Notes under the pieces: generated by a model
Told to the model about the DNA's origin: nothing
Seen by the model: only the letters and a program-made list of their open reading frames with translations
The model's database searches: none
Source: Clostridia bacterium
Lineage (GTDB): Bacteria; Bacillota; Clostridia; Oscillospirales; CAG-272
NCBI GenBank assembly: GCA_017453325.1
Contig: JAFTKK010000040.1
Span: 11,022-75,021, forward strand
Length of the DNA stretch: 64,000 bases
Direction: 5' to 3'
Shown here: positions 1-64,000 of the stretch, piece after piece
How positions within the stretch are numbered: the stretch's first letter is position 1
How the letters are laid out: every line of letters starts with the position of its first letter
Position numbers and translations under genes: made by a program

Positions 1-32
1 GGTGCTTGACATAATATATGTTCCTTTCTTGG

Positions 33-1574
33 TCAGTTCCAGTATTTTTTATCGAGACTGCGCAGCTGAATGGCCTCGGCAACATGCGGCGCACGGATGA
101 TCTCGCTTTCGTCAAGGTCGGCAATGGTGCGCGCGACGCGCATCACGCGGTCATACCCGCGCGCCGAGAGTCCCATGCGATCGTAGGCGTTGGCGAGCAG
201 GGTGCGCGCCGCCTCGTCGGTGATGCAATACCTGCGGATGGCTGCAGCATCAAGCTGGGCGTTACAAAAGATCTGCTTTTCGCCTTGCATACGCGCACTC
301 GCAAACGCTCTGGCACGCACCACGCGCGCACGCACCTCGGCAGAGGTCTCGGTGGCGGCATCACGCGCGGACAGCTCCTCAAAGGCAAGCGAGGGCAGCT
401 CGACCTCAATATCGATGCGGTCAAGCAGCGGACCGCTGATGCGGGATACGTACCGCTTCACATCTGCCTGTGAGCAGGTGCAGGGCTTGGTGGGATGGCC
501 GAAATATCCGCAACGGCAGGGGTTCATGGCCCCCACCATCATAAACGAGCACGGGAAGGTGACGCGTGCGGCGGCACGCGTGATGGTGACACGCCGATCT
601 TCAAGCGGCTGGCGGAGCGTATCGGTAACGGTTTTGGGGAACTCGGGCAGCTCATCAAGGAAGAGCACCCCGTTGTGTGCCAAGGACACCTCGCCGGGGG
701 TGGGGTTGGCACCGCCGCCGACCAGGCTGACCGCTGACATGGTATGATGCGGTGCGCGAAACGGCCGCGCCGTGAGCAGCGAGCGCCCCTCCCGCAGCGT
801 GCCCGCAACCGAATGTATTTTGGTGGTCTCGATGGCCTCCTCGAAGGAAAGCGGGGGCAGGATGGTGGGCAGGCGCTTGGCCAGCATCGACTTACCCGTG
901 CCGGGTGGGCCAATGAGCAAAATATTGTGACCGCCTGCGGCGGCGATCTCCATGGCGCGCTTGGCCATGGTCTGGCCGCGCACGTCGGCAAAATCCAGCG
1001 TGTACTCGACGGGGGCATCGGAAAAATCCGCAGCATCGGTACTGACCGGTGTGATCCGCTCCTCGCCGTTGAGGTGTGCGACAAGTGCACGCATATCGGT
1101 CAGCGGATAGACCGTCATGCCCGCCACCGCCGCGGCCTCGCGCGCGTTTTCGGCGGGAACGAAAATTTCGGTAAGACCCGCATCGCGCGCCGCCACGCAC
1201 ATCGACAGCGCCCCGCGCACCCCACGAACGGCACCCGAAAGCGAGAGCTCGCCGACAAGGCAGGTGCGGGAAAGATCGACGCGGCGGTTGATTACGCCCG
1301 CGCAGCGCAAAATGCCCGTGAGGATCGCAACGTCAAAGCCCGAGCCCTCCTTTTTGCGGTTGGCGGGTGCTAAATTGACGGTGAGAGAAAAGGCAGGAAA
1401 GCGAAAGCCGCTGTTGGCGCCGGCGGTGCGCACGCGCTCCTTGGCCTCCTTGACGGCGGTATCGGGGAGACCCACGATCTCAAAATCACCCAGGCGCTCC
1501 TGTGCATCACATTCTACGGTCACCAAAAAGCCGTCAATGCCGCAAAGGCCCGCCGAGAGCAACGTTGTCAGCAT
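33..1574 (-). CDS. comM: YifB/ComM family Mg-chelatase-like AAA+ ATPase
   Basis: 513 aa; N-terminal Lon-like IVGLPDTAVKEAKERV, NLAPA, Walker A GPPGTGKS, RPFRAPHHT, GEVSLAHNGVLFLDE, AMNPCRCG. Confidence 0.93.
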   Translation of the reverse strand: MLTTLLSAGLCGIDGFLVTVECDAQERLGDFEIVGLPDTAVKEAKERVRTAGANSGFRFPAFSLTVNLAPANRKKEGSGFDVAILTGILRCAGVINRRVDLSRTCLVGELSLSGAVRGVRGALSMCVAARDAGLTEIFVPAENAREAAAVAGMTVYPLTDMRALVAHLNGEERITPVSTDAADFSDAPVEYTLDFADVRGQTMAKRAMEIAAAGGHNILLIGPPGTGKSMLAKRLPTILPPLSFEEAIETTKIHSVAGTLREGRSLLTARPFRAPHHTMSAVSLVGGGANPTPGEVSLAHNGVLFLDELPEFPKTVTDTLRQPLEDRRVTITRAAARVTFPCSFMMVGAMNPCRCGYFGHPTKPCTCSQADVKRYVSRISGPLLDRIDIEVELPSLAFEELSARDAATETSAEVRARVVRARAFASARMQGEKQIFCNAQLDAAAIRRYCITDEAARTLLANAYDRMGLSARGYDRVMRVARTIADLDESEIIRAPHVAEAIQLRSLDKKYWN

Positions 1575-1682
1575 ATCACATTCCTCCCCTCACTATAGTT
1601 AGAAGTAGTATAACATATTTTTAATTGCAATGCAAGATTTTTTCCCCCACTTTGCGACGCTTTTGGGAAAATGACCAAAAAA

Positions 1683-1710
1683 CGGGGCTGCGTCCAATGA
1701 CGCAGCCCCG
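1683..1710. terminator. Hairpin downstream of the LRR gene
   Basis: cggggctgcgtc-caat-gacgcagccccg perfect 12-bp stem; T-rich tail on the minus strand. Confidence 0.7.
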
Positions 1711-1716
1711 AAGCGA

Positions 1717-3207
1717 TCAGCGATACCAGCAGTCGTATTTATAAAGCCCCGTGAGGGCAGCCGCGTTGGCGGCAGCATCGGACACGGTCACCGAAACGGC
1801 ACCGACACCTCTTGTGGCGGCGCGTTGCCAGCCCTCGGTGACGGCAAAGGTAACAGCGGTAAGCGCGGTGCAGCCGTCAAGCGCACGCGCACCGAGCGTG
1901 ACCACACCCGCCCCCACATGAAGCGAGGCGAGAGACGCGCCAGACAGCGCGCTGTCGGCAATCACGCGCGTATCCTCATGAACGGTGAGGGAAACGGCAT
2001 CCGCCTCGACACCGATCAGCACCAGATACGGATTTTCCGCGTTGCCGAGATACAGTCCACCCTCGTGGGAAAGGGGGGTGATTGCGGCATCATAAAAGGC
2101 CAATGCACCCAGCGTTTCGATACCGTTTGGCAGCGAAATGGCAGTAAGGGATGTGCATTTGTAAAAGGCACGCTCGCCAATCGTTGCGGTTGCCGCCGGC
2201 ACGGAAAGCTCCGAGAGCACCGTGCATTCGGCAAAGGCGTACGCCTCAATTTTTTGCAGGCTCGCGGGCAGCGTTACAGAGGAAAGAGAGGTGCAACCCG
2301 CAAAGGCATAGGCACCGAGAGAGCGCACCCCCTCAGGCAGCGTGACGGTAGCAAGAGCCGTGCAGCCGCTGAAGGCCTCCGCGCCGATGATGCGTGTATC
2401 GGCGGGCACCTCAAACGAGGTAACGGTCTTATCGGTAAGGCCCGCGAGGAGCAGGTGCGGCGTTTGCGCGGTGCCGAGATATTTGGCGCCGCCCCGCTCG
2501 GCATAAGCAATGGCGGCACAATCCGAAAAAGCGCCCTCTCCAAGAGAAAAGATACCGTCGTGCAGAACGACCTCCTCAAGAGAGGTGCAGCCCTCAAACA
2601 GCGCGGCGGGGATCGCCTCTACCCCGACAGGAAAAACAAAGGCCGTGAGCGCGGTGCAGCCCGCAAACGCCGAGATGCCGAGGAGCTGCAGCTCGCTTTT
2701 CTCATGGAAGGTCACGGTGGCAAGCGCGGGACAATCTGCAAAGGCGTGATTGCCGATCTGCACCACATTGGGACCGAAGCTGACCGAGGTGATGTTTTTA
2801 TTGCCCGCAAAAGCACCCTCGGCCACCGAAAGCACGGGCTTGCCGTTTTTCAGGGCGGGGATCACGAGATCGGTGGCGGTGCTGTTGCCCACTCCCACCA
2901 GCTCGTAGCCCGTCACGCCGCCGAGCGTGATCTCACCGTATTGCAGATACTCGCTGCCGTATTTGGCCTTGCCGCAGAACAGACAGTAGCCGACCTGATA
3001 TTGATGATCGGTCTCGTATTGCTCGGTCTTCACGACCTCGCCGCAATCCACACAGGTCTGCGCCTTGGTGCCCGCCACAGAGCAGGTGGCCTCAACGGTC
3101 ACGACCCATTCGACATTTTTATGCTTACATTTGCCGCAAGCGGCCAACGCCGCGCAGCACACCAAAAGCAAGGCGGCTATAGCGACAATTTTGAGGGTAT
3201 TTTTCAT
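1717..3207 (-). CDS. BspA/TpLRR-type leucine-rich-repeat surface lipoprotein
   Basis: Signal peptide with lipobox LAAC; many IgxxAFxxCxxLxxVxLP repeats; His/Cys-rich N-terminal segment; upstream TTGACA-17-TATAAT on the minus strand. Confidence 0.85.
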   Translation of the reverse strand: MKNTLKIVAIAALLLVCCAALAACGKCKHKNVEWVVTVEATCSVAGTKAQTCVDCGEVVKTEQYETDHQYQVGYCLFCGKAKYGSEYLQYGEITLGGVTGYELVGVGNSTATDLVIPALKNGKPVLSVAEGAFAGNKNITSVSFGPNVVQIGNHAFADCPALATVTFHEKSELQLLGISAFAGCTALTAFVFPVGVEAIPAALFEGCTSLEEVVLHDGIFSLGEGAFSDCAAIAYAERGGAKYLGTAQTPHLLLAGLTDKTVTSFEVPADTRIIGAEAFSGCTALATVTLPEGVRSLGAYAFAGCTSLSSVTLPASLQKIEAYAFAECTVLSELSVPAATATIGERAFYKCTSLTAISLPNGIETLGALAFYDAAITPLSHEGGLYLGNAENPYLVLIGVEADAVSLTVHEDTRVIADSALSGASLASLHVGAGVVTLGARALDGCTALTAVTFAVTEGWQRAATRGVGAVSVTVSDAAANAAALTGLYKYDCWYR

Positions 3208-3310
3208 ATCATATCTCTCCCGATTGCTCAGTTCATGCTAAAAATGCTTCAAACACCATCATTATATCGCAAAACGCACAAAATGTCAAGAAACGGGGCG
3301 AGAAAACGCG

Positions 3311-3343
3311 AAAAAGACGGCTGCCAAGGCAGCCGTCCTTTTT
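3311..3343. terminator. Rho-independent terminator after spoIIIAH
   Basis: aaaaa-gacggctgcc-aa-ggcagccgtc-cttttt. Confidence 0.75.
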
Positions 3344-3358
3344 CAATGGGCAGATAGG

Positions 3359-3919
3359 TTATTTGGTAATGATGCGCACATTGGCAGGCAGAATACCCGC
3401 TTGCTCATATACGATCTCGTTGATCTGCGAGATCTGATTGGCCTGCAGGCTCTCGCTCTTGACCACCACGGAGCAGCTCTCCCCGTTTAAGATCGCCACA
3501 CATTGCTGGAAGCCCTTGGCAAGCACCATGGCCTCGATATTGGCCTCGGCCTCCATCTCCTTGGCGAGCTCGGAGATCTCTAAAAGCGCCCCCGTTTTGG
3601 TGGCCTCGTCGGCGTTTTCGTTATCAACGACGCTTTGCAAAACCTCAAGCGCCTCGTCACGGGCGCGCTGGCGGCTGACCTGCGTGGCGGAAAAATATCC
3701 GTCGACCTCGGCCTCGGTTTGGTTACTGTCGCCGCCCGTCTGATCTCCTGCGGGAACATTCGGATCAACGGTATCGGTCTTACCGCCAAAAAGCGTGAAA
3801 TTCAGCACCAAAGCAGCTGCAACCAGCAGGATGGCACAGGCGATCACGATCTGACGGCGCGCGGGTGGACGGCGTGTGACTTTTGCTTCCTGTTTGGGCA
3901 TTTCAAGTTGATTTTCCAT
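3359..3919 (-). CDS. spoIIIAH: Stage III sporulation protein AH
   Basis: Single N-terminal TM; YFxxxxxxRQRARDEALEVL, EANIEAMVLAKGF, VVVK...QINEIV...I.I.. typical of SpoIIIAH; RBS aaggaggg. Confidence 0.85.
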   Translation of the reverse strand: MENQLEMPKQEAKVTRRPPARRQIVIACAILLVAAALVLNFTLFGGKTDTVDPNVPAGDQTGGDSNQTEAEVDGYFSATQVSRQRARDEALEVLQSVVDNENADEATKTGALLEISELAKEMEAEANIEAMVLAKGFQQCVAILNGESCSVVVKSESLQANQISQINEIVYEQAGILPANVRIITK

Positions 3920-3952
3920 CTTTCAACCCTCCTTTACGTATTGCCTCATTCT

Positions 3953-3981
3953 GTTATATGGTGGGGCAAAGGAAAATATGC
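3953..3981 (-). promoter_or_regulatory. Sigma-E-type promoter of spoIIIAH
   Basis: Minus strand GCATATT-14 bp-CATATAAC matches the mother-cell sigma-E consensus and spacing. Confidence 0.7.
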
Positions 3982-4009
3982 CGTTTTTTTCGGAATTTAC
4001 GCAATTCTC

Positions 4010-4060
4010 TTGACAGACGGCGGGCAAGAGTCTATAATAAAAACAGTTGCACGCGCAACT
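4010..4060 (+). promoter_or_regulatory. Sigma-A promoter plus palindromic MarR operator
   Basis: TTGACA (4010-4015)-17 bp-TATAAT (4033-4038), then palindrome AGTTGC-acgc-GCAACT (4045-4060) near the start site. Confidence 0.75.
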
Positions 4061-4080
4061 AATTGGAAAGGAGCGTTTTT

Positions 4081-4512
4081 ATGCACGCTTTAAACAAAAT
4101 GAACTCCATCGTGCGCTACGGAAACCAATGGCGCGCCCCACGGCTTGAGGGCACGGGCATCAACGTGCCGGACCGCCCCTACCTATTTTATATCTGCCGC
4201 CATCCGGGAGAGTCACAGGATGCCATCTCCTCGGCGCTCTGCGTCAACAAAAGCAGCGTGACGCGGCGACTTTCTTACCTTGAAAAGGAGGGATACGTGA
4301 CGAGAAAATCCGACGAAAGTGACCGTCGCGTGCTCCTTGTTTACCCCACCGAAAAGGCCATGGCGCTACTGCCCGTTTTGCAGGAGATGTCACGCGAATG
4401 GAACGCGATCATCACGGCGGGCTTCAGCGAGGAGGAGATCGCCACCTTCTCGGAGCTGATCACGCGTGCCTTTACCAACGCCAGACAAAAAGCAAAGGAG
4501 ATAACGGAGTGA
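4081..4512 (+). CDS. MarR family transcriptional regulator
   Basis: SQDAIS...VNKSSVTRRLSYLEKEGYVTR...DRRVLLVYPTEKA winged-helix motif; RBS aaggag before ATG 4081. Confidence 0.9.
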   Translation: MHALNKMNSIVRYGNQWRAPRLEGTGINVPDRPYLFYICRHPGESQDAISSALCVNKSSVTRRLSYLEKEGYVTRKSDESDRRVLLVYPTEKAMALLPVLQEMSREWNAIITAGFSEEEIATFSELITRAFTNARQKAKEITE

Positions 4513-6230
4513 AGCTGATCTTTCATTATTTGCGCCCCCTTTGGCGCACGATAACCCTCGGGCTCAGCATCAAGGTGCTGGCCACGCTCTTTGAGCTCAC
4601 ACTCCCCTACATACTCAGCCACATTCTTGACGTGGTGGTGCCCACGCACGAGATCAAAAGCATTGTGCTGTGGGGTGGTGTGATGGTGGGTGCGGCGCTC
4701 TTTGCCATGATCGGCAACATCACCGCCAACCGCAACGCGGCAAGGGTTGCACGCGAGGCCTCACGCCGCATCAGACACGATCTGTTTGACGCGACCATGC
4801 ACCTCTCGGCACGGCAGACGGACACCTTTACCGTGCCCTCGCTCGAAAGCCGCCTGACCTCGGACACCTATAACGTACACCACTTTATCGGCATGATGTA
4901 GCGCATGGCGGTGCGTGTGCCGATCCTGCTGCTTGGCGGCATTGCCATCACGCTGGTGCTTGACTGGCGCCTTGCGGTGGTGATGATCGTGACGCTGCCC
5001 TTTATCGGCGGCTCGGTATTTCTCATCACACGCCGCGGCCTGCCCTTGTATCACGAAACACAAAAGGCGGTGGACGGGATGGTACGCGTGGTGCGCGAGG
5101 ACTGCCAGGGCGTGCGCGTAATCAAGGCGCTCTCCAAGGAGGACTATGAGAGCCGCCGCTACGATGCCGTCAATCGCAATCTGATAGAAAAGGAGCGCCG
5201 CGCGGGTGTGACCATGGCGCTCTCACAGCCGCTGATGACCCTGTTTTTAAACATCGGCCTCGTGGCAGTCATTCTGGTGGGTGCGTATCTCGTCAACGAC
5301 GGGCTCTCAATGCCCGGACGCATCATCGCATTTATTCAGTATTTTACGCTGATGTCGGGCGCAATGAGCGCCATGACGCGCATTTTCGTGCAATCGACCA
5401 AAAGCGCGGCATCGGCCAACCGCATCGGGGAAGTGCTGCACGCCGCAGACACCTCACGCAAAACAAACACGCTGCGCCACCCCGAAAATGACGAGCGATT
5501 TATCGTATTTGACGACGTTTGCTTCTCGTATAACGGCAAAAAGGACAACCTTTCTCACGTCAGCTTTACCCTGCCCCGCGGCGGCACACTCGGTGTGATC
5601 GGTGCGACGGGCTCGGGCAAAACGACTTTGGTTTCCCTCTTGCAGCGCTTTTACGACATTGACAGCGGCAGCATCCGCATCGGTGGCGAGGACATTTACG
5701 CCATGGAGCGCGAGCGGCTGCACCAAATGTTTGGCGTTGTGATGCAAAACGACTTCATCAGCGCCGACACGGTAGCCGAAAACATCCGCTTTGGCCGCGA
5801 CATCGGCGACGGGGAGATACGCCGCGCCGCACGCCTGGCACAGGCCGCCGACTTTATTGAAGCCTTTGCCGACGGATACGAGCATCAGCTGACCGCAAAG
5901 GGCACGAACGTTTCGGGCGGCCAGCGGCAGCGCATTCTGATCGCACGTGCGCTGGCGGGAAGCCCCGATATTCTCGTACTGGACGATGCCTCCTCGGCTC
6001 TTGACTATAAAACAGACGCCTGCCTGCGCCGCGCGATCCGCGAGGAGCTGGCGGATACCACGACCGTGGTGGTGGCACAACGCGTGAGCTCGGTCAAGCA
6101 CGCAGATCACATTTTGGTGCTGGAGGACGGCTGCGTGATCGGTGCGGGCAAGCACGAAGAGCTGCTTCTCACCTGCCCTGCCTACAAGGAGATCAGCGAT
6201 TCGCAGATGGGAGGTGCGTTCCTTGAATAA
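4509..6230 (+). pseudogene. ABC exporter (TMD+NBD) subunit 1, interrupted by one in-frame TAG at 4899-4901
   Basis: GTG start overlaps the marR stop; ORFs 4398..4901 and 4905..6230 share a frame (..SRLTSDTYNVHHFIGMM*RMAVRVP..); Walker A GATGSGKT, signature VSGGQRQR, Walker B ILVLDD. Confidence 0.8.
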
Positions 6231-8082
6231 CATGCCAATGGGTGGCGGTGGCGGCGGGCTTGGAAAATCCCGTAGTCTTAACAGCACCGTCGTTGACCAA
6301 AAGCAAAGCAAGGGCGACAAGGTGCTGGTGCTGCGCCGCATGGGAAAATACCTTTTCCGTTACCCCAAGACCGTGATGCTGGCGCTGACGCTGATGCTCT
6401 CCTCCAACCTCCTCGCCCTCGCGGGTCCCATGCTCTCGGGCAAGGCCATTGATGCCATTCAGCTCGGGCGCGGGGCGGTGGATTTTGACACGGTATGGCT
6501 CTACGGCGGCCTGCTGATCGCCTTTTACGCCATTTCGGGACTGCTCTCTTATCTGCTTTCGGTGCTGATGGTCAATCTCAGCCAAAAAATTATTTACACC
6601 ATGCGTCGCGAGGTGTTTGAGCACCTCACCTCACTTCCCGTGGGCTATTTTGACACGCACGCCACGGGTGACATCATCAGCCATATTTCCTATGACATTG
6701 ACACCGTAAACGCCTCGCTCTCGCACGACCTTTTGCACGTGCTGGCAAGCATTGTGACCGTGGTGGGCGCGCTTGGCATGATGTTTTCGATCTCGCCTGC
6801 GCTCGTGCTGGTGTTTGCGATCACCATTCCGATCTCGATCCTCTTTACGCGCTACAAGACCAAGCGCATCCGCCCTTTGTTCAAAACGCGCTCGCGCAAG
6901 CTGGGTGAGCTCAACGGCTATGCCGAGGAGATGCTCTCGGGTGCAAAGACGATCCGCGCTTATTCGCGTGAGGACGTGATCGTTTCGCGCTTTGACAAAC
7001 GCAATGACGACGCCGTAGAGGCTTATTTCAAGGCCGATTGGCACGGCGCGATGATCGGCCCCTCGGTCATGTTCATCAACAACTTCTCCATTGCACTTGT
7101 TACGCTCTTCGGCGGTATTTTGTATATGCTCAGCGGAACGCGTGCCGATCTTGCTCCCGTGTTTGTCATCACGCTCGGCGGTGTTTCCGCCTTCGTGCAG
7201 TATTCGCGCAAATTCTCGGGCCCCATCAACGAGCTTGCCAACATCATCAGCGAGCTGCAGTCGGCCACGGCGGCGGCAGAGCGCGTCTTCCGCCTGATCG
7301 ACGAAGAGCCCGAAAAGGCGGATGCGGAAAATGCCGTGGCTTTAACCGACGTGCAGGGCGACGTTGACTTCAGACACGTGAAGTTTGGCTACGTGGAGGG
7401 TAAGACCATTCTGCACGACCTCACGGTACACGCAGCCCCCGGCACCACGGTAGCCATCGTAGGCCCCACGGGTGCGGGAAAAACCACCATTATCAATCTG
7501 CTCATGCGCTTTTATGACGTGAACAGCGGTGCGGTGGCGGTGGACGGGGTCGATATCCGCGAGGCCACGCGCAGATCTTTGCGCGGTGCCTTTACCATGG
7601 TGCTGCAGGATACGTGGCTGTTTTGCGGCACGATCTTTGACAATATCACTTACGGCAAGGAAAACGCCACGATGGAGGAGGTCGTTGCCGCCGCGAAGGC
7701 TGCGCACATTCACAACTACATCGAAAGCCTGCGTGATGGCTACAACACCATGCTGACAGACGACGGCGTGAACATTTCCAAGGGACAAAGGCAGCTGATC
7801 ACCATTGCGCGTGCCATGCTGGCAGATGCACCGATGCTGATTCTTGACGAAGCGACCTCGAACGTGGACAGCCGCACCGAGCAGCAGATCGGTTCCGCCA
7901 TGAAGCGGCTGATGCGCGGGCGCACCTCCTTCGTGATCGCGCACCGTCTTTCCACCATTCAAAACGCGGACGTGATTTTGGTGGTAAAGGAGGGCAACGT
8001 GATCGAATCGGGCAATCACGAAACCCTGATGAAAAAGCCGGGCGGTTTTTACGCGGCTCTTTACAATTCGCAATTTACTTGA
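6223..8082 (+). CDS. ABC exporter (TMD+NBD) subunit 2
   Basis: TTG start with RBS ggaggt; multiple TM segments; GPTGAGKT, ISKGQRQL, LILDEATS, IAHRL. Confidence 0.92.
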   Translation: MNNMPMGGGGGGLGKSRSLNSTVVDQKQSKGDKVLVLRRMGKYLFRYPKTVMLALTLMLSSNLLALAGPMLSGKAIDAIQLGRGAVDFDTVWLYGGLLIAFYAISGLLSYLLSVLMVNLSQKIIYTMRREVFEHLTSLPVGYFDTHATGDIISHISYDIDTVNASLSHDLLHVLASIVTVVGALGMMFSISPALVLVFAITIPISILFTRYKTKRIRPLFKTRSRKLGELNGYAEEMLSGAKTIRAYSREDVIVSRFDKRNDDAVEAYFKADWHGAMIGPSVMFINNFSIALVTLFGGILYMLSGTRADLAPVFVITLGGVSAFVQYSRKFSGPINELANIISELQSATAAAERVFRLIDEEPEKADAENAVALTDVQGDVDFRHVKFGYVEGKTILHDLTVHAAPGTTVAIVGPTGAGKTTIINLLMRFYDVNSGAVAVDGVDIREATRRSLRGAFTMVLQDTWLFCGTIFDNITYGKENATMEEVVAAAKAAHIHNYIESLRDGYNTMLTDDGVNISKGQRQLITIARAMLADAPMLILDEATSNVDSRTEQQIGSAMKRLMRGRTSFVIAHRLSTIQNADVILVVKEGNVIESGNHETLMKKPGGFYAALYNSQFT

Positions 8083-8094
8083 TACAATAGACTT

Positions 8095-9531
8095 ATGAAA
8101 ATAGAACTTTTTGCCCTGAACGGCTCGTATGCACACTCCTGCCTTGCGGTGCGGTGCCTCAAAACAGCCCTTTCGGGGGCGGGATTTACCGACGTGCACA
8201 TCACCGAGGCCACACTGCGTGACCGCACGGCAGGTGTGCTGGCACGTTTGGTGGCAGCAAACGCTGCTCTTTACGGCTTTTCCTGCTACATCTGGAGCAT
8301 TGAGGAAATGCTGCGTCTCGCGCGTGACCTCAAGGCGGTGCGCCCCGAGGCCAAGATCGTGCTGGGCGGGCCCGAGGTATTCTTTGACACGGCGCGCTTT
8401 GAAAAGCTTGATTTTATCGACACCGTGGTCACGGGTGAGGGCGAAGCGGCGATGGTGACGCTTGCACACCTTTTGCGCGAGGGAAAGACGCTGCCCCGCG
8501 TGCTGGCGGGCACACCCGACCCCCAATTTGCCACACGTGACATTCATTACGACACCGCTGAGAAAAGCACCTCGCTCGTTTACTACGAAAGTGCGCGCGG
8601 GTGCCCCTTTTCCTGCGCCTTTTGCCTCTCCTCGGCCACCGAGGGTGTGCGCGCCAAAAGCGCGGACAAGGCCCTCTCGGACCTCCTTGACTTTGAACAG
8701 ATAGAGGCTCCCGTGACGGTCAAGCTGGTGGATCGCACCTTTAATTTCGACCGTGCACGTGCCAAGAAGATCTGGCGGGGACTGTTGTCCGATGCCTATA
8801 CGAAATGCTACCATTTTGAGATCTGTGCGGCCTTGCTTGACGAGGAGAGCTTTGAGATCCTCTCGCGCTTTCCCGAAGGAAAGATACGGCTGGAGATCGG
8901 CTTGCAAAGCACCAACGAAAAAACCCTTGCCGCCATCAGCCGCCACACCGATGCAAAGGCGGTTTTAAGTGCCGCCAAGCGCCTGACTGCCATGGGAAAT
9001 CTGCACGTGCACCTTGATCTCATTGCGGGGCTGCCGCATGAGGACTACAGCTCCTTTGCCAAATCCTTTGACGAGGCCTATTTTTGCTGCAACGTGCTGC
9101 AGCTCGGCTTTCTCAAGCTACTGCACGGCACGGCACTTTGGCGTGAGCGTGAAAAATACGGCATCCTTGCCTCGGGGACGGCGCCCTACACCGCGCTGCA
9201 AACGGCATGGCTCAGCTTTGAGGAGCTTGACCGTCTGCACGGCATAGCCGACCTCCTTGACCGCCTGTGTGAAAAGGGCAGATTTGCCCACACGCTGCAT
9301 TATCTTCTCGCCCGTGTAGCATCGCCCTTTGGATTTTACGAGGGCTTCCTTGACTACCTGCAAAAAAGCGACGGACGCGAGCTGCAAAAGATTGCGCAGC
9401 GCGACCTGTTTTTGCACCTTTCCCAATTTGGCAAGCAGCTGCTTGACCCCGCGCTTCACGCGGAATTTGCCACCTATCTTGAGGCGGATTTCAGAACGGC
9501 GGAGGTCAGAAAGCCGCCCCAATTCTCTTAA
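8095..9531 (+). CDS. B12-binding-domain radical SAM protein (DUF4080-type)
   Basis: FSCYIW, LGGPEV cobalamin-binding region; RGCPFSCAFC CxxxCxxC; DRTFN; EIGLQS; HLDLIAGLP. Confidence 0.88.
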   Translation: MKIELFALNGSYAHSCLAVRCLKTALSGAGFTDVHITEATLRDRTAGVLARLVAANAALYGFSCYIWSIEEMLRLARDLKAVRPEAKIVLGGPEVFFDTARFEKLDFIDTVVTGEGEAAMVTLAHLLREGKTLPRVLAGTPDPQFATRDIHYDTAEKSTSLVYYESARGCPFSCAFCLSSATEGVRAKSADKALSDLLDFEQIEAPVTVKLVDRTFNFDRARAKKIWRGLLSDAYTKCYHFEICAALLDEESFEILSRFPEGKIRLEIGLQSTNEKTLAAISRHTDAKAVLSAAKRLTAMGNLHVHLDLIAGLPHEDYSSFAKSFDEAYFCCNVLQLGFLKLLHGTALWREREKYGILASGTAPYTALQTAWLSFEELDRLHGIADLLDRLCEKGRFAHTLHYLLARVASPFGFYEGFLDYLQKSDGRELQKIAQRDLFLHLSQFGKQLLDPALHAEFATYLEADFRTAEVRKPPQFS

Positions 9532-9617
9532 AAAAACAAGGAACGGTATGAAAAATTCAGATCATTGGTGCAGCCGAAGGGTTTGCCAAAAACTATCTTG
9601 ATGGGAGAAAAAACTTT

Positions 9618-10337
9618 ATGAGACGAATACTGGTAACCGGCGGCTCGCGCGGAATCGGCGCGGCCATTGTGCGCGCCTTTGCCGCACAGGGCGACCGTGT
9701 GGCCTTTCTTTACCGCAGCAATCATGCAGCAGCCGCCAAGGTGGCCGCCGAAACGGGCGCATTGCCCTTTTGCTGCGACATATCAGACCCCGATGCCGTG
9801 CGCAGGGTTTTCGGCGAGGTGTGCGGGGCGCTGGGCGGTGCACCCGAGGTACTGATCAACAACGCAGGAGTAGCCGAGAGTATACTCTCGCGCGACATCA
9901 GCGACACCGCATGGAAAACCATGCTGGATACCAACCTTTCCGCAGCCTTTTACCTTTGCCGCGAGGCAGAGGCTGGCATGATCGCGGAAAAGTGGGGACG
10001 CATCATAAATATCGGCTCGATGTGGGGCAAGGTAGGCGCCTCCTGCGAGGCGGCCTACTCCGCCGCGAAGGCGGGGCTGCGCGGCCTGACGATGGCGCTG
10101 GCTAAGGAGCTGGGTCCCTCGGGCATTACCGTAAACTGCGTGGAGCCCGGTGTGATCGACACCGACATGAACAAGAGCTATGACGAAAAGACGCTGCAGG
10201 CGCTGGCAGAGGAAACGCCGCTTTGCCGTATCGGACGCCCCGAGGAGGTAGCGGCGGCAGTAACCTTTCTTGCCTCGGACGGTGCCGCGTTTATCACGGG
10301 GCAATGTCTTGGCGTTGACGGCGGATTTGCCATATAA
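9618..10337 (+). CDS. Short-chain dehydrogenase/reductase, FabG/YmfI-like
   Basis: TGGSRGIG, NNAG, YSAAK catalytic motif, PGVIDTDM. Confidence 0.9.
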   Translation: MRRILVTGGSRGIGAAIVRAFAAQGDRVAFLYRSNHAAAAKVAAETGALPFCCDISDPDAVRRVFGEVCGALGGAPEVLINNAGVAESILSRDISDTAWKTMLDTNLSAAFYLCREAEAGMIAEKWGRIINIGSMWGKVGASCEAAYSAAKAGLRGLTMALAKELGPSGITVNCVEPGVIDTDMNKSYDEKTLQALAEETPLCRIGRPEEVAAAVTFLASDGAAFITGQCLGVDGGFAI

Positions 10338-10352
10338 TAAGGGGGAGACGGT

Positions 10353-10958
10353 ATGAATTTTACACGTTTGACAGAAAATTTGAAGGCGCGCGGCTTTGCG
10401 GTATCTGCCTTTGAGACCGCGCGGGACGCCACCGCCTATTTAAACGGCGCCATTGACGGGAAGACCGTGGGTTTCGGTGGCTCGGTGACGCTCGATAAAA
10501 TGGGCCTTTACGAGGTGCTTGCCACGCACAACACCTGCTTTTGGCATTGGCGCGAGCGAGACGGCAAAAGTGCGAAGGAGCTGCGCGATGCGGGCAATGC
10601 GGCCGAGGTTTACCTTTCCTCGGTCAACGGCATGGCCGAGAGCGGCGAGATCATCAATATCGACGGCACCTGCAACCGCGTAGCGGCCACGATGTACGGG
10701 CACGAGCGCGTTTATCTGGTTTTGGGCAAGAACAAGATCGCCCCGACCTATGAGGCGGCGCTGTGGCGCGCGCGCAACATTGCCGCACCGAAAAACGCGC
10801 AGCGTCTCGGGGTGAAAACCCCTTGTGCCGTGCAGGGTGACCGCTGCTACGACTGCAAGAGCGAGGGGCGCATTTGCCGCGCCCTCACGGTTTTGTGGGA
10901 GAAGCCGAACGGCATGGATGTGGAAATTATTTTAATCAACGAAAATTTGGGATATTAA
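10353..10958 (+). CDS. LUD-domain (lactate-utilization-like) protein
   Basis: VGFGGSVTL, SSVNGMAESGEIINIDGTCNRVAA, TPC...CYDCKSEGRIC. Confidence 0.8.
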   Translation: MNFTRLTENLKARGFAVSAFETARDATAYLNGAIDGKTVGFGGSVTLDKMGLYEVLATHNTCFWHWRERDGKSAKELRDAGNAAEVYLSSVNGMAESGEIINIDGTCNRVAATMYGHERVYLVLGKNKIAPTYEAALWRARNIAAPKNAQRLGVKTPCAVQGDRCYDCKSEGRICRALTVLWEKPNGMDVEIILINENLGY

Positions 10959-10969
10959 AGGAGAGCGTT

Positions 10970-11758
10970 ATGGCAACCGAACTCAAAGTTTGTACGTTTA
11001 ACCTCCGCGTGCGCGTGGAAAACGACGGCATCAACGTATTCGACAACCGCAAGCCCCGTGTGATAGAGACCATTCAAAGTGAAGCCCCCGACCTCATTGG
11101 CTTCCAGGAGGCAAACTCCGATATGCGTGCCTGGCTGACCGAGGCGCTCGCCCCTCTCGGCTATACCGTGATCGGCTGTGGCAGACAAAGCGATTATACC
11201 GGCGAGAGCAACTCCATTGCCTACCGCCGCGACCGCTTTGATCTGATTTCCTTTGATACCAACTGGCTTTCCGCCACCCCCGGCGTGCCCGGCTCGCGCT
11301 TTGGCGGCGATCAGAGCAGCTGCCCGCGTATTTTTGTTGCCGCCACCTTGAAGCATAGGGATGCGGCATCCCCTTTCTTGTTTGTAAACACGCACCTTGA
11401 CCACAAGGGCCCGATGGCTAAGCTGCTGGGCGCCACCCAGATCCTGCAATACATTTCCTGCAAGGGTCTGCCCTTTATCCTCACGGGTGACACCAATGCA
11501 ATTCCCGAGGATCTCTCCATGACTATGATCACCGCGGCCTCCCCTTGCGGAAAGCCCGTGACCGACGTGACCGCCACGCTGGACGGCACCTTCCACAATT
11601 TTGGCAAGTACGCGCCCGAGCAGCAGCGCAAGATCGACTACATCTTTACCGATATGCCCGCTGACCCGACAAGAAGCTACAAGCTCGCCGACGAGGGCGT
11701 GGACGGCGTATATATTTCCGACCACTTTGTGGTCTTTGGATACATTACGGTTGCATAG
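10970..11758 (+). CDS. Endonuclease/exonuclease/phosphatase family protein
   Basis: TFNLR, GFQE, NTHLDH, TGDTN, IDYIF, SDH; RBS aaggag before ATG 10970. Confidence 0.88.
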   Translation: MATELKVCTFNLRVRVENDGINVFDNRKPRVIETIQSEAPDLIGFQEANSDMRAWLTEALAPLGYTVIGCGRQSDYTGESNSIAYRRDRFDLISFDTNWLSATPGVPGSRFGGDQSSCPRIFVAATLKHRDAASPFLFVNTHLDHKGPMAKLLGATQILQYISCKGLPFILTGDTNAIPEDLSMTMITAASPCGKPVTDVTATLDGTFHNFGKYAPEQQRKIDYIFTDMPADPTRSYKLADEGVDGVYISDHFVVFGYITVA

Positions 11759-11770
11759 GAGAAAACGGAC

Positions 11771-12448
11771 ATGGGATATATAGAAACCAAAATTTTTGAA
11801 GATATGCAATATGCCGTGCGCTTCCCCGACGGATACGAGGCGGGAAAGGCTTACCCCGTCTTGCTTTTTCTGCACGGTGCGGGCACGCGCGGCAGCGACA
11901 TCAAAAACATCACCGATCATTCCTTTATAAAACGCCCCGACAAAATGCCCGGCTTCCCCTTTGTGGTGGTGGCTCCCCTTTGCCACAAAAACACCTGGTT
12001 CGACCTTTTTGAAACGTTAGAGCGCTTTACGCTCTTCATTGCAAGCGAGAGCTACACCGACAAGGCACGCATCTACCTCACGGGCAACAGCATGGGCGGC
12101 TACGGCTCCTGGCAGCTCGCGATGAGCCTGCCCGAGCTCTTTGCTGCGGTGATACCGATCTGCGGCGGCGGCATGTATTGGAACGCGGCGCGCTTGGTGA
12201 ACGTTCCCATCTGGGCCTTCCACGGCGGCAAGGACGGCACGGTGTTTGTGGAGGAAAGCGAAAAAATGGTGAACGCCGTCAACAAGCGCGGCGGCAATGC
12301 CAAGCTGACCATATACCCCGAGCACGGGCACAACAGCTGGACCGACACCTACAACAACCCCGAGATCTACACCTGGCTGCTTTCGCACGAAAACAACAAC
12401 GCCAAGCAGCTGGTAGACGAATATAACAGCTCTCAGGTGTTTGGATGA
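11771..12448 (+). CDS. Alpha/beta-hydrolase (predicted esterase/peptidase)
   Basis: FLHGAG, nucleophile GNSMGG, WAFHGGKD, HNSW. Confidence 0.85.
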   Translation: MGYIETKIFEDMQYAVRFPDGYEAGKAYPVLLFLHGAGTRGSDIKNITDHSFIKRPDKMPGFPFVVVAPLCHKNTWFDLFETLERFTLFIASESYTDKARIYLTGNSMGGYGSWQLAMSLPELFAAVIPICGGGMYWNAARLVNVPIWAFHGGKDGTVFVEESEKMVNAVNKRGGNAKLTIYPEHGHNSWTDTYNNPEIYTWLLSHENNNAKQLVDEYNSSQVFG

Positions 12449-12451
12449 TCA

Positions 12452-12481
12452 TAAAAAAGGCGTGCTAAGCACGCCTTTTTT
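12452..12481. terminator. Bidirectional terminator at the left edge of XRE module 1
   Basis: aaaaaaggcgtgct-a-agcacgcctttttt. Confidence 0.8.
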
Positions 12482-12698
12482 ACTGTAATTTTTTCGGACT
12501 ATCGGTAAGGCCGGCAAGATAATCGAGGCTGACATTATAAAACCTAGCCAGTTCAATAGCGCGGCTAAACGGCATTTCTCTTTTGCCGGATTCATAGGTA
12601 CTGTAATACTGATATGTGGTGTTTAAAACCTTAGCAATATCCTGTTGGGTCAAGTCTCTGTCTTCTCGCATGTCTCTGATGCGTTGTGCATATTTCAT
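12480..12698 (-). CDS. XRE/Cro-CI family HTH repressor (72 aa), module 1
   Basis: RIRDMREDRDLTQQDIAKVLNTTYQYYSTYESGKR...LARFYNVSLDYLAG; RBS ggagg before ATG 12698. Confidence 0.9.
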   Translation of the reverse strand: MKYAQRIRDMREDRDLTQQDIAKVLNTTYQYYSTYESGKREMPFSRAIELARFYNVSLDYLAGLTDSPKKLQ

Positions 12699-12737
12699 AA
12701 TTTGATCCTCCAACGCCTGTAAATTCGAACAAATCTT

Positions 12738-12806
12738 ATCACATATGATGGGTTCGACTTGACTTTTTAATCACATGTGGTTATAATTAAGTAAATCACA
12801 TCTGAT
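12738..12806. promoter_or_regulatory. Divergent promoters with three ATCA-N4-TGAT operators
   Basis: ATCACATATGAT 12738-12749, ATCACATGTGGT 12770-12781, ATCACATCTGAT 12795-12806; + strand TTGACT (12759-12764)-17-TATAAT (12782-12787); minus-strand extended -10 TGaTAAGAT overlaps site 1. Confidence 0.8.
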
Positions 12807-12820
12807 TAAAGAGGACTTTT

Positions 12821-13093
12821 ATGAAAAAAATAATCGAGGCGCTATGGCACGAAACACATATCTTGCCCTGCGAAGAAAGCTTTTTGGCAAATCCACAATA
12901 TAAAAAATTATTGCAGACACGCAGTACGGCACGTGAAAAGCTGGAGACGGCACTGAGCGAGAAACAAAAGTGTTTGCTATCCGAATTCGATGATTGCGGT
13001 ACAGAATTGTCAAAATTCTGCGAAAAGGAAATATTCGTCCGTGGCTTTCGTCTCGGTGCGCAGTTGATGCTTGAAATGCTCTCCAAAGAGTAA
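12821..13093 (+). CDS. Small helical protein resembling DUF6809, module 1
   Basis: 90 aa; MKKIIEALW...EKLETALSEKQK...FVRGFRLGAQLMLE; RBS aagagga. Confidence 0.75.
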   Translation: MKKIIEALWHETHILPCEESFLANPQYKKLLQTRSTAREKLETALSEKQKCLLSEFDDCGTELSKFCEKEIFVRGFRLGAQLMLEMLSKE

Positions 13094-13098
13094 AAACA

Positions 13099-13143
13099 GG
13101 AGGCCGTGCAGACCCATTGGGGTTTGCACGGCCTCCGCTTTTT
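13099..13143. terminator. Terminator between the DUF6809-like gene and the convergent ETF gene
   Basis: ggaggccgtgcagaccc...gggtttgcacggcctcc followed by a T-run. Confidence 0.75.
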
Positions 13144-13162
13144 GTAAAGGCGCGCTACGGGG

Positions 13163-14548
13163 TTAAAAAACGAGATCCTCGGCGCGGGCAATGATGCCGT
13201 AATCGGCATAGTCAAAGATGGGGGCGTTTTTATCGGGATTGATGGCAATGACGGTGCCCGCACGCGACATACCGACCACGTGATGCACAGCACCCGAAAT
13301 GCCCACCGCGATATAGACTGCGGGGCTGACGGCTTTACCGGTAAGACCCACCTGACAGTCATAGGGCAGGAGACCCTCGTCCACGGCACGGCGGCTGGCA
13401 GCAAGAGAAGCGGAGAAATGTGCGGCAAGGGCTCTCACCCGATCAAGCGACGCGGCGGCGCCAATGCCTGCCGCCACCACCACCTCGGCGCTCTCTTGGC
13501 TGAGCGTGCGCACGGTGGCAAGCGCGGGGCGCGTGCGGCTTTTGATCTTGGCCATAATACTGCCCGCTTGCGCGGGGCGGATCATAAAAAGCTCCTGCCC
13601 ATCGGTTTCAAGCGCCGTACAATCGGCGCAAAGACCAAGCCCCAGTACAGCCGCGACGCGCGCGGCGCACTCGCGCCCTGCGGTATCGGTACCGAAAAGC
13701 ACCGCGGCGGGGCAATCTCGCCGGATTGCCTCAATAACGGCATCGGCTTGGCAGTCACGAAGCACGGTGACACGCTCTGCCACAGCCTTAGCGTAAGTAA
13801 GGGGGGCTTCCCCGACGGAAAGCACCAAGGGAAGCTTATTTTCGCACCCGTTTTGTGGGATAATGCCTTCTTGTCTCTTGCCAAGCGAAGCGCGAACGAC
13901 CCCGTCAAGCTCGGCAGGAGAAATAAATCGGCAGCGGCGTCTGCCGCCCTCATTTTCCGCGGTAGCAATGACCCTTGTGGGGGAGCCTGCAAGCCCCGTG
14001 CGTGTGGGGTCGGCACCGAGCGCCGCGAGGGACACGGTCTTTACCTCGCCTGCGCGCGAGCGCAGGGAGGGCAGACGCAGCGCATGAATGCGCTCAAAGG
14101 TAAGCAGGGCGGGCAGAGACAGCTGCCTTTCGCCCTCGCGCGTGGCAACAAACACCTTATCCCCCTCCTCACGCGGTGTGGCCATGACGCCGCTGACAAG
14201 CGTGAGATCGGCGAGGGCCGCGAGCATAGCACCCGTTTGCGCGGTATCGCCCACCAGCGTTTGCCTGCCGCAAAACACGAGATCGGGCTGCAGGCGTGCA
14301 ATGGCAAGAGAGAGCGTATAAGCGGTTGCCAGGGTATCGACACCCGCAAACAAGGGATCGCTCAGCAGCACGGCCTCCTTTGCCCCCAGACGCGAAAGAC
14401 GCGAGAGCAGGTCTGCCGTGCGCGGCGCACCCATACTGAGCAGCGTGACCTCGGCGCCCTTCATTTGCAGCGCGGCCTCGTAGGCGGCGGCATCAAAGGG
14501 ACCGAGCTCACCGTCAAGCCCTTGACGGACACAAACCACGATCCTCAT
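13163..14548 (-). CDS. Fused electron transfer flavoprotein beta-alpha subunits
   Basis: N-terminal EtfB motifs (IVVCVRQ, LSMG, DTLATAYTL, GRQTLVGDTAQTG); C-terminal EtfA motifs (GLCADCT, ASRRAVD, QVGLTGKAV, GISGAVHH, AINPDKNAPIF). Confidence 0.85.
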   Translation of the reverse strand: MRIVVCVRQGLDGELGPFDAAAYEAALQMKGAEVTLLSMGAPRTADLLSRLSRLGAKEAVLLSDPLFAGVDTLATAYTLSLAIARLQPDLVFCGRQTLVGDTAQTGAMLAALADLTLVSGVMATPREEGDKVFVATREGERQLSLPALLTFERIHALRLPSLRSRAGEVKTVSLAALGADPTRTGLAGSPTRVIATAENEGGRRRCRFISPAELDGVVRASLGKRQEGIIPQNGCENKLPLVLSVGEAPLTYAKAVAERVTVLRDCQADAVIEAIRRDCPAAVLFGTDTAGRECAARVAAVLGLGLCADCTALETDGQELFMIRPAQAGSIMAKIKSRTRPALATVRTLSQESAEVVVAAGIGAAASLDRVRALAAHFSASLAASRRAVDEGLLPYDCQVGLTGKAVSPAVYIAVGISGAVHHVVGMSRAGTVIAINPDKNAPIFDYADYGIIARAEDLVF

Positions 14549-15741
14549 GCCGTATGCACCGCAACATGACCGCCGACAATGACGGTCTTGACCAGAAAAT
14601 CATGTGTGACAAGCACGAGATCGGCATCCTTGCCAACCGCGATGCTTCCCTTTTGATCCGCTACGCCCATGCAAAGGGCAGGCGCAAGAGAAAGCATGAC
14701 GGAGGCGGTAGGCAGGTCAATACCGTAATCGGATACGAGCACGCGCAGGCAGCGATCCATGGTGGCAATACTGCCCGCAAACGAGCTGCGGTCGGGCAAT
14801 TTTGCAACGCCCGCCTCAACGATAACTTCGGTACCCTCCGAAAGGCTGCCCAGCTTGCCGCAGGTAAGATCGGTGCCCGAAATGCGTGTGCCGTCGGTAA
14901 TCACCGAGACCTTTTCGGCACCCTTGATCTTGAGCGCGAGATACATATCCTCGCGCGGAATGTGGCAGCCGTCACCGATCAGCTCAACGGTGACCCCATC
15001 GTCAAGATAGGTGGCCTCCACCACGCCCGCATACACCGTTTGCTCACGCTTGCGGTGCATACTGGTGGCGTTATAAAAATGTGTCACGTGAGAAAAGCCG
15101 CTCTCAAAGCCGCGGCGCGCCTCCTCGGCGGTAGCGTCGGTGTGCGCAATGGCGGCAACGATCCCGCGCTCACGCAGATGCGCGGCAAATTCACACGCGC
15201 CCGCAAGCTCGGGGGACGCATCCCAGCGCAAAATAGCGCCGTCGGCGAGGGTGAGCAGCGTATCGACCTCTTCCATATCGGGCAGGCGCAGGGCACCCGC
15301 ATTTTGTGCACCGCGGCTTGCCTGCGTGGCCCCGAAGAAATAGGGCCCCTCAAAGTGCACGCCGGGGGCAAGGGGAGCCAAGGGGCTTTCCTTCAAAAAG
15401 CCCCGATACGCTGCGAGAAAATCGCAAAGCGCCTCATGGCTTGCCGCCATGGCGGTGGGATACAGCAGCGTGGTTCCGTGCGCCAAGTGCGCCTGCACCG
15501 CCGTCTCAAACGCGGCAGGCGTGGCATCCATGAAATCGGCGCCGCCACCGCCGTGCACGTGAAGATCGATGAAGCCCGCAAGGAGATACTCCCCTGCGGC
15601 ATCAAGCACCTCGGCGCCCTGCGGGATCTCCGTGTGGCTGCCGAGCGCGGCGATCTTGCCGTCTTTGACCAAAACGTCGGTTTCGGGCAAAATGGCGCTA
15701 TTGGTGACAACGGTGGCGTTTTTGATAACCAACGTGCGCAT
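14545..15741 (-). CDS. nagA: N-acetylglucosamine-6-phosphate deacetylase-like amidohydrolase
   Basis: GFIDLHVHGGGG, HFEGPY, AHTDA, THFYNA, IGDGCH, FAGS, GKDADLV. Confidence 0.82.
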   Translation of the reverse strand: MRTLVIKNATVVTNSAILPETDVLVKDGKIAALGSHTEIPQGAEVLDAAGEYLLAGFIDLHVHGGGGADFMDATPAAFETAVQAHLAHGTTLLYPTAMAASHEALCDFLAAYRGFLKESPLAPLAPGVHFEGPYFFGATQASRGAQNAGALRLPDMEEVDTLLTLADGAILRWDASPELAGACEFAAHLRERGIVAAIAHTDATAEEARRGFESGFSHVTHFYNATSMHRKREQTVYAGVVEATYLDDGVTVELIGDGCHIPREDMYLALKIKGAEKVSVITDGTRISGTDLTCGKLGSLSEGTEVIVEAGVAKLPDRSSFAGSIATMDRCLRVLVSDYGIDLPTASVMLSLAPALCMGVADQKGSIAVGKDADLVLVTHDFLVKTVIVGGHVAVHTA

Positions 15742-16595
15742 TATTTGTTATAAATGCGGATCTCCGGGACGGGGCATTGAAGTGCCACAGCCGCGGCATA
15801 CAGCATAGCATCGGGGTGGTTCTGGAAGAGCGAGCAGGGTACGCGCGCGGTGATCTCACCGTGAAGCACCTTGCGCAGCGCGGCGGCGTTCCAGTCACGC
15901 GGCATGCACATACGTACCTTCTTTGCCATCATCATTTCCTTCATACCCACGGTAATGCAGTTTGCGGGAATGGCCTCGATATTGGCACCGCAGTTCATAA
16001 AGGCATTAATGGTACGCGTTTCGCGGGTGATTTTCAGCGTTCTGGTGGGGCGGCTTGCAAACTCTGCGGGGTCGTCCTCCTCCCAAGCTTCGGGCGGCTC
16101 GTTAAAGGCATAGTGACCGTTGATACCGACACCGCCGAACACCATATCGAGCTTGCCGTATTTTTCAATGATCTCCAGTATTCTGCCCTCGTTGCCGGGC
16201 TCGGGGAAGATGCGGTTCTCGGGCAGGACGTTGAGTTCCTCGTCAACCTTAGAGTAGAAGGTTCTGTCCATGCCGCCGCGGAAGGAAAGCGGATGATTAT
16301 AGTCGATGTAAGTTCCATCCTCGTTGAGGTACTCGTCCATGTTCATAAAGACGCAGTTTTTGAGGGAAATGCGGTATCTGTTGACAAGCTCCGCAAGGCG
16401 CGCGTAAGGGCCGATGGGGCCGTAGGGTACGACCATGACGGTGGGCTCGCCCTTTTTGTTGTTCTCGGCGATCACCTCAAGCACCTCGATGGCGACCTTC
16501 CAATACATATCGACCTCGTGCTCACAGACGTTCAGCTTAATATTGCTGCCCTTGCCGAGCTCCTCGGGCGGAATCAGATTGATATCCTGTTTCAT
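15741..16595 (-). CDS. Glucosamine-6-phosphate deaminase/isomerase-like (NagB family, divergent)
   Basis: NMDEY, HPLSF, GGVGINGHYAFNEP, TVGMKE, PCSL..HP; has PYGPIGPY where canonical NagB has PTGSTP. Confidence 0.75.
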   Translation of the reverse strand: MKQDINLIPPEELGKGSNIKLNVCEHEVDMYWKVAIEVLEVIAENNKKGEPTVMVVPYGPIGPYARLAELVNRYRISLKNCVFMNMDEYLNEDGTYIDYNHPLSFRGGMDRTFYSKVDEELNVLPENRIFPEPGNEGRILEIIEKYGKLDMVFGGVGINGHYAFNEPPEAWEEDDPAEFASRPTRTLKITRETRTINAFMNCGANIEAIPANCITVGMKEMMMAKKVRMCMPRDWNAAALRKVLHGEITARVPCSLFQNHPDAMLYAAAVALQCPVPEIRIYNK

Positions 16596-16609
16596 AGCGT
16601 TTACTCCTT

Positions 16610-18082
16610 TTATTCGTTTTCGTGATAGATCGGTGCCAGGGCATCGTGTATCCTTTTATATTTTTCAAATAAGGCCGCATACGTGGCGGTATTTTGGGGG
16701 GTGGGGGTGACCGTGCACATCTCCTTGATGCACGCGGCAATGGCTGCCTCGGGCGTGGCGAACACGCCGAGCGCAAGACCCGCGAGCATAGCCGAGCCGA
16801 GCGAGGAATCGCTGCTTTCGGTCACGCGCAGGGTCATGCCGAGCATATCGGCCGTCATCTGCCGCCAGAGGGGACTTTTCGCGCCGCCGCCGATCAGGGT
16901 AGCGGTATCATTTGCGGGGATATGCAGCGTTTCAAGGTATCGTTTGCTGTCAAGAAGGGAGAAAGCCACACCCTCAAGCACCGCGCGTGTAAAATGTCCT
17001 TTTCCGTGCGTGGCGCGCACGCCGACGAAGCTGCCGGAAAGCAGCGGATCGGCATAAGGGGTCAGCTCACCGTTGATATAGGGGTGGAAAAAGAGACCCT
17101 CTGCACCGATCGGCACCGCGGCCGCACCCTCGTCAAGTGCGCGGTAATCGCCGCCAAAGGTATCGCGATACCACCGCAGACTGGAGGCAGCCGCCTTGGT
17201 GGCGGTACCGGGATACCACAGCCCCTTGGCGATATGCGAATAATTCACGAGATGTCTGTCGGGGTAGGCACGGTCGGTAATGACGCAGATGCGCCCTGCG
17301 GTAGCGAGCTTGACGGTCACGTCACCCGTCTGCACGGCACCCGAGGCAAAGACCTCCATGACGGTATCGGTGGTGCCGCAAATAACGGGCGTGCCCGCGG
17401 CAAGACCCGTAGCGGCTGCCGCCGCCTCGGTGACGGCACCGATGATATCGGTGGGGCTTTTGATGGAGGGCAGCATATCGGGCGAGATGCCGGCGAGCGA
17501 GCAAAGCGTCTCGTCCCATGCCATTTTGTTGCAATCAAAGAGCATACTGCCCTCGGCCTCGATGTAGTCGGTGCAATATACGTCGGTGAGGAAATAGCGG
17601 ATATAGTCCTTTTCAAAAAAGATATACCGACACTTGGCAAAGGTCTCGGGCTCGTTGTTTTTGAGCCACAAAAGCTGCGGCAGCGTCCAGATGGTATCGG
17701 GCTTGTGGTAGGTTTTTGCAAAGATCTCATCCCCGTGGGCCTCGCGCAAGAGGTCGGCCTCGCGGCGCGCGCGGGAATCGGTCCAATGCATGGCGTGGCG
17801 CAAGGGGCGCATCGCTTCATCGCACAAAAGCGACGTGTGGGTGGCGGAATCAATGGCCAGTGCCGCGATATCGGCGGCGGCGATGCCGCTTTCCCGCAGC
17901 ACGGTGCTCGTGTTTTCACACAGCGCCGCCAGCCAATCGGCAGGATTTTGCTCACAGGCGCCCGCGCTTGGATGAAGCGTCGGGTACTCGGCCGTGTGCT
18001 CGGCCACGAGGTGCCCTGCCGTGTCAATCAGCGTCGCCTTGGAGGCGCCGCCGCCAAAATCAATACCGAGCAGGTATTTCAT
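16610..18082 (-). CDS. FGGY family carbohydrate kinase (xylulokinase-like)
   Basis: LLGIDFGGGASKA, EQNP, WTDSRA, PYINGE, RAVLEGVAF, GGGAKSPLWRQ. Confidence 0.88.
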   Translation of the reverse strand: MKYLLGIDFGGGASKATLIDTAGHLVAEHTAEYPTLHPSAGACEQNPADWLAALCENTSTVLRESGIAAADIAALAIDSATHTSLLCDEAMRPLRHAMHWTDSRARREADLLREAHGDEIFAKTYHKPDTIWTLPQLLWLKNNEPETFAKCRYIFFEKDYIRYFLTDVYCTDYIEAEGSMLFDCNKMAWDETLCSLAGISPDMLPSIKSPTDIIGAVTEAAAAATGLAAGTPVICGTTDTVMEVFASGAVQTGDVTVKLATAGRICVITDRAYPDRHLVNYSHIAKGLWYPGTATKAAASSLRWYRDTFGGDYRALDEGAAAVPIGAEGLFFHPYINGELTPYADPLLSGSFVGVRATHGKGHFTRAVLEGVAFSLLDSKRYLETLHIPANDTATLIGGGAKSPLWRQMTADMLGMTLRVTESSDSSLGSAMLAGLALGVFATPEAAIAACIKEMCTVTPTPQNTATYAALFEKYKRIHDALAPIYHENE

Positions 18083-18097
18083 AAGCAGCCTCGCCGA

Positions 18098-18892
18098 TCA
18101 TCTTTTCTCGATCCATGCGTGGGCAGGATCGCTGCTGCGGTTAAAGCCCTGATGATCCCCTGCCATCAGCCACAAAAAGTAGCTTTGATAGCCTGGGGTG
18201 GAGACGGTGGTATGGTAACCGTAGGGGAACTCGACCAGCTCGTCATTTTTCACGCGATAGGCCTCGTCCACCGCACCGTCTGCTGTGTAAAGGCATTGCA
18301 CGGCAAAGCCCTGCTTCGGCTCAAAGAGGAAATAATAGATCTCCTCGGCTACGCACTCGCGCGGCATATCGTTGACGTCGTGCTTATGGGGCGGGAAGCC
18401 TGCCCAGTTACCCTCGGTGCAGTAGGCCTCTCCGATGGTGAGCACCTTGGCATTGGAATTGCCGTCGATGATAAAGCTGGTCTCACGCTGGTAGGGCACC
18501 TCGCCGAGAAGCTTTAAGACAACGTGATCCTCACGGAGCACCTGCGGCTCGGTTTTTTCGGCAACGGGGGTGGCGCAAACCGCGATCTTGATATGGTCGA
18601 TCGCCTCAATGGTGAGCGCTTGCTCGCGCGGCATATAAAAGCTCTCGGCGCGGCGATTTTCAAACACGCTCATGCGATTGCCGATATTTTCCCATTTGGT
18701 ACCGTCAAAGGACACGTTGGCGTGCCCCTCGAGCATGATGAAGGCGGTTTCCTTATCATCGGTATTGAAATCAAGCTTGTCGCCGGCGGGGAGCTCAATG
18801 ATGCCGAACTCCAGCTTGCCCAAAGAGCATTCCCCGATCTTGCAGATCGGCGTATAGCCGTTTTTGGGAACATAGGTCTTTTTATAATTCAT
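18098..18892 (-). CDS. iolB: 5-deoxy-glucuronate isomerase family (IolB)
   Basis: GNWAGFPPHKHD, EEIYYF..P.QGF, PYGYH, YFLWLMAG. Confidence 0.85.
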   Translation of the reverse strand: MNYKKTYVPKNGYTPICKIGECSLGKLEFGIIELPAGDKLDFNTDDKETAFIMLEGHANVSFDGTKWENIGNRMSVFENRRAESFYMPREQALTIEAIDHIKIAVCATPVAEKTEPQVLREDHVVLKLLGEVPYQRETSFIIDGNSNAKVLTIGEAYCTEGNWAGFPPHKHDVNDMPRECVAEEIYYFLFEPKQGFAVQCLYTADGAVDEAYRVKNDELVEFPYGYHTTVSTPGYQSYFLWLMAGDHQGFNRSSDPAHAWIEKR

Positions 18893-19793
18893 AACCGTTC
18901 TCCTTTAAGTAGTTTTTGACGGTGTCAAAATTGGGGACGCTTTCGCGCGCACCGACACCCGTGCATTTGATGGCCGAAACGGCGCTGGCAAAGTGGCAGC
19001 ACTTGACAAAATCAAAGCCCTTGACCACACCTGCGGCAAAAGCGCCGTGGAACACATCACCCGAGCCGTTGGAATCCACCACGTTTGCAGGGTAAATGGG
19101 ATATGCGGTGTGAGCCTGCCCGTCATAAAGCACGCCGCCGCGCTTGCCCTGCGTCACGACCACCACAGCGGGGCGGTAGGTGTCATAGAGCACGCGTGCA
19201 GCCTCCTCGGCGGTAGCGGCGCCCGTGATACCGAGGGCAAATTCCTCGGAGGGGATCATAATATCCGTGAGAGCGAGAAGCCGTTCCACGCCCTCTTAAC
19301 GCCCGCCTCAATCGTAAAGCACCTGCGTGCCGTTCTCGCGCGCGTGCGCAGCGGCGGCCACCGCCGCCTCCAGCTCGTTGCCATCAACCATGAGGACGCT
19401 TGCCTCGCGCACGGCGGCAAGCTGTGCGTCACAAGGGGCAAACGGGGGCAGATCGCCCTTGTCAAACACACAGGTGCGCGCGGTGCTGTCTGCCGAAAGC
19501 CAGAGCACCGAGGTGAAGGAGCGATAGCCCGACTTCACCTCAACGAGCGCGGTATCGACACCGTATTTTTCAAAATCCTTTTTGAGAAATACACCGCCGT
19601 TATCATCGGAAAGCACACCGAGATAAGCCGCGCTCTCGCCGAGCTTGGCGGCCGCGACCAGACCCGTGGCCACGGGTCCGCCGCCCGAGGGCTTACTGCC
19701 AAGGGCGCGCATTTTGGTATCCTCTTTGGGATAAGTGGGGACGGTGTAGAGCGTATCCATGACGCAAGCGCCGATGCCTACAATCTTTGCCAT
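18882..19793 (-). pseudogene. PfkB family carbohydrate kinase with two in-frame stops (TGA 19308-19310, TAA 19296-19298)
   Basis: Continuous frame reads ..VLYD*GGR*EGVERLLALTDIMIPSEEF..; N-terminal GGGPVATG, C-terminal VVTQGKRG and DSNGSGDVFHGAF PfkB signature. Confidence 0.82.
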
Positions 19794-19794
19794 A

Positions 19795-20634
19795 TCAAAG
19801 CGCCTTTCCTGCCGCACCCACCAGCTCGATCTTATCCACGGCGAGTGCCTTGACCGCAGCTACGGCATTTTTCATAAAGAGATCCACGGCAATGCTGCGC
19901 TTGGGATCATCAAGAGCCGCCTTCGTGCCGTCGGCAAAGGCGCAGCACACATCGGTGCCGATGTTCATTTTGCGAATGCCCGCCGCAATGGCGGCTTTCA
20001 CCTGCTCATCGGGGATACCGGAGCCGCCGTGCAGCACCAGCGGCACGCCGCAAGCCTCGCGAATAGCCTTGATGCGCTCGATATCGAGCTTCGGGGGCTT
20101 TTTGTAATGACCGTGCGCGTTACCCACCAGCACAGCAAGGCAGGTGACGCCCGTTGCCTTTACAAAGGCGGCAGCCTCCTCGGGGGTGGTGAACTCCTCC
20201 ATAGCATCGTCGTTGACGCTGCCCACGTGGCCGATCTCACCCTCTACACCAATGCCGATGGCGGCACAGGTATCTACGATATGCTTGGTCATTTCCACAT
20301 TCTTTTCAAAGCCGTGCACAGAGCCATCCAGCATGATGCCGCTGCAGCCCCAGCGAAGCGCACGGGTAACCTCCCACTCGGAGGGGCCGTGGTCAAGGTG
20401 GAAGCAGATCGGCACCGAGGCACGGTGTGCAGCCGCCACCACGGCGGGGCAGATATAAAAGCCTACCTCCTCATTGAGCAGGCGAGGATAGACCTGAATG
20501 ATGACGGGGGCGCGCTTTTCCTCGGCGGCAGCAACGATACCCATCACGGTTTCGGTATTGTAAACGTTAAATGCGGGAATGCAGTAATTCCCTGCCTCGG
20601 CCATGCCGATGATGGTTTGCAGATCAACTAACAT
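19795..20634 (-). CDS. Class II ketose-bisphosphate aldolase
   Basis: PAFNV, HLDHG, MLDGS, EGEIGHVG, GNAHG.Y, VLHGGSG, KMNIGT. Confidence 0.9.
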   Translation of the reverse strand: MLVDLQTIIGMAEAGNYCIPAFNVYNTETVMGIVAAAEEKRAPVIIQVYPRLLNEEVGFYICPAVVAAAHRASVPICFHLDHGPSEWEVTRALRWGCSGIMLDGSVHGFEKNVEMTKHIVDTCAAIGIGVEGEIGHVGSVNDDAMEEFTTPEEAAAFVKATGVTCLAVLVGNAHGHYKKPPKLDIERIKAIREACGVPLVLHGGSGIPDEQVKAAIAAGIRKMNIGTDVCCAFADGTKAALDDPKRSIAVDLFMKNAVAAVKALAVDKIELVGAAGKAL

Positions 20635-20638
20635 TGTC

Positions 20639-21733
20639 TTACACCTCCGCGGCAAGGATGAGCTCCTCAAGCGAGAGGATCTCAACGTCGTTTTGCTCAA
20701 CGGACTTCAGAGCCACATACTCGGAAACCGAGGCGGTGACCATCACCTTTGCGCCAATGCTCTTGGCGTTAAAGATGCGGCGTGCAGCAACCTTTTTGAT
20801 CACATCGGGCATATACTGCGCCATGAGAATGTTGCCTGCCCAAACGGTTTCGGCGCGGTTAAGAAGCATTTCCTCAAGGGTGGCATAGGCGCGAATGACC
20901 TCGCGTGCCTCCTCGGTCTCACCGAGATCGCGGGCGAGCTGGAAAGGATCCTGATAGACCACGGTCTTGCCGCCGGCAACGGGGGTGAGCTTGCCCGCCT
21001 TCAGGAGGTCGGCAAGATACGCCGTGAAGGTAACGACCTTGGCGCTGACCTCAACGCCGTATTCGCGATAAAGCTGCTTGACGGTCTTGGCATCGGCAGG
21101 ATCAAATACGACGACGGTACCGTAGGCGTTCATCACCTCGGATGCAGCCTTCATCTGCGCCTTGGTCTCCTCGGCTGCGCCGATCAAGAAGTCAAGCTGT
21201 GCGCCGCTAGCGGGCTCGTCGGCGAGCACCGAGAAGCTAACGCCTGCTTTTTCGAGCACGCGAATGGCATTGTAGCCGCTGCGGCAGGCCATGTACTTGG
21301 CATCCACACCGAGAAAGAGAAGCGTATCCTCCTTTTTCGCATGTGCGGCAATGGCGGCCGCGAGCGTTTCGCAGGTCACGGTCTTGCCGTAGGCGTTGCC
21401 GGTCTCCAGGCAGTTGTCAAGCAGGGTGTTGATATAGGCGGGAAGCTTGCCGTCAAGGGCAGCGGCCAACCGCGTTTCCTTGGTGAACATGACGGGATCC
21501 CAGCCCGTGGAGCAATCGTGCACGCAGGCACCGCAGCCCGCACACTCGTAAATATTATCCATGATCTCGTCAAGCGCGATGGCACCGCGATTGACCAGAG
21601 AAATACCCAGCGCGCGTGCACGGGGCGTGCTTCTCTCGTGACCCGTTGCGTTACCGATGGGGCAGATGTGGTGACACATCCAGCAAAAACGGCAGGAATC
21701 AACGTGTTGCTTAGATTTTTCAGACATCATCAT
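20639..21733 (-). CDS. (Fe-S)-binding oxidoreductase subunit, GlpC/GlcF-like with degenerate CCG domains
   Basis: CRFCWMCHHICP and CAGCGACVHDC ferredoxin motifs; degenerate EPASG, YQDPFQLAR. Confidence 0.8.
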   Translation of the reverse strand: MMMSEKSKQHVDSCRFCWMCHHICPIGNATGHERSTPRARALGISLVNRGAIALDEIMDNIYECAGCGACVHDCSTGWDPVMFTKETRLAAALDGKLPAYINTLLDNCLETGNAYGKTVTCETLAAAIAAHAKKEDTLLFLGVDAKYMACRSGYNAIRVLEKAGVSFSVLADEPASGAQLDFLIGAAEETKAQMKAASEVMNAYGTVVVFDPADAKTVKQLYREYGVEVSAKVVTFTAYLADLLKAGKLTPVAGGKTVVYQDPFQLARDLGETEEAREVIRAYATLEEMLLNRAETVWAGNILMAQYMPDVIKKVAARRIFNAKSIGAKVMVTASVSEYVALKSVEQNDVEILSLEELILAAEV

Positions 21734-21750
21734 TGTATGTACCTCCCCTC

Positions 21751-23187
21751 TCAAAGACCCAACTTAAAGGGATTCATAATGCCGTTGGGGTCAAGCTGCT
21801 TTTTCAGACCCTCAAAGACCTGCATAGCAGGACCGTATTGCTCCTTCATTAGGCGGCCGAGCTTGATGCCGACACCGTGGTGATCGTTTACGACACCGCC
21901 GTGTGCAAGTGCGGCACGCACGCCACAGCTCCAAACGGCCTGGTGCAGACGAAGCGCCTCAACGGGATCCTTCGGCACATCCTTGCCGTCGATGATGAAG
22001 CGGTCATAGAGCATGGCGCCCCACTCATACCAATGCGAGAAGTGCGCGATGAACTTGGCCTGCGGGTAATTGGATTCGATGGCCTTTTTCATGGCCCAGT
22101 AAATTTCCTCGATCTTGCCGTAGGGGGCAATCGTATCCATGGTGCCGAACATCTGCGGGATATCCATCATGTGACCGGGATAGAAGAAGGTGATCTTCTC
22201 CTTCCACCACTTTTCGCCGTATTCGCTGCCAAGATCCTCTGCACCGTATTTGGCAAAGGTATCAAGCAGGATCTTTTCCTCCACGGCAACCAGATCAGAG
22301 CAGCCCTCGATGGCCACGTTCATAAACGCGCCCTTGCGCTCAACGCCCACGATCTTTTTAATAAGAGACGCGGTCTCGGCCTCGTCGTAAAGACGCATGA
22401 CGGAGGGCTTGAACTTCTGCAAAAGCTCGCGGCTGGCCTTGAAGGCACCGCTCATATCCTGGAACAGGAAGCCGCGGAAGCGACGCTCCTCGGGCTGATC
22501 GTAAATGCGCATTTGCGCCTTGGTAATGACGCCGAGCGTACCCTCGGAGCCAATGAAGATCTGGTTAAGGTCGGGGCCTGCTGCGTGCTTCGGGGCGGGC
22601 GAGGTGTTGATGATATCGCCGTTCGGGAGCACGACCTCCATACCGAGCACCATATCGTCGATCTTGCCATACTTGGTGGAGCACACGCCGATACCGCGAT
22701 GCGCAAGGAAGCCGCCGACCGTGGAGCAGGTGAGGGAGGAGGGATAGTGCATGGTAGCCTTACCGACCTCGTTGGCTGCCCACTCGATGTGCTTATAAAT
22801 GGAGCCAGTACCGCATTCGATATACATACCCTCGGTATTGACCTCGTAAATTTGGTTCATGCGCTTGGTATCGAGCAGAATACCGCCGCAGACCGGAATA
22901 GCACCGCCCTGCGTGCCGCCGCCCGCACCCCAGGTGGTGACGGGGAGCTTATAGTAATTGGCGATCTTTAAAACCTTAGAAACCTCGGCGGCATCCTTGG
23001 GGCAGACGATAAAGTCCGCCTCGGGCATACGGCAGCCGCGGTCGGCCCACATACGGGAAAGCCAATAGTAATCGACGCTGTGCGTGACCTTGTCGATCGG
23101 ACGAACCGAGCAATTCTCCGTGCCAACGGCATCCTCAAGCTCGGTCAGAATCATCGAAAACAAAAAGTCGTTCATTTGATAATTCAC
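21751..23187 (-). CDS. FAD-binding oxidoreductase, alkyl-DHAP-synthase/YgcU-like (VAO/PCMH family)
   Basis: GAGGGTQGG, HYPSS...STVGG, STKYGKIDD, AAGPDL..FIGSEGTLGVIT, AHFSHWY, HHGVG. Confidence 0.85.
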   Translation of the reverse strand: MNYQMNDFLFSMILTELEDAVGTENCSVRPIDKVTHSVDYYWLSRMWADRGCRMPEADFIVCPKDAAEVSKVLKIANYYKLPVTTWGAGGGTQGGAIPVCGGILLDTKRMNQIYEVNTEGMYIECGTGSIYKHIEWAANEVGKATMHYPSSLTCSTVGGFLAHRGIGVCSTKYGKIDDMVLGMEVVLPNGDIINTSPAPKHAAGPDLNQIFIGSEGTLGVITKAQMRIYDQPEERRFRGFLFQDMSGAFKASRELLQKFKPSVMRLYDEAETASLIKKIVGVERKGAFMNVAIEGCSDLVAVEEKILLDTFAKYGAEDLGSEYGEKWWKEKITFFYPGHMMDIPQMFGTMDTIAPYGKIEEIYWAMKKAIESNYPQAKFIAHFSHWYEWGAMLYDRFIIDGKDVPKDPVEALRLHQAVWSCGVRAALAHGGVVNDHHGVGIKLGRLMKEQYGPAMQVFEGLKKQLDPNGIMNPFKLGL

Positions 23188-23262
23188 TTTTTTCTTCTCC
23201 TTTAAATAAAGTAATCGGGATTGCTACGCCTTCATTGTACCACAACGCCGCGCCGATGAAAA

Positions 23263-23296
23263 TGTAAAAAAAGATTTCTTTTTTGTAAAAAACGAT
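23263..23296. promoter_or_regulatory. Tandem direct repeats, candidate AraC-family binding sites
   Basis: TGTAAAAAAAGAT (23263-23275) and TGTAAAAAACGAT (23284-23296), 21-bp period, next to the weak -35 of the minus-strand promoter (TGgTACAAT -10). Confidence 0.55.
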
Positions 23297-23347
23297 ACAA
23301 AATGCAGATTTTATGTTATAATGAAAAAAACGCATGGGAGGCACACT

Positions 23348-24181
23348 GTGAAAACGATATCCTTTGAAAAGCTTTACAACACCGAGTTTTATATCAGCGA
23401 GCCCATGGTGAAGCCCCAATACTGGGCAGCACGCGGCAACGTTTTTAACGCCCTCGGCAAGCCCAAGATCTCACACACGCTGCTCTGGTTTAAAAACTGT
23501 GCCGGCACCGTGACACTCCCGACGGGAGAAGCCTTAGAGGTGCCGCATAATGCCTTGATCTACACGGCAAAGGGCATTGAATATGCCATCCGCTTCCAGG
23601 ACACCAACCGCGACCGCGAGGACACCGTTGTCATTCATTTTCAAATGACCGACAAAACGGGCGAGGACATTACCCCCACCCCGAGGCCCGTGGTTTGCCT
23701 GAAAAGCGTGGATGCTGCCACCGCCCTGCTGCTCGATATGCTGGCCGAGGAGTGCAAGAAAAACGTGGTATGCATCCCCGAGGTGGCGGCAGGCATATAC
23801 AAGATGCTCGCCGAGATTTGTCAAAAACAAAAAAGGCGCACCACCAAAAACAAATTCGCGCGTATCCGACGCGGTATTGAGCTGCTGGAGGGAGATAACG
23901 ACCTCAGCATCGGCGAAATTGCGGCGGAATGCGGCGTCAGCGAATGCTATTTTCGCCGCCTGTTTCACCAGTACAGCGGCGAGAGCCCCATGCACTTCCG
24001 TCAACACCACCGCATTGAGCGCGCCAAGCAGCTGCTGCTCTCGGACGAGCACTATACCGTGGGAGAGGTGGCGGCAGAGCTGCATTTCCTTGACATTTAC
24101 CATTTCAGCAAGACCTTTAAAAAGTTTTGCGGCATGTCACCCAACAACTTCCTGCAAAGCGAGGGGGAGGAAAGCAATTAA
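23348..24181 (+). CDS. AraC family transcriptional regulator
   Basis: C-terminal double HTH IAAECGVSECYFRRLF...RIERAKQLL...YHFSKTFKKFCGMSP; GTG start with RBS gggagg. Confidence 0.92.
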   Translation: MKTISFEKLYNTEFYISEPMVKPQYWAARGNVFNALGKPKISHTLLWFKNCAGTVTLPTGEALEVPHNALIYTAKGIEYAIRFQDTNRDREDTVVIHFQMTDKTGEDITPTPRPVVCLKSVDAATALLLDMLAEECKKNVVCIPEVAAGIYKMLAEICQKQKRRTTKNKFARIRRGIELLEGDNDLSIGEIAAECGVSECYFRRLFHQYSGESPMHFRQHHRIERAKQLLLSDEHYTVGEVAAELHFLDIYHFSKTFKKFCGMSPNNFLQSEGEESN

Positions 24182-24196
24182 CCCCAAAACGGGCGG

Positions 24197-24246
24197 AAAA
24201 AGGGACAGTACGACCTGCGATAAAGCAGGTCGTACCGTCCCTTTTT
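24197..24246. terminator. Bidirectional terminator
   Basis: aaaaagggacagtacgacctgc-gataaa-gcaggtcgtaccgtcccttttt. Confidence 0.75.
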
Positions 24247-24262
24247 GTTTTAAAAATGCCAA

Positions 24263-26263
24263 TTATTTGAACCAAAGATACGTGGGGCGCAGATATGCCA
24301 CCCTTTCGCTCAATTCAATGCCATCCTCGGTCGCGCGCACATCGGCGGAGTACCACTGACCCTGATCGTCCATGGCAAGAATTTCGCGATACCGACGCCA
24401 TTTAGGGGGAAGATGCAGCAGAATATGCTCAGCATCATCGCTGCTCAGATTGATGAGGGTGAGCAAGCCGATGAACGCTTCGCCCTCTGTCTTTTGTGCC
24501 TCGTTCATCAAAGCAAACACGCGCGGCGCGTTTTTGACCAGCACCAGCTCATCCGCCGCCTCGGTGATCAGCTGCTGAAAGAGCTTTTGGCGGCGATAGT
24601 TCAGCAGCGACTGAGAATAATTCTTTTCGAGCGTCATTCCCATGACGATCACGGTGCCCCCCAGCTTATTGCGAAAACGCGTCAATGCGGGGCAAACGAG
24701 CTCTTTTTTAAAGGTATACGCCTCGGTGATCACCTCGGTGTGCGCATCGGTTTGCGTGAGGCGCAGCAGCTTGCCGTTGCGGCCGCTTGCGAAGAAATGC
24801 GGGATCATCATATGGCGTCCCGTGCTGGTCGGCGCGTAGCCCTCACGAATGATCTCCCTCGCGCACCCGTCGTACTTGAACGGAACGGTGGCCACATCCT
24901 CGCCCACGTCAACGCCGAGATACTCGCCGTAGCCGCGCGCGCAAAGCGCCTTAGCGGCGTCTCCGTCAAGGAAAAGAGTCTTTGAAAGGTATTCCATGAC
25001 GCGCTCGTGCGGATAATACGTAGCGGGGCGGGCATCCCAAAAGGCGATGGGGGCCTGCTCGGTGGTGTAAGGAATGCCCAGCAGGCTGACTGCCTGCGTC
25101 CAATACGGCAGCTTGCTTGTCTGATCAAGGGTATTGCAGAAGGGATCAAAGGTGATCTCCACACCCTTTAGCTCACAGCGCTTCGCAACCTGATGCAGCG
25201 CCTCGTGACGGGGGCGCTCCTTGGCATAGGCAAGGCCAAAGGCGGGATCCTCATTGGAATCGTCGAGCAGCTGCTGGGTCTGGAGCGTGCAGCCGTCAAA
25301 GCCTGCCGAATACACGGCGGCAATCATGGCCTGCATTTCCCTGCCCGAGGTGAAAAAGCGCGTGTGGGGAAAGCTATCACCCTCAAAATAATACCGATAG
25401 GGCGCTTTGATATGCTGCTTTGAGTAAATAGGATGAAAGAGCTGCGAGGGGATATCCTGCACACGCACGCCGTTATACATAGCACCGTAAAGTCTCGTGT
25501 GTGGCACGTGACGCTCCCCCGCAAAGGCCTTGGCCACGGCAGAAGCGCAGTTACCATCCTCATCGGAGGTGCCTGCCTCCATGGTGCCGATGGGGATTGC
25601 GGGATCGACCTCATCGACCGCACGGCGGATTTCGGTAGCAAGGAGCACCAGGGACTCGCGGATCAGCGCGCGCCACTCACGAAGCAGGGCAAGCCCCTCC
25701 CCGTTTTTTTGGTCGAAGATCGAGACCAGCTCCTCGCGTGTATAATAACGCCCCGTTTTCTTGGCAAAGGCATCAAGATGATATTGGCAGAAGCAGCCGT
25801 AGCCACGCGTCGAAGCGTGAATGGAAAAATCATCCTCCATAAAAATGAAGGCGGGACGGGCGATCTTGAGAAACGTGATGGCAAACTGACCGAGCCATGC
25901 GCGAAAGGCGGGATCCAGCGGGCAGGTGGAATAATACACCTCCTCTCCGTTTTGTGTAACGGTTCGCGCAAATTCCTCTTGGTTTCCGAGCTTGACGGAG
26001 CAGATAAACCACCAGCCGCACTCAATGCCAAGGGGAGCAACGCTTTCCTTGACGATCTTGAAATTCTCGGCATATTGCTCTACGTAATCCTTGGTGGGAA
26101 AGGCAGACGAGCGAAATCCCTTATTGGGAAAAGAGAGCATGAAGCGGTTGAAGCCGAACCTTTCGTGCTGCTCCACGAGCTCTGCGATGATCTGCTCGGG
26201 GGTGTGCCAGTCCCAGTCGAGCACGGCGGGGATCACGGTATCAAGCTTATCGATTTTTTTCAT
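24263..26263 (-). CDS. Hypothetical protein, possibly a glycoside-hydrolase-like TIM barrel
   Basis: ~666 aa; CPLDPAF, FMEDDF, GCFCQYHLDAF (GH42-like Cys cluster); carbohydrate-gene context. Confidence 0.55.
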   Translation of the reverse strand: MKKIDKLDTVIPAVLDWDWHTPEQIIAELVEQHERFGFNRFMLSFPNKGFRSSAFPTKDYVEQYAENFKIVKESVAPLGIECGWWFICSVKLGNQEEFARTVTQNGEEVYYSTCPLDPAFRAWLGQFAITFLKIARPAFIFMEDDFSIHASTRGYGCFCQYHLDAFAKKTGRYYTREELVSIFDQKNGEGLALLREWRALIRESLVLLATEIRRAVDEVDPAIPIGTMEAGTSDEDGNCASAVAKAFAGERHVPHTRLYGAMYNGVRVQDIPSQLFHPIYSKQHIKAPYRYYFEGDSFPHTRFFTSGREMQAMIAAVYSAGFDGCTLQTQQLLDDSNEDPAFGLAYAKERPRHEALHQVAKRCELKGVEITFDPFCNTLDQTSKLPYWTQAVSLLGIPYTTEQAPIAFWDARPATYYPHERVMEYLSKTLFLDGDAAKALCARGYGEYLGVDVGEDVATVPFKYDGCAREIIREGYAPTSTGRHMMIPHFFASGRNGKLLRLTQTDAHTEVITEAYTFKKELVCPALTRFRNKLGGTVIVMGMTLEKNYSQSLLNYRRQKLFQQLITEAADELVLVKNAPRVFALMNEAQKTEGEAFIGLLTLINLSSDDAEHILLHLPPKWRRYREILAMDDQGQWYSADVRATEDGIELSERVAYLRPTYLWFK

Positions 26264-26466
26264 TGGCCATATCCTTTCTCCGCGGTATTTACACATTTTA
26301 TCATAGCACGCACAAAACGAAAAATCTTATCTTTTCGATAACAAATATTGCAAAAAGGATACATTGCGCCATTTATACCGTTTGCAAGCGGGCTTGGAAA
26401 GAACACCTGCAGCGGCAAGCGCGTGAAAAAAAGAGCGTGCCGAAGCACGCTCTTTTCGTTTGTTTT

Positions 26467-27654
26467 TTAGATCTCGGGAATGACCACTTCGATCTCGCGA
26501 CCGAGCTCGGCGGATTTTGCGATACCGTCGATAATGGCCTGGTTGTAAAGGATCTGAGAGGAGGGAACGGGTGCGGTGCCGCCATTCTTAATCGCGTCAC
26601 AGAAGGAACGAACCTTCTTTTCGAACAGACCCATGCCACTCTTATCCTCAATGATCGGGATCACGGTCTCGGTCTGCTCACCGCAAACCTCGTGATAAAG
26701 CTTCATCGCACCGCCCACGGTGCCGTTCCAGCACTCGGTGGAGGGGATGCGCAGACCGCCCTTGGTACCGAGGATGATGGTATCACCGGGGGTATCCATA
26801 TTCATAGCCCAAGCGATGCGGAAATCAAGGATGATACCGCCCTCAAGGCGAACGAAGGCTGCGGCAAAATCGTCAACCTGGAATGCCTTGGCATACTCGG
26901 GATGGCCGATTTTTACGTAGTTGGAATAGTTCGGATCGGTGCCAAAGAAGTTGGACTTGTAGCCGCTGACCGTGAGGGGCTTGGGATAGCCGATGGCGTT
27001 GAGAACCATGTCGAGCGAGTAGCAGCCGATATCACCAAGTGCGCCGATGCCGGCAGTCTCGTCGGTGATGAAGGTGGTGCCGAACGGAGTCGGGATACCG
27101 CGACGGCGGCCGCCGCCGGTCTGGATGTAGTAGATCTGGCCGAGAACGCCGCTGTCAACGATCTTCTTGATCATCTTCATGTTCTCGTCAAGGCGGGGCT
27201 GGAAGCCGATGGACAAGATCTTGCCGCTTTCCTTCTCAGCCTTCATGACGGCAATAGCCTCGTCAAGGGTTACCGTAAAGGGCTTCTCCAGCAGCACGTG
27301 CACGCCCTTCTTGAGCGCGTAGATCGCGGGCTCTGCGTGCTGACGGTTGTAGGTGCAGATGGTAACGGCATCAAGGTTCAGGCTCTCGTCGTCGAGCAGC
27401 TCCTTGTGATCTTTATAATCGGTCTTAACGCCCTCAACACCGTATTTCTCGAAGAATGCCTTTGCCTTGCCGGGCACGAGGTCGGCACCTGCCACGATCT
27501 CAACGTCGGGCTGCTTCATAAAGGACTTGACGTGGGAGCCTGCGATCCAACCGCAGCCGATGAACGCCACGCGCAGCTTGCGGGTGGTATCGATTACAAC
27601 CTCTTCCTGAGAGTCCTTAAACGCATTCAGATCCTTATCTTCTGCAATAGCCAT
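26467..27654 (-). CDS. Gfo/Idh/MocA family oxidoreductase
   Basis: AFIGCGWIA, ICTYNRQH, LLEKP, GALGDIGCYSLD. Confidence 0.9.
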   Translation of the reverse strand: MAIAEDKDLNAFKDSQEEVVIDTTRKLRVAFIGCGWIAGSHVKSFMKQPDVEIVAGADLVPGKAKAFFEKYGVEGVKTDYKDHKELLDDESLNLDAVTICTYNRQHAEPAIYALKKGVHVLLEKPFTVTLDEAIAVMKAEKESGKILSIGFQPRLDENMKMIKKIVDSGVLGQIYYIQTGGGRRRGIPTPFGTTFITDETAGIGALGDIGCYSLDMVLNAIGYPKPLTVSGYKSNFFGTDPNYSNYVKIGHPEYAKAFQVDDFAAAFVRLEGGIILDFRIAWAMNMDTPGDTIILGTKGGLRIPSTECWNGTVGGAMKLYHEVCGEQTETVIPIIEDKSGMGLFEKKVRSFCDAIKNGGTAPVPSSQILYNQAIIDGIAKSAELGREIEVVIPEI

Positions 27655-27694
27655 GATAAAATCCTCCTAAAATTTTTTATTTGTTCGGCAACAC

Positions 27695-28510
27695 TCAGTT
27701 ACCAATGGATTTCAGATAATTTCTGCTCTTTTCGATGCACTCGAGGGGCGTAAGACCCATAGAGGGCTTATCCTGCTCGACAACGACCCACTCGGCACCC
27801 GCATCCTTGGCGGCGGCGAGAATAGCGGGGAAATCCTGCAGGCCGGAGCCAACGGGACGGAACTCAAAGTTGCCGGGGCGCGTGGGCGCCTTCTTCTCAA
27901 TGCCGATGAGCTCGTACATATCGTCAGACTTTTCACCGTAGAAATCCTTGAGGTGAACAACGGGAGCGCGACCCGTGTATTTGCGGATGTAGGCTGCGGG
28001 CTCCTCGCCGCCGACGTTGACCCAGCAAACGTCAAGCTCGGTCTTCAGCAGGTCGGGGGAAACCTCATCGTACAGAACCTCAAGCGCATACTTACCGTCG
28101 ATCTTGATAAACTCAAAATCGTGGTTGTGGTAAAGCAGGGTCATGCCGAGCTTCTTGGCCACGGCGCCCAGCATTTTTACGTTTTCGATCACCGCGGCAA
28201 AGCCCTCGGTGCCGGGTCTGTCCTCCTCCACAAGGTAAGGAACGACCACGTATTTGCAGCCGATGACGGCGTACTGCGAGAGCACGGCCTCGGGTGCGGC
28301 TACCATATCGCGGTAGGGTACGTGTGCAGAGATCGGTACGAGGCCAATATCCTCACACATTTTTTTGATGTCGGCGGGATCGTTGTCGTAAAGACCTGCG
28401 AACTCAACGCCGTCATAGCCCATGTTTTTGATCTTTTGCAAGGTGCCGCGAAGATCTGCTTTTGCATCATCGCGCACGGAATAAACTTGTACTGCAACAG
28501 GCAATGCCAT
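27695..28510 (-). CDS. Sugar phosphate isomerase/epimerase (xylose-isomerase-like TIM barrel)
   Basis: QVYSVRD, GYDGVEFAG, YHNHDFEF, ELDVCW, HLKD, VVEQD. Confidence 0.88.
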   Translation of the reverse strand: MALPVAVQVYSVRDDAKADLRGTLQKIKNMGYDGVEFAGLYDNDPADIKKMCEDIGLVPISAHVPYRDMVAAPEAVLSQYAVIGCKYVVVPYLVEEDRPGTEGFAAVIENVKMLGAVAKKLGMTLLYHNHDFEFIKIDGKYALEVLYDEVSPDLLKTELDVCWVNVGGEEPAAYIRKYTGRAPVVHLKDFYGEKSDDMYELIGIEKKAPTRPGNFEFRPVGSGLQDFPAILAAAKDAGAEWVVVEQDKPSMGLTPLECIEKSRNYLKSIGN

Positions 28511-28709
28511 AGCGAAGTACCTCCCTTTTGCATGATTGTAATTCCATTATAATGTAGCTACGCGGCATTTTCAAGTCATTTCAAGGCGAAATTAGGACAA
28601 AAGTTGCTCTATTTTCGAAAAATTTACAGTTTTACACCTCTTTTTTGCTTTTTGTTTGACAAAAACGGGAAAATACTATATACTAAAATATATTTTGGGA
28701 GGGCGCATC

Positions 28710-29660
28710 ATGAGAGAATTTTTAACCGAAGAAAATTTTAAAACCGAAATGGCAACGGCCGTGCTGCCCTACCTTTTTGCGCGCCGTGCCGAAAAAACCG
28801 TTTCTGCGCCCGACGGCAGCGCGCTCTTTACCTGCCATTACGCAGCAGACGGGGCGCGCGGCACGGTGGTGCTGGTGCACGGCTTTTCGGAAAATGCAGA
28901 GAAATACCACGAGTTTATCTATTACCTGCTGCAAGAGCACCTCTCGGTGCTGATCTTTGATCAGCGGGGTCACGGACGCTCGGCGCGCGCGGCACCTGTC
29001 GGTGTGGTGCACGTGAGCCGTTTTTCCGATTACGTGGCCGACCTTGAGGCGATTCTGGCGGCATATGACGGCGAGCTTGTGACGCCCCTTTATCTGTTTG
29101 CCCACTCGATGGGCGGCGCCGTAGCCACGCTTTTTCTCAAAAAGCACAGGGACGTGTTTAAAAAAGCGGTGCTTTCTGCCCCGATGGCCGATCTGCAATA
29201 TCGCGGCATCACACGCCTTGCCTGCCGCGCAGCCTGCCGCTTTTGCACGCTGACGGGACGCGCGAAAAGGGCGGTCTTTATTTCTAAAAAGGACTATGAG
29301 AACGAGCCCTTTGAGCGCTCCTCCGCGCTCTCGCGCGCACGCTTTACCTATCTGCGCGACCAGCGGCGCAGCGATCCGCTGCTCAGCGGAGGCGCACCGA
29401 GCTATGCCTGGAGTGCGGCGGCTTTGGGGGTGCGGGGCAGGATCCTTGGGCGCGGCGTGCCCGAGCAGCTGCACCTGCCCGTGCTGCTTCTTTCGGCCGA
29501 GCACGAATACCTGGTAAACAACGCGGCACAGGAGGCGCTTGTTGCGCGCTTACCGCAGGGCAGGCTGAGACGCGTTGCCGGCAGCAAGCACGAGATCCTG
29601 TTCACCAATGACGAGATTTTGCACCCCGTATTGGGGGAAATACTGGATTTTTTGCAATAA
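28710..29660 (+). CDS. Lysophospholipase L2-like alpha/beta hydrolase
   Basis: VHGFSE, DQRGHGRS, AHSMGG, SKHEIL; upstream TTGACA-17-TATACT. Confidence 0.85.
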   Translation: MREFLTEENFKTEMATAVLPYLFARRAEKTVSAPDGSALFTCHYAADGARGTVVLVHGFSENAEKYHEFIYYLLQEHLSVLIFDQRGHGRSARAAPVGVVHVSRFSDYVADLEAILAAYDGELVTPLYLFAHSMGGAVATLFLKKHRDVFKKAVLSAPMADLQYRGITRLACRAACRFCTLTGRAKRAVFISKKDYENEPFERSSALSRARFTYLRDQRRSDPLLSGGAPSYAWSAAALGVRGRILGRGVPEQLHLPVLLLSAEHEYLVNNAAQEALVARLPQGRLRRVAGSKHEILFTNDEILHPVLGEILDFLQ

Positions 29661-29728
29661 TTCCCTCCCCGACTGTGCCAAGATCAAAAAAGGAGCCAAA
29701 CGCGAAGCTGCGTTTGGCTCCTTTTTTC

Positions 29729-31897
29729 TTACTGTTTTACAAAATGCCACATAATGCCGTATTGCTCCTCTTTGTCGGTGCAGACGGTCAGGCCACGGCG
29801 CAGCTCCTCGCCCGTGTAGGTTTTACCCGAAAGACGGTCAAGATAGCTTGCGTTTTTCTCGGCACGGGTGAGCTTTAACCGAAAGCTGCGCGGCTTTTTC
29901 TCGCCCTCGTTTTGCAGGAAGCTGAGCAGCAGCTCGTTTTGATCCTTGCTCGCGTAGTAATAGGCGCTGACGCCGTTTGTTTCAAAGGGATTCAGCAGGC
30001 GATAAAGATCACCCTCGAAGATCAGCCTTTCATAGCCGCGGTACTCCTCTACCTGGCGACGCAGCGCGTCTTTCACCGTATCACTTGCCTGCATAATATT
30101 GAACTCATAACCGAGCGCGCCCTGCAAAGCAACGCGGAAACGGTAGTCAAGCCAGCGCGGATTTTTGCACTCGGCAAGCTTGGCCACGTGGCAGCTCATC
30201 ACAGAGGCGGGGTAGCCAAAGCTGCTGCCGTACTGGATATACACGCGGTTTTTCGGGCGCGTCTGGTCACTTGTCCAGATCTGTGTGCTGTACTTCATCA
30301 TGCCAAGATCGAAGCGACCGCCGCCACCGCTGCAATTTTCGATCATGGCATTGGGGTATCGCTGACAGAAGCACGTGAAAAGATCATACACACCAAGCAT
30401 ATAGCGGTACGCGGCCTCACCTTGCTGCTGCGGCGACAGGGCGGTAGAATAGGCATAATCAAAATTGCGGTTCATATCCCATTTGAAATAATCGATGGCG
30501 ACCCCGTCAAAGGTTTTGGCAAAGGCATCCTTCAAATAGTCCCGCACGGCAGGATTGCCCATATCCAGCACCAACTGCTTTCGTGAGAGCATAGGCTCGT
30601 AATCGGGGGCGGCAAGCACCCACTCGGGATGGGCGCGATAAAGTGCGCTGTCGGGATTGACCATTTCGGGCTCGATCCAGATACCGAATTTGATGCCCGT
30701 TTGACGGACCTCCTCGACAAAGGCGGCAAGCCCACTCGGAAACCTGGACTTGTTTTCAAACCAGTCACCAAGTCCTGCGGCGTCTGAGGTGCGCGCACCG
30801 AACCAACCGTCGTCCATCACGAGCATATCCATACCGCACGCGACGGCCTCCTTGGCAAAATCCACCATCAGCTTGGCATCAATATCAAAGTGAAAGGCCT
30901 CCCAGGAATTGAGCACCACGGGACGCTGCGGAAAGACATCCCGGGGCAGGATGTGGCTGCGCACGAAATCGTGCATATTGCGCGAGACCTGTCCCACGCC
31001 CTTGGCGCTATAGGTCATCACCGCCTCGGGAGACGAAAAGCGCTCACCCGCCTTTAAAAGATAAGTGAAGTTTTCTGCGCCAAGACCCACAAGTACGCGC
31101 GTAGTGCCGTTCAGCGAAAGCTCGACCTCGTCAAGGAAGTTGCCGCTATAGATAAAATTGAAGCCGTAAGCCTCGCCATGCTCCTCGGTGGCCTTTCTCT
31201 CACACAGCAACAGGCAGGGATTATAATGATGGCTGCTGGCACCGCGACGGCTTTGCACACGCTGATTGCCGTGCATAACGGGGGTACGCTGATAATTGCG
31301 CTCGCACTTATGGCCGCCCCAAAAGCTGATCATATCGAGATCGTCACGCGGGATATCGAGCGCGAGAGACATACATTTTTCAATGCTCACATCCCCCTCG
31401 CTCCTGTTTTCAAGCACAAAATGGCGGGAAATGACGTCGCTTTCGGGAAACACGGTATAATAAAGGTAAAGACGGCAACAGAGCACCTCGTCCTCAAGAC
31501 AGAGCTCAAGCGTTTGGGTATTTTCATCGGCAGAGGCAAACGGAAGTCCTTGGATCTCGCACCGTCCCGCCAGCTTGCGAGCCGAACGGTAGGTAAAGTG
31601 CGTGGCCGCCGCACCGCTCGCAAGTCGGCGCAGCTTAAGAGCTGTGGCGCGCATATCACCACTGCCGAAAAGCGGAAACTCCACACTGGTGACATCGGGC
31701 AAAAAATCATACCCGTGTGCCGCGTAATAAGGGGCAAAGGAAAGGGCTTGGGTATGGGAAGAAAGCACGGGAGACTTGACCCGCTTTCCGTAATACAGAT
31801 GCACGGGGTATTTCCCCTCATGGAGCCCCAGTACATACACGGTGTTTTTGGTTCTGAGATAAAAATATCCGTTTTTGCGATCCATTGAAATTGCCAT
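29729..31897 (-). CDS. Alpha-galactosidase (GH36)
   Basis: NSWEA, VMDDGWFG, GIWIEPEM, YFKWDMN, NCSGGGGRFD, WTSD. Confidence 0.92.
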   Translation of the reverse strand: MAISMDRKNGYFYLRTKNTVYVLGLHEGKYPVHLYYGKRVKSPVLSSHTQALSFAPYYAAHGYDFLPDVTSVEFPLFGSGDMRATALKLRRLASGAAATHFTYRSARKLAGRCEIQGLPFASADENTQTLELCLEDEVLCCRLYLYYTVFPESDVISRHFVLENRSEGDVSIEKCMSLALDIPRDDLDMISFWGGHKCERNYQRTPVMHGNQRVQSRRGASSHHYNPCLLLCERKATEEHGEAYGFNFIYSGNFLDEVELSLNGTTRVLVGLGAENFTYLLKAGERFSSPEAVMTYSAKGVGQVSRNMHDFVRSHILPRDVFPQRPVVLNSWEAFHFDIDAKLMVDFAKEAVACGMDMLVMDDGWFGARTSDAAGLGDWFENKSRFPSGLAAFVEEVRQTGIKFGIWIEPEMVNPDSALYRAHPEWVLAAPDYEPMLSRKQLVLDMGNPAVRDYLKDAFAKTFDGVAIDYFKWDMNRNFDYAYSTALSPQQQGEAAYRYMLGVYDLFTCFCQRYPNAMIENCSGGGGRFDLGMMKYSTQIWTSDQTRPKNRVYIQYGSSFGYPASVMSCHVAKLAECKNPRWLDYRFRVALQGALGYEFNIMQASDTVKDALRRQVEEYRGYERLIFEGDLYRLLNPFETNGVSAYYYASKDQNELLLSFLQNEGEKKPRSFRLKLTRAEKNASYLDRLSGKTYTGEELRRGLTVCTDKEEQYGIMWHFVKQ

Positions 31898-32079
31898 ATG
31901 ATCCCCCTTCCGACCTGGCCGATGCCTCGGCCGCGACGATGATCTCTTGATCCCATTATAGTGGCGAAAACGGCGACTTGTCAAGTGCGATATTGCGTTT
32001 TTCAATAACAATATTGAGGAAAATTAAAAAAGGCCTGCCGCAAATGCGGCAGGCCTTTTTTAATTGCTGCTTTTGGTGC

Positions 32080-33018
32080 TTATTGGTAAGTGATCTGGTC
32101 GATGACGTTGCGCAGGCACTTAGCGCTATGCTGCAGCTTTTCCTCTTCCTCTTTCGTGAGCTTTGCGGGGATCTTGCCCTTAATGCCGTTCTCGTCTACG
32201 ATGGAGAGAACCGAAAGGCAAACGTCGTCAACGCCGTACTCGCCGTGCATCATGGTAGAAACGGCAAGCGCGGTCTCGATGCCGCTGAAGATGATCTTGC
32301 AGATATCCACAGCCGCGCAGGCTACTGCATAGAAGGTAGCGCCCTTACGCTTGATGATCTCGCCGCCGGACTTGCGAACGTACTCCTCAACGGCTGCGTG
32401 GTCAATGGGATTGCCGGGATTGAGGTACTCCTGATACTCGTCCACATTGGTGGTGCAGATCGAAGCCTGAGACCACGGAACAAAGGAGCTGTCACCGTGC
32501 TCGCCGAACACATAAGCGTGTACGTTCTGCTGGCTGATCTGGAAGTTGTTGGAGAGCCAGTAGCGCAGGCGGGCGGTATCAAGGGTGTTGCCGGAGCCGA
32601 TGATGCGATTTTCGGGGATGTTGGTAACCTTATGGAATACATAAGTCATAACGTCAACGGGGTTGCTGACGATCACGTATACGGCGTCGGGCGCGTACTT
32701 GGTGATCTGGGGAGCAATGCTGCAGAGAATGTTGATGTTGGTCTGTGCAAGGTCAAGACGGGTCATGCCGGGCTTGCGTGCCATACCGGAGGTAATGACA
32801 ACGATGTCGGAATCAGCCGCATCTGCATAGTCACCGGAGGTGATCTTCACGTCCTCACGGAAGAACAGACCGCCCTGTGCGATGTCGATTGCCTCGCCCT
32901 CGGCCTTCTCCGTTTTGATGTCGATGATCACGATCTCGTTGGCTACACCCTCCACTGCCAGAGTGTACGCGATGGTAGCGCCAACATTACCTGCACCGAT
33001 AATTGTTACTTTTCTCAT
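32080..33018 (-). CDS. ldh: L-lactate dehydrogenase
   Basis: IIGAGNVG, RKPGMTRLDL, VSNPVD, LDTARLR, GEHGDS, KGATFY. Confidence 0.9.
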   Translation of the reverse strand: MRKVTIIGAGNVGATIAYTLAVEGVANEIVIIDIKTEKAEGEAIDIAQGGLFFREDVKITSGDYADAADSDIVVITSGMARKPGMTRLDLAQTNINILCSIAPQITKYAPDAVYVIVSNPVDVMTYVFHKVTNIPENRIIGSGNTLDTARLRYWLSNNFQISQQNVHAYVFGEHGDSSFVPWSQASICTTNVDEYQEYLNPGNPIDHAAVEEYVRKSGGEIIKRKGATFYAVACAAVDICKIIFSGIETALAVSTMMHGEYGVDDVCLSVLSIVDENGIKGKIPAKLTKEEEEKLQHSAKCLRNVIDQITYQ

Positions 33019-33049
33019 GTTCCTTTTTCCTTTCGTGGTCTGTTTTCTA

Positions 33050-34126
33050 TTACTTACTGGTTTCGGCAACCATTTTGTAAACGGTGGACATTTCTTCGGC
33101 ACGCTGTGCGGCAAGTGCCTTCATATCTGCGATCTCCTGTGCACTGAAGGCATCAAGATCGCCGGGCTTCAGCTTGTTTTTGTACATACGGTCTGCAATC
33201 AGCGCATAATTGATATCGAGCTCGGTGATCTTGCCGTCGATCTCGCAAATCACGATGTTGCTCTTGCCCTGCATCAGCAGCTCAACCGCACGCACACCCA
33301 TTTCGGTGGCGGTAAAGCGGTCACGCAATGTGGGACTGCCGCCGCGCACCACGTGTGCCAGGCGCGCAAACTTGGTTTCCACACCGGTTTCGGCATCGAT
33401 CTTTTTGGCGAGAACCTCACCGTATTTCTGACCGTTCTCGGTCAGCACGCCTTCGCTGACGATGACAAGGAAGCTACGCTTGCCCGCGCTGACCAGCGTG
33501 TTCATGCGGGTAAGAAACTCCTTCTCGTCAAAGGGGACCTCGGGAATAACCGCGGCAACGGCACCGGAGGCCAACGCCGTGAAGAGGGCGATCTGACCGC
33601 AGTCGCGACCCATGACCTCGACCACGTTGCAGCGCTTGTGAGATTCACACGTGTCACGCAGGCAGTCGATCATGTGCATGGTGGTGTTCATGGCCGAATC
33701 AAAGCCGATGGTATAGTCGGTTGCGGTGATATCGTTATCAATCGTACAGGGAATGCCGATGGTGGGAATACCGCGGTTGGTGAGATCCGTAGCGCCGCGG
33801 AAGGTACCGTCACCGCCGAGTGCCACGATCGCATCGATCTGATGGCGGCGGCAGGTATCAATTGCCTTTTGCATACCCTCTTCGCTTTTAAATTCGGGGC
33901 AACGGTCGGAATAAAGCACCGTACCGCCGCGCGAAATAATATTAGAGACCGTTCTCGGGGTGAACGGTATCACGTTATCCTTAATCAATCCGGAATAGCC
34001 GCCGAGGATGCCCACGACCTCAACGCCCTCGTCAAGAGCCTTACGTGCCACGGCGCGGATTGCGGCATTCATGCCGGGAGCGTCACCGCCCGAGGTCAAG
34101 ATACCGATCTTACGAAATTTTGCCAT
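33050..34126 (-). CDS. pfkA: ATP-dependent 6-phosphofructokinase
   Basis: TSGGDAPGMNAAIR, GGDGT, TIDND, EVMGRDCG, IPE, RGGSPT. Confidence 0.93.
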   Translation of the reverse strand: MAKFRKIGILTSGGDAPGMNAAIRAVARKALDEGVEVVGILGGYSGLIKDNVIPFTPRTVSNIISRGGTVLYSDRCPEFKSEEGMQKAIDTCRRHQIDAIVALGGDGTFRGATDLTNRGIPTIGIPCTIDNDITATDYTIGFDSAMNTTMHMIDCLRDTCESHKRCNVVEVMGRDCGQIALFTALASGAVAAVIPEVPFDEKEFLTRMNTLVSAGKRSFLVIVSEGVLTENGQKYGEVLAKKIDAETGVETKFARLAHVVRGGSPTLRDRFTATEMGVRAVELLMQGKSNIVICEIDGKITELDINYALIADRMYKNKLKPGDLDAFSAQEIADMKALAAQRAEEMSTVYKMVAETSK

Positions 34127-34175
34127 ATGTGTTCCTTTCTCGGATCTGCATTTTTGCAATCCAATCTCAGCTTAT

Positions 34176-34229
34176 ATTTTAATATATTATGTCACACTTG
34201 TCAAGCGTTGATTGATAAATTCTTCACAA
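34176..34229 (-). promoter_or_regulatory. pfkA-ldh sigma-A promoter with upstream candidate Rex box
   Basis: Minus strand TTGACA (34199-34204)-17-TAAAAT (34176-34181); TTGATAA-attc-TTCACAA at 34212-34229 resembles Rex TTGTGAA-N4-TTCACAA. Confidence 0.55.
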
Positions 34230-35501
34230 ATTTTTGGGGTTTTTGCGCAAAAACGCCAGCGCTTCGGAAATTGCGCGCACCGATGAGACCTCCCGAATAT
34301 AGGAACGGTCACGAAAGGCGCCGAGTGTGAAGCGGTGGCAAACGGTTTCGTGCCGATCGGCAATGGCCACAAAAACCGTACCGACAGGGCTCTCCTCGGT
34401 GCCGCCGCCGGGGCCCGCATAGCCCGTGGTGGCGATGGCAACATCCGCATCAAAGGCGACAAGTGCACCGCGTGCCATAGCCTCTGCCACGGGTGCGCTG
34501 ACGACGGTGTTCGCCTCAATGAGCGCGGGGTCCACACCCAAAATGCGTGTTTTTTCGCGCGTTTGATAGGTGACGGCACCGCCCGCCACAACAGACGAGC
34601 ACCCCGCCACGTCGGTCAGCTTTTTGGCGATGAGACCGCCCGTGCAGGATTCGGCCGTGGCGACCGACAGACCTCTTGCGGCGAGCTCGGCCACAAGCGC
34701 GTGCTCGGGTGCGGGCACATTGATGCCATACACATAGGCACCGATCGGCAAAGACATGAGACGCGCGACCATCCGATCGCAAAGGGCGGTGGCGTGCGCC
34801 TCGTCTGCGTCCCTTGCCGTGACGCGCAGCCTGACCTCACCCGTGGCACAATAGGGGGCCACGGTGGGATTTTTACTGTCGCGGAGCTCCTGTGGCAGGG
34901 CTGCCTCCACAGCGGATTCGCCCATACCGACGATATGCAGATTGCGGCTGACCAAAATGGCAGCGCAGCGCTTTTTTAGATACGGCTCTACCTGCTCGCG
35001 AAACAGCGGCTCAAGCTCGCGGGGCGGGCCCGGCAGCATGACCACGACCTTGCCCTCCTCGTTTTCAAGCGCTAAGGCGGGGGCGGTGCCGTAATCGTTT
35101 GGGAAAACCACCGCGCCCTGTGGCATCATGGCTTGTTTTTTATTATTTTCGGTCATGGTGCGCCCCGTAGAGGCAAAATATGACTCAATGCGCGCAAGCG
35201 AGGGGGTATGCATATACATTTCGCGACCAAAAACTCCTGCCACCGTTTCCTTGGTGAGATCGTCATACGTGGGGCCGAGGCCGCCCGACATGATCACAAG
35301 ATCGCTGCGCGAGAGCGCAGCCGTCACATCCTCACGAAGGCGTGCGGGGTTATCCCCCACCACGGCTTGACGGTAAACGCCGATGCCGAGAGTGGCAAGG
35401 CGACGGGAAAGATAGGCCGCATTGGTATTCACGATATCGCCGATCAGAAGCTCGGTGCCGACGCAAAGGATCTCGGCACGCTCAAAGCAATTGTTATCCA
35501 T
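34224..35501 (-). CDS. cinA: Competence/damage-inducible protein CinA (NMN deamidase)
   Basis: VGTELLIGDIVNTNA, GGLGPT.DDLT, LPGPPRE, AESCTGG, TTGYAGP. Confidence 0.93.
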   Translation of the reverse strand: MDNNCFERAEILCVGTELLIGDIVNTNAAYLSRRLATLGIGVYRQAVVGDNPARLREDVTAALSRSDLVIMSGGLGPTYDDLTKETVAGVFGREMYMHTPSLARIESYFASTGRTMTENNKKQAMMPQGAVVFPNDYGTAPALALENEEGKVVVMLPGPPRELEPLFREQVEPYLKKRCAAILVSRNLHIVGMGESAVEAALPQELRDSKNPTVAPYCATGEVRLRVTARDADEAHATALCDRMVARLMSLPIGAYVYGINVPAPEHALVAELAARGLSVATAESCTGGLIAKKLTDVAGCSSVVAGGAVTYQTREKTRILGVDPALIEANTVVSAPVAEAMARGALVAFDADVAIATTGYAGPGGGTEESPVGTVFVAIADRHETVCHRFTLGAFRDRSYIREVSSVRAISEALAFLRKNPKNL

Positions 35502-35628
35502 AATACACCTCATTTCAAAATGCTGTTATTATTGTAGCATAGATTTTGCCTTTTGGCGCACCGTAACGCGAAAAACTTGAAATTTTTTCACGGGTGTGGT
35601 AGAATAAGGGCAGAAAGGGGGCGAAAAA

Positions 35629-36507
35629 ATGGCTGCTTGTATGCTTTGCCCGCGTCGGTGCGGCGCGGATCGCACAGCGCGGGAGACGGGCGCGTGCCAC
35701 ACGGGTGGCGATATTTTGATCGCGCGGGCTGCCCCGCATCACTTTGAGGAGCCCCCTATCAGCGGCACGCGCGGCTCGGGCACGGTGTTTTTTGCGGGCT
35801 GCTCGCTCGGTTGCATTTTTTGCCAGAACGCGTCCATCAGCCGCCACGCGGCGGGAAAGATCTATGACGAGGAGGAGCTGGCCGAGCTGCTTTTAGGGCT
35901 GGCCAAAAGCGGCGTACATAATCTAAATCTCGTGACCGCCACGCATTATACCGACCGCGTGGCGCGGGTCCTTGAAAAGATCAAGCCGCAGCTGCAGATC
36001 CCCGTGGTGTGGAACAGCAGCGGCTATGAATCCCCCGAAACGCTACGGCTTTTAGAGGGTTTGGTGGATATTTATCTCCCCGATTTCAAATACGTTGACC
36101 CTGCACTTTCCAAAGCCTATTCGGGAGCGTCCGATTACGCAGACATCGCCATTACAGCCCTTTGGGAGATGCACAGACAGGTGGGCGCCGTGCGCTTTGA
36201 TGAAAACGGGCTCCTTGTGCGCGGTGTCGTGGTACGGCATTTGGTGCTGCCCGGCTGCCGCGCCGATTCCGCAGCCGTGCTTGACACCGTGGCGGCTACT
36301 GTGCCCGCAGCTGACATACGCCTATCCCTGATGCGGCAGTACACCCCCGATTTTGCACCCCGTACCGCCCCTAAAAATTTATTGCGCCGCACAACCACCT
36401 TTGAATACGAGCAGGTGCTGAAGCACGCATTGGCCCTTGGATTTGAGGGCTTTACACAGGGAAAGGAAGCCGCAACGGCAGCCTTTACGCCCGATTTTGA
36501 CGTATAA
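35629..36507 (+). CDS. PflX-like radical SAM protein
   Basis: CMLCPRRC, HHFEEPPISG..GSGTVFF.GCSLGCIFCQN, YLPDFKY, RHLVLPG. Confidence 0.88.
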   Translation: MAACMLCPRRCGADRTARETGACHTGGDILIARAAPHHFEEPPISGTRGSGTVFFAGCSLGCIFCQNASISRHAAGKIYDEEELAELLLGLAKSGVHNLNLVTATHYTDRVARVLEKIKPQLQIPVVWNSSGYESPETLRLLEGLVDIYLPDFKYVDPALSKAYSGASDYADIAITALWEMHRQVGAVRFDENGLLVRGVVVRHLVLPGCRADSAAVLDTVAATVPAADIRLSLMRQYTPDFAPRTAPKNLLRRTTTFEYEQVLKHALALGFEGFTQGKEAATAAFTPDFDV

Positions 36508-36530
36508 TGCCGCGCACGCCGTGCATACTA
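36502..36530 (+). promoter_or_regulatory. Sigma-G-like forespore promoter
   Basis: GTATA-17 bp-CATACTA just upstream of RBS gaggtg and ATG 36551. Confidence 0.5.
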
Positions 36531-36550
36531 AGCAAAAACGAGGTGATAGC

Positions 36551-36718
36551 ATGGCAGACAAGAAACAAAAGCCCGCAAACGGGATGGAAAACAGCGGGAT
36601 TGGCGTGGCGATGCTCGGCAATTTCAAGCCCGCTGAAAAGGACCGCGCGACGCGCGAAATTGCGCTGGCGGATTTTGAGCCAACCAACAAGCGACAAACA
36701 AACGAAGATCAAAATTAA
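36551..36718 (+). CDS. Small hypothetical protein (55 aa), possible spore protein
   Basis: RBS gaggtg, own promoter-like motif, terminator hairpin at 36717-36761; MADKKQKPANGMENSGIGVAMLGNFKP... Confidence 0.6.
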   Translation: MADKKQKPANGMENSGIGVAMLGNFKPAEKDRATREIALADFEPTNKRQTNEDQN

Positions 36719-36769
36719 AAAGCCACCCGGGGCGCCGCAACGCGGCGCCGCGGGTGGCTTTTGCAGGCC

Positions 36770-37648
36770 TCAGATAAGAGCTGCGGCCTTTTTTTCTTGC
36801 ACAAAATCGCAAAGAAACGTGAAAAATTCCGACACCTCGTGCTTGGCGCCGCCCGTTTCCCGCTTTTGCAAAAGCAGATTGCGGCGGCAATCCACATCGG
36901 TAATCGCGAGCAGGCGCACGTCGGGATCGCTGCAGCGCCCCCAGGAAAACTCGGGCCAGAAGCCAACACCCGCGTGTGCCGCGATCAGCTTTTTCACGGA
37001 GGCGGGATTGTCGCTCTCAAAGCCGACCTGCGGTGCAAAGCCCGCCTGCAAGCAAAAGCGATCGCAAATACCGCGGAACTGGCGAGAACCGCCGAGACTG
37101 ATAAAATTTTCCTCTGCCACGTCAGCGAGGGCAATCTCACTCCTGTTGCCGTAGCGTCCACCGTCCGACACGGCAAGAAAAATGTGTTCCTCCAGCATCA
37201 TACCGCCCGCCGTGTGATCGGGATCGTATACGGGCGCGTTGGAAACGACAATATCGCAATCGGTCGCCTCCGCACTTTGCAAAAGCTTAAAATGCGTGGC
37301 GGGGTGGTTTTGCTGATAGGCGACGATCGCGTCCGTGACCAAAGAGGTGGCAGCCAGCACGTTTAAGCGAATGGTTGTTCTCTCCCCCTTGGCAAGCTCC
37401 TGCAGCTCGGCAGGCAAGTCCGCAAGCACCGACAGCGGCGCGCGCAATCTTTCCAGCAAATAAGCACCGTAGACTGTAAGGGTGAGCTGGCGACGCTCAC
37501 GCTTGAACAGCAGCACGCCGAGCTCACGCTCAAGACGGCTGATGGCCTGCGAGAGTGCGGGCTGCGCCACGTGCAGACGCTCTGCGGTGCGGGTCATATG
37601 CAGGCTCTCGGCAACGGCGACAAAATACTGTAATTGTGTGAGTTCCAT
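36770..37648 (-). CDS. LysR family transcriptional regulator
   Basis: MELTQLQYFVAVAE..HMTRTAERLHVAQPALSQAISRLERELGV.LF.R; palindrome ATTAT-N7-ATAAT (T-N11-A) at 37663-37679. Confidence 0.92.
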   Translation of the reverse strand: MELTQLQYFVAVAESLHMTRTAERLHVAQPALSQAISRLERELGVLLFKRERRQLTLTVYGAYLLERLRAPLSVLADLPAELQELAKGERTTIRLNVLAATSLVTDAIVAYQQNHPATHFKLLQSAEATDCDIVVSNAPVYDPDHTAGGMMLEEHIFLAVSDGGRYGNRSEIALADVAEENFISLGGSRQFRGICDRFCLQAGFAPQVGFESDNPASVKKLIAAHAGVGFWPEFSWGRCSDPDVRLLAITDVDCRRNLLLQKRETGGAKHEVSEFFTFLCDFVQEKKAAALI

Positions 37649-37753
37649 AGATATAACCTCCAATTATCGTTTCTATAATCATTATATATTTGACATTATG
37701 ATTTGTCAAGGTTATACTGAAAATAAAGAAATAATTTTTTCGGAGGCGCACGA

Positions 37754-38068
37754 ATGAGCGAATTTTTAGAAACCGTGATGCTGATCTGCTTCGGTCTTTC
37801 CTGGCCGGTGACCCTGCTGAAAAAGCTGCGTGCCAAAAACGCCAGCTCGACCAGTCTTGCTTTTATGATTTTGATCTTGGTGGGCTACGCGGCGGGCATT
37901 ACCGCCAAGGTGATGACAACGGGCTGCAATTATGTATTTTACGTTTATATTTTTAACGTGCTGATGGTACTTGCCAATTTACTAACCACGCTCTACTTCC
38001 GCGCCAAGGCCGGACATGCGAAACGGAATGCACGCGGCAATGCACCGAATGCGCTATATGCCAAATAA
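37754..38068 (+). CDS. Small 3-TM membrane protein, PQ-loop/SemiSWEET-like
   Basis: MLICFGLSWP...K..S..F...I.VGY..GI..K; three hydrophobic segments; divergent from lysR. Confidence 0.65.
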   Translation: MSEFLETVMLICFGLSWPVTLLKKLRAKNASSTSLAFMILILVGYAAGITAKVMTTGCNYVFYVYIFNVLMVLANLLTTLYFRAKAGHAKRNARGNAPNALYAK

Positions 38069-38195
38069 CAAAAAGCGCACCGCGCCCCAAACGGGGAGGC
38101 GGTGCGCTTTTTTGCTTTTCTAATTTTTATTTTTATATTTTCCAGTTTTGAATGCTTGCTTTTCCAAATCTCGAAAAATATCTTTTTGTTTTTTC

Positions 38196-38708
38196 TTATT
38201 CCTGCACAATTTCCATGGTTTCGATGACAACGGGCTCCACAGGCACATCCTGCATGTACCAACCGTAATTGCCGGTTTCAACGCCCGCGATCTTGTCAAT
38301 AACATCGTCGCCCTCGATCACCTTACCGAAGCCCGCGTACTGTCCGTCAAGGTGCGGTGCGTTTGCATGCATCACGAAAAACTGAGAGGAAGCGGAGTTG
38401 GGATCGTTGGTGCGCGCCATGGAGAGCACGCCGCGCGTGTGCTTCAGGGTGTTGGTCTTGCAGCCGTTGGCGGCAAACTCACCCTTGATGGCAGCGGTCT
38501 CCTTATGTGCCATCTCCTCGGTATATCCGCCGCCCTGCAGCATGAAGCCTGCAATGACGCGATGGAAGATGAGGCCGTCGAAAAACTTCTTCTCGATCAG
38601 CGACAGGAAATTGGCCACCGTGAGAGGTGCCATTTCGGGGTAGAGCTCGGCGGTCATGGTGCCGAAATTTTTTACGTGAATTTTGATCGTGGGATGGTTC
38701 ATCATCAT
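38196..38708 (-). CDS. Cyclophilin-type peptidyl-prolyl cis-trans isomerase
   Basis: AP.TVANF, FHRVIAGFMLQGG, HTRGVLSMAR, SQFF, HLDGQY. Confidence 0.93.
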   Translation of the reverse strand: MMMNHPTIKIHVKNFGTMTAELYPEMAPLTVANFLSLIEKKFFDGLIFHRVIAGFMLQGGGYTEEMAHKETAAIKGEFAANGCKTNTLKHTRGVLSMARTNDPNSASSQFFVMHANAPHLDGQYAGFGKVIEGDDVIDKIAGVETGNYGWYMQDVPVEPVVIETMEIVQE

Positions 38709-38732
38709 TCTCCTTATTTTTTGATCTTTTTG

Positions 38733-39536
38733 TTAAGCTGTTTTGAGGTCCACGGTGGCGCCTGCGGCAATGCGAACGGGGCTGCCGTCCACGGAGATCC
38801 AAACGTCGGTGGCGGTGGGATTATAGACGACGGTGCGATCTGCGGTAAACTCCAGCGAACGCAGGGCGGCATAGTAATCATAGATCTCAATGTTGGTGGC
38901 ATACCATACGTCGTCATCGCCGCCCGCCTCGGCGCAAAAGCGCTCGATGCGCTCCCAGTTGTTGTTTTTGTCAAACTCAAAGCTGTGTCCCCAAACGTAG
39001 AAAAGCGCCATGGGGTAATCGGTGGTCTTAAATTTTTCAAGCAGGTCAAAGAGCTTGGGGCTATCGTGGTGGCAGGTGGGGTGCCAGGCCATAAAATCCT
39101 CGGGCATACGGAAGCTGTCGGTCGCCTTGGTGGTGCGCGAATACTTCATGCCGAGGGGACGAAGCATATTGATGATATTCTCCGAGTAAAGACCGTAAGG
39201 ATAAGACATACCGCGCACTGGGTAGCCGCAGCAGGCCTCCAGGTTACGGCGATCCTCCATGACCTCGTAAATCAGCTCCTCATCCGAGACCTTGTCAAGA
39301 CGGGGGTGCGTCAGCGTGTGGCCCGAAATCTCGTGCCAGGTAAATTTATCGCGCACATCCTCAGCAGAAAGATATTTTTCATTGGTAAACTTACCCGAAT
39401 TGAGATGGAAGGTGCCGCGAATGCCGTGCAGATTAAAAAGCTGCACCAAGCGCAGATCAAAGGTTCTGCCATCGTCATAGCTCATGGTGAGTGCCTTTTT
39501 CTTGCCGTCTTTATAATAATTGTATCTAATCGTCAT
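38733..39536 (-). CDS. Polysaccharide deacetylase (CE4/NodB domain)
   Basis: TMSYDDG, HEISGHTLTHP, SYPYG, WGHSFEF. Confidence 0.88.
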   Translation of the reverse strand: MTIRYNYYKDGKKKALTMSYDDGRTFDLRLVQLFNLHGIRGTFHLNSGKFTNEKYLSAEDVRDKFTWHEISGHTLTHPRLDKVSDEELIYEVMEDRRNLEACCGYPVRGMSYPYGLYSENIINMLRPLGMKYSRTTKATDSFRMPEDFMAWHPTCHHDSPKLFDLLEKFKTTDYPMALFYVWGHSFEFDKNNNWERIERFCAEAGGDDDVWYATNIEIYDYYAALRSLEFTADRTVVYNPTATDVWISVDGSPVRIAAGATVDLKTA

Positions 39537-39552
39537 AATGCTCCTTTGCCGA

Positions 39553-39942
39553 TCATTCGGCGCTTTTGGTTTGATAAGCGATCTCAAACAGGGCTGCGGC
39601 GCGATCCTGCCTGCCCGTGAGGTAAAGATAGCCGAAAAGAGCCTCCATGCCCGTGGCGCTGCGGTACTCGGCTACGGTGGCGTTTTTGGGCGTGTTGGTG
39701 TGGCCAACGTTTCGGCCGCGCCGAAAGACGGCCGCCTCCTCCTCACTCAAATGCGGTAACAGCTTTGCCATGGCCGCCGCTTGCGAGGGGGCGCTGACAA
39801 AGGCGCGCGCGTGGTTATTGAGGGACTTGGAGGAGGAATGCCCCTCCCCTACCAGGCGGCGACGCACCAGCAGCTCGATCACGCTATCGCCAAAATACGC
39901 AAGTGCTGCGGTGCTGACCGTGCGAACGTCTATTTCCGTCAT
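39553..39942 (-). CDS. mrnC: Mini-ribonuclease III
   Basis: LAYFGDSV.EL, VSA..QA, RRGRN, YR.ATG.EALFGYLYL. Confidence 0.9.
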   Translation of the reverse strand: MTEIDVRTVSTAALAYFGDSVIELLVRRRLVGEGHSSSKSLNNHARAFVSAPSQAAAMAKLLPHLSEEEAAVFRRGRNVGHTNTPKNATVAEYRSATGMEALFGYLYLTGRQDRAAALFEIAYQTKSAE

Positions 39943-40646
39943 GGCGTTGGCTCCTTTGCAAAATCGGGATAGAAAAAGCGACCGGAGAGTGCAGCGGCAT
40001 TGCCCTCTTTGAGGGGGGAGGAAAGAAGCTCACCGACCAGGTGGTCACAGCAACGGAAGGCAATGGCGGAAAAATGGCCGTCATCCTCCACGGCAAGGCT
40101 ATGATAAGAGGCGTTTGGCAAGTAGGGCACCTCGTAGCGCCCGGCGAGAGGCAAACCGAAAAAATGCGAGACCGCGAGGCTGAGCAGCGACCCGTGTGCC
40201 ACAACGGCAATGCATTTTCCGCGATTTTCACGCACGATGCGCGAAATAGCGGCAGCGGCGCGCAGGCGCGCGTCGGTAAAGCTCTCACCGTTTGGCATTT
40301 GCAGCTTTTCGGGCTCCTCATGCCAGTTGTGCCAGATCTCGGGCCAGTTGGCCCTCGTCTCCGCAAAGGTCACACCGTCAAGATCACCCATATCCATTTC
40401 CCTCAGCTCATACACGGTGTGTATGGGCATTTCTCGCGTGCCGCGCACGCCCTCGGCGGTCATGACGGCACGGCAGAGCGTGCTGGCATAGATCACATCG
40501 GGGCGGATCTTGGCGAAGGGGGCGGTAAGTGCGGCGGCCTGCCGCATACCGAGTGCATTTAGGGGCTGATTGGACTTACAGCCATTATAGCAGCCGACCA
40601 GATTGTTATCTGTCTGGCCGTGTCTGATCAAGTAAAGCGTCGTCAT
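39939..40646 (-). CDS. Histidine phosphatase (phosphoglycerate mutase family)
   Basis: LIRHGQT, STLCRA..TA, LRE, GES, VAHG. Confidence 0.88.
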   Translation of the reverse strand: MTTLYLIRHGQTDNNLVGCYNGCKSNQPLNALGMRQAAALTAPFAKIRPDVIYASTLCRAVMTAEGVRGTREMPIHTVYELREMDMGDLDGVTFAETRANWPEIWHNWHEEPEKLQMPNGESFTDARLRAAAAISRIVRENRGKCIAVVAHGSLLSLAVSHFFGLPLAGRYEVPYLPNASYHSLAVEDDGHFSAIAFRCCDHLVGELLSSPLKEGNAAALSGRFFYPDFAKEPTP

Positions 40647-40757
40647 ATGCTACACCTTTCTATAGCCAAACCCACAAGATTAGAGCAGTCTCGCTTCAGT
40701 ATACCACTTGCGGCGCATCCTTGTCAAGCGTGATGAAGACAAAGAACGCCGCAGGCA

Positions 40758-43025
40758 TCAAAGGCCAATGTGCGTATATTCACCTGCGGTAAGCAAAGAC
40801 GCCTCGCGCGTGTGGCAGGTAAAGAGCAGGCATTGACCGCCCGCGCGGCAAAAGGTCTCAAGCACGCCGAGCAGATGGGCGGTGCGTTGGTCGTCGAGAT
40901 GTGCGGTCACCTCGTCAAGCAACAGAGGAAGAGGCTCCTTGGTGATGAGCTCCGCAAGACCCAGACGCAGCGCAAAATAGGCCGCGTCGCGGCATCCTGC
41001 GCTGAAATGAGAAAGCGGAAGATTCCCCTCCGGGGTGCTGACCGACACCGTAAAATCATCCGACAAGCAAAGCGCGCGGTAGCGGCCGTCGGTCAATCTT
41101 TCAAAGATGGCAGAGGCGCTTTCGGCCAAGGTGGGCAGAATGCTGCCGCGCAGCGTTTCATTTGCCTCGGCAAGCGCGTCGCTCGCCATCTTGACAGCAG
41201 CAAGACGTTGCCTTGCGGCAGCCAGCTCCTTTTCAACCTCGGTCTTTTCGGTAAGCAGGGCAGCGGGGTCGGAGGATACCGCCATCACGGCGATCTCCTC
41301 TCGCTCGGCAGCAGCCAGCTTTTCGGTAATTCCGCGCACGGTCTCGCGCAAAAAGGCGGCGCGTCGCTCAAGCTCGGCGGCATCCGCCGTGGGTGCAGGC
41401 AGCGCAGCACGCGCCGCGCGCAGCGCCCCTTCCTCGGCAGCATCAAGTCCGCTTGCCAGCGCTTCGGTGCGGCTTTTGGCATTTTCATACCGCAAACGCT
41501 CCTCGGCATAGGTGCTTTGCCGTACGGCGACACGCTCACGCAGGGCTTGAAGCTGCTGTGCGGCCTCGGCGTGTGTGCGGCAGGCGGGCAGCCCCATGGC
41601 CGCAAGCGCCTGCGCGAGCTTCTCAAAGGCCTCTCGCTCCTGCGCGGTAGCCGTCTGCAAAAGCGCGGCCGCCCTTTGCTGCACGGCGTGCGTCTCCGCA
41701 CGCTCCGCCACCTCGTCCGCATACTGCGCCAAAAGCGTGCGCAGCATCGACGGAGATTTCAGCTGCATATGGCGGTAAAAGCGACGCTCACCAAGCCAAA
41801 GCGAGATTCGCCACGCAAAAAAGAAGAGAAACAGCAAGGCAGAACCACCCGATGCCCAAAAGAGCCGGGGTAGGCGCGTTTTCAAGAGCAGCCCAAACGG
41901 GAGCAGCACCAAAGCGGCCACGGCGAGCACAATGAGCATCATGCTGCAAAAACGCTTTTTCGCGGCGAAGCTGCGCGCTTTGCGTGCGATCTTATCCACA
42001 CCGCCGTTTTGCTCAATATAGGCGGCAACGGTGTCGTTTACGAGGGTGTTTGACGCGCGGTCAAGGCGCACGGTCTCGTCGGTGCAGAGCGACACGCTTG
42101 CCTCGGCGGCAGCGTGACGGTAAAGCAGGCCGTTGGCCTCCTCCAACGCTTTGGGTGTGGGCAGGGGCTCCTGCTCCCCCGCAGTAAGGCGCGGCCTGTC
42201 GGTAAGCAAGCTTTTTTCCTCGTCTGCGGCGCGATGCCACGCATCGTAACGCGCAAGGTGACGGTCAAGCTCGGCAGCGCGGAGCATATTTTCGGCTTGC
42301 GCCAGCTCCTTGTTTTTATCCTGCAGGAGCATACTGTAGCGCGATTTATCGTTGCGCAGCACGCGCAGACGCTCGGCGTGCTCACGCGCGGCGGCAAGAG
42401 ACTCGCCCAGCGCTTCGCTTTTTTCCTCCAGCGCGGCGATCCTACCGCCGCGACCGCGGTTGTGCTGCAGCGCACGGCGTGCATCGTCAAGAATCCGTTC
42501 GGCGGTGGCAAGCTGTGCGCCACCCTCACCGAAAAAGAGCAGCTCGCCGACCGAATCCCCCGTCGTGGCGGTGGCAACGCCGTCTATTTCCGACTGGCGC
42601 ACACACACGCTGCTATGGTAAAGCGCCACAGGGAGAGACAAAAAATATTCTCCGGGGCTTTTGCCCTCGAGATCAACGGCGCTATGCGTGGTATCGCATA
42701 CCACGGAAAGCTGCTCCGCAGGCATCTCGCGCCCACCCAAGGTGTGCAAAATATAATCACGGCGCACGGTATACGTGGCTTCCTGCCAGATGAAGGTCAC
42801 GCTGCCCGCGGCACGGTGCGTTTTGCGGGAAAGGCGCTTATAGCGCTCCTCCCCGTCAGCGCCGCCGCGGCGGGGGAAGCCGTAAAACAGGAAGCGAAGC
42901 AGCGCTTGCAGCGTGCTTTTTCCACTCTCGTTCGCCCCCTCGATCAAATTCATGCCCGAGCCGAAGGTAAAGTCACGCTCGGTGAGGCAACCGAATTCCT
43001 CGGCGTAAAGATGGATCAGCTTCAT
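40758..43025 (-). CDS. YhaN/SbcE-like SMC-type AAA ATPase
   Basis: FG.L, GANESGKST, long coiled coils, central hydrophobic pair, FSAG...ALRL, LLLDE...HLD, FTCH. Confidence 0.85.
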   Translation of the reverse strand: MKLIHLYAEEFGCLTERDFTFGSGMNLIEGANESGKSTLQALLRFLFYGFPRRGGADGEERYKRLSRKTHRAAGSVTFIWQEATYTVRRDYILHTLGGREMPAEQLSVVCDTTHSAVDLEGKSPGEYFLSLPVALYHSSVCVRQSEIDGVATATTGDSVGELLFFGEGGAQLATAERILDDARRALQHNRGRGGRIAALEEKSEALGESLAAAREHAERLRVLRNDKSRYSMLLQDKNKELAQAENMLRAAELDRHLARYDAWHRAADEEKSLLTDRPRLTAGEQEPLPTPKALEEANGLLYRHAAAEASVSLCTDETVRLDRASNTLVNDTVAAYIEQNGGVDKIARKARSFAAKKRFCSMMLIVLAVAALVLLPFGLLLKTRLPRLFWASGGSALLFLFFFAWRISLWLGERRFYRHMQLKSPSMLRTLLAQYADEVAERAETHAVQQRAAALLQTATAQEREAFEKLAQALAAMGLPACRTHAEAAQQLQALRERVAVRQSTYAEERLRYENAKSRTEALASGLDAAEEGALRAARAALPAPTADAAELERRAAFLRETVRGITEKLAAAEREEIAVMAVSSDPAALLTEKTEVEKELAAARQRLAAVKMASDALAEANETLRGSILPTLAESASAIFERLTDGRYRALCLSDDFTVSVSTPEGNLPLSHFSAGCRDAAYFALRLGLAELITKEPLPLLLDEVTAHLDDQRTAHLLGVLETFCRAGGQCLLFTCHTREASLLTAGEYTHIGL

Positions 43026-44131
43026 AGAATATCCCTCCCCGCGAGGGCCGTAAAGCCAAGGCGCAGCGCCTCGGCGGCGACGGCACGCTCATCCTCATCG
43101 TCGCTCTCAAGGCGCGGCTGCATGGCGCGGTAAAACGCGCCGCGAAGCCCTAAATCCTTTTCAAGAAATGCCACATCATATAGCGGCAGGGTCTCATCGC
43201 GCACCTCAAAAAGCGCCAGCTCCGTCCCGAGACGAGACAGCGCTGCGACATCGGGCACGCAGGAGGCACTCACCGCGCCGCGCAAAATGACGCGCAGGGC
43301 GACCTCGGAGGAATACGCGGCGTCGTTCAGGGCAGCTGCAACGCGCCCGCGCACCTCCTCACCGCGATCGGCGCCCGTGCAATCCACTTCGAGTATTTCA
43401 AACCGATCGGCCGTGCTTTCAAGATGCGTCACGTTCACGCGGCCGCCATTGATCTCCACAAGATTGGCTTGTCCCGCACCGCACTCGTCAAAGCCGCGAC
43501 CGACAAGAAAGCCGCTATAGGCCACCACGGTATCGCCAAAGCGGCGCACCGGCATGGGCTTATGCACGTGTCCAAGCGCCGCATACGCAAAGCCGGAGGC
43601 GGCAAGCGCACCCGAGGTGATGGGTGCATAGGGCGAAAGAGGCGAGAGGAGATCGGCATGGGCGAGCAACAGATTGACGCGATCGGTGGGAAGCTCGGCA
43701 CGGCGCGGCAAGGTCGGCGCCTTGGCCGTTTCCCCGATAAAGGCGTAACCGTACACGTTTACCCCCAGCTCGGGCAGCTCAAAAAACGCGAGGCTCTCCT
43801 CGCGGAACAAACAAACGTTGGCGGGCAGGTCGGCCGTATCCCAAAAGGAGCCCGCGCGATAAGGATCGTGATTGCCGGGGGCGATCACCACGGGAAGGCC
43901 CACGCGGGCAAGCAGGTCAAAAAAGCGCGCTGCGGTATCGGGATCGGGCGTGGCGCTGTCAAAGCAATCACCCGCAAACAAAAGCAGGTCGACCTGCCTT
44001 TGCAGGGCATCTGCAATCACGGCCTCGAGCGCCTCAAAGGCGCGTGCGCGTCTCACCGCCGCCGCACGCGGCGAAAAGGCGGAAAAGGAGCTGCCGAGAT
44101 GCAGATCTCCCACGTGCAAAAAACGAAGCAT
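43022..44131 (-). CDS. YhaO/SbcD-like metallophosphoesterase DNA repair nuclease
   Basis: HVGDLHLG, AGDCFD, PGNHD, ALGHVH, GRGFDE.G. Confidence 0.88.
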   Translation of the reverse strand: MLRFLHVGDLHLGSSFSAFSPRAAAVRRARAFEALEAVIADALQRQVDLLLFAGDCFDSATPDPDTAARFFDLLARVGLPVVIAPGNHDPYRAGSFWDTADLPANVCLFREESLAFFELPELGVNVYGYAFIGETAKAPTLPRRAELPTDRVNLLLAHADLLSPLSPYAPITSGALAASGFAYAALGHVHKPMPVRRFGDTVVAYSGFLVGRGFDECGAGQANLVEINGGRVNVTHLESTADRFEILEVDCTGADRGEEVRGRVAAALNDAAYSSEVALRVILRGAVSASCVPDVAALSRLGTELALFEVRDETLPLYDVAFLEKDLGLRGAFYRAMQPRLESDDEDERAVAAEALRLGFTALAGRDIL

Positions 44132-44293
44132 GCCGTATCACCTCCTATAAAAGCATCATGAATTTACTGATTGAATTATATCACATTTCAACCTGCGGCG
44201 CAAGGCGCATTTCCCGCATTTTGCCGCGTGGGGTTGATTTTATTTCACTTTCGTGATAAAATAAAAGTACCACTCAACACAAAGGAGTACACG

Positions 44294-45178
44294 ATGGAAA
44301 CGATAATGGAAATCCTCGTATGGTTGGCGGGACCCGTTGTGGGTGCCGTGATCGGTATTTTTACAAACTACATCGCCGTGAAGATGCTGTTTCGCCCCTA
44401 CCGCGAAAAGTACATCGGCAAATGGCGCTTGCCCTTTACCCCCGGCATCATTCCGCGCAGACAGCCAGCGCTCGCCGCAGCCCTTGGCCGCATGGTCAGT
44501 GAAAAGCTGGTGTGCGAGGAGGATATCAAGCGTGCGCTGCTTTCCGACGAGGTGACCGAGACCGTGGTGAATGCCATATTGGCACTTCCGCCCGTGCGCG
44601 AATCGGGCGAGATGCTCCTCTCCGGCACCTACGATATCCAGCGCGAAAAGCTGCTGAATCTTTTGACCGACAAGATCGTTACCGGCATAGCCGGGCTTGA
44701 CCTCAACGACCTGCTGACGCGCGAGGGCGCAAACATTGCAGCCGGCATCAGCCAGCGCAACCCCTTGGTCGGTATGTTTTTAAACGAGGGCACGATCGCA
44801 TCGCTTGCGCCCACCCTCACCGAGCGCATTCTTGCCTTTTTGGAGGGGGACGGCAAGGTCAAGCTGCACGCGCTGCTTGACGCCGAGGCCGCCAAGCTGG
44901 AGGAAAAGCCGATCGGCGAGATGTTTGGCACGCGCGAGGAGGTAGCCCCCGTCCTTGCCTCGGTCTACCATCGCCTTGTCAGCGATCACGCCGACAATAT
45001 CGCCTCTCGCTTCCACATTGCCGAGATCGTGGAAAAGCGCGTCACGGCCATGCCCCCCGAGGATCTTGAAAAGCTGATTCTTTCGGTCATGAAAAAGGAG
45101 CTCAACGACGTCATTCAGCTTGGTGCCGTGATCGGCTTTGTGATGGGTATTTTCACGACGCTGATCAACATGATCTGA
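44294..45178 (+). CDS. DUF445 family membrane protein
   Basis: IG.FTNYIAVKMLFRP...TPGIIPRRQ; C-terminal KEL..I..GAVIGF..G. Confidence 0.85.
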   Translation: METIMEILVWLAGPVVGAVIGIFTNYIAVKMLFRPYREKYIGKWRLPFTPGIIPRRQPALAAALGRMVSEKLVCEEDIKRALLSDEVTETVVNAILALPPVRESGEMLLSGTYDIQREKLLNLLTDKIVTGIAGLDLNDLLTREGANIAAGISQRNPLVGMFLNEGTIASLAPTLTERILAFLEGDGKVKLHALLDAEAAKLEEKPIGEMFGTREEVAPVLASVYHRLVSDHADNIASRFHIAEIVEKRVTAMPPEDLEKLILSVMKKELNDVIQLGAVIGFVMGIFTTLINMI

Positions 45179-45192
45179 CACCGCCAAGGCGG

Positions 45193-45232
45193 AAAAAGCC
45201 CGCCCCTGTCTGTAGGACAGGGGCGGGCTTTT
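45193..45232. terminator. Bidirectional terminator closing spoIIIAA-AG and DUF445
   Basis: aaaaagcccgcccctgtc-tgtag-gacaggggcgggctttt. Confidence 0.8.
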
Positions 45233-45245
45233 CTTTGTACCGTGC

Positions 45246-45749
45246 TCACGATTTGCCCGTGACAAACACGCGGTTGGCAGAAATACCGAGCGTGGTGGCG
45301 ACAAGCTCGGTGAGCGTTTGCCTGACCGCCGCGCTGTTGCCGCCGCGGCACACGATGCCAACACCCCCCACAACGGGGGCGGAAATGCGCTCAAAAAGCG
45401 CCTCCTCGCTGCTGCCGGAGCCGACGAGAACGGGTTTGCCGTCTCCATCCTCGGTATATGAGACGGTATAGCCGCCCTCAAGCGTGATCATCACATCAAC
45501 ATCCCCCACGCCCTGTACCGCCTCGCACAGTGCTTTGATCTGCTTTTCGAGGTGGAGCTCATACGCTTCGACTTCAGCCACACGTGCCGCAAGGGCATCC
45601 GTGCTCTCCTCCTTTGTGCTCGTTTCACCCATGCCGCCAAGCAGCAAAAGCAACACGCCGAGCAAGCCGCCGCCGATTAAAATCCACAGCCGCCCCTTTG
45701 TGCGCACAAAGGATAAAAAACCGTGGCTTTTACTCTTATTTTCTCCCAT
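45246..45749 (-). CDS. spoIIIAG: Stage III sporulation protein AG
   Basis: TM, then LEKQIKALCEAVQGVG.V.VMITL, P.V.GV.IVC.GG, LGISANRVFV; operon position. Confidence 0.85.
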   Translation of the reverse strand: MGENKSKSHGFLSFVRTKGRLWILIGGGLLGVLLLLLGGMGETSTKEESTDALAARVAEVEAYELHLEKQIKALCEAVQGVGDVDVMITLEGGYTVSYTEDGDGKPVLVGSGSSEEALFERISAPVVGGVGIVCRGGNSAAVRQTLTELVATTLGISANRVFVTGKS

Positions 45750-46222
45750 TATCTGACCTCCGTTTCGCAATGCAATCGCGCCGAGATATCGGCGGCAATG
45801 ACGTCGGGATCCTGCAGCAGCGCCCTGCCCGACAAATAGATCTCTATCAGATGCAAATTGCCCTCGCTGTCAAAATGGACGTAAATATCCGCATCCTCCT
45901 CGGCAATACCGTATTCCTGCGACAGAAATAACGCGAGCCCCTTTTGAAGATCCTGCGCACACCCCTCCTGCACGGCGCGATCAAAGATATCCTGATAGTG
46001 CGCCTCGCTCTCCTCCGGCGCTTCACCCACCAGCTTCTCAAAGGCAAGGTCGGGGGCGGTGCCGAGCAAGGAAAAGAAGGGACGCGCAAGCAAGAGCAGC
46101 ACCGCAAGCGACACCAAAAGGCGCAACGCCGTTTTGGTACCGCTGCCCTCCCCCGGCAGCAGGAGCTCACAAAGCGCGGCCGCGAACGCAACGCCAAACA
46201 GGGCCAATACCGTGTTTCCCAT
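45749..46222 (-). CDS. spoIIIAF: Stage III sporulation protein AF-like
   Basis: Two N-terminal TMs with ELLLP motif; lies between AE and AG. Confidence 0.65.
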   Translation of the reverse strand: MGNTVLALFGVAFAAALCELLLPGEGSGTKTALRLLVSLAVLLLLARPFFSLLGTAPDLAFEKLVGEAPEESEAHYQDIFDRAVQEGCAQDLQKGLALFLSQEYGIAEEDADIYVHFDSEGNLHLIEIYLSGRALLQDPDVIAADISARLHCETEVR

Positions 46223-46230
46223 ATCTCACC

Positions 46231-47397
46231 TCATATGGCCGTTGCCGCGTGAGCAAGGAGCGTCAGAGAAAACACGGTCATCACGAACAGGCACGCGATC
46301 ACGGCAAGAAAATAGCCCCAGATGCCCGCGAGCTCACCAAGCAATCTTTCCTCCTGCGGGCAGGAAAGCAGCGACGCCACCGCGCCGCAAAGCAAAAAGG
46401 CAAGGCGCGTGATGAGCACCGACAAAAAGCAGGGCAAAAAGAGGAAAAACACCACGAAAATGCCGCCCGTGCCGACCACGCCGCGCAGATAGGATACGCT
46501 GCCCGCCACGGTGCGCAGGCTCTCGGACACCGACCCGCCCACCACGGGCAGAAAGCTGCCCGCAGCAAAGCGCACGGTGCGCAGCGCAAGTGTATCGCTC
46601 CCCTTGGCAAGCGTTTGCTGCGTGCCGAGCACAAATGTCAGCAGCATCATAAAAAAGGAAAGCCCCCACGTGAAGGTACGGCGCACAAGCGTGGCCAGCG
46701 CGCGCAAGGAGGCCTTTCCAGACACGGCATCGGTCACGGCAAGCGCCAAAAGGCCGTTTGCCACGGGAACCACCGCGCCGCTGCAAACCGTTTCCAGTAT
46801 CGCGAGAAATCCACTCATCACGCCGTGATTGGCCACCGCCGCACCGACGTTGCCTCCCATAGCATACAAAACGCCCATCAAAGGGATAAGCGAGAGGCAA
46901 AGTGCGCGAACGGTATCAAAAAAACGGTCTATTTGTGCAAATCTCGTTTCCTCTCCCGCGAAAAGCAGCCCCGTGATGGCAAGGGCTGCAATGAGCGACA
47001 CCGCGCGCCCCATGCCGCTTTGCTTTTCGAGGGTAACGGCGCGAAAGGTGGCCGAAAGCACAAGGATCCCGCAAATGCGGGCAAGGAGGGAAAGCGCATT
47101 TACCACCGTCACGCCCGTGACCTGCCCCACGACGCGAAAAACGGCTGCGGGTGTGCTGAGCTCCGCCACGCTATCGCCCACCGCCGCAAGATCCTCCGAA
47201 AAAAAGTCGGTCGGCAGCAGCTCTGCCACCTCGGGGGGAATTTCCCCCACAAACGCCTGCCACGCCTCCTGCAGCTCCGCGTTTTCGAGCGTAGCATCAC
47301 CCGTGTCGGATTGTGCTGCCACGGGGCAGGAAAGCAGCAGCAACAATCCCGCGAGGCAAACAACCAACCAAATACGTTTTTTTCCTTTTCTTGTCAT
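46231..47397 (-). CDS. spoIIIAE: Stage III sporulation protein AE
   Basis: Signal/TM-rich; RFAAGSFLPVVGGSVSES motif; operon position. Confidence 0.85.
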   Translation of the reverse strand: MTRKGKKRIWLVVCLAGLLLLLSCPVAAQSDTGDATLENAELQEAWQAFVGEIPPEVAELLPTDFFSEDLAAVGDSVAELSTPAAVFRVVGQVTGVTVVNALSLLARICGILVLSATFRAVTLEKQSGMGRAVSLIAALAITGLLFAGEETRFAQIDRFFDTVRALCLSLIPLMGVLYAMGGNVGAAVANHGVMSGFLAILETVCSGAVVPVANGLLALAVTDAVSGKASLRALATLVRRTFTWGLSFFMMLLTFVLGTQQTLAKGSDTLALRTVRFAAGSFLPVVGGSVSESLRTVAGSVSYLRGVVGTGGIFVVFFLFLPCFLSVLITRLAFLLCGAVASLLSCPQEERLLGELAGIWGYFLAVIACLFVMTVFSLTLLAHAATAI

Positions 47398-47777
47398 TTT
47401 AGCAGCTCTCCGACTATTTGTATCAGATCATCGACCAGGGGCATGGCAAGCAGCAATATCTCCAGCCTGCCGAACAGCAGCACCCCTTCCGCGATGGTGT
47501 TTTCTCCAAGATCACGGCAAAAGGCAGCAGAAAACTCGCAAACCATGCCGATGCCGACGGCACGCAGGACTGCCGTGACCAGCGCGCCGCCATCGCCAAG
47601 CGCAAAAAGCGTGCGCACGCGCGTGAGCAGCGGCGCGTAAAGCCCCAGCGCCGCCCCGAAGAGCACCAGCGTGGTAACAAGGCGCACGGGGGGCGCGGCA
47701 GCGGCACGCATTTCGCGCAGCAAAAGGATCACCATTGCCGCTAAGAGGGCGATGCCCGCAACCTGCAAAATGCTCAT
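47394..47777 (-). CDS. spoIIIAD: Stage III sporulation protein AD
   Basis: VLRAVGIG..CEFSA.FCRD.GE..IA..V...GRL.IL..A.P. Confidence 0.88.
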   Translation of the reverse strand: MSILQVAGIALLAAMVILLLREMRAAAAPPVRLVTTLVLFGAALGLYAPLLTRVRTLFALGDGGALVTAVLRAVGIGMVCEFSAAFCRDLGENTIAEGVLLFGRLEILLLAMPLVDDLIQIVGELLK

Positions 47778-47971
47778 CAGAAGCCAAAAATATCGCGCAC
47801 GGTATCAAACAAATTGCCGATCTCCTGCACGAGTATCAAAAACACCACCACGAGCCCCGCGACCGTCACGAGCGTTGCCTGCTCGTCCCTGCCGCTTTTG
47901 GAAAGGATCTGCGCCGCCACCGCGACCAAGATCCCCACGCCCGCTACGCGCAAAATCAGTCCCACATCCAT
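47777..47971 (-). CDS. spoIIIAC: Stage III sporulation protein AC
   Basis: MDVGLILRVAGVGILVAV..QIL.KSGRDEQA. Confidence 0.92.
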   Translation of the reverse strand: MDVGLILRVAGVGILVAVAAQILSKSGRDEQATLVTVAGLVVVFLILVQEIGNLFDTVRDIFGF

Positions 47972-47990
47972 GTATTTTTCTCCTCATCCT

Positions 47991-48467
47991 CTATAACAGT
48001 AGTAAAATAACCGCCACCGAGAGCGCCGGGGGCAAAAGCAGCGCCATGCGCTCCCGTCGCGCGAGATCTGCCCGCAGTACATCACAATACGGGGCAAGAC
48101 GTGCCAGATAATAATCACAGCAGCGCAGCTCCTCCTCCCGATAGCTGCCGCCAAGACGCGACGCAAATTCGCGTAAAAGACGGCAGATATCCTCGGAAAG
48201 ATACAGGCGCGTTGTGGCCAGCATGGTACCAAGATCCGCGGGCACCGCCGTCGCGCCGCAGGCGCTCAGCACCTCCTTGTCGCACGCGGCAAGAATGTGC
48301 CCCACGGGCATGGAAAAGCAATCGATCTGCAGGCGAATGAGACGCAGAAGTGCCAAAAATCCCTCGGCCTGTGCCACACGTCTTCGCTCAAAGGCGGCGA
48401 AGCATACACCCGCAAAAATGCCGCAAAGTAAGATCAGCCCGATACCGAGCCATTTAAAAAAATGCAT
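47991..48467 (-). CDS. spoIIIAB: Stage III sporulation protein AB
   Basis: FKWLG..LIL..G...G N-terminal TM, C-terminal ILLL; position after AA. Confidence 0.75.
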   Translation of the reverse strand: MHFFKWLGIGLILLCGIFAGVCFAAFERRRVAQAEGFLALLRLIRLQIDCFSMPVGHILAACDKEVLSACGATAVPADLGTMLATTRLYLSEDICRLLREFASRLGGSYREEELRCCDYYLARLAPYCDVLRADLARRERMALLLPPALSVAVILLLL

Positions 48468-49371
48468 CTGCCGCCTCCCAATCGGTGACGTCGTACGTAT
48501 ACAGAAATTGCCCCGAGGCGCGGGAAAGACCCACATATGCACCGAACACGCGTGCCTCGTGCAACAGACGCATACCGGGACGCGCGAGCAGCTCCCGAAT
48601 ACCTGCAGCGTGCGCCGTGGCAATCAGCGGCACGCCGCCCGTGTGTGCCGCGACGATCTCCTGTGCCTCCGATAGATCACCGATCTCGTCGCACACAATC
48701 ACCTCTGCCGAGAGCGTGCGCGTGGCAATCCCGATCCCGCGCCCGCGCGGATAACCCATTAAAACATCAAGCAAAAGCTCCGCGCCCTCGGTAAATGCAC
48801 CGAGCTCACCGCGCGTATCCACCACGGCCACGCGACGCGGGTGCGCGCCTCCCGCGAGACCCACCGCAACTCCGCGCAGCAGCGTGGTCTTCCCCACCCC
48901 GGGCGGCGCGTAAATTAAAATACCGCGCGTGTGGGAAAGCTCCTCAAACAAAGCACAGATCTCCCCGCCCACGGGGGGTGTTTTGTGCGGCAAACGGATG
49001 GAAAAAGAGGAGATGTGAGAAATGCCGGTGATCTTGCCGCCCACCACCGCAGCGTGGCCGCAAACACCGACACGCACACCGTTTGACAAAACGAGATACC
49101 CTTCACCAAGGGTCTCGCTGTGCGCATAAAGAGAACCGGTGCAAAGCTGCAGCAAAAGCGTTTCCATCTCCTCGCCGCCAAGCACCGTGGCAAGGCGCAG
49201 ATTTTCGCCGCCCACCGTCACCGATGCACACCGTCCGCGACGCAGCCGCAGCTCCTCGGGAAACATCCCGCCCGGCACCGTACGCTCCAGCTCCTCGAGA
49301 AGCCGCAGCGGCAGAAGCGCCGCGAGAAAGCGCGGCAGCAGCTCGCGCCGATCGACCACAATGCATTGCAT
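48454..49371 (-). CDS. spoIIIAA: Stage III sporulation protein AA (ATPase)
   Basis: EELRLR, SLYA, G.RVGVCG, PPGVGKTTLLR, VDTRGEL, CDEIG, ATAHA. Confidence 0.9.
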   Translation of the reverse strand: MQCIVVDRRELLPRFLAALLPLRLLEELERTVPGGMFPEELRLRRGRCASVTVGGENLRLATVLGGEEMETLLLQLCTGSLYAHSETLGEGYLVLSNGVRVGVCGHAAVVGGKITGISHISSFSIRLPHKTPPVGGEICALFEELSHTRGILIYAPPGVGKTTLLRGVAVGLAGGAHPRRVAVVDTRGELGAFTEGAELLLDVLMGYPRGRGIGIATRTLSAEVIVCDEIGDLSEAQEIVAAHTGGVPLIATAHAAGIRELLARPGMRLLHEARVFGAYVGLSRASGQFLYTYDVTDWEAADAFF

Positions 49372-49392
49372 ACCGCACCCCCCTTTGCTATT

Positions 49393-49421
49393 ACCTTATG
49401 TTGTGGGAAAGGCGTTTAGAA
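49393..49421 (-). promoter_or_regulatory. Sigma-E-type promoter of the spoIIIA operon
   Basis: Minus strand TTCTAAA-14 bp-CATAAGGT upstream of spoIIIAA. Confidence 0.65.
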
Positions 49422-49530
49422 CCAAACTTGTCCGCAGCAATCTGGTCTTATAAAAATATATCAATTTGGTTATTTCTTGCATATCAGTTTTGTGATACAA
49501 TAACAGCATCAACACAAAAGGAGCCTTGTT

Positions 49531-50376
49531 ATGGAACAGGATAAACGAGTTTTAACGGTGCAGGATATCTCTTGCGTAGGGCAATGCTCTCTGACGGTAG
49601 CACTTCCCATTATCTCGGCCTGCGGCATTGAGACCGCCATTCTCCCCTCGGCCGTGCTTTCCACGCACACGGGTGGCTTTTCGGGCTGGACCTTCCGAGA
49701 TCTGACTGACGACATTCCCGCCATTGTCGACCATTGGCAAAAGGAAAAGCTCTGCTTTGACGCCATTTACACGGGCTACCTCGGCAGCAAGCGTCAGATC
49801 GAGCTGGTGAAGGATATGTTTGCGCGTCTCGGCACGCCCGATGCTTTAAAGATCGTGGATCCTGCCATGGCCGACCACGGCAAGCTTTACTACGGCTTTG
49901 ACGAGGCCTTTGCACATGAGATGGCCACGCTGGTGGGGACGGCGGATATCGCCCTGCCCAACATTACCGAGGCGGCCATGATGACGGACACGCCCTACAT
50001 CGGCGAGGGCTATGACGAGAGCTATATCCGCACGCTGATGGACAAGGTGCTGGCGCTGGGCGCGAAAACGGTGGTGCTCACGGGTGTTTCCTACCGCGCG
50101 GGCGAGCTTGGCGTTGCGGTGCTGTCGCGCGGAGATGCAGAGATCTCCTATTATTTCCACGAAAAGCTGCAAAAGAGCTGCCACGGCACGGGCGATATTT
50201 TTGCCTCTGCCTTTGTAGGCGCTATCGTGCGCGGCCGCGACCCGCTTGCCGCAGCTACGGTGGCTGCCGATTTCACGCTGGCGGGTATGCGCATCACGCA
50301 AAAGGACGACACGCATTGGTACGGCACCAAGTTTGAAAGAGCGCTGCCGATGCTGGTAAATGAACTGAACAAGTAA
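49531..50376 (+). CDS. pdxK: Pyridoxal/pyridoxamine kinase
   Basis: QDISCVGQCS, LSTHTG, YTGYLGS, VDPAMAD.G, PNITEA, HGTGD. Confidence 0.88.
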   Translation: MEQDKRVLTVQDISCVGQCSLTVALPIISACGIETAILPSAVLSTHTGGFSGWTFRDLTDDIPAIVDHWQKEKLCFDAIYTGYLGSKRQIELVKDMFARLGTPDALKIVDPAMADHGKLYYGFDEAFAHEMATLVGTADIALPNITEAAMMTDTPYIGEGYDESYIRTLMDKVLALGAKTVVLTGVSYRAGELGVAVLSRGDAEISYYFHEKLQKSCHGTGDIFASAFVGAIVRGRDPLAAATVAADFTLAGMRITQKDDTHWYGTKFERALPMLVNELNK

Positions 50377-50378
50377 AG

Positions 50379-50491
50379 GCTTTGTGCGAAACAGCACACA
50401 AAGCACAAACGGAGCTGCGTCATTTGATGCAGAAGGCGTGATCTCGGCACGATAGGCGTATACACATACGTCGAGTGCCGAGAGCGCGCCT
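50379..50491 (+). other. Three-hairpin structured intergenic element of unknown class
   Basis: Stems at 50379-50404, 50415-50432 and 50434-50491; G-U wobbles form on the + strand. Confidence 0.45.
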
Positions 50492-50541
50492 AAAAAGCAC
50501 ATAAAAATTGAAATTCGCAAGAATTTCTACCTTAAAACAAA

Positions 50542-50583
50542 AAAGCCACTTTACTATCGATATTTGATAGCAAAAGCGGCTTT
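50542..50583 (-). terminator. Terminator for the DUF2974 gene
   Basis: Long stem whose mismatches become G-U pairs on the minus strand, followed by a T-tract. Confidence 0.65.
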
Positions 50584-50640
50584 ATTTTTTTATTTGTTTT
50601 GTGTGTTTTTGGTCTGCGCGAATGACGTAGCTCCATTTCA

Positions 50641-51759
50641 CTATGAAGATTTCTCACTTGCCTGCAACGGCGGTGCGTTGGTATTTTTCTTTGCCGCGCG
50701 GCGACCCTCGCCGAGCACGGCAAGCGTCTCGGTCAGCAGCACGCGCATGTCGTCGGGCATATCGGCATAAGCAGAAAGCATTTGCCGCCAGCGCTTGCCG
50801 CTGAGAACACCCGAAACGGTATCCTGCTCGCTTGCCTCCAGCACCGAAAAAAGTGCTTCGGAAAAACGGCGGCGGCGTTCGGGACTGGTGGTGTTGACAA
50901 AATGATCGACAATAGCCTCGGTGCGCTTGCCAAAGGCGGTACGCTCCTTGGTATAAACGAAATCGTTGCCTAAGACCTCCCAAGAATAGCCGTCGTGCTG
51001 CATGAGGCCCTTTTTGGCGCTTTTGACGATCTGATACTTGACGTCGTGCTCCAAAAGAACGGCTACGATGGAGGATTCGGGCAGATAGGTAAAGATGCGG
51101 TCACGCAGCTCAAGATAGGCCGCACTCGCGAGGGTACTGTCACAAAAGCCGGGACCGTCGTGATTATACACGGCGCGGATGCGGTGACGCAGGTGATCAC
51201 CCGCATTGACCGCCGCGTACATGGCAAGATTGCCGCCCTTGGAATGGCCACCCGTAAAAATGCGACGCAGGGGATACGCTGCTGCGACCTCGCGCAGATA
51301 CTGTACGGCCGCGAGCTGGGCGGGCACGGGGCACTCGTAGCTCATGCGGAAGTCCTCCTTCCAGCCGACGAGCGTATCGTCCGTGCCCTCAAAGGCAACG
51401 AAAATATTTTGCCCCGGCAGCAAAAAGGAAACGGCACCGAACTGCATGCCCTTTGCACGGTTGAGGATCTTTTTTGCCGCAAAGAGCCGCAATGAGGAAA
51501 AACGGCCCGTGTCGGCCAAGGTGCGCAAAAGCTGCTCGTGCTTGACGGGAAGCTCCCCTTTTGCCACGGTGGGACGCGCGAAATACGCCTTTGCAGCAGC
51601 GGCAAGACGCACGGGCTCAGCCGTGGGCGCCGGGGGCACGATGCCATCAAGATCAAGATAGGCGAGCATGGAAAAGATCAGCGCATCTACGGGGCAAAGC
51701 GAGGCGCTGCCGAACGAAAGATCGCCGCGCCAGGTAAGATAATCAGACAAATTGCTCAT
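50641..51759 (-). CDS. DUF2974/Mbeg1-like lipase-fold protein
   Basis: DYL.WRGDL.F, QF.A, GTDDTLVGWKEDF, GHSKGGNLA, DGPGF, QHD..SW. Confidence 0.88.
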   Translation of the reverse strand: MSNLSDYLTWRGDLSFGSASLCPVDALIFSMLAYLDLDGIVPPAPTAEPVRLAAAAKAYFARPTVAKGELPVKHEQLLRTLADTGRFSSLRLFAAKKILNRAKGMQFGAVSFLLPGQNIFVAFEGTDDTLVGWKEDFRMSYECPVPAQLAAVQYLREVAAAYPLRRIFTGGHSKGGNLAMYAAVNAGDHLRHRIRAVYNHDGPGFCDSTLASAAYLELRDRIFTYLPESSIVAVLLEHDVKYQIVKSAKKGLMQHDGYSWEVLGNDFVYTKERTAFGKRTEAIVDHFVNTTSPERRRRFSEALFSVLEASEQDTVSGVLSGKRWRQMLSAYADMPDDMRVLLTETLAVLGEGRRAAKKNTNAPPLQASEKSS

Positions 51760-51876
51760 AAACGCCCTCCTTTTCCGAGTATATGCGACGGCTTGCCGCC
51801 TGTTTCAACAATATTATGATAACAAAAAAGCGGCGGCCTGTCAAGGCAGGCCGCCCGCTTAAAAGGCAGGAATATA

Positions 51877-53850
51877 TTACCGCTTATGCCCGGCGACGGG
51901 CTTCTTTTTGCCGACGCGCGGACTGCTTTTGCCGCGTCCCTTGTCACCGCGCCCTACGGGGGCCTTGGGTGCCGCACTCGCCTTGGTGCGTCCCCTGTGC
52001 GATGCGGAGCTTCGCTTTTGGGGGGCGCCGTCGGTGCGGGGCGCTGCGCCCGCGGCGGGACGCACGAGGCAATGAGGTGCCGTGCCGATCAGATCCTCAC
52101 GGTGCGCTTTTTGCAGTGCCTCGCGCACGGCAGCGGCATTTTGCGGCCGATTGAATTGCAAGAGAGCGCGCTGCAGCTGCTTTTCACGGTAGTCACGCGG
52201 CACAAAAACGGGCTTCATCGTGAGGGGGTCGATGCCGGTATAAAACATGACGGTAGAGGCGGTGCCGGGGGTGGGATAATAATCCTGCACCTGCTCGGGC
52301 GCATAACGGTCGCGCTTCAGGCACTCGGCAAGCGCCACGGCATCGGAAAGCGTACTACCGGGATGACTCGACATGAGATAGGGCACCAGATACTGCTCCT
52401 TGCCCATCGATTTGGTCAGCTCAAAAAAGCGCTCGCGGAATTTTTGATACACGCCGAAGTGCGGCTTGCCCATGGCGTCAAGCACACCCGGGGCACAATG
52501 CTCGGGGGCGACCTTCAGCTGACCGCTGACATGATCGCGCACCAGCTTTTTGAAAAAGCGCTCATCGGGGTCGGCGAGCAGATAATCAAAGCGGATGCCC
52601 GAACGGATAAAGACCTTTTTGACACCCGGCAAGGCCTCAACGGTCTCCAGCAAGCGGATGTACTCGCTATGATCGACCTTTAAATTTTTACACGGTGTGG
52701 GGGCTAAGCACTTGCGATTGGTGCACACGCCGCTTTTCAGCTGCTTGTCACACGCAGGGGCGCGGAAATTGGCCGTAGGGCCGCCCACGTCGTGTATGTA
52801 ACCCTTGAAATCGGGCATGGCGATGATCTGCTTGCATTCCTCCACCACGCTTTCAATACTGCGCGAGCGCACCGTGCGCCCTTGGTGAAAGGCGAGCGCG
52901 CAGAAATTGCAGGCGCCGAAACAGCCGCGATTGTGCGTGACCGAGAAGCGCACCTCTTCTATGGCAGGCACACCGCCCAACTTTTCATACATGGGGTGAT
53001 AGGTGCGCGCATAGGGCAGCGCGTAAACGCGGTCAAGCTCCTCGCGCTCAAGGGGCGGCATGGGGGGATTTTGCACCAGCATCTTGTTGTCGTAATATTC
53101 CACCACGGCCTTGCCGCTGATGCTATCCTGATTGCGATATTGCACACCGAAGGCCTCGGCATAGCGGCGTTTATCGTTTTTGAGCTCGTTATAATCAAAG
53201 GCGGCCGCCACGGGATAGTGCACGGGCTCCTCGCGCGCGCAGAGATAGACCGTGCCGCGCACGTCGCGAATCTTTTTGACGGGCACGCCCTTATCAAGAA
53301 GCGCGGCAATGCGGAGCAGGATATTCTCGCCCATGCCGTAGGTCAGCAGGTCGGCGCGGGCATCGACCAGAACCGAACGGCGCACCTTATCATCCCAATA
53401 ATCGTAATGTGCGAAACGGCGCAGCGACGCCTCAAGACCGCCGAGAATAATCGGCACGTCGCCATAGGCCTCACGAATGCGATTGCAATAAACGATCACC
53501 GCGCGATCGGGGCGGTTGCCCATTTTGCCGCCGGGAGAATAATAATCATAGGAACGGCGTTTTTTGGCGGCGGTATAATGCGCCACCATGCTGTCGATAT
53601 TGCCCGACGTGACAAGAAATCCAAGACGGGGGCGGCCAAACTCACGAAACGCCTCGGCGCTTTTATAATCGGGCTGGGCGAGGATGGCCACACGATAGCC
53701 CGCTGCCGTGAGCACGCGCGAGATGATGGAAACACCAAAGGAGGGGTGATCGACATACGCATCCCCCGTAACATATACAAAATCGGGCACATCCCAGCCC
53801 CTCGCCGCCATATCTGCGCGGTTAACGGGCAAAAATTCCGCATTTTGCAT
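51877..53850 (-). CDS. ygiQ: YgiQ family radical SAM protein
   Basis: VTGDAYVDHPSFG, EASLRR.AHYDYW, RGCFGACNFC, DVGGPTAN, LKVAPEH, PYLMSSHPG. Confidence 0.92.
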   Translation of the reverse strand: MQNAEFLPVNRADMAARGWDVPDFVYVTGDAYVDHPSFGVSIISRVLTAAGYRVAILAQPDYKSAEAFREFGRPRLGFLVTSGNIDSMVAHYTAAKKRRSYDYYSPGGKMGNRPDRAVIVYCNRIREAYGDVPIILGGLEASLRRFAHYDYWDDKVRRSVLVDARADLLTYGMGENILLRIAALLDKGVPVKKIRDVRGTVYLCAREEPVHYPVAAAFDYNELKNDKRRYAEAFGVQYRNQDSISGKAVVEYYDNKMLVQNPPMPPLEREELDRVYALPYARTYHPMYEKLGGVPAIEEVRFSVTHNRGCFGACNFCALAFHQGRTVRSRSIESVVEECKQIIAMPDFKGYIHDVGGPTANFRAPACDKQLKSGVCTNRKCLAPTPCKNLKVDHSEYIRLLETVEALPGVKKVFIRSGIRFDYLLADPDERFFKKLVRDHVSGQLKVAPEHCAPGVLDAMGKPHFGVYQKFRERFFELTKSMGKEQYLVPYLMSSHPGSTLSDAVALAECLKRDRYAPEQVQDYYPTPGTASTVMFYTGIDPLTMKPVFVPRDYREKQLQRALLQFNRPQNAAAVREALQKAHREDLIGTAPHCLVRPAAGAAPRTDGAPQKRSSASHRGRTKASAAPKAPVGRGDKGRGKSSPRVGKKKPVAGHKR

Positions 53851-53949
53851 ACCGTTTCACCCCTTTCTGCTTTTCTTCCCTTTTATGATACAAAATTTTA
53901 CGGTCTTTGTCAAGTAAAAAGCGCAGAGTCATTGCTCTGCGCTTTTTAC

Positions 53950-56193
53950 TTATTGAGCGAAATGGTAAGTGCCGCCACCGACGGTCTCGGTATAGCCGCC
54001 GGGCAGCAGGACGGTAGCCTCGGTGCCTTGCGGCACGGTAAACTCATAATACACGGTCTCCCCCTTATAATACCAGTTGCTTTCAATTCTGCCGCACACG
54101 GTATCAAGCGCACAGTTGATATGTCCCAGTCGTTTGTCGGGGTGAGGGGCGAGGGTGAATTTCCGATAACCTGCTGCGCGCTCATCAAACGTGATGCCTG
54201 CGGCAACGCCGTAGATCCAATCGCACACCGAGCCGTAAGCATAGTGATTAAAGGAGTTCATGCTCGTGCTCCAGAAGCTGCCGTCCTCCTTTTGGCTGTT
54301 CCAATGCTCCCACATGGTGGTGGCACCGTGCGTGACCGAATAAAGCCAGGAGGGATTGCGCTCCTCAAAGAGCAAGCGGTAAGCAAGATCGGTGCGGCCT
54401 GCGGCCGTCAGCACATGGAGAATATAGGGTGTGCCCACGAAGCCCGTGGTCATGCGCCCGTCAAAGCCCTCGATCAGCTCGACCAGCTTGGAGACAAGCG
54501 CGGGGCGCTCTGTCTCGTCGCAAAGGCCGAAATGCAGGATCAGCACGAGGGCGGTTTGCGTCACGCCCCGACGGAACGGATCGCGCGGCTCGCCCTTATC
54601 GTTGAAGGAGGTGGCGGGAAATTGCTCCTTTGGCATGCCGTTTTCCATGAAATAATCACGGAAGGTGCGGCGCACGTTCTCGCGCAGGGTGCGATAGTCG
54701 GCTACATCCTCGCCTAACACCTCGCCCGCCTTGACGACAAGGTCGGCGGAGTGATAGAAAAAGGCGGAGGCGATGAGGTCGGTTGAGGTAGCGCCCATGT
54801 ACACGTCGGGACCCGCATCCATAGCGAGCCAGTCACCGTAGTGATAACCGCCGAGCCAGAGATATTCCTCCGCGCCCGCACTATGCTGGTAATCGACCCA
54901 GCGCTTCATGAGGTTAAAGTTCTCACAAAGGATCTGCTTGTCGCCGTAGGCGCAGTAGAGCTCCCACGGAATGACGGTGGCACAGTCGCCCCATGCGGCG
55001 GAAACGCGCGTGTACGCACCAACCACACCCGAGGGCACCACGCCAAGAACCGCGCCATCCTCACGCTGCTCGGCGCGCACGTCGGCCAGCCATTTTTCAA
55101 AAAATTTGCGCACATCGTAATTATAAGCGGCAGTGCGGCAGAAAACCTGGGCATCACCCGTCCAGCCAAGGCGCTCGTCACGCTGGGGGCAATCGGTGGG
55201 AAGATCAAGATAATTGCTCTTCTGACCCCAGACGGTATTGTGATAAAGCTGGTTGATCTTGGCATTGCCCGTGACAAGACGGCCCGTGCGCGCCATGTCG
55301 CTGTGCACGGCGATGGCGCGGAAGTCGCGCGGCTCTACCGCCTCGGCCGGGTAGCTGTCAAGGCGAACATAGCGGAAGCCCTGGAAGGAAAAGCGCGGCT
55401 TAAAGACGCGCGGCGTGCCATCCGAAACATAGATGATCTTGTTTTTTGCCGAGCGATAATTTTCGGTATAAAAATTACCCTCGCGATCCAGCACCTCGGC
55501 AAAGGAAAGCTCGATGCGGTCACCTGCCTTGCCACAGTAGGTCAGCTCCACGTAGCCCGTCATATTCTGCCCGAAATCGAGCACGCGCTCACCCTTCGGC
55601 GTGGTGAAAAGCGATACGGGTGCGAGGCGCTCGTGCTCGGTGATGTCCTCGCCCAGCTGCGGCACCAAGGGGAATTTTTCGCAGGTCGCGTCGGGGGTGG
55701 CGTTGCCAAGACGGGTGATGGGTGCGGTATAGTCAACGGTTTCGCCGTCGTAGATATCGGAAAAGAGGACGGGTGAGGTGAAAACCTCCCACGTGCCATC
55801 GGTCACCACGGTTTCGGCGGTGCCGTCGGCATAACAAAGCGACAGCTCGGCGGTGACGGCATAATGATCGTGATAGGTCTTGCCGGCAGCCTTCCAGCCC
55901 AGCTTTCCGACCGCCCAGCCGGGGGCGCCCGTGATCTCGATGCGCGCTTCCCCCGACATCATATCGGTGACGTCAAAGGTCATATACTGCAGGCGCTTGT
56001 CATATGCGGTATAGCCGGGCGTCAGCACGGCCTTTCCCACCTTTTTACCCCCAATACGGGCTTCAAAAAGGCCAATAGCCGAGACCGAAAGCGCGGCGCT
56101 TTCAAGCGGCTTTTTTAAAGAGACGGTTTTGGCAAACACACAGGAGGCGCTCCCCATCGGCACAGGGGCGGTGATCCAATTCTTGTTGTTCAT
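53950..56193 (-). CDS. Alpha-L-rhamnosidase (GH78)
   Basis: DFGQNMTG, GFRYV, PTDCPQRDERLGWTGD, YGDW, TGFVG, GATTMWE.W, SFNHY. Confidence 0.92.
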   Translation of the reverse strand: MNNKNWITAPVPMGSASCVFAKTVSLKKPLESAALSVSAIGLFEARIGGKKVGKAVLTPGYTAYDKRLQYMTFDVTDMMSGEARIEITGAPGWAVGKLGWKAAGKTYHDHYAVTAELSLCYADGTAETVVTDGTWEVFTSPVLFSDIYDGETVDYTAPITRLGNATPDATCEKFPLVPQLGEDITEHERLAPVSLFTTPKGERVLDFGQNMTGYVELTYCGKAGDRIELSFAEVLDREGNFYTENYRSAKNKIIYVSDGTPRVFKPRFSFQGFRYVRLDSYPAEAVEPRDFRAIAVHSDMARTGRLVTGNAKINQLYHNTVWGQKSNYLDLPTDCPQRDERLGWTGDAQVFCRTAAYNYDVRKFFEKWLADVRAEQREDGAVLGVVPSGVVGAYTRVSAAWGDCATVIPWELYCAYGDKQILCENFNLMKRWVDYQHSAGAEEYLWLGGYHYGDWLAMDAGPDVYMGATSTDLIASAFFYHSADLVVKAGEVLGEDVADYRTLRENVRRTFRDYFMENGMPKEQFPATSFNDKGEPRDPFRRGVTQTALVLILHFGLCDETERPALVSKLVELIEGFDGRMTTGFVGTPYILHVLTAAGRTDLAYRLLFEERNPSWLYSVTHGATTMWEHWNSQKEDGSFWSTSMNSFNHYAYGSVCDWIYGVAAGITFDERAAGYRKFTLAPHPDKRLGHINCALDTVCGRIESNWYYKGETVYYEFTVPQGTEATVLLPGGYTETVGGGTYHFAQ

Positions 56194-56387
56194 TCTCGTT
56201 CTCATTCTCCTTTCATGCGGAAGGCACACCGAGGCGTACTGATTTCATCATATCAAAAAATTCGCCGTTGTCAAGCGCAGGTGAAAAAAAGGCGCAAATC
56301 GGAATAAGTAAAAGGGTAGCCGTAAAGGAATCGAACTGCCGCCTTGATGAAATACAACAAACGTATTTTTCTGTGACGCAAAAGATT

Positions 56388-56657
56388 TTATTTTCCAAAA
56401 TTCCCCGCGTCCAAGAGAAATGAAACACCAAATTCGCACCCTGTGAAAAACGCCTTCTTTACAAAAAGTGCCTCCATATCGTACAATGCCTCAACATATT
56501 TTTCCACCGCCTGCTCTTGTTCTTTATTAAGCAAAGCACTTGCTTTTTCGTGTAGCTCTGCGGCCTTTTTTGTCAGCTTTCGCTCTTCATCCGTATCAAT
56601 TGCGGCGCATTCGCCCGACAAATAGTCATTCCATAGCTTTGCAAGTGTTTCTTTCAT
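56388..56657 (-). CDS. Small helical protein resembling DUF6809, module 2
   Basis: 89 aa; MKETLAKLW...EKASALLNKEQ...KAFFTGCEFGVSFLL, same pattern as 12821..13093; RBS gggagg. Confidence 0.7.
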   Translation of the reverse strand: MKETLAKLWNDYLSGECAAIDTDEERKLTKKAAELHEKASALLNKEQEQAVEKYVEALYDMEALFVKKAFFTGCEFGVSFLLDAGNFGK

Positions 56658-56673
56658 TTTCTTCCTCCCTCAA

Positions 56674-56752
56674 TAGTCCAAAAGCGAACTAAATATAGTA
56701 TAGTTCAGATGCGAACTAAAGTCAACCCTTTTTAGTTTATTTGTGCTATAAT
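56674..56752. promoter_or_regulatory. Divergent promoters with TAGTTC-N6-GAACTA operators
   Basis: TAGTCC-aaaagc-GAACTA 56674-56691; TAGTTC-agatgc-GAACTA 56701-56718; minus strand TTGACT (56720-56725)-17-TATACT (56697-56702); + strand extended -10 TGcTATAAT 56744-56752. Confidence 0.8.
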
Positions 56753-56778
56753 TTTTAAAAAAGCACAGGGTGATAAAA

Positions 56779-56997
56779 ATGGATGTATATCAAAGGCTAA
56801 AAAACCTAAGGGAAGACGCTGATAAAAGTCAGGAAGAAATTGCAAAAATCATAGGTACCAGTCAATCTTATTACGCCCAGTATGAAAACGGAAAAAGAGC
56901 CATTCCGTTTGAGCGCATGGTCGCTTTGGCAAGATATTACAATGTTTCTCTTGACTATCTGGCAGGATTTATCGACACACCGAAAAAGCTTAAATAG
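56779..56997 (+). CDS. XRE/Cro-CI family HTH repressor (72 aa), module 2
   Basis: RLKNLREDADKSQEEIAKIIGTSQSYYAQYENGKR...LARYYNVSLDYLAG. Confidence 0.9.
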   Translation: MDVYQRLKNLREDADKSQEEIAKIIGTSQSYYAQYENGKRAIPFERMVALARYYNVSLDYLAGFIDTPKKLK

Positions 56998-57002
56998 CTA
57001 AC

Positions 57003-57048
57003 AATAAAAAAGGACGAAGAATTTTTACATTCTTCGTCCTTTTTTATT
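57003..57048. terminator. Bidirectional terminator at the right edge of XRE module 2
   Basis: aataaaaaaggacgaagaat-ttttac-attcttcgtccttttttatt. Confidence 0.8.
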
Positions 57049-57144
57049 ATTGATATGATCAAAGACAGCAATCTTGTCAAAAGCCTATTCGCTTACCTTT
57101 CGGCAATAAAGCCCCTGTAGTGCAAGACGGATTATGACCCTTCG

Positions 57145-57642
57145 TTATTTTCGCTCAGATGCGGCGCGAAAGGTCTCAAGCAAGCGTGCGTCATGCGCGA
57201 GCAGCAGCTCGCACACCCCGTCGCCGTTGCTGAGCGAGACCACGAGCCCCTTGGCGGGAGCAAGATCGGGATGGTAGTTATAGCGACGCAGGCCGTGCGG
57301 TGCACGGCGGTTGGCATCACTAAGCTCCGCCACCGCGGTGATCTCGTCAAGCCCCACGCGGCAAACGAGCTGCATACGCGCCCCACCGCGATAGGTAAAG
57401 ACCTCAAAATCAACGCCGCCGTCCTCACGCGCGGTAAGGCGATACAGATGCTGCAAAATGAGATAGCGCGCCGTGAGCTGAATGACGGGCAGAAGCAGGC
57501 AAAGCCCGACACATTGCAAAGCGGCGGGAAATTTTGGCACAAGGGACGCCGCCGCAAAGGAGGCCATGGCTGCAAAAAAGCAGCAGAACACCGTGATCTT
57601 TGCCTTGGCATTGGTGCGGTTTGGTCTTGTTTCGTACATCAT
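57145..57642 (-). CDS. Hypothetical membrane protein (2 TM)
   Basis: RBS aaggag; two hydrophobic helices followed by a soluble beta-rich region. Confidence 0.65.
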   Translation of the reverse strand: MMYETRPNRTNAKAKITVFCCFFAAMASFAAASLVPKFPAALQCVGLCLLLPVIQLTARYLILQHLYRLTAREDGGVDFEVFTYRGGARMQLVCRVGLDEITAVAELSDANRRAPHGLRRYNYHPDLAPAKGLVVSLSNGDGVCELLLAHDARLLETFRAASERK

Positions 57643-57649
57643 ATGCTCC

Positions 57650-58375
57650 TTATTTACCGTAATTGTCAAGAGCCTCCTGCTCCTTGCCCGTCAGCTCACG
57701 CGCAAGCCACGCGCTGTCGCGGTGGTAAAGGCGCAGCGTTCCGTAGGGCGTTGCCCCGTAATCCACAGCAGCCCCGTAATACACATCGAAATACACCACC
57801 AGCACATCCTCGGTAACGGTGACGTTATCAAAGGTATAAATAAAGTAGGTGTAAAGCGAGGTGGTGGTGACGGTATGAGAGGTGGGTAGGATGCGCTCCT
57901 TGCCGATGGTCTCGCTGCCGTCCTTATTGTCCGTTAAGTCATCGGGCGTGAGATCCTTGACGACTGCCAGGCTGACGTCATAGACCTCGGTGCCGCGGGC
58001 GGGACGCTCGGGCAGTGAAAAATCCTTGGCGGTGGCCTTTAAGGTGCTGTTGTTATAGCGGAAAAGCACCTGCATTTGCGCGGCCTCGGGGATATACACG
58101 AACTCGGGCACGGCAAAATAGCCGTAATTCTTCTCGCCCTTGGTGACGGTAGCCTGCTCCTGCGTTTGCAGCACAAGCCCCTCACCGTGCGTAGCATAGG
58201 CGGCGGCCAGCGCCTCATTCGGCACAAGCCCCTCCATTTCCCTCGGCACGTTATCGGAAAAATAGACGCGCCAGAGCAAAAAGAGCACCATAACAAGGAT
58301 CGCAAGCCCAACAAGGCCGTAAAGCAGCTTGCCTACGATCCACCAATAATAGCTTTTTCTCGGTTTTGCCATCAT
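57650..58375 (-). CDS. Hypothetical membrane-anchored protein
   Basis: RBS gaggtg; one N-terminal TM and an extracellular domain; codon usage like neighbouring genes. Confidence 0.7.
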   Translation of the reverse strand: MMAKPRKSYYWWIVGKLLYGLVGLAILVMVLFLLWRVYFSDNVPREMEGLVPNEALAAAYATHGEGLVLQTQEQATVTKGEKNYGYFAVPEFVYIPEAAQMQVLFRYNNSTLKATAKDFSLPERPARGTEVYDVSLAVVKDLTPDDLTDNKDGSETIGKERILPTSHTVTTTSLYTYFIYTFDNVTVTEDVLVVYFDVYYGAAVDYGATPYGTLRLYHRDSAWLARELTGKEQEALDNYGK

Positions 58376-58409
58376 ACACCTCTTCGTGCCACGGCGGCAC
58401 AAGCAAAAT

Positions 58410-60068
58410 TTATTTTCCCGCCTCGGCCGCCAGTTGGCGAAGCGTTAACATCACATTGTTTTCTCCCCTGCCGAAATAATCGTGCAGCTTTTTGTATTCC
58501 GCATATAGCTTATCGTAAACGGCGGTGGCGGCGGGATTGGGATGATATACCGTCTCACCGACACCCGACATGACTGCCGACGCCTCCTCATACGAGGCGA
58601 ACACGCCTGCCGCCATGGCGCCGTTGATGGCAGAGCCGAGGGCGGGCGCTTGCGAGGTTTTTGCAATGCGGATATCCATATTCAGCACGTCGGCATAGAG
58701 CTGCATGGTAAAGGGGTCCTTGCGTGCAATACCGCCCGAGACCACCAGCCCCGCGATCTCCACACCGCAGGCGCGGAAGTTCTCAAAAATATTGCGCGTG
58801 CCGAATGCCGTTGCCTCAATGAGCGCACGCATGAGATCCTCGGGTGCGGTACCGAGCGTCATACCCACAAACACACCCGAAAGATCGGAATTGCCCAGTA
58901 TGCAGCGGTTTCCGTTCCACCAATTGAGCGCCAGCACGCCCGAGGCGCCCGGTGCTTTCAGAGATGCCTTTTCGATCAGCAGGCGCAGCATGGAAATGCC
59001 GCGTGCCTTTGCCTCCTCCACGTAAGCGGGAGAGGTCAGCTTATCGGCGGCATAGGCAAAATGGTCACCAAGGCAGCAAAGCCCTGCCTCGTAGCCGAAA
59101 AGGCCGGGGACCACGCCGTTTGGCTGCACACCGCAAATACCGGGAACGGGGAGCTCGCGCTCACCCACCACGAAAAAGCACGCAGAGGTGCCAAGCACCG
59201 CGTACACGTCACCGTTTCGGCAAGCGGCAAGCGCGGGCGCTGCCACGTGTGCATCGGGTGCGGCAGCCGCAACCACAGTGCCCTCGGCAATGCCGAAGCG
59301 CTGCGCCGCCTCCCCCGTAACGCGACCGACGGGGGCACCCTGCGGCAGAATGGGATAGGGGAGTTTATCGCGCACCACGTGGCGCAGGCGCTCGTCAACG
59401 GCGGCAAAGAAGTCCTCGGTGGGGTAACCCTCGCCCAAGGTATATTGGCTCTTATACGCCGCAAACTGATAGGCACACGCGGGGGTACCCGTCAACTGAT
59501 AGGTGATCCAATCCCCCGCCTCCATAAAGGCGTACGCTGCGTCATAGACCGCAGGAGCTTCATCTAAGATCTGATAGATCTTGGGGAACATAAATTCCGA
59601 GGAAACAGCACCGCCCGCGCGTGTCAGCCAGCGCTCGCCACGGGCTCTTGCCACGGCATTGATGCGGTCTGCATAGGGCTGTGCGGCGTGGTGCTTCCAC
59701 ATCTTTACGTAGGCGTGCGGATCATGGGAAAAGGCCTCCTCAAAGCAAAGCGGCGTGCCGTCTGCGCGCACGGGCAGCATGGTGCAGCAGGTGAAATCCA
59801 CACCGATACCGACCACCTCTTCGGGGCTGACGCCCGCTTCCTTGATCACAGCAGGCAGCACAAAGGTCAACGCCGCAATATAATCGGCGGGGTCCTGCAG
59901 GGCATAATTAGCGGGTAAGCGCGCGCCGCTTGCCGCAAGGACGGTATCCATGACGGCGTGCGGGTATTCCATGGTGGCTTCCCCGAGCTCTTTGCCCGTT
60001 TTGGTATCCACCAAAACCGCGCGGCAGGAAAGTGAGCCGAAATCCACACCGATTGTATATGTTGCCAT
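58410..60068 (-). CDS. araB: Ribulokinase
   Basis: IGVDFGSLSCRA, ALQDP.DY, GVDFT.CT, YVKMWKHHAA, SSE..PK, WWNGNR, EATAFG. Confidence 0.88.
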   Translation of the reverse strand: MATYTIGVDFGSLSCRAVLVDTKTGKELGEATMEYPHAVMDTVLAASGARLPANYALQDPADYIAALTFVLPAVIKEAGVSPEEVVGIGVDFTCCTMLPVRADGTPLCFEEAFSHDPHAYVKMWKHHAAQPYADRINAVARARGERWLTRAGGAVSSEFMFPKIYQILDEAPAVYDAAYAFMEAGDWITYQLTGTPACAYQFAAYKSQYTLGEGYPTEDFFAAVDERLRHVVRDKLPYPILPQGAPVGRVTGEAAQRFGIAEGTVVAAAAPDAHVAAPALAACRNGDVYAVLGTSACFFVVGERELPVPGICGVQPNGVVPGLFGYEAGLCCLGDHFAYAADKLTSPAYVEEAKARGISMLRLLIEKASLKAPGASGVLALNWWNGNRCILGNSDLSGVFVGMTLGTAPEDLMRALIEATAFGTRNIFENFRACGVEIAGLVVSGGIARKDPFTMQLYADVLNMDIRIAKTSQAPALGSAINGAMAAGVFASYEEASAVMSGVGETVYHPNPAATAVYDKLYAEYKKLHDYFGRGENNVMLTLRQLAAEAGK

Positions 60069-60244
60069 TATTTTCTTGCCTCCGTAGAAGATTTCAGAGC
60101 GATATATTTTATTGTATAACAAATCCCCAAAAAAGTCAAATGATTTCTGTGTGAACGGGTATTTGGCGGTATTGGCAGATTTTACATTCTCCAAACGGCG
60201 GCACTTTATGCTAAAATAAAGAAAACGCCAAGGAGGACTACACC

Positions 60245-61579
60245 ATGAAGCGACTTTTCGCCGTGGGGTGTATCTCGCTGACGCTTCTTTGTACCGCGAC
60301 AACACCGCTTGCCGCGCTGACGCCTACATACACCGTAACCGGCACTTATCAATCATCACAATATTATAAAAATTTGCAAATGATCACCAAAACGGGTGAT
60401 GCCGCCTTTGATACCGTGGCTGCCGCCCTCTCGCAAACAGATTATCACGAGGGAAACAGCAAAACCGATTTTGACGGCAAAAACGGCTCGGGCACGAAAA
60501 ACTATACCGAATATAATCGCGCCATCGGCACCATCAACGGCTCTTATTCCTACGCATGGTGTGCAGCCTTTGCCTCCTGGTGCCTTGACGTGGCGGGCGC
60601 GAGAAACAGCGCGGGAGGCAGATTTACGAGCTGCACGCTCTGGGTCGAACGGCTGCAGGAGCTGGGGCTTTACAGCAAACGCGCCTCGGGCTATATTCCG
60701 AAAACGGGCGACCTGATCTTTTTCCGCTCGGCCGACACAACGCGCGCCTCGGATCACGTGGGGTTGGTGCGCTACGTGAAGGACGGACGCGTTTACACCG
60801 TGGAGGGCAACTCCTCAAACAAGGTCTCGCTGCGCGACTATTCCCTCACCGACACCTATATCGTCGGATACGGAAAGCCGCAATACGGGGGCGAAACATT
60901 GAGCCAAACACTCACCGAGATGGAGGACACGGCTGCGGGGCTTTACATGGTTACCAACGATTTTGTTAACGTGCGCGCCGCGGCATCGCAGAGCTCCGTG
61001 AAGCTTGGCGTTTTGTATCGCGGCACGCTCACCGAGGTCACCGAGATCGCGGACGGCTGGGGAAGGATCACCTACAACGGCAAAACCGCCTACATATCGC
61101 TTGATTACGCGGATTTTGTGACGCCCGTGTTTTACACCGTGCAATATGCCGCCGAGGAGGCTGAGAACTGCCCGCCGAAAAGCTCTTACTTCAGCTTTGA
61201 GCAGACCAAGGTGAGCGACACCGTGCCCCTGCGCGAGGGCTACCTCTTTGCGCATTGGCAGGATGCAAAGGGCAATAACTACGCGGCGGGCGACACGCTG
61301 CCGCAGGGGAACCTTACGCTCTCTGCTGTATTTACCCCCATTCCCGTAGTGGAGGAAACACCCGAGGAGCTGCCCGTACCCGAGACACCCGCCCCCGACG
61401 GGGAGGGTGAAAACGAGCATGTGCCCGGGGCGGGAGCACCCGAGGAGGAAACACCCATCACCCCCGCACCGGGGCATGACGAGCGCGCGTCGCGCGCTGC
61501 CGCCGAGGCCGGCACCGTTTCGGGTGTGCTGGCTGCCGTGGCGGGCATTTGGTGGTACGTGAGGAAAATGCTGATATGA
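60245..61579 (+). CDS. Secreted CHAP-domain cell-wall hydrolase with SH3b, InlB-B-repeat-like domain and C-terminal TM anchor
   Basis: Signal peptide; AWCAAFASWC, GDLIFF, HVGLV, TVEGN; VNVRAAAS...WGRITYNGKTAYIS; P.REGY.F.HW; Pro/Glu linker then hydrophobic helix and RK. Confidence 0.85.
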   Translation: MKRLFAVGCISLTLLCTATTPLAALTPTYTVTGTYQSSQYYKNLQMITKTGDAAFDTVAAALSQTDYHEGNSKTDFDGKNGSGTKNYTEYNRAIGTINGSYSYAWCAAFASWCLDVAGARNSAGGRFTSCTLWVERLQELGLYSKRASGYIPKTGDLIFFRSADTTRASDHVGLVRYVKDGRVYTVEGNSSNKVSLRDYSLTDTYIVGYGKPQYGGETLSQTLTEMEDTAAGLYMVTNDFVNVRAAASQSSVKLGVLYRGTLTEVTEIADGWGRITYNGKTAYISLDYADFVTPVFYTVQYAAEEAENCPPKSSYFSFEQTKVSDTVPLREGYLFAHWQDAKGNNYAAGDTLPQGNLTLSAVFTPIPVVEETPEELPVPETPAPDGEGENEHVPGAGAPEEETPITPAPGHDERASRAAAEAGTVSGVLAAVAGIWWYVRKMLI

Positions 61580-61773
61580 CATACAAACATAAATTATTGA
61601 AAGGCAAGAGGGCGGGTCCGCGTGCACCGCCCTTTTTTATTTGCGGACTTTGTCGCGCGGTGTTGATAAAAATTTTCTTTCATTTATCATACAACGCAGG
61701 GAAAATTCATGCGTTTGTCACATTTGACTGTTATAATAAATTATTATTTCATTGATTGAAGGAGGCGAACACC

Positions 61774-64000
61774 TTGCTTTCCCTGCGCGACATTGTTAAA
61801 ACCTATGTCTCGGGAGATACCGAGGTCACCGCGCTGCGCGGTGTAAATATCGACTTCAGAGAGCACGAATTTGTATCCATTCTCGGCCCCTCGGGCTGCG
61901 GAAAAACCACGCTTTTAAACGTCATCGGCGGTCTTGACCGCTACGACAGCGGCGACCTGGTGATCGGCGGACGCTCCACCAAGGAGTTTACCGACGCCGA
62001 CTGGGATACATACCGTAACCACTCGATCGGTTTTGTCTTTCAAAGCTACAACCTGATCATGCACCAAACCGTGCTTTCAAACGTCGAGTTGGCGCTGACC
62101 CTTTCGGGTGTTTCCCGCGAGGAGCGCCGTGCGCGTGCCATTGCCGCCCTTGAGCAGGTGGGCCTTGGCGACCAAATTCACAAAAAGCCCAACCAGATGT
62201 CGGGCGGTCAGATGCAGCGCGTGGCCATTGCCCGTGCGCTTGTCAACGACCCCGAGATCATTCTCGCCGACGAGCCGACGGGTGCACTTGACACGGTGAC
62301 CAGCGTGCAGATCATGGATATCCTCAAAAGCGTTTCCAAGGAAAAGCTGATCATCATGGTCACGCACAACCCAGACCTCGCCGAAACCTATTCCTCGCGC
62401 ATTATCAAGGTGCTTGACGGTAGGGTGACCGAGGACAGCAACCCTTACACCCCCGCAGAAGAGGCTGCCGCAGCACCCGAAAAAGACGCTGCCCCCGAAA
62501 AGAGCACCGCTCCCAAAGAAGTGAGAGAAGCGGCAAAGGTGGGGGAAGCTGTAAACAAAGGCAAGCGCTCGATGTCCTTTTTTACCGCGCTTTCCCTCTC
62601 CTTTAACAACCTGCTGACCAAAAAGACCCGCACACTGCTGGTCTCGGTGGCGGGCAGCATCGGTATCATCGGCATTGCGCTGATCTTGGCGCTTTCAAAC
62701 GGTGTAAATCTGTTTATCGCCACCGTGCAGGAGGACACCCTCTCGACCTATCCCCTCACCATCTATCAGGAGACGCAGGATATGTCCGCCATGCTCGGTG
62801 CCATGACCGCCACCGACAGCAACGCCGATTACTCGGATTCGGGCAAGATCCACGTGGACGATTCGCTCGGCACCATGATGTCGGCGATGAGCGCCACGGT
62901 CACCAACAACCTTGCCGCCTTTAAAAAATATATCGAAGACAATCCCGACAAATTTGAGGGGCTGGTCAACGATATTCAGTACACCTACGACTACAACCTG
63001 CAGGTCTTCAATATGGTTGCCGTTGATAAGGACGGCAACGTGGTGACCGAGGCACGCGAGATCGGTATGGACGTGGTATTCGACCATATGGGCTCCGCCT
63101 TTTCGGGCATGTCCGAGCTGATGGAAATGAGTGGCAGCATGGGCGGTATGAACGTCTTTTCCGAGATGATCAACAACCAAGACCTGCTTGACCAGCAATA
63201 CGACGTGATTGCGGGCTCCTGGCCGCAAGCCTACAACGAGGTGGTGCTGGTGGTGAGCTCGAACAACCAGATCGGCAAAATGACGATGTATATGCTGGGC
63301 ATGCTTGACCCCGCCAACATCGAAAAAGAGCTGGAAGACCTCATGGCCGGCAATTACAAGCCCGAGGAAAATCTTTCTTATAGCTTTGAGGAGCTGCTTG
63401 ACACCAAGTTTATGCTTCTCACCACCGCCGATTTCTTTGTCAAAACCAACACCACCTATCAAACCGACGGGGGCGATCAATACGTGTGGGCCGACGTGCG
63501 CGAGGGCTTTGACTTTGATAACACCGCCTTTGTCACCGAAAACGGCGTGGAGCTGAAGATCTCCGGCATCATCCGTCCCAAAAAGGGCGTGGCCGCCACA
63601 AGCGTGACGGGTGCCATCGGCTACACCAAAGAGCTGACCGATTACATTCTCGAGAAAAACGCGGGCAGCGAGGTCATCAATCAGCAAAAGCAGAACCCCA
63701 CCGTCAACGTCCTGACGGGTCTGCCCTTTGAGCGCACCCACTACACCCCCGAAAACATTCACGAGCTGGTGGATAAGATCGACGCCGCAACCATGGATAT
63801 GTTCTACGCCTATATGACGCAGCAGATCCTGACCAATCCCGATTTTGCCGACCGCATTGAGGTCACAGACACCGAGTCCTTCCTCGGTATGTTTATGCTG
63901 TTGCCCGAGGACGGGCGCGCAGCCATTGTCGAATCGATCCTCACTGCGGCAAAGGCTAACCCCGACAATACCGAGGGGCTCGGGCGGCTGTGCGACGCTT
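61774..64000 (+). CDS. MacB-like ABC transporter ATP-binding/permease fusion (runs off the window end; absent from the ORF track)
   Basis: TTG start with RBS aaggagg; translated by hand MLSLRDIVKTYVSGDTEVTALRGV..GPSGCGKT..IGFVFQSYNL..MSGGQMQRVAIARAL..ADEPTGALD, then RTLLVSVAGSIGIIGIALILALSNG. Confidence 0.9.
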   Translation, partial: MLSLRDIVKTYVSGDTEVTALRGVNIDFREHEFVSILGPSGCGKTTLLNVIGGLDRYDSGDLVIGGRSTKEFTDADWDTYRNHSIGFVFQSYNLIMHQTVLSNVELALTLSGVSREERRARAIAALEQVGLGDQIHKKPNQMSGGQMQRVAIARALVNDPEIILADEPTGALDTVTSVQIMDILKSVSKEKLIIMVTHNPDLAETYSSRIIKVLDGRVTEDSNPYTPAEEAAAAPEKDAAPEKSTAPKEVREAAKVGEAVNKGKRSMSFFTALSLSFNNLLTKKTRTLLVSVAGSIGIIGIALILALSNGVNLFIATVQEDTLSTYPLTIYQETQDMSAMLGAMTATDSNADYSDSGKIHVDDSLGTMMSAMSATVTNNLAAFKKYIEDNPDKFEGLVNDIQYTYDYNLQVFNMVAVDKDGNVVTEAREIGMDVVFDHMGSAFSGMSELMEMSGSMGGMNVFSEMINNQDLLDQQYDVIAGSWPQAYNEVVLVVSSNNQIGKMTMYMLGMLDPANIEKELEDLMAGNYKPEENLSYSFEELLDTKFMLLTTADFFVKTNTTYQTDGGDQYVWADVREGFDFDNTAFVTENGVELKISGIIRPKKGVAATSVTGAIGYTKELTDYILEKNAGSEVINQQKQNPTVNVLTGLPFERTHYTPENIHELVDKIDAATMDMFYAYMTQQILTNPDFADRIEVTDTESFLGMFMLLPEDGRAAIVESILTAAKANPDNTEGLGRLCDA

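Follow-up and report, generated by a model that had tools for sequence, protein, structure and literature searches.

Divergent XRE and DUF6809 gene pairs with predicted shared operators in a Clostridia genome and its relatives

The 64-kb stretch of Clostridia DNA analysed here (the window) contains an islet at 12452–13143 in which a small repressor gene diverges from a gene of a family without a described function; no paper with 'DUF6809' or 'PF20648' was found in the literature searched. The question this locus raises is whether the two genes form a switch module of their own, how the second gene would be kept silent, and whether such a module is more than a fragment of a larger element. The initial annotation, made from the letters alone, described the islet as AT-rich, bounded by a terminator on each side and carrying an XRE gene divergent from a gene for a small DUF6809-like protein, and all of this anatomy was confirmed. 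The GC content is 37–43% inside the islet and 55–66% (about 60%) in the flanks, and a 72-aa XRE gene on the reverse strand and a 90-aa DUF6809 gene on the forward strand are separated by a spacer of 122 bp. Both family calls, HTH_3 and DUF6809, were upheld by HMM search, with scores above the Pfam gathering cut-offs of 23 bits for HTH_3 and 27 bits for DUF6809 (PF20648). The XRE gene, XRE1 (12480–12698, reverse strand), encodes 72 aa counted from the ATG and matches HTH_3 with an E-value of 1.8e-14 and 53.9 bits. It is preceded by the ribosome-binding site GGAGGA (12706–12711, reverse strand) 7 nt before the ATG. The protein is an HTH_3 repressor without a sensor domain, and its C-terminal tail, YNVSLDYLAGL-D-PKKL, is kept throughout the XRE clade. 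The divergent gene, D1 (12821–13093, forward strand), follows the ribosome-binding site AGAGGA and encodes 90 aa that match DUF6809 with an E-value of 1.2e-19 and 71.3 bits over model positions 1–85 of 85. The left border is a perfect 15+15 hairpin at 12452–12482 with T/A runs on both sides, which is a bidirectional terminator common to the upstream esterase gene on the forward strand and XRE1 on the reverse strand. The right border (13099–13143, forward strand) is a terminator with a 17-bp stem and a T run, its hairpin spanning 13099–13136. A scan against Rfam gave nothing beyond sub-threshold chance matches on the terminators.

The spacer carries the three near-palindromes of the form ATCA-N4-TG(A/G)T that had been read from the letters, at 12738, 12770 and 12795. 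They are the only matches to the pattern ATCACATNTGRT within the whole 64-kb window, and 0 of 100 shuffles gave any match (0 expected). The near-consensus promoter proposed ahead of D1 was also recovered, with one of the sites in its spacer and the next after its -10. This predicted DUF6809 promoter, TTGACT-17-TATAAT (12759–12787, forward strand), agrees with the consensus at 11 of 12 positions. Predicted operator 2 (ATCACATGTGGT, 12770–12781) lies within its -35/-10 spacer and predicted operator 3 (ATCACATCTGAT, 12795–12806) lies between its -10 and the AGAGGA ribosome-binding site. Predicted operator 1 (ATCACATATGAT, 12738–12749) overlaps a putative weak extended -10 of XRE1. The claim that a site covers an extended -10 stands in part, in that a weak element reading TGATAAGAT on the reverse strand can be picked out by eye, but it is absent from the consensus promoter scan of the copy-1 region, which listed no promoter on the reverse strand. 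A fourth perfect XRE1-type site sits before a fucosidase gene on another contig of the same genome, C91, and copy 1 may for this reason not be fully autonomous.

A second copy had been placed at 56388–57048 and is found there, with D2 on the reverse strand facing XRE2 on the forward strand. D2 (56388–56657) is an 89-aa DUF6809 protein with an E-value of 2e-9 and 38.6 bits over model positions 1–84 of 85, and XRE2 (56779–56997) is a 72-aa protein that matches HTH_3 with 68.4 bits. The control region of this copy (56673–56751) contains the predicted operators AGTCCAAAAGCGAACT (56675) and AGTTCAGATGCGAACT (56702), with a third, half-conserved site beside the TGCTATAAT -10 of XRE2, and the predicted DUF6809 promoter reads TTGACT-17-TATACT on the reverse strand. 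A hairpin terminator at 57000–57051 borders the copy. A 17-nt inverted pair flanks copy 2 only. XRE2 exhibits 57% identity to XRE1 and has a different recognition helix, while D1 and D2 share only 20% identity. D2 belongs to a well-conserved DUF6809 clade that is almost always XRE-linked and has 11 invariant residues across 15 genomes, with two cysteines also kept. No relative of this clade was confirmed by tblastn among 2.9 million viral contigs.

The two copies had suggested a family of such modules, and this suggestion was borne out in the genome from which the window comes (1.97 Mb, 91 contigs, 83% complete). All four of its DUF6809 genes, two in the window, one on contig C65 and one on contig C20, face a divergent XRE of the same clade, and a search of the genome for the XRE clade ranks the XREs of these four pairs highest. 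Outside the coding parts, no nucleotide similarity connects the four modules. Relatives were collected by a search with the XRE alignment, taking one genome per species, which gave at least 597 stretches; 80 were kept, all from Clostridia and mostly from gut MAGs. Among these XRE-clade loci from other Clostridia (80 of at least 597), a divergent DUF6809 gene is present in 23, another partner or nothing recognisable in 53, and the remaining four are cut by a contig end. The other partners, judged by eye from their translations, are AbrB-like peptides, secreted cell-wall-hydrolase-like proteins, membrane proteins and a FemAB-like enzyme. The pairing therefore recurs in other genomes, as the initial annotation had anticipated, but it is not obligatory on either side. 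Because the loci show such varied partners, the XRE clade would be a general local repressor, with DUF6809 as its commonest cargo. The distribution of DUF6809 is patchy and often multi-copy. It is present in 12 of 24 other genomes of the genus with up to five matches each, and in 89 of 401 sampled Clostridia genomes (66 of 219 genera) with up to ten matches in one genome. One genome carries three tandem XRE-DUF6809 pairs and another a single XRE facing two DUF6809 genes.

How the DUF6809 gene would be kept silent was approached by comparing 28 control regions, 23 from other Clostridia, this genome's own four and one more from within the genus, with pairs that have a short or cut DUF6809 ORF (<80 aa) retained. 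Throughout these regions the repeated palindrome varies with the recognition helix of the XRE while its positions hold. The helix TSQSYYAQYENG is associated with the half-site AGTTC-N6-GAACT in 8 of 12 cases by script, and the other four show imperfect versions in the same places by eye. Likewise by script, the helix ITRQQYQLYESG is paired with GCATTCA..TGAATGC (6/6), MKYQQYARYE with AACC-N4-GGTT (2/2) and TTQPQY with TATCC-N4-GGATA (2/2, the C65 copy among them). XRE1, with AATCA-N4-TGATT, and the C20 copy, with CA(A/T)CA-N4-TGTTG, are single cases. The start-to-start spacings of the sites are alike throughout, at about 27–33 and 22–26 bp, and at least three sites were counted in 11 of the 28 regions, two in 14 and one or none in three. 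The observed palindrome score was unmatched by any of 40 shuffles in 11/28 regions and equalled by at least one shuffle in 17/28; the script undercounts, since its seed needs a perfect palindrome. The DUF6809 promoter agrees with the consensus at 11 or more of 12 positions in 21 regions and at 10 or more in all 28, with a 17-bp spacer in 25. The closest relative of XRE1, at locus L035 (81% identity), keeps the ATCA-N4-TG(A/G)T sites with the same spacing as well as the TTGACT-17-TATAAT promoter, whose spacer again contains a site, and this locus has lost the DUF6809 gene. No further operators of copies 2–4 were found outside long ORFs genome-wide. Covariation of half-site and helix at fixed positions, together with the conserved near-consensus DUF6809 promoters, is what one would expect of XREs that each bind their own operators and shut a strong promoter. 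As a comparison of sequences, it argues strongly, though indirectly, for repression by each XRE of both its DUF6809 partner and itself, and it strongly supports the earlier proposal that the small gene is silenced by its own XRE. Each of the four cassettes in this genome has a different half-site, so the cassettes would be insulated from one another.

From the observed anatomy, recurrence, covariation and genomic contexts we infer binding, repression and an effector role, and the best explanation, to which we give a probability of about 0.6, is that the islet represents a repressor/effector cassette that is self-contained and was acquired horizontally. An XRE dimer would bind the three palindromes of 12–16 bp in the 122-bp divergent region. 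Two of these sites, placed within and around the spacer of a near-consensus promoter for the housekeeping sigma factor, would shut off the DUF6809 gene, and the third, which overlaps the XRE gene's own weak promoter, would provide negative autoregulation. Upon loss or inactivation of the repressor, the strong promoter would fire and the DUF6809 protein would be made.

The presumed effector is predicted to be a small, acidic helical protein. The predicted structure of D1 (pLDDT 82) starts with a short helix at the N-terminus, after which comes a long helical hairpin (residues 25–44 and 47–89). The predicted pI of D1 is 6.1, that of the four DUF6809 copies ranges from 4.8 to 6.1, and the XREs are at about 9. 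Residues conserved in DUF6809 include an N-terminal L-W (often LWxGNxxP) and a C-terminal F-x3-F/GF-x-LG motif. No close homologue of D1 was found in 5.8 billion proteins, where a word-based search returned D1 alone. Foldseek analysis of the D1 model against the PDB gave nothing at E ≤0.001, VIA-align wide provided only generic helical hairpins (best Z 5.3 over 48 residues), and the ESM Atlas returned only DUF6809 or unnamed clusters. D1 and D2 did not match DNA-binding families in Pfam or NCBIfam. A complex prediction for two XRE1 chains with D1 scored 0.02 against a mark of 0.32 and carries no weight either way as to binding. Because it has no enzymatic or DNA-binding signature, DUF6809 would have to act by binding another protein. 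Its target class may tentatively be placed in mobile-element machinery or an incoming element, with a conflict, exclusion or recombinase-modulating role, which is possible rather than probable.

In other contexts, DUF6809 genes belong to mobile elements and often have a tyrosine or serine recombinase as neighbour. A 21-member profile identified 7,315 clusters (50% identity) at E ≤0.001, almost all of them stand-alone proteins of ~85–130 aa. Most DUF6809 genes sampled class-wide are without such an XRE and many are beside recombinases. Their immediate neighbours (51 loci) include TnpV, phage integrases, Arc-like and HTH proteins, NlpC/P60, D12 methylase, TIR, reverse transcriptase and DUF6550/Flg_new proteins, and a tyrosine or serine recombinase lies within 6 kb in at least 11 of 43 loci (a raw count over loci extended by ~6 kb per side). 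Genes of the clade nearest D1 either precede a gene for a 310-aa integrase by 64–163 bp or border a low-GC island, and the viral-contig matches of this clade are beside large serine recombinases in four of four cases. Some DUF6809 genes converge on serine recombinases, and some adjoin TIR and ATPase genes within low-GC islands. Phage and plasmid collections contained only 2–3 unannotated records with distant DUF6809 relatives. Among the 70 DUF6809 members of a tree, XRE linkage is clustered, requiring 9 changes against a shuffled mean of 21, with 0 of 500 shuffles as low; rows with fewer than 70 model positions were dropped from this tree, in which the label of L004 is wrong (the gene is XRE-linked) and L018 is cut by a contig end. 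XRE linkage does not trace to one origin in this tree. An 18-member clade that is almost wholly XRE-linked contains copy 2 and the C20 copy, the C65 copy is in a clade of four, and D1 is a long branch whose sister is the integrase-linked clade. Only particular DUF6809 clades show the XRE-gated arrangement without a recombinase. Gene position also bears on whether DUF6809 could be a recombination directionality factor, a kind of protein encoded beside the site-specific recombinase on which it acts, and it differs between copies: some DUF6809 genes lie by tyrosine integrases or serine recombinases as described above, no recombinase is near the window copies, and the genome, at 83% completeness, has three PF00589 matches and no PF00239 match.

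The surroundings of the XRE-linked modules are of another kind. In 21 modules (19 pairs whose DUF6809 ORF reaches 80 aa or more, and the two window copies, with C65, C20 and L017 left out), the cassette spans 593–671 bp from stop to stop and is AT-richer than its flanks in every case, with a median GC of 0.38 vs 0.51. The ends of these 21 modules showed no recurrent repeats, either inverted or direct. The neighbours of 27 XRE-linked modules (126 ORFs of at least 200 aa scanned) are housekeeping genes that differ by genome; examples among the Pfam matches listed, the best 25 of 90 and the best 25 of 70, are RsmB/F, PPIases, DEAD helicases, NrdD, argininosuccinate synthase, SpoIIIAE, ETF and FGGY kinases. 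A search with our own, narrow tyrosine and serine recombinase models covered 458 ORFs, from the complete 64-kb window and from 25 XRE-linked loci, and found a recombinase in none of them; the same models did recover the 5 and 8 expected controls. The earlier remark that no phage, integrase or transposase gene is adjacent agrees with this result, as far as these narrow recombinase models and the Pfam families listed extend. Orthologous loci were compared for the insertion itself. The closest relatives have no module at this place. The nearest of them, whose left flank is 80% identical in DNA, has a different gene directly after the esterase gene, and its two flanks sit on separate contigs. The two flanks of copy 1 are not adjacent in any relative searched, and in genomes G055 and G042 they are on different contigs. 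With the flanks apart in relatives, the locus is a synteny break at which a clean empty site is not definable. Two DNA runs contain the stretch and their contigs bridge both borders of the copy-1 module; as no read-contig joint skips the module, no empty-site allele was seen in these two runs.

These contexts bear on the view that the islets are decayed remnants, that is, leftover regulatory regions of integrative elements or prophages with no current function. Such an origin would fit the link of the DUF6809 family to mobile elements and recombinases, its patchy distribution (12/24 same-genus genomes and 89/401 Clostridia), the long branch of D1, the loss of the cargo gene at L035 and the low GC of the islets. 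It is nevertheless unlikely, given that no recombinase was found at 27 modules by models that found recombinases in control loci, that the flanks are housekeeping genes, and that the modules have a uniform size of 593–671 bp with intact ORFs. Promoters and operators are furthermore conserved in 28 modules, tandem arrays of pairs exist, and the copy-2 clade keeps its 11 invariant residues over 15 genomes without a tblastn-confirmed relative in the 2.9 million viral contigs. The housekeeping neighbours, the lack of a recombinase at the 27 modules and the lack of a viral relative of copy 2 indicate that the modules are not obviously decayed prophages, and the concern that such pairs might always be part of larger decayed prophages or ICEs was not borne out. 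Copy 1 by itself could be decaying, because D1 is an orphan-like long branch and the closest relative of XRE1 is without DUF6809.

Another reading that we regard as unlikely is a repressor-gated toxic or defence effector resembling DicA/DicB or CapH, in which loss of the repressor would lead to growth arrest or phage exclusion. A consensus promoter shut by three operators does suggest a product that is costly when made, and some DUF6809 genes are beside the TIR/ATPase genes of low-GC islands. The XREs match capH and R-M control proteins in PADLOC, though weakly and as generic HTH proteins (E 3e-7 to 3e-6). A precedent is provided by DicB, which is reported to be a small prophage protein that is toxic if overexpressed and also phage-protective (10.1101/2023.04.14.536235, PMC6832061). 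However, the PADLOC 2.0 models gave no match for D1, D2 or the integrase-linked relative L005, and the C65 copy exhibited one weak match, to a DNA cytosine methylase model (DruM2/DruM, E 0.0033). DUF6809 also has no match among toxin families, the two genes are divergent and not co-transcribed, unlike those of type II toxin-antitoxin systems, and no protease or sensor partner is present.

The weakest reading, a bistable switch of the TP901-1 CI/MOR type in which DUF6809 would be an anti-repressor binding its own XRE to give two heritable states, can point to the same layout as reported for TP901-1 (PMC7250872, PMC11149083) and to a weak alignment of the XRE profile to the N-terminal domain of TP901-1 CI (E 1.2e-4), but it is quite improbable, as DUF6809 is unrelated to MOR (hhalign 0.14%), is widespread without any XRE, so that its target cannot be its own repressor alone, and as a switch without an output gene would have no selectable function.

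The preferred reading, a self-contained and acquired repressor/effector cassette, has some practical consequences. The XRE-gated form provides an experimental handle on the large DUF6809 family, namely 0.7 kb of DNA on which a predicted repressor, defined operators and a strong promoter are combined. At least eight naturally orthogonal repressor/operator specificities were seen, which would be useful circuit parts for gut anaerobes. If it is true that the effector acts on mobile-element machinery, DUF6809 would be a new player in the conflict between mobile elements and their hosts in the gut microbiome. The boldest version of this proposal is that XRE-DUF6809 cassettes are ~0.6-kb portable, recombinase-free switches with orthogonal operator codes, accumulated by gut Clostridia, whose effector would act on site-specific recombinases or incoming elements, so that the host would hold them as triggers or exclusion devices; taken as a whole it is a long shot. 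The effector family, the recombinase-free form, the multiplicity and the orthogonal operator codes are undescribed in the literature searched, and the layout is familiar.

The resemblance to phage cI/cro switches that had been pointed out initially holds at the level of layout, with divergent promoters and multiple shared operators, as predicted here. Like lambdoid cI/cro and RstR of CTXphi, the modules place divergent promoters and three operators within a ~100-bp control region next to the gene of an XRE-type HTH repressor. Unlike in cI/cro, the partner (D1 or D2) does not compete for the operators as another DNA-binding protein but is modelled as a helical hairpin, the XRE is without a C-terminal oligomerisation or cleavage domain, and the module is outside a phage, with no integration or lytic genes recognised beside it. 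RstR (NF041951) is the best NCBIfam match of the XREs (E 2e-12), at 47.3 and 48.9 bits; these scores are below the curated cut-off of 80, and membership in this family was rejected.

The XREs also resemble the C proteins of R-M systems and CapH, which are small XRE dimers of ~70–100 aa with no sensor domain and with autoregulation through palindromic boxes; the corresponding PADLOC matches are weak, with E-values of 2.9e-7 and 3.7e-7. Unlike for R-M controllers and CapH, no restriction, methylase or CBASS genes adjoin the modules. The C genes of R-M systems are upstream of, and co-directional with, their target. A type II toxin-antitoxin pair is co-directional, usually an overlapping operon with a recognisable toxin, and the modules are neither; this assignment was rejected on the divergent genes, the separate promoters and the lack of a toxin-family match for DUF6809. 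A known anti-phage system, as represented in PADLOC 2.0, was rejected as well, since no effector model matched D1 or D2.

The CI-MOR switches of TP901-1 and phi13 are described as occupying <1 kb, with a divergent repressor and small helical modulator and three operators (PMC7250872, PMC11149083). The modules share the size below 1 kb, the divergent promoters, the three operators and the small helical partner with TP901-1. TP901-1 CI is a protein of 180 aa with oligomerisation domains, whereas the XRE here has 72 aa, and the TP901-1 switch sits in a prophage beside int and xis, which the modules do not. A homology of DUF6809 to MOR was rejected at the hhalign probability given above. The DicA-dicBF locus of Qin is similar in that an XRE repressor silences a divergent small protein in a chromosome without a live phage, as reported (10.1101/2023.04.14.536235). 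The XREs here match DicA only with E-values of 0.002–0.017, far under the cut-off, and the effector family differs; Qin is a recognisable prophage remnant, whereas the islets described here are 0.6–0.7 kb amid housekeeping genes. The modules are a member of none of these systems; they would act like cI/cro, CI/MOR and DicA/DicB.

Operator 1, the predicted XRE1 palindrome at 12738-12749 near the putative XRE1 promoter, has, together with its flanks, a perfect copy elsewhere in the same genome, TATCACATATGATGG (L154:1916-1958, about 5915-5957 of contig C91 of G000). The copy is immediately preceded by a terminator and is flanked by a TATAAT and by the GGAGG/GTG start of a gene encoding a GH29 alpha-L-fucosidase (Pfam E 2.8e-52). 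It is the sole strict match to operator 1 in this genome outside the module, and base composition predicts about 0.9 strict matches genome-wide by chance. The location of the site near a promoter is nevertheless suggestive, and this host glycan-foraging gene may be a further XRE1 target.

Across loci L036-L114, many other genes are found divergent from the same XRE clade. Their products include AbrB-like peptides of 54-56 aa (L100, L108), small proteins of the membrane (L085, L107), secreted proteins that share the motif AAYENTH..NTGN (L054, L067, L095), and helical proteins, 106-118 aa long, whose C-terminal motif resembles that of DUF6809 (L112, L113). The locus of the closest XRE1 relative (81% identity; L035:3900-5220) retains a consensus promoter with operators, the DUF6809 position being occupied by a 9-codon ORF only, and adjoins a repeat of an approximately 600-bp segment that carries a second XRE gene. 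Pairs also occur in arrays, with a direct tandem of three XRE-DUF6809 pairs in genome G112 (contig C5, L169:5984-8763) and two consecutive DUF6809 genes opposite a single XRE in G194 (contig C2, L165:5079-6266).

Residues C17 and C74 of D2, the copy-2 DUF6809 protein (56388-56657, minus strand), are invariant or nearly so in its clade (alignment A7, 15 genomes), a pattern suggestive of a redox or metal site. In G011, G003 and G010 (L147, L148 and L149, respectively), members of the integrase-linked DUF6809 clade are located where core DNA (GC 0.5-0.6) gives way to low-GC islands (0.32-0.42), and these islands contain polysaccharide-synthesis or large ATPase-like genes. DUF6809 is also encoded in MT835506.1, an unverified 'Bacteriophage sp.' record (L144:3730-5275), where it is overlapped by an upstream 91-aa gene that matches no known family. 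Downstream of DUF6809 come two genes that, by eye, are an excisionase-like HTH gene and a replication-initiator-like gene. The overlap of a 91-aa gene with DUF6809 is seen again in six class-level loci (L127, L129, L130, L141-L143).

The right neighbour of the copy-1 islet (13163-14548, minus strand) has a 461-aa product in which two ETF-domain stretches are combined with an ETF_alpha FAD domain, an arrangement that looks like a fused EtfB/EtfA.

Follow-up and report, generated by a model that had tools for sequence, protein, structure and literature searches.

In the filamentous phage CTXphi, elements that are otherwise alike differ strongly in the repressor and its operator region, and this divergence gives type-specific (hetero)immunity, as described in PMC7326730. 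The locus studied here is, by ORF positions, a divergent pair of genes within 56388-56997 of the window (the whole 64,000-nt stretch of DNA that was analysed), encoding a small XRE protein (XRE2) and a partner of the Pfam family DUF6809; we refer to it as module 2. Like RstR and ig-2 of CTXphi, it has a small XRE gene divergent from the gene or genes that are repressed (a predicted role here), and the operators lie between the divergent genes. It differs in that XRE2, at 72 aa, has no C-terminal extension. Moreover, whereas RstR represses replication genes and is encoded by a phage in Vibrio, XRE2 faces a DUF6809 gene, has no phage genes nearby and resides in a gut Clostridia lineage.

Three other kinds of system invite comparison. 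The CI-Cro systems of lambdoid phages, 434 and P22 resemble module 2 in their XRE fold (the P22 c2 DNA-binding domain is the top Foldseek match of the XRE2 model, TM 0.84), in having palindromic operators over back-to-back promoters, and in helix changes that are matched by operator changes. However, XRE2 has no oligomerisation or cleavage domain, and module 2 encodes no second DNA-binding protein, since its partner has no HTH; the CI/Cro arrangement, in which two such proteins encoded divergently compete for the same operators, is not found in it. The controller (C) proteins of restriction-modification systems are XRE dimers of ~75 aa that bind a pair of palindromes (OL/OR) in the promoter of their own gene and fall into specificity groups. 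PADLOC 'control protein' models match the XRE (E 2.9e-7), and C.Csp231I and C.AhdI are among its fold matches, but the strong predicted sites of XRE2 lie on the divergent promoter, not on its own; the four cassettes in this genome have no restriction or methylase gene next to them. Finally, an XRE-type repressor beside the gene for a very small helical protein is found in SinR-SinI and in AimC-AimX of arbitrium phages, the latter a small-protein/XRE-repressor pair described in the preprint 10.1101/2025.11.23.689978. DUF6809 has no similarity to AimX or SinI, and differs in being 89 aa and in that its own gene is predicted to be the repressed one.

Architecture of the XRE2 cassette

The features of module 2 are collected in Table 1. 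An earlier, sequence-only reading of this DNA had placed TAGTTC-N6-GAACTA in the spacer of a TTGACT-17-TATACT promoter, with a second copy between the -10 and the RBS and an extended -10 promoter for the XRE gene. We confirmed this layout; the second copy (O2) carries one mismatch (TAGTCC) relative to the perfect O1, and the two sites form a direct repeat (D1) 27 bp apart. That reading did not mention the degenerate site O3, which is better matched in relatives of helix class A (see below), where TAGTTC-ATTTGT-G.TATA is conserved. The promoters also recur: the TTGACT-17-TATACT layout is seen again in relatives, and TG.TATAAT is kept in most related loci.

Table 1. Features of module 2 and position of module 1 (window coordinates)
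Feature	Position	Strand	Basis or remark
DUF6809 partner gene, 89 aa, acidic, all-helical	56388..56657	-	ORF list, Pfam PF20648
RBS of DUF6809 gene, GAGGGAGGAAG (GAGGGAGG)	56661..56671	-	read from sequence
Operator O2 (predicted), TAGTCC-N6-GAACTA	56674..56691	.	between DUF6809 promoter -10 and RBS
DUF6809 gene promoter, TTGACT-17-TATACT	56697..56725	-	promoter scan, 10/12 matches
Operator O1 (predicted), perfect TAGTTC-N6-GAACTA, 18 bp	56701..56718	.	occupies DUF6809 promoter spacer
Degenerate operator O3 (predicted), TAGTTT-N6-GCTATA	56733..56750	.	overlaps XRE -10; read from sequence
Extended -10 promoter of XRE gene, TGcTATAAT	56744..56752	+	read from sequence
XRE2 repressor (predicted), 72 aa; DNA-reading segment = residues 27-47	56779..56997	+	Pfam HTH_3, AlphaFold2
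Bidirectional intrinsic terminator 3' of XRE gene	57000..57051	.	23-nt inverted repeat I1; fold -25.2 kcal/mol, z -8.1
Module 1: XRE1 12480-12698 (-), intergenic 12699-12820, DUF6809 12821-13093 (+)	12480..13093	.	

The operator is rare outside the cassette. At up to one mismatch, TAGTTC-N6-GAACTA was found twice in the window compared to 0.04 expected (0/100 shuffles reached two), and the whole 1.97-Mb assembly contains only O1 and O2 plus one 1-mismatch site elsewhere. The XRE2 start was taken as the internal ATG of ORF 56770-56997. Fold and repeat analysis of the locus gave no clear terminator for the DUF6809 gene, and nothing in the window reached an Rfam gathering score. The cassette is flanked by a glycosidase gene and a 174-aa gene. 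Among sequencing runs, two matched this region, both of DNA and both possible sources of the assembly, and no RNA run was listed.

XRE2 is a single-domain HTH protein related to phage repressors

XRE2 matches Pfam HTH_3 with 68.4 bits (cut-off 23; XRE1 of module 1 scores 53.9). Its AlphaFold2 model (pLDDT 93.5) has helices at residues 3-13, 18-24, 29-36 (the recognition helix), 44-53 and 58-61, and superposes on the DNA-binding domains of P22 c2, 434, SinR, ImmR, DdrO and a C-protein. Further fold matches include 1b0n and 9iaq, an AimC-like chain that is also a top sequence match. The best NCBIfam match of XRE2 is RstR (NF041951), but by this model XRE2 is not an RstR member, because it scores 48.9 bits against a cut-off of 80; the two scores obtained (48.9 for XRE2, and 47.3 bits) come from positions 1-64/68 of 108.

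The comparison between the two modules made by the sequence-only reading holds up: XRE1 and XRE2 are identical at 40/72 positions (56%) without gaps, share the C-terminus YNVSLDYLAG..D.PKKL and differ in the recognition helix (TYQYYSTYE vs SQSYYAQYE). The predicted operators of module 1 are three AATCAC-N2-GTGATT-like palindromes. In comparison with the orthologous cassette of genome G192, dN/dS is 0.042/0.82 (ratio 0.05) for XRE2 and 0.18/0.79 (ratio 0.23) for the DUF6809 gene, and both genes are under purifying selection.

Recognition helix and operator covary among relatives

This genome contains four XRE/DUF6809 cassettes and a fifth, solitary XRE gene, each with its own recognition helix and palindrome. 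We examined the proposed covariation of helix and operator in 96 related XRE genes with five helix classes, scoring an operator at no more than 2/12 mismatches and within 200 nt upstream. Helix class predicts the operator almost perfectly: the operator of the class itself was present at 13/17 (A), 15/16 (B), 4/5 (C), 16/18 (D) and 14/17 (E) loci, and there were no cross-class matches except for the E pattern in 4/18 D loci (~1% in shuffled sequences). Part of this covariation reflects common descent, as a gene and its upstream region are passed on together within a class. The residues that discriminate the classes are 27-47 (recognition helix, next loop and start of helix 4), and residues 1-26 and 48-70 form a scaffold common to the classes. 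The repressor of bajarodino virus 76, a name for which a literature search returned no paper, has the same helix as XRE2 and yet somewhat different operators (TATTCC.. / ..GGACTA); therefore the nine-residue helix is not the whole code.

XRE2 shares neither its helix nor its operator with any of the genome's four other XREs, so we expect this cassette to be regulated independently of them. XRE2 would be expected to bind its own sites, to repress from them and to be orthogonal to its paralogues. The idea that such orthogonal pairs diversified to avoid cross-talk stands as far as the helix/operator covariation goes, but not in its claim of selection: pairs sharing a helix within one genome numbered 0/47 compared to 2.24 expected, an underpowered comparison of ~20 multi-copy genomes (P 0.098) from which L105, on the same contig as G086:C17, was left out.

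The sequence-only reading also spoke of a minimal two-gene system, but the pairing is not fixed. A DUF6809 partner accompanies only 34 of the 96 XRE genes; opposite the other 62 are small proteins of HTH or RHH-like type, a short transcript resembling an RNA gene, or no gene at all. Rfam had no match for the predicted short leftward transcripts, which are 57-83 nt at the class D and E loci. Likewise, this XRE adjoins just one of the 30 top-scoring DUF6809 genes sampled in the family. Where the partner is present, its subtype is independent of XRE class, since the module 2 type was found with A, B, E and another.

The specificity segment is exchanged and the cassette is probably mobile

Comparisons of module 2 with related cassettes gave two opposite patterns of identity. 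Relative to the G130 cassette, which has a different helix and operator, the DUF6809 gene (79% nucleotide identity) and XRE residues 48-72 (79%) are well conserved, compared to the intergenic region (53%) and XRE residues 27-47 (52%). Relative to L035 and L036 the pattern is reversed, with the DUF6809 gene at 65-67%, the intergenic region at 78-79% and the XRE segments at 75-87% (81-87% for L035). We conclude that congeners carry a homologous cassette in which only the operator/helix segment has been exchanged.

The cassette as a whole behaves as an indel of ~800 bp: in G043 both flanking genes lie 114 nt apart, and in G192 an 81% identical cassette sits between unrelated genes. The compact XRE/DUF6809 unit was found again in varied chromosomal contexts, and its GC content here is 39% compared to ~57% in the flanks. 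We considered a 17-nt inverted pair (56243-56259 / 57047-57063) as a transposition signature and rejected it, as it overlaps the neighbour's own promoter; a target-site duplication was likewise rejected, the direct-repeat alignment of the two flanks scoring at shuffle level.

The nearest phage relatives are repressors of gut Inoviridae

A tblastn search of phages with the XRE yielded 44 records, 12 of them small circular Inoviridae, and the best was 73.8% identical with the same helix. In all four inoviruses inspected, the XRE gene is divergent from an RstB-like/replication/Zot operon, with the same back-to-back promoter/operator design. The nearest phage relatives of XRE2 are the divergent repressors of small gut Inoviridae, in the layout of CTXphi rstR, and the analogy with phage immunity groups drawn in the sequence-only reading proves close to literal. 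In IMG/VR, an XRE alignment retrieved 50 loci, mostly on large caudoviral contigs at no more than 63% identity.

The link to filamentous phages is through the repressor and its control region. No inovirus gene lies within ~2 kb of any of the 147 bacterial loci examined, and a search of this genome, which is 83% complete, detected no Zot. The flanks of the cassette contain no other phage or element genes. DUF6809 was not found by a profile search of two inoviruses; in a tblastn search of 50,697 phage records with the DUF6809 proteins of the window, that of module 2 had no matches and that of module 1 had two weak ones, and the single module 2 protein had no relative in IMG/VR.

The partner is a helical protein of the DUF6809 family

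The partner of XRE2 scores 38.6 bits against Pfam DUF6809 (PF20648; residues 1-83) and that of XRE1 71.3 bits (residues 1-86), with a cut-off of 27. The two are 20% identical (BLASTP, E 5e-4). The sequence-only reading had seen a shared pattern between them, and the profile comparison now identifies them as related, both belonging to DUF6809 above the cut-off. The partner in module 2 is modeled by AlphaFold2 (pLDDT 92.4) as three long helices (2-17, 23-42 and 45-88) and matches no HTH or other DNA-binding family. It matches no other Pfam family above cut-off, nothing above cut-off in NCBIfam and nothing in PADLOC, nor any PHROG at E <=1e-3 (best 0.0025). With its model, Foldseek found nothing in the PDB at E <=0.001, and a wide VIA-align search reached at best Z 6.1, with generic coiled coils as the match, which is below the meaningful range for helical proteins; the DUF6809 profile found nothing below E 0.1 among PDB sequences. 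Its neighbours in the ESM Atlas are themselves DUF6809 clusters, and a literature search returned no paper naming this Pfam family, which has no assigned function.

Proteins of the module 2 type match 227 clusters at E <=1e-3, and the 120 listed are all 86-150 aa with at least 94% query coverage. Most of the DUF6809 genes sampled belong to the backbone of mobile elements, where they follow TnpV-like genes or neighbour integrases, and DUF6809 genes elsewhere often stand beside other HTH regulators. Prediction of an XRE2-DUF6809 complex gave a score of 0.01 against a mark of 0.32 with two alignments, which speaks neither for nor against binding.

Proposed function of the cassette and alternatives

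The anatomy of operators and promoters, the covariation, the purifying selection and the inovirus kinship together point to an orphan immunity unit of filamentous-phage type. We consider it likely that module 2 is a self-contained, horizontally exchanged cassette on the design of a filamentous-phage immunity region, in which DUF6809 is kept off and the XRE is autoregulated. The 72-aa single-domain XRE2 most likely acts as a dimer on 18-bp palindromes (TAGTYC-N6-GAACTA). Bound to O1 and O2, over the promoter spacer and the early transcribed region, it would shut off the DUF6809 promoter, and the weak O3 over its own extended -10 should provide negative autoregulation. DUF6809, which we take as a small protein-binding factor of mobile-element origin, would be the regulated output, and would be made only where no active repressor is present or its level has been diluted, as might happen right after the cassette enters a naive cell. 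The earlier idea of a switch fared less well: nothing observed points to bistability, and the partner has no DNA-binding signature.

We considered that DUF6809 might instead feed back as an antirepressor, binding and inactivating the XRE as RstC does RstR or AimX does AimC, such that a leak amplifies itself and the cassette becomes bistable. The rstC gene is placed in the RstR-repressed operon. In the RS1 satellite of CTXphi, this small antirepressor is said in PMC7326730 to inactivate RstR, and AimX/AimC, from the preprint cited above, offers a similar small-protein/XRE pair; the AimC-like chain 9iaq is among the best structure and sequence matches of the XRE. DUF6809 is itself a small acidic protein made of helices that lacks any DNA-binding signature, and its genes often adjoin other HTH regulators elsewhere. 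However, the DUF6809 subtype is uncoupled from XRE class, most of the XRE genes (62/96) have no such partner and 29 of the 30 top-scoring DUF6809 genes lack this XRE; nor does DUF6809 resemble solved antirepressors in sequence or fold. We therefore regard this feedback as rather unlikely.

An addiction cassette of toxin-antitoxin type, with DUF6809 as toxin and the XRE as antitoxin and repressor, would account for a cassette that is small, patchily distributed and present in several orthogonal copies. It fits a short AT-rich unit that some congeners carry and others lack, as well as weak profile matches of the XRE to HigA/MqsA/HipB/PezA-type antitoxins. Moreover, the C. thermocellum protein Xre_2225 (motif TACATC-N6-GATGTA, resembling that of class B) is labelled a type II antitoxin by prediction in PMC8457756, the only paper in which a literature search found Clo1313_2225/2226 named; were these two a class B XRE and a DUF6809 protein, the published DAP-seq would be a demonstration of binding for one class. 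We nevertheless judge a toxin improbable: instead of sharing one operon, the two genes diverge from separate promoters; DUF6809 genes are commonly found next to TnpV-like and integrase genes and lack this XRE there, which is hard to square with the need for an antidote; the same XRE family faces non-protein or HTH/RHH-like partners instead; DUF6809 is in no toxin family recognised by Pfam, NCBIfam or PADLOC; and a purely transcriptional antidote would give no post-segregational killing. Least probable of all is a decaying relic, the last piece left by a filamentous prophage, or by another element, that has broken down, with no present function. The flanks devoid of phage or element genes and the DUF6809 gene with no clear terminator would fit a relic, but neither ORF is disrupted (dN/dS 0.23 and 0.05, dS ~0.8), the predicted operators and both promoters are retained, module 2-type DUF6809 has 227 matching clusters (the 120 listed being of similar extent, as above), and the compact unit occurs in different chromosomal contexts.

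A possible extension of the immunity-unit reading, which we offer tentatively, is that solitary XRE cassettes form a chromosomal repertoire of inovirus-type immunity repressors, each specificity shielding its gut Clostridia host from matching inoviruses or elements. New specificities would arise by a swap of operator and reading head between conserved flanks, and DUF6809 (or a short RNA) would be an alarm or antirepressor output fired upon titration by incoming operator DNA. Should the cassettes indeed provide immunity, they would represent a new and very compact way of excluding phages or elements.

These results connect hundreds of orphan 'hypothetical' cassettes in MAGs of gut Clostridia with filamentous phages that infect Gram-positive gut bacteria and have barely been studied, and mosaic exchange of the immunity segment, as in CTXphi, is seen here outside Vibrio. 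With a defined regulatory input attached to it, the unstudied DUF6809 family can now be tested for function. The relatives also constitute a natural set of 72-aa repressors on one scaffold, with five counted helix classes and further types (~15 in all); such a set amounts to an existing recognition code and could supply orthogonal parts for synthetic biology in Gram-positive bacteria. Each of the further helix classes beyond the five comes with a palindrome of its own, again placed at the same two positions.

Anatomy of module 2 and its copies in the genome

Module 2, a cassette of two genes on opposite strands 121 nt apart, encodes XRE2 and a partner of Pfam family DUF6809 (PF20648), and its G+C content is 39%, compared to ~55-60% in the rest of the window. 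The sequence-only reading had placed two copies of one operator here; the copy in the spacer of the partner promoter (O1) is indeed perfect, while the copy before the ribosome-binding site (O2) lies where proposed but has one mismatch. A promoter scan recovered the partner promoter that had been named, and the XRE2 -10 is likewise present. We also found a degenerate third palindrome, absent from that reading, which is closer to the motif in relatives than in module 2. The O1/O2 motif matched twice in the window (0.04 matches expected; 0 of 100 shuffles gave two), and the only match elsewhere in the 1.97-Mb assembly is a one-mismatch site (TAGTCC-N6-GAAATA), probably due to chance. From anatomy and comparison we predict, with good support, that two strong operators tightly repress the divergent gene, that autorepression is weak and that the specificity is private.

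A strong bidirectional terminator (z -8.1) lies 3' of XRE2. No terminator was found for the DUF6809 gene, which points into a glycosidase gene that has its own promoter; de-repressed module 2 could read through into that gene.

Coordinates of features (window positions unless prefixed; L###, comparison loci; G###:C##, genome and contig, G000 being the own genome)
Feature	Position	Strand	Basis or remark
DUF6809 gene, 89 aa	56388-56657	-	ORF; Pfam DUF6809, 38.6 bits (cut-off 27)
XRE2 gene, 72 aa	56779-56997	+	ORF; Pfam HTH_3/XRE, 68.4 bits
O1, putative operator, TAGTTC-N6-GAACTA	56701-56718	.	fills spacer of DUF6809 promoter
O2, putative operator, one mismatch	56674-56691	.	between DUF6809 promoter -10 and ribosome-binding site
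DUF6809 promoter, TTGACT-17-TATACT	56725..56697	-	promoter scan
XRE2 promoter -10, TGcTATAAT	56744-56752	+	read from sequence
Degenerate third palindrome	56733-56750	.	overlaps XRE2 -10
Glycosidase gene	53950-56229		
Glycosidase promoter, TTGACA-16-TATGAT	56247-56274	-	
Other operator-like site	29279-29296 (G000:C22:40300-40317)		probably chance
Module 1 XRE1	12480-12698	-	same Pfam family as XRE2
Module 1 partner	12821-13093	+	Pfam DUF6809, as module 2 partner
Fifth XRE, 71 aa	G000:C67:32741-32929 (L125:1498-1713)		
RNA-like transcript	L053:1810-1867	-	
RNA-like transcript	L075:1830-1886	-	
RNA-like transcript	L082:1807-1869	-	
RNA-like transcript	L086:1804-1886	-	
RNA-like transcript	L087:1819-1877	-	
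Tandem XRE array	L113:1755-2452		
XRE with in-frame TAA	L135 (G111:C10:10616-10831)		

XRE1 of module 1 aligns with XRE2 without gaps (40/72, 56% identity), as had been counted by hand. The two partner proteins are only 20-21% identical, yet they are not unrelated by profile, because both are DUF6809. The own assembly (91 contigs, 83% complete) holds four DUF6809 genes, each divergent from an XRE of 72-82 aa, as well as a fifth subfamily XRE that lacks a DUF6809 partner. The latter combines the helix IKQNTYSQY with a palindrome not shared by the others, TTGAGATAT-N5-ATATCTCAA; this helix recurs in L034, there paired with a DUF6809 gene. The recognition helices of the five XREs all differ, and each intergenic region has a private repeated palindrome, similarly positioned relative to the promoters.

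Recognition helix and operator co-vary across relatives

An XRE alignment, run against one genome per species, retrieved 201 relatives, of which we kept the best 80 loci, every one from a Clostridia MAG of gut or rumen; adding the 34 loci collected first brought the set to 96 XRE genes. Classes were set by the nine residues 27-35, and five consensus palindromes were sought in the 200 nt upstream with at most 2/12 mismatches.

Helix classes, their operators and the frequency of a DUF6809 partner
Class	Helix	Operator	Own-class operator	DUF6809 partner
A	TSQSYYAQY	TAGTTC-N6-GAACTA	13/17	4/17
B	TRQQQYARW	TACAAC-N6-GTTGTA	15/16	15/16
C	TTYQYYSTY	AATCAC-N2-GTGATT	4/5	1/5
D	ISRQHYSLY	CATACG-N2-CGTATG	16/18	6/18
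E	I[ST]RQQYQLY	GCATTC-N4-GAATGC	14/17	1/17
Other				7/23

Most loci carried the palindrome of their own class, and operators of other classes were absent, except for the E pattern in 4 of 18 class D loci; after shuffling, about 1% of sequences matched. Each of the 23 unclassed genes carries a further, distinct palindrome in the two corresponding positions, and so do 20 regions with 21 further XRE genes from nine same-family genomes. Low variation within classes at residues 27-35 is circular, since these define the classes; residues 37 and 39-47, outside the definition, are equally class-specific, and residues 1-26 and 48-70 are not. On an AlphaFold2 model, the class-specific residues form the recognition helix (29-36), the loop after it and the beginning of helix 4. 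Common ancestry within a class qualifies this co-variation, since a gene is inherited along with its upstream region.

Evidence beyond shared descent that operator and reading head (residues 27-47) change together comes, at the sequence level, from comparing segments of module 2 with related cassettes.

Segment-wise nucleotide identity between module 2 and related cassettes
Cassette	DUF6809	Intergenic	XRE aa 1-26	XRE aa 27-47	XRE aa 48-72
G130 (congener)	79%	53%	63%	52%	79%
L035	65%	79%	81%	86%	87%
L036	67%	78%	82%	86%	75%

The G130 cassette pairs a class E helix with a class E operator, and operator plus reading head therefore do not share the history of the remaining segments. The earlier proposal of orthogonal pairs resembling phage immunity groups was right in substance, and its suggestion that they diversified to avoid cross-talk is no more than consistent with the data (0/47 within-genome pairs share a helix, 2.24 expected, P = 0.098).

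Tandem arrays of two or three subfamily XREs in one orientation occur at L035, L053, L059, L074, L076, L096, L104 and L113, the last with one DUF6809 gene followed by three XREs; no nine-residue helices within an array are identical, although those at L104 differ by one residue and those at L096 by two. The class E XRE at L135 has an in-frame TAA, lacks an operator-bearing promoter upstream and is likely a pseudogene.

A portable control unit with different outputs

Only 34 of the 96 XRE genes have DUF6809 opposite, and the DUF6809 type of module 2 is combined with four XRE classes, among them A, B and E. Elsewhere the partner is an 81-aa HTH protein, a 58-aa protein (ribbon-helix-helix by eye) or no ORF. 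Several class D/E loci without a partner ORF have an operator-bearing leftward promoter, a conserved ~22-nt leader (TGCAAGCTCCGATTGTCGCCAAA-like with CUCC), a hairpin of unrelated sequence and a T-run terminator; this unit has the appearance of an XRE-repressed small RNA of 57-83 nt, and has no Rfam match. Thus, XRE and control region form a portable unit before different outputs. In module 2, DUF6809 is probably just the regulated output.

We considered that DUF6809 might be an antirepressor like the small proteins RstC or AimX, which we think unlikely. In the bacterial family, DUF6809 occurs in 96 of 201 genomes (up to 8 matches each), and the best-scoring 30 loci include this XRE once; in the remainder, DUF6809 comes after a TnpV-like gene, before or after an integrase, or next to some other HTH gene. 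Backbones of mobile elements are where the majority of the family's high-scoring DUF6809 genes lie. The module 2 protein resembles 227 protein clusters, for which every source-given name among the matches listed is "hypothetical protein", and its model (pLDDT 92.4) is all-helical (2-17, 23-42, 45-88), with no informative structural neighbors found; a literature search found no paper naming DUF6809. We regard a harmful DUF6809 as improbable and a cassette that is a dead relic as very improbable; when module 2 is compared with its counterpart in congener G192 (81% identical), the DUF6809 gene has a dN/dS of 0.18/0.79 and the XRE gene one of 0.042/0.82. At L005, L011, L014, L022 and L033, DUF6809 is preceded by an ORF of ~127-134 aa, presumably TnpV-like, and at L012 and L025 it lies immediately upstream of a 390-aa integrase, tyrosine-recombinase-like by eye; the slot directly upstream of a tyrosine-recombinase gene is the usual place of an excisionase.

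The cassette is also found at different sites. Congener homology is confined to 56384-56996, genome G043 has both flanking genes 114 nt apart as an empty site, and in G192 the cassette lies between unrelated genes. Downstream of DUF6809, the 23 XRE-DUF6809 loci inspected have unrelated host DNA, often past a terminator. No target duplication, terminal repeats or recombinase was found at module 2.

Kinship with inovirus repressors

A tblastn search with XRE2 matched 44 of 50,697 phage records, the top match being bajarodino virus 76 (73.8% over residues 3-63, with the XRE2 helix). The 44 include 12 circular genomes of 4-9 kb (nine "bajarodino" records, three "Dulem" records), and all four that we opened are classified as Inoviridae. 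In each, the XRE is divergent from an operon of an RstB-like protein, replication initiator, structural genes and Zot, and the intergenic regions have back-to-back promoters and repeated palindromes, as in the chromosomal cassettes; one has the TGATATAATCTACTTATT leader common to many chromosomal loci. The layout is like that of CTXphi rstR/rstA, and RstR is the best NCBIfam match of XRE2, yet at 48.9 bits it falls below the cut-off of 80. Other results speak against a link with inoviruses: the other ORFs of the four inoviruses had no homolog in 147 bacterial loci, no Zot was found in the own genome (83% complete), and a profile search found no DUF6809 in two of the inoviruses; against the phage collection, the module 2 DUF6809 protein gave 0 matches and that of module 1 gave 2 weak ones.

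Specificity groups of repressors and operators are already known, as are rstR-type mosaics; in CTXphi, divergent rstR alleles confer type-specific heteroimmunity (PMC7326730). Another paper describes Xre_2225 of C. thermocellum, labelled a putative type II antitoxin, with a DAP-seq motif TACATC-N6-GATGTA at two sites upstream of clo1313_2226-2225 (PMC8457756); the motif resembles the class B operator. To judge from a literature search, four things appear undescribed: such cassettes standing alone in the chromosomes of gut Clostridia, with several in one genome; the XRE-DUF6809 pairing; the kinship of the cassette XRE with repressors of Gram-positive gut inoviruses; and the wide range of helix/operator combinations built on a single 72-aa scaffold.

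Between XRE promoter and ribosome-binding site we noted a conserved 5'-UTR element (...CTACTTATTGCACAAAAA, hairpin GAGCCGTTTTCACGGCTC, then GGATTGGAG) in L004 (own genome, C20), L050, L057, L068, L091 and most class B loci; it spans operator classes and is partly present in bajarodino virus 76.
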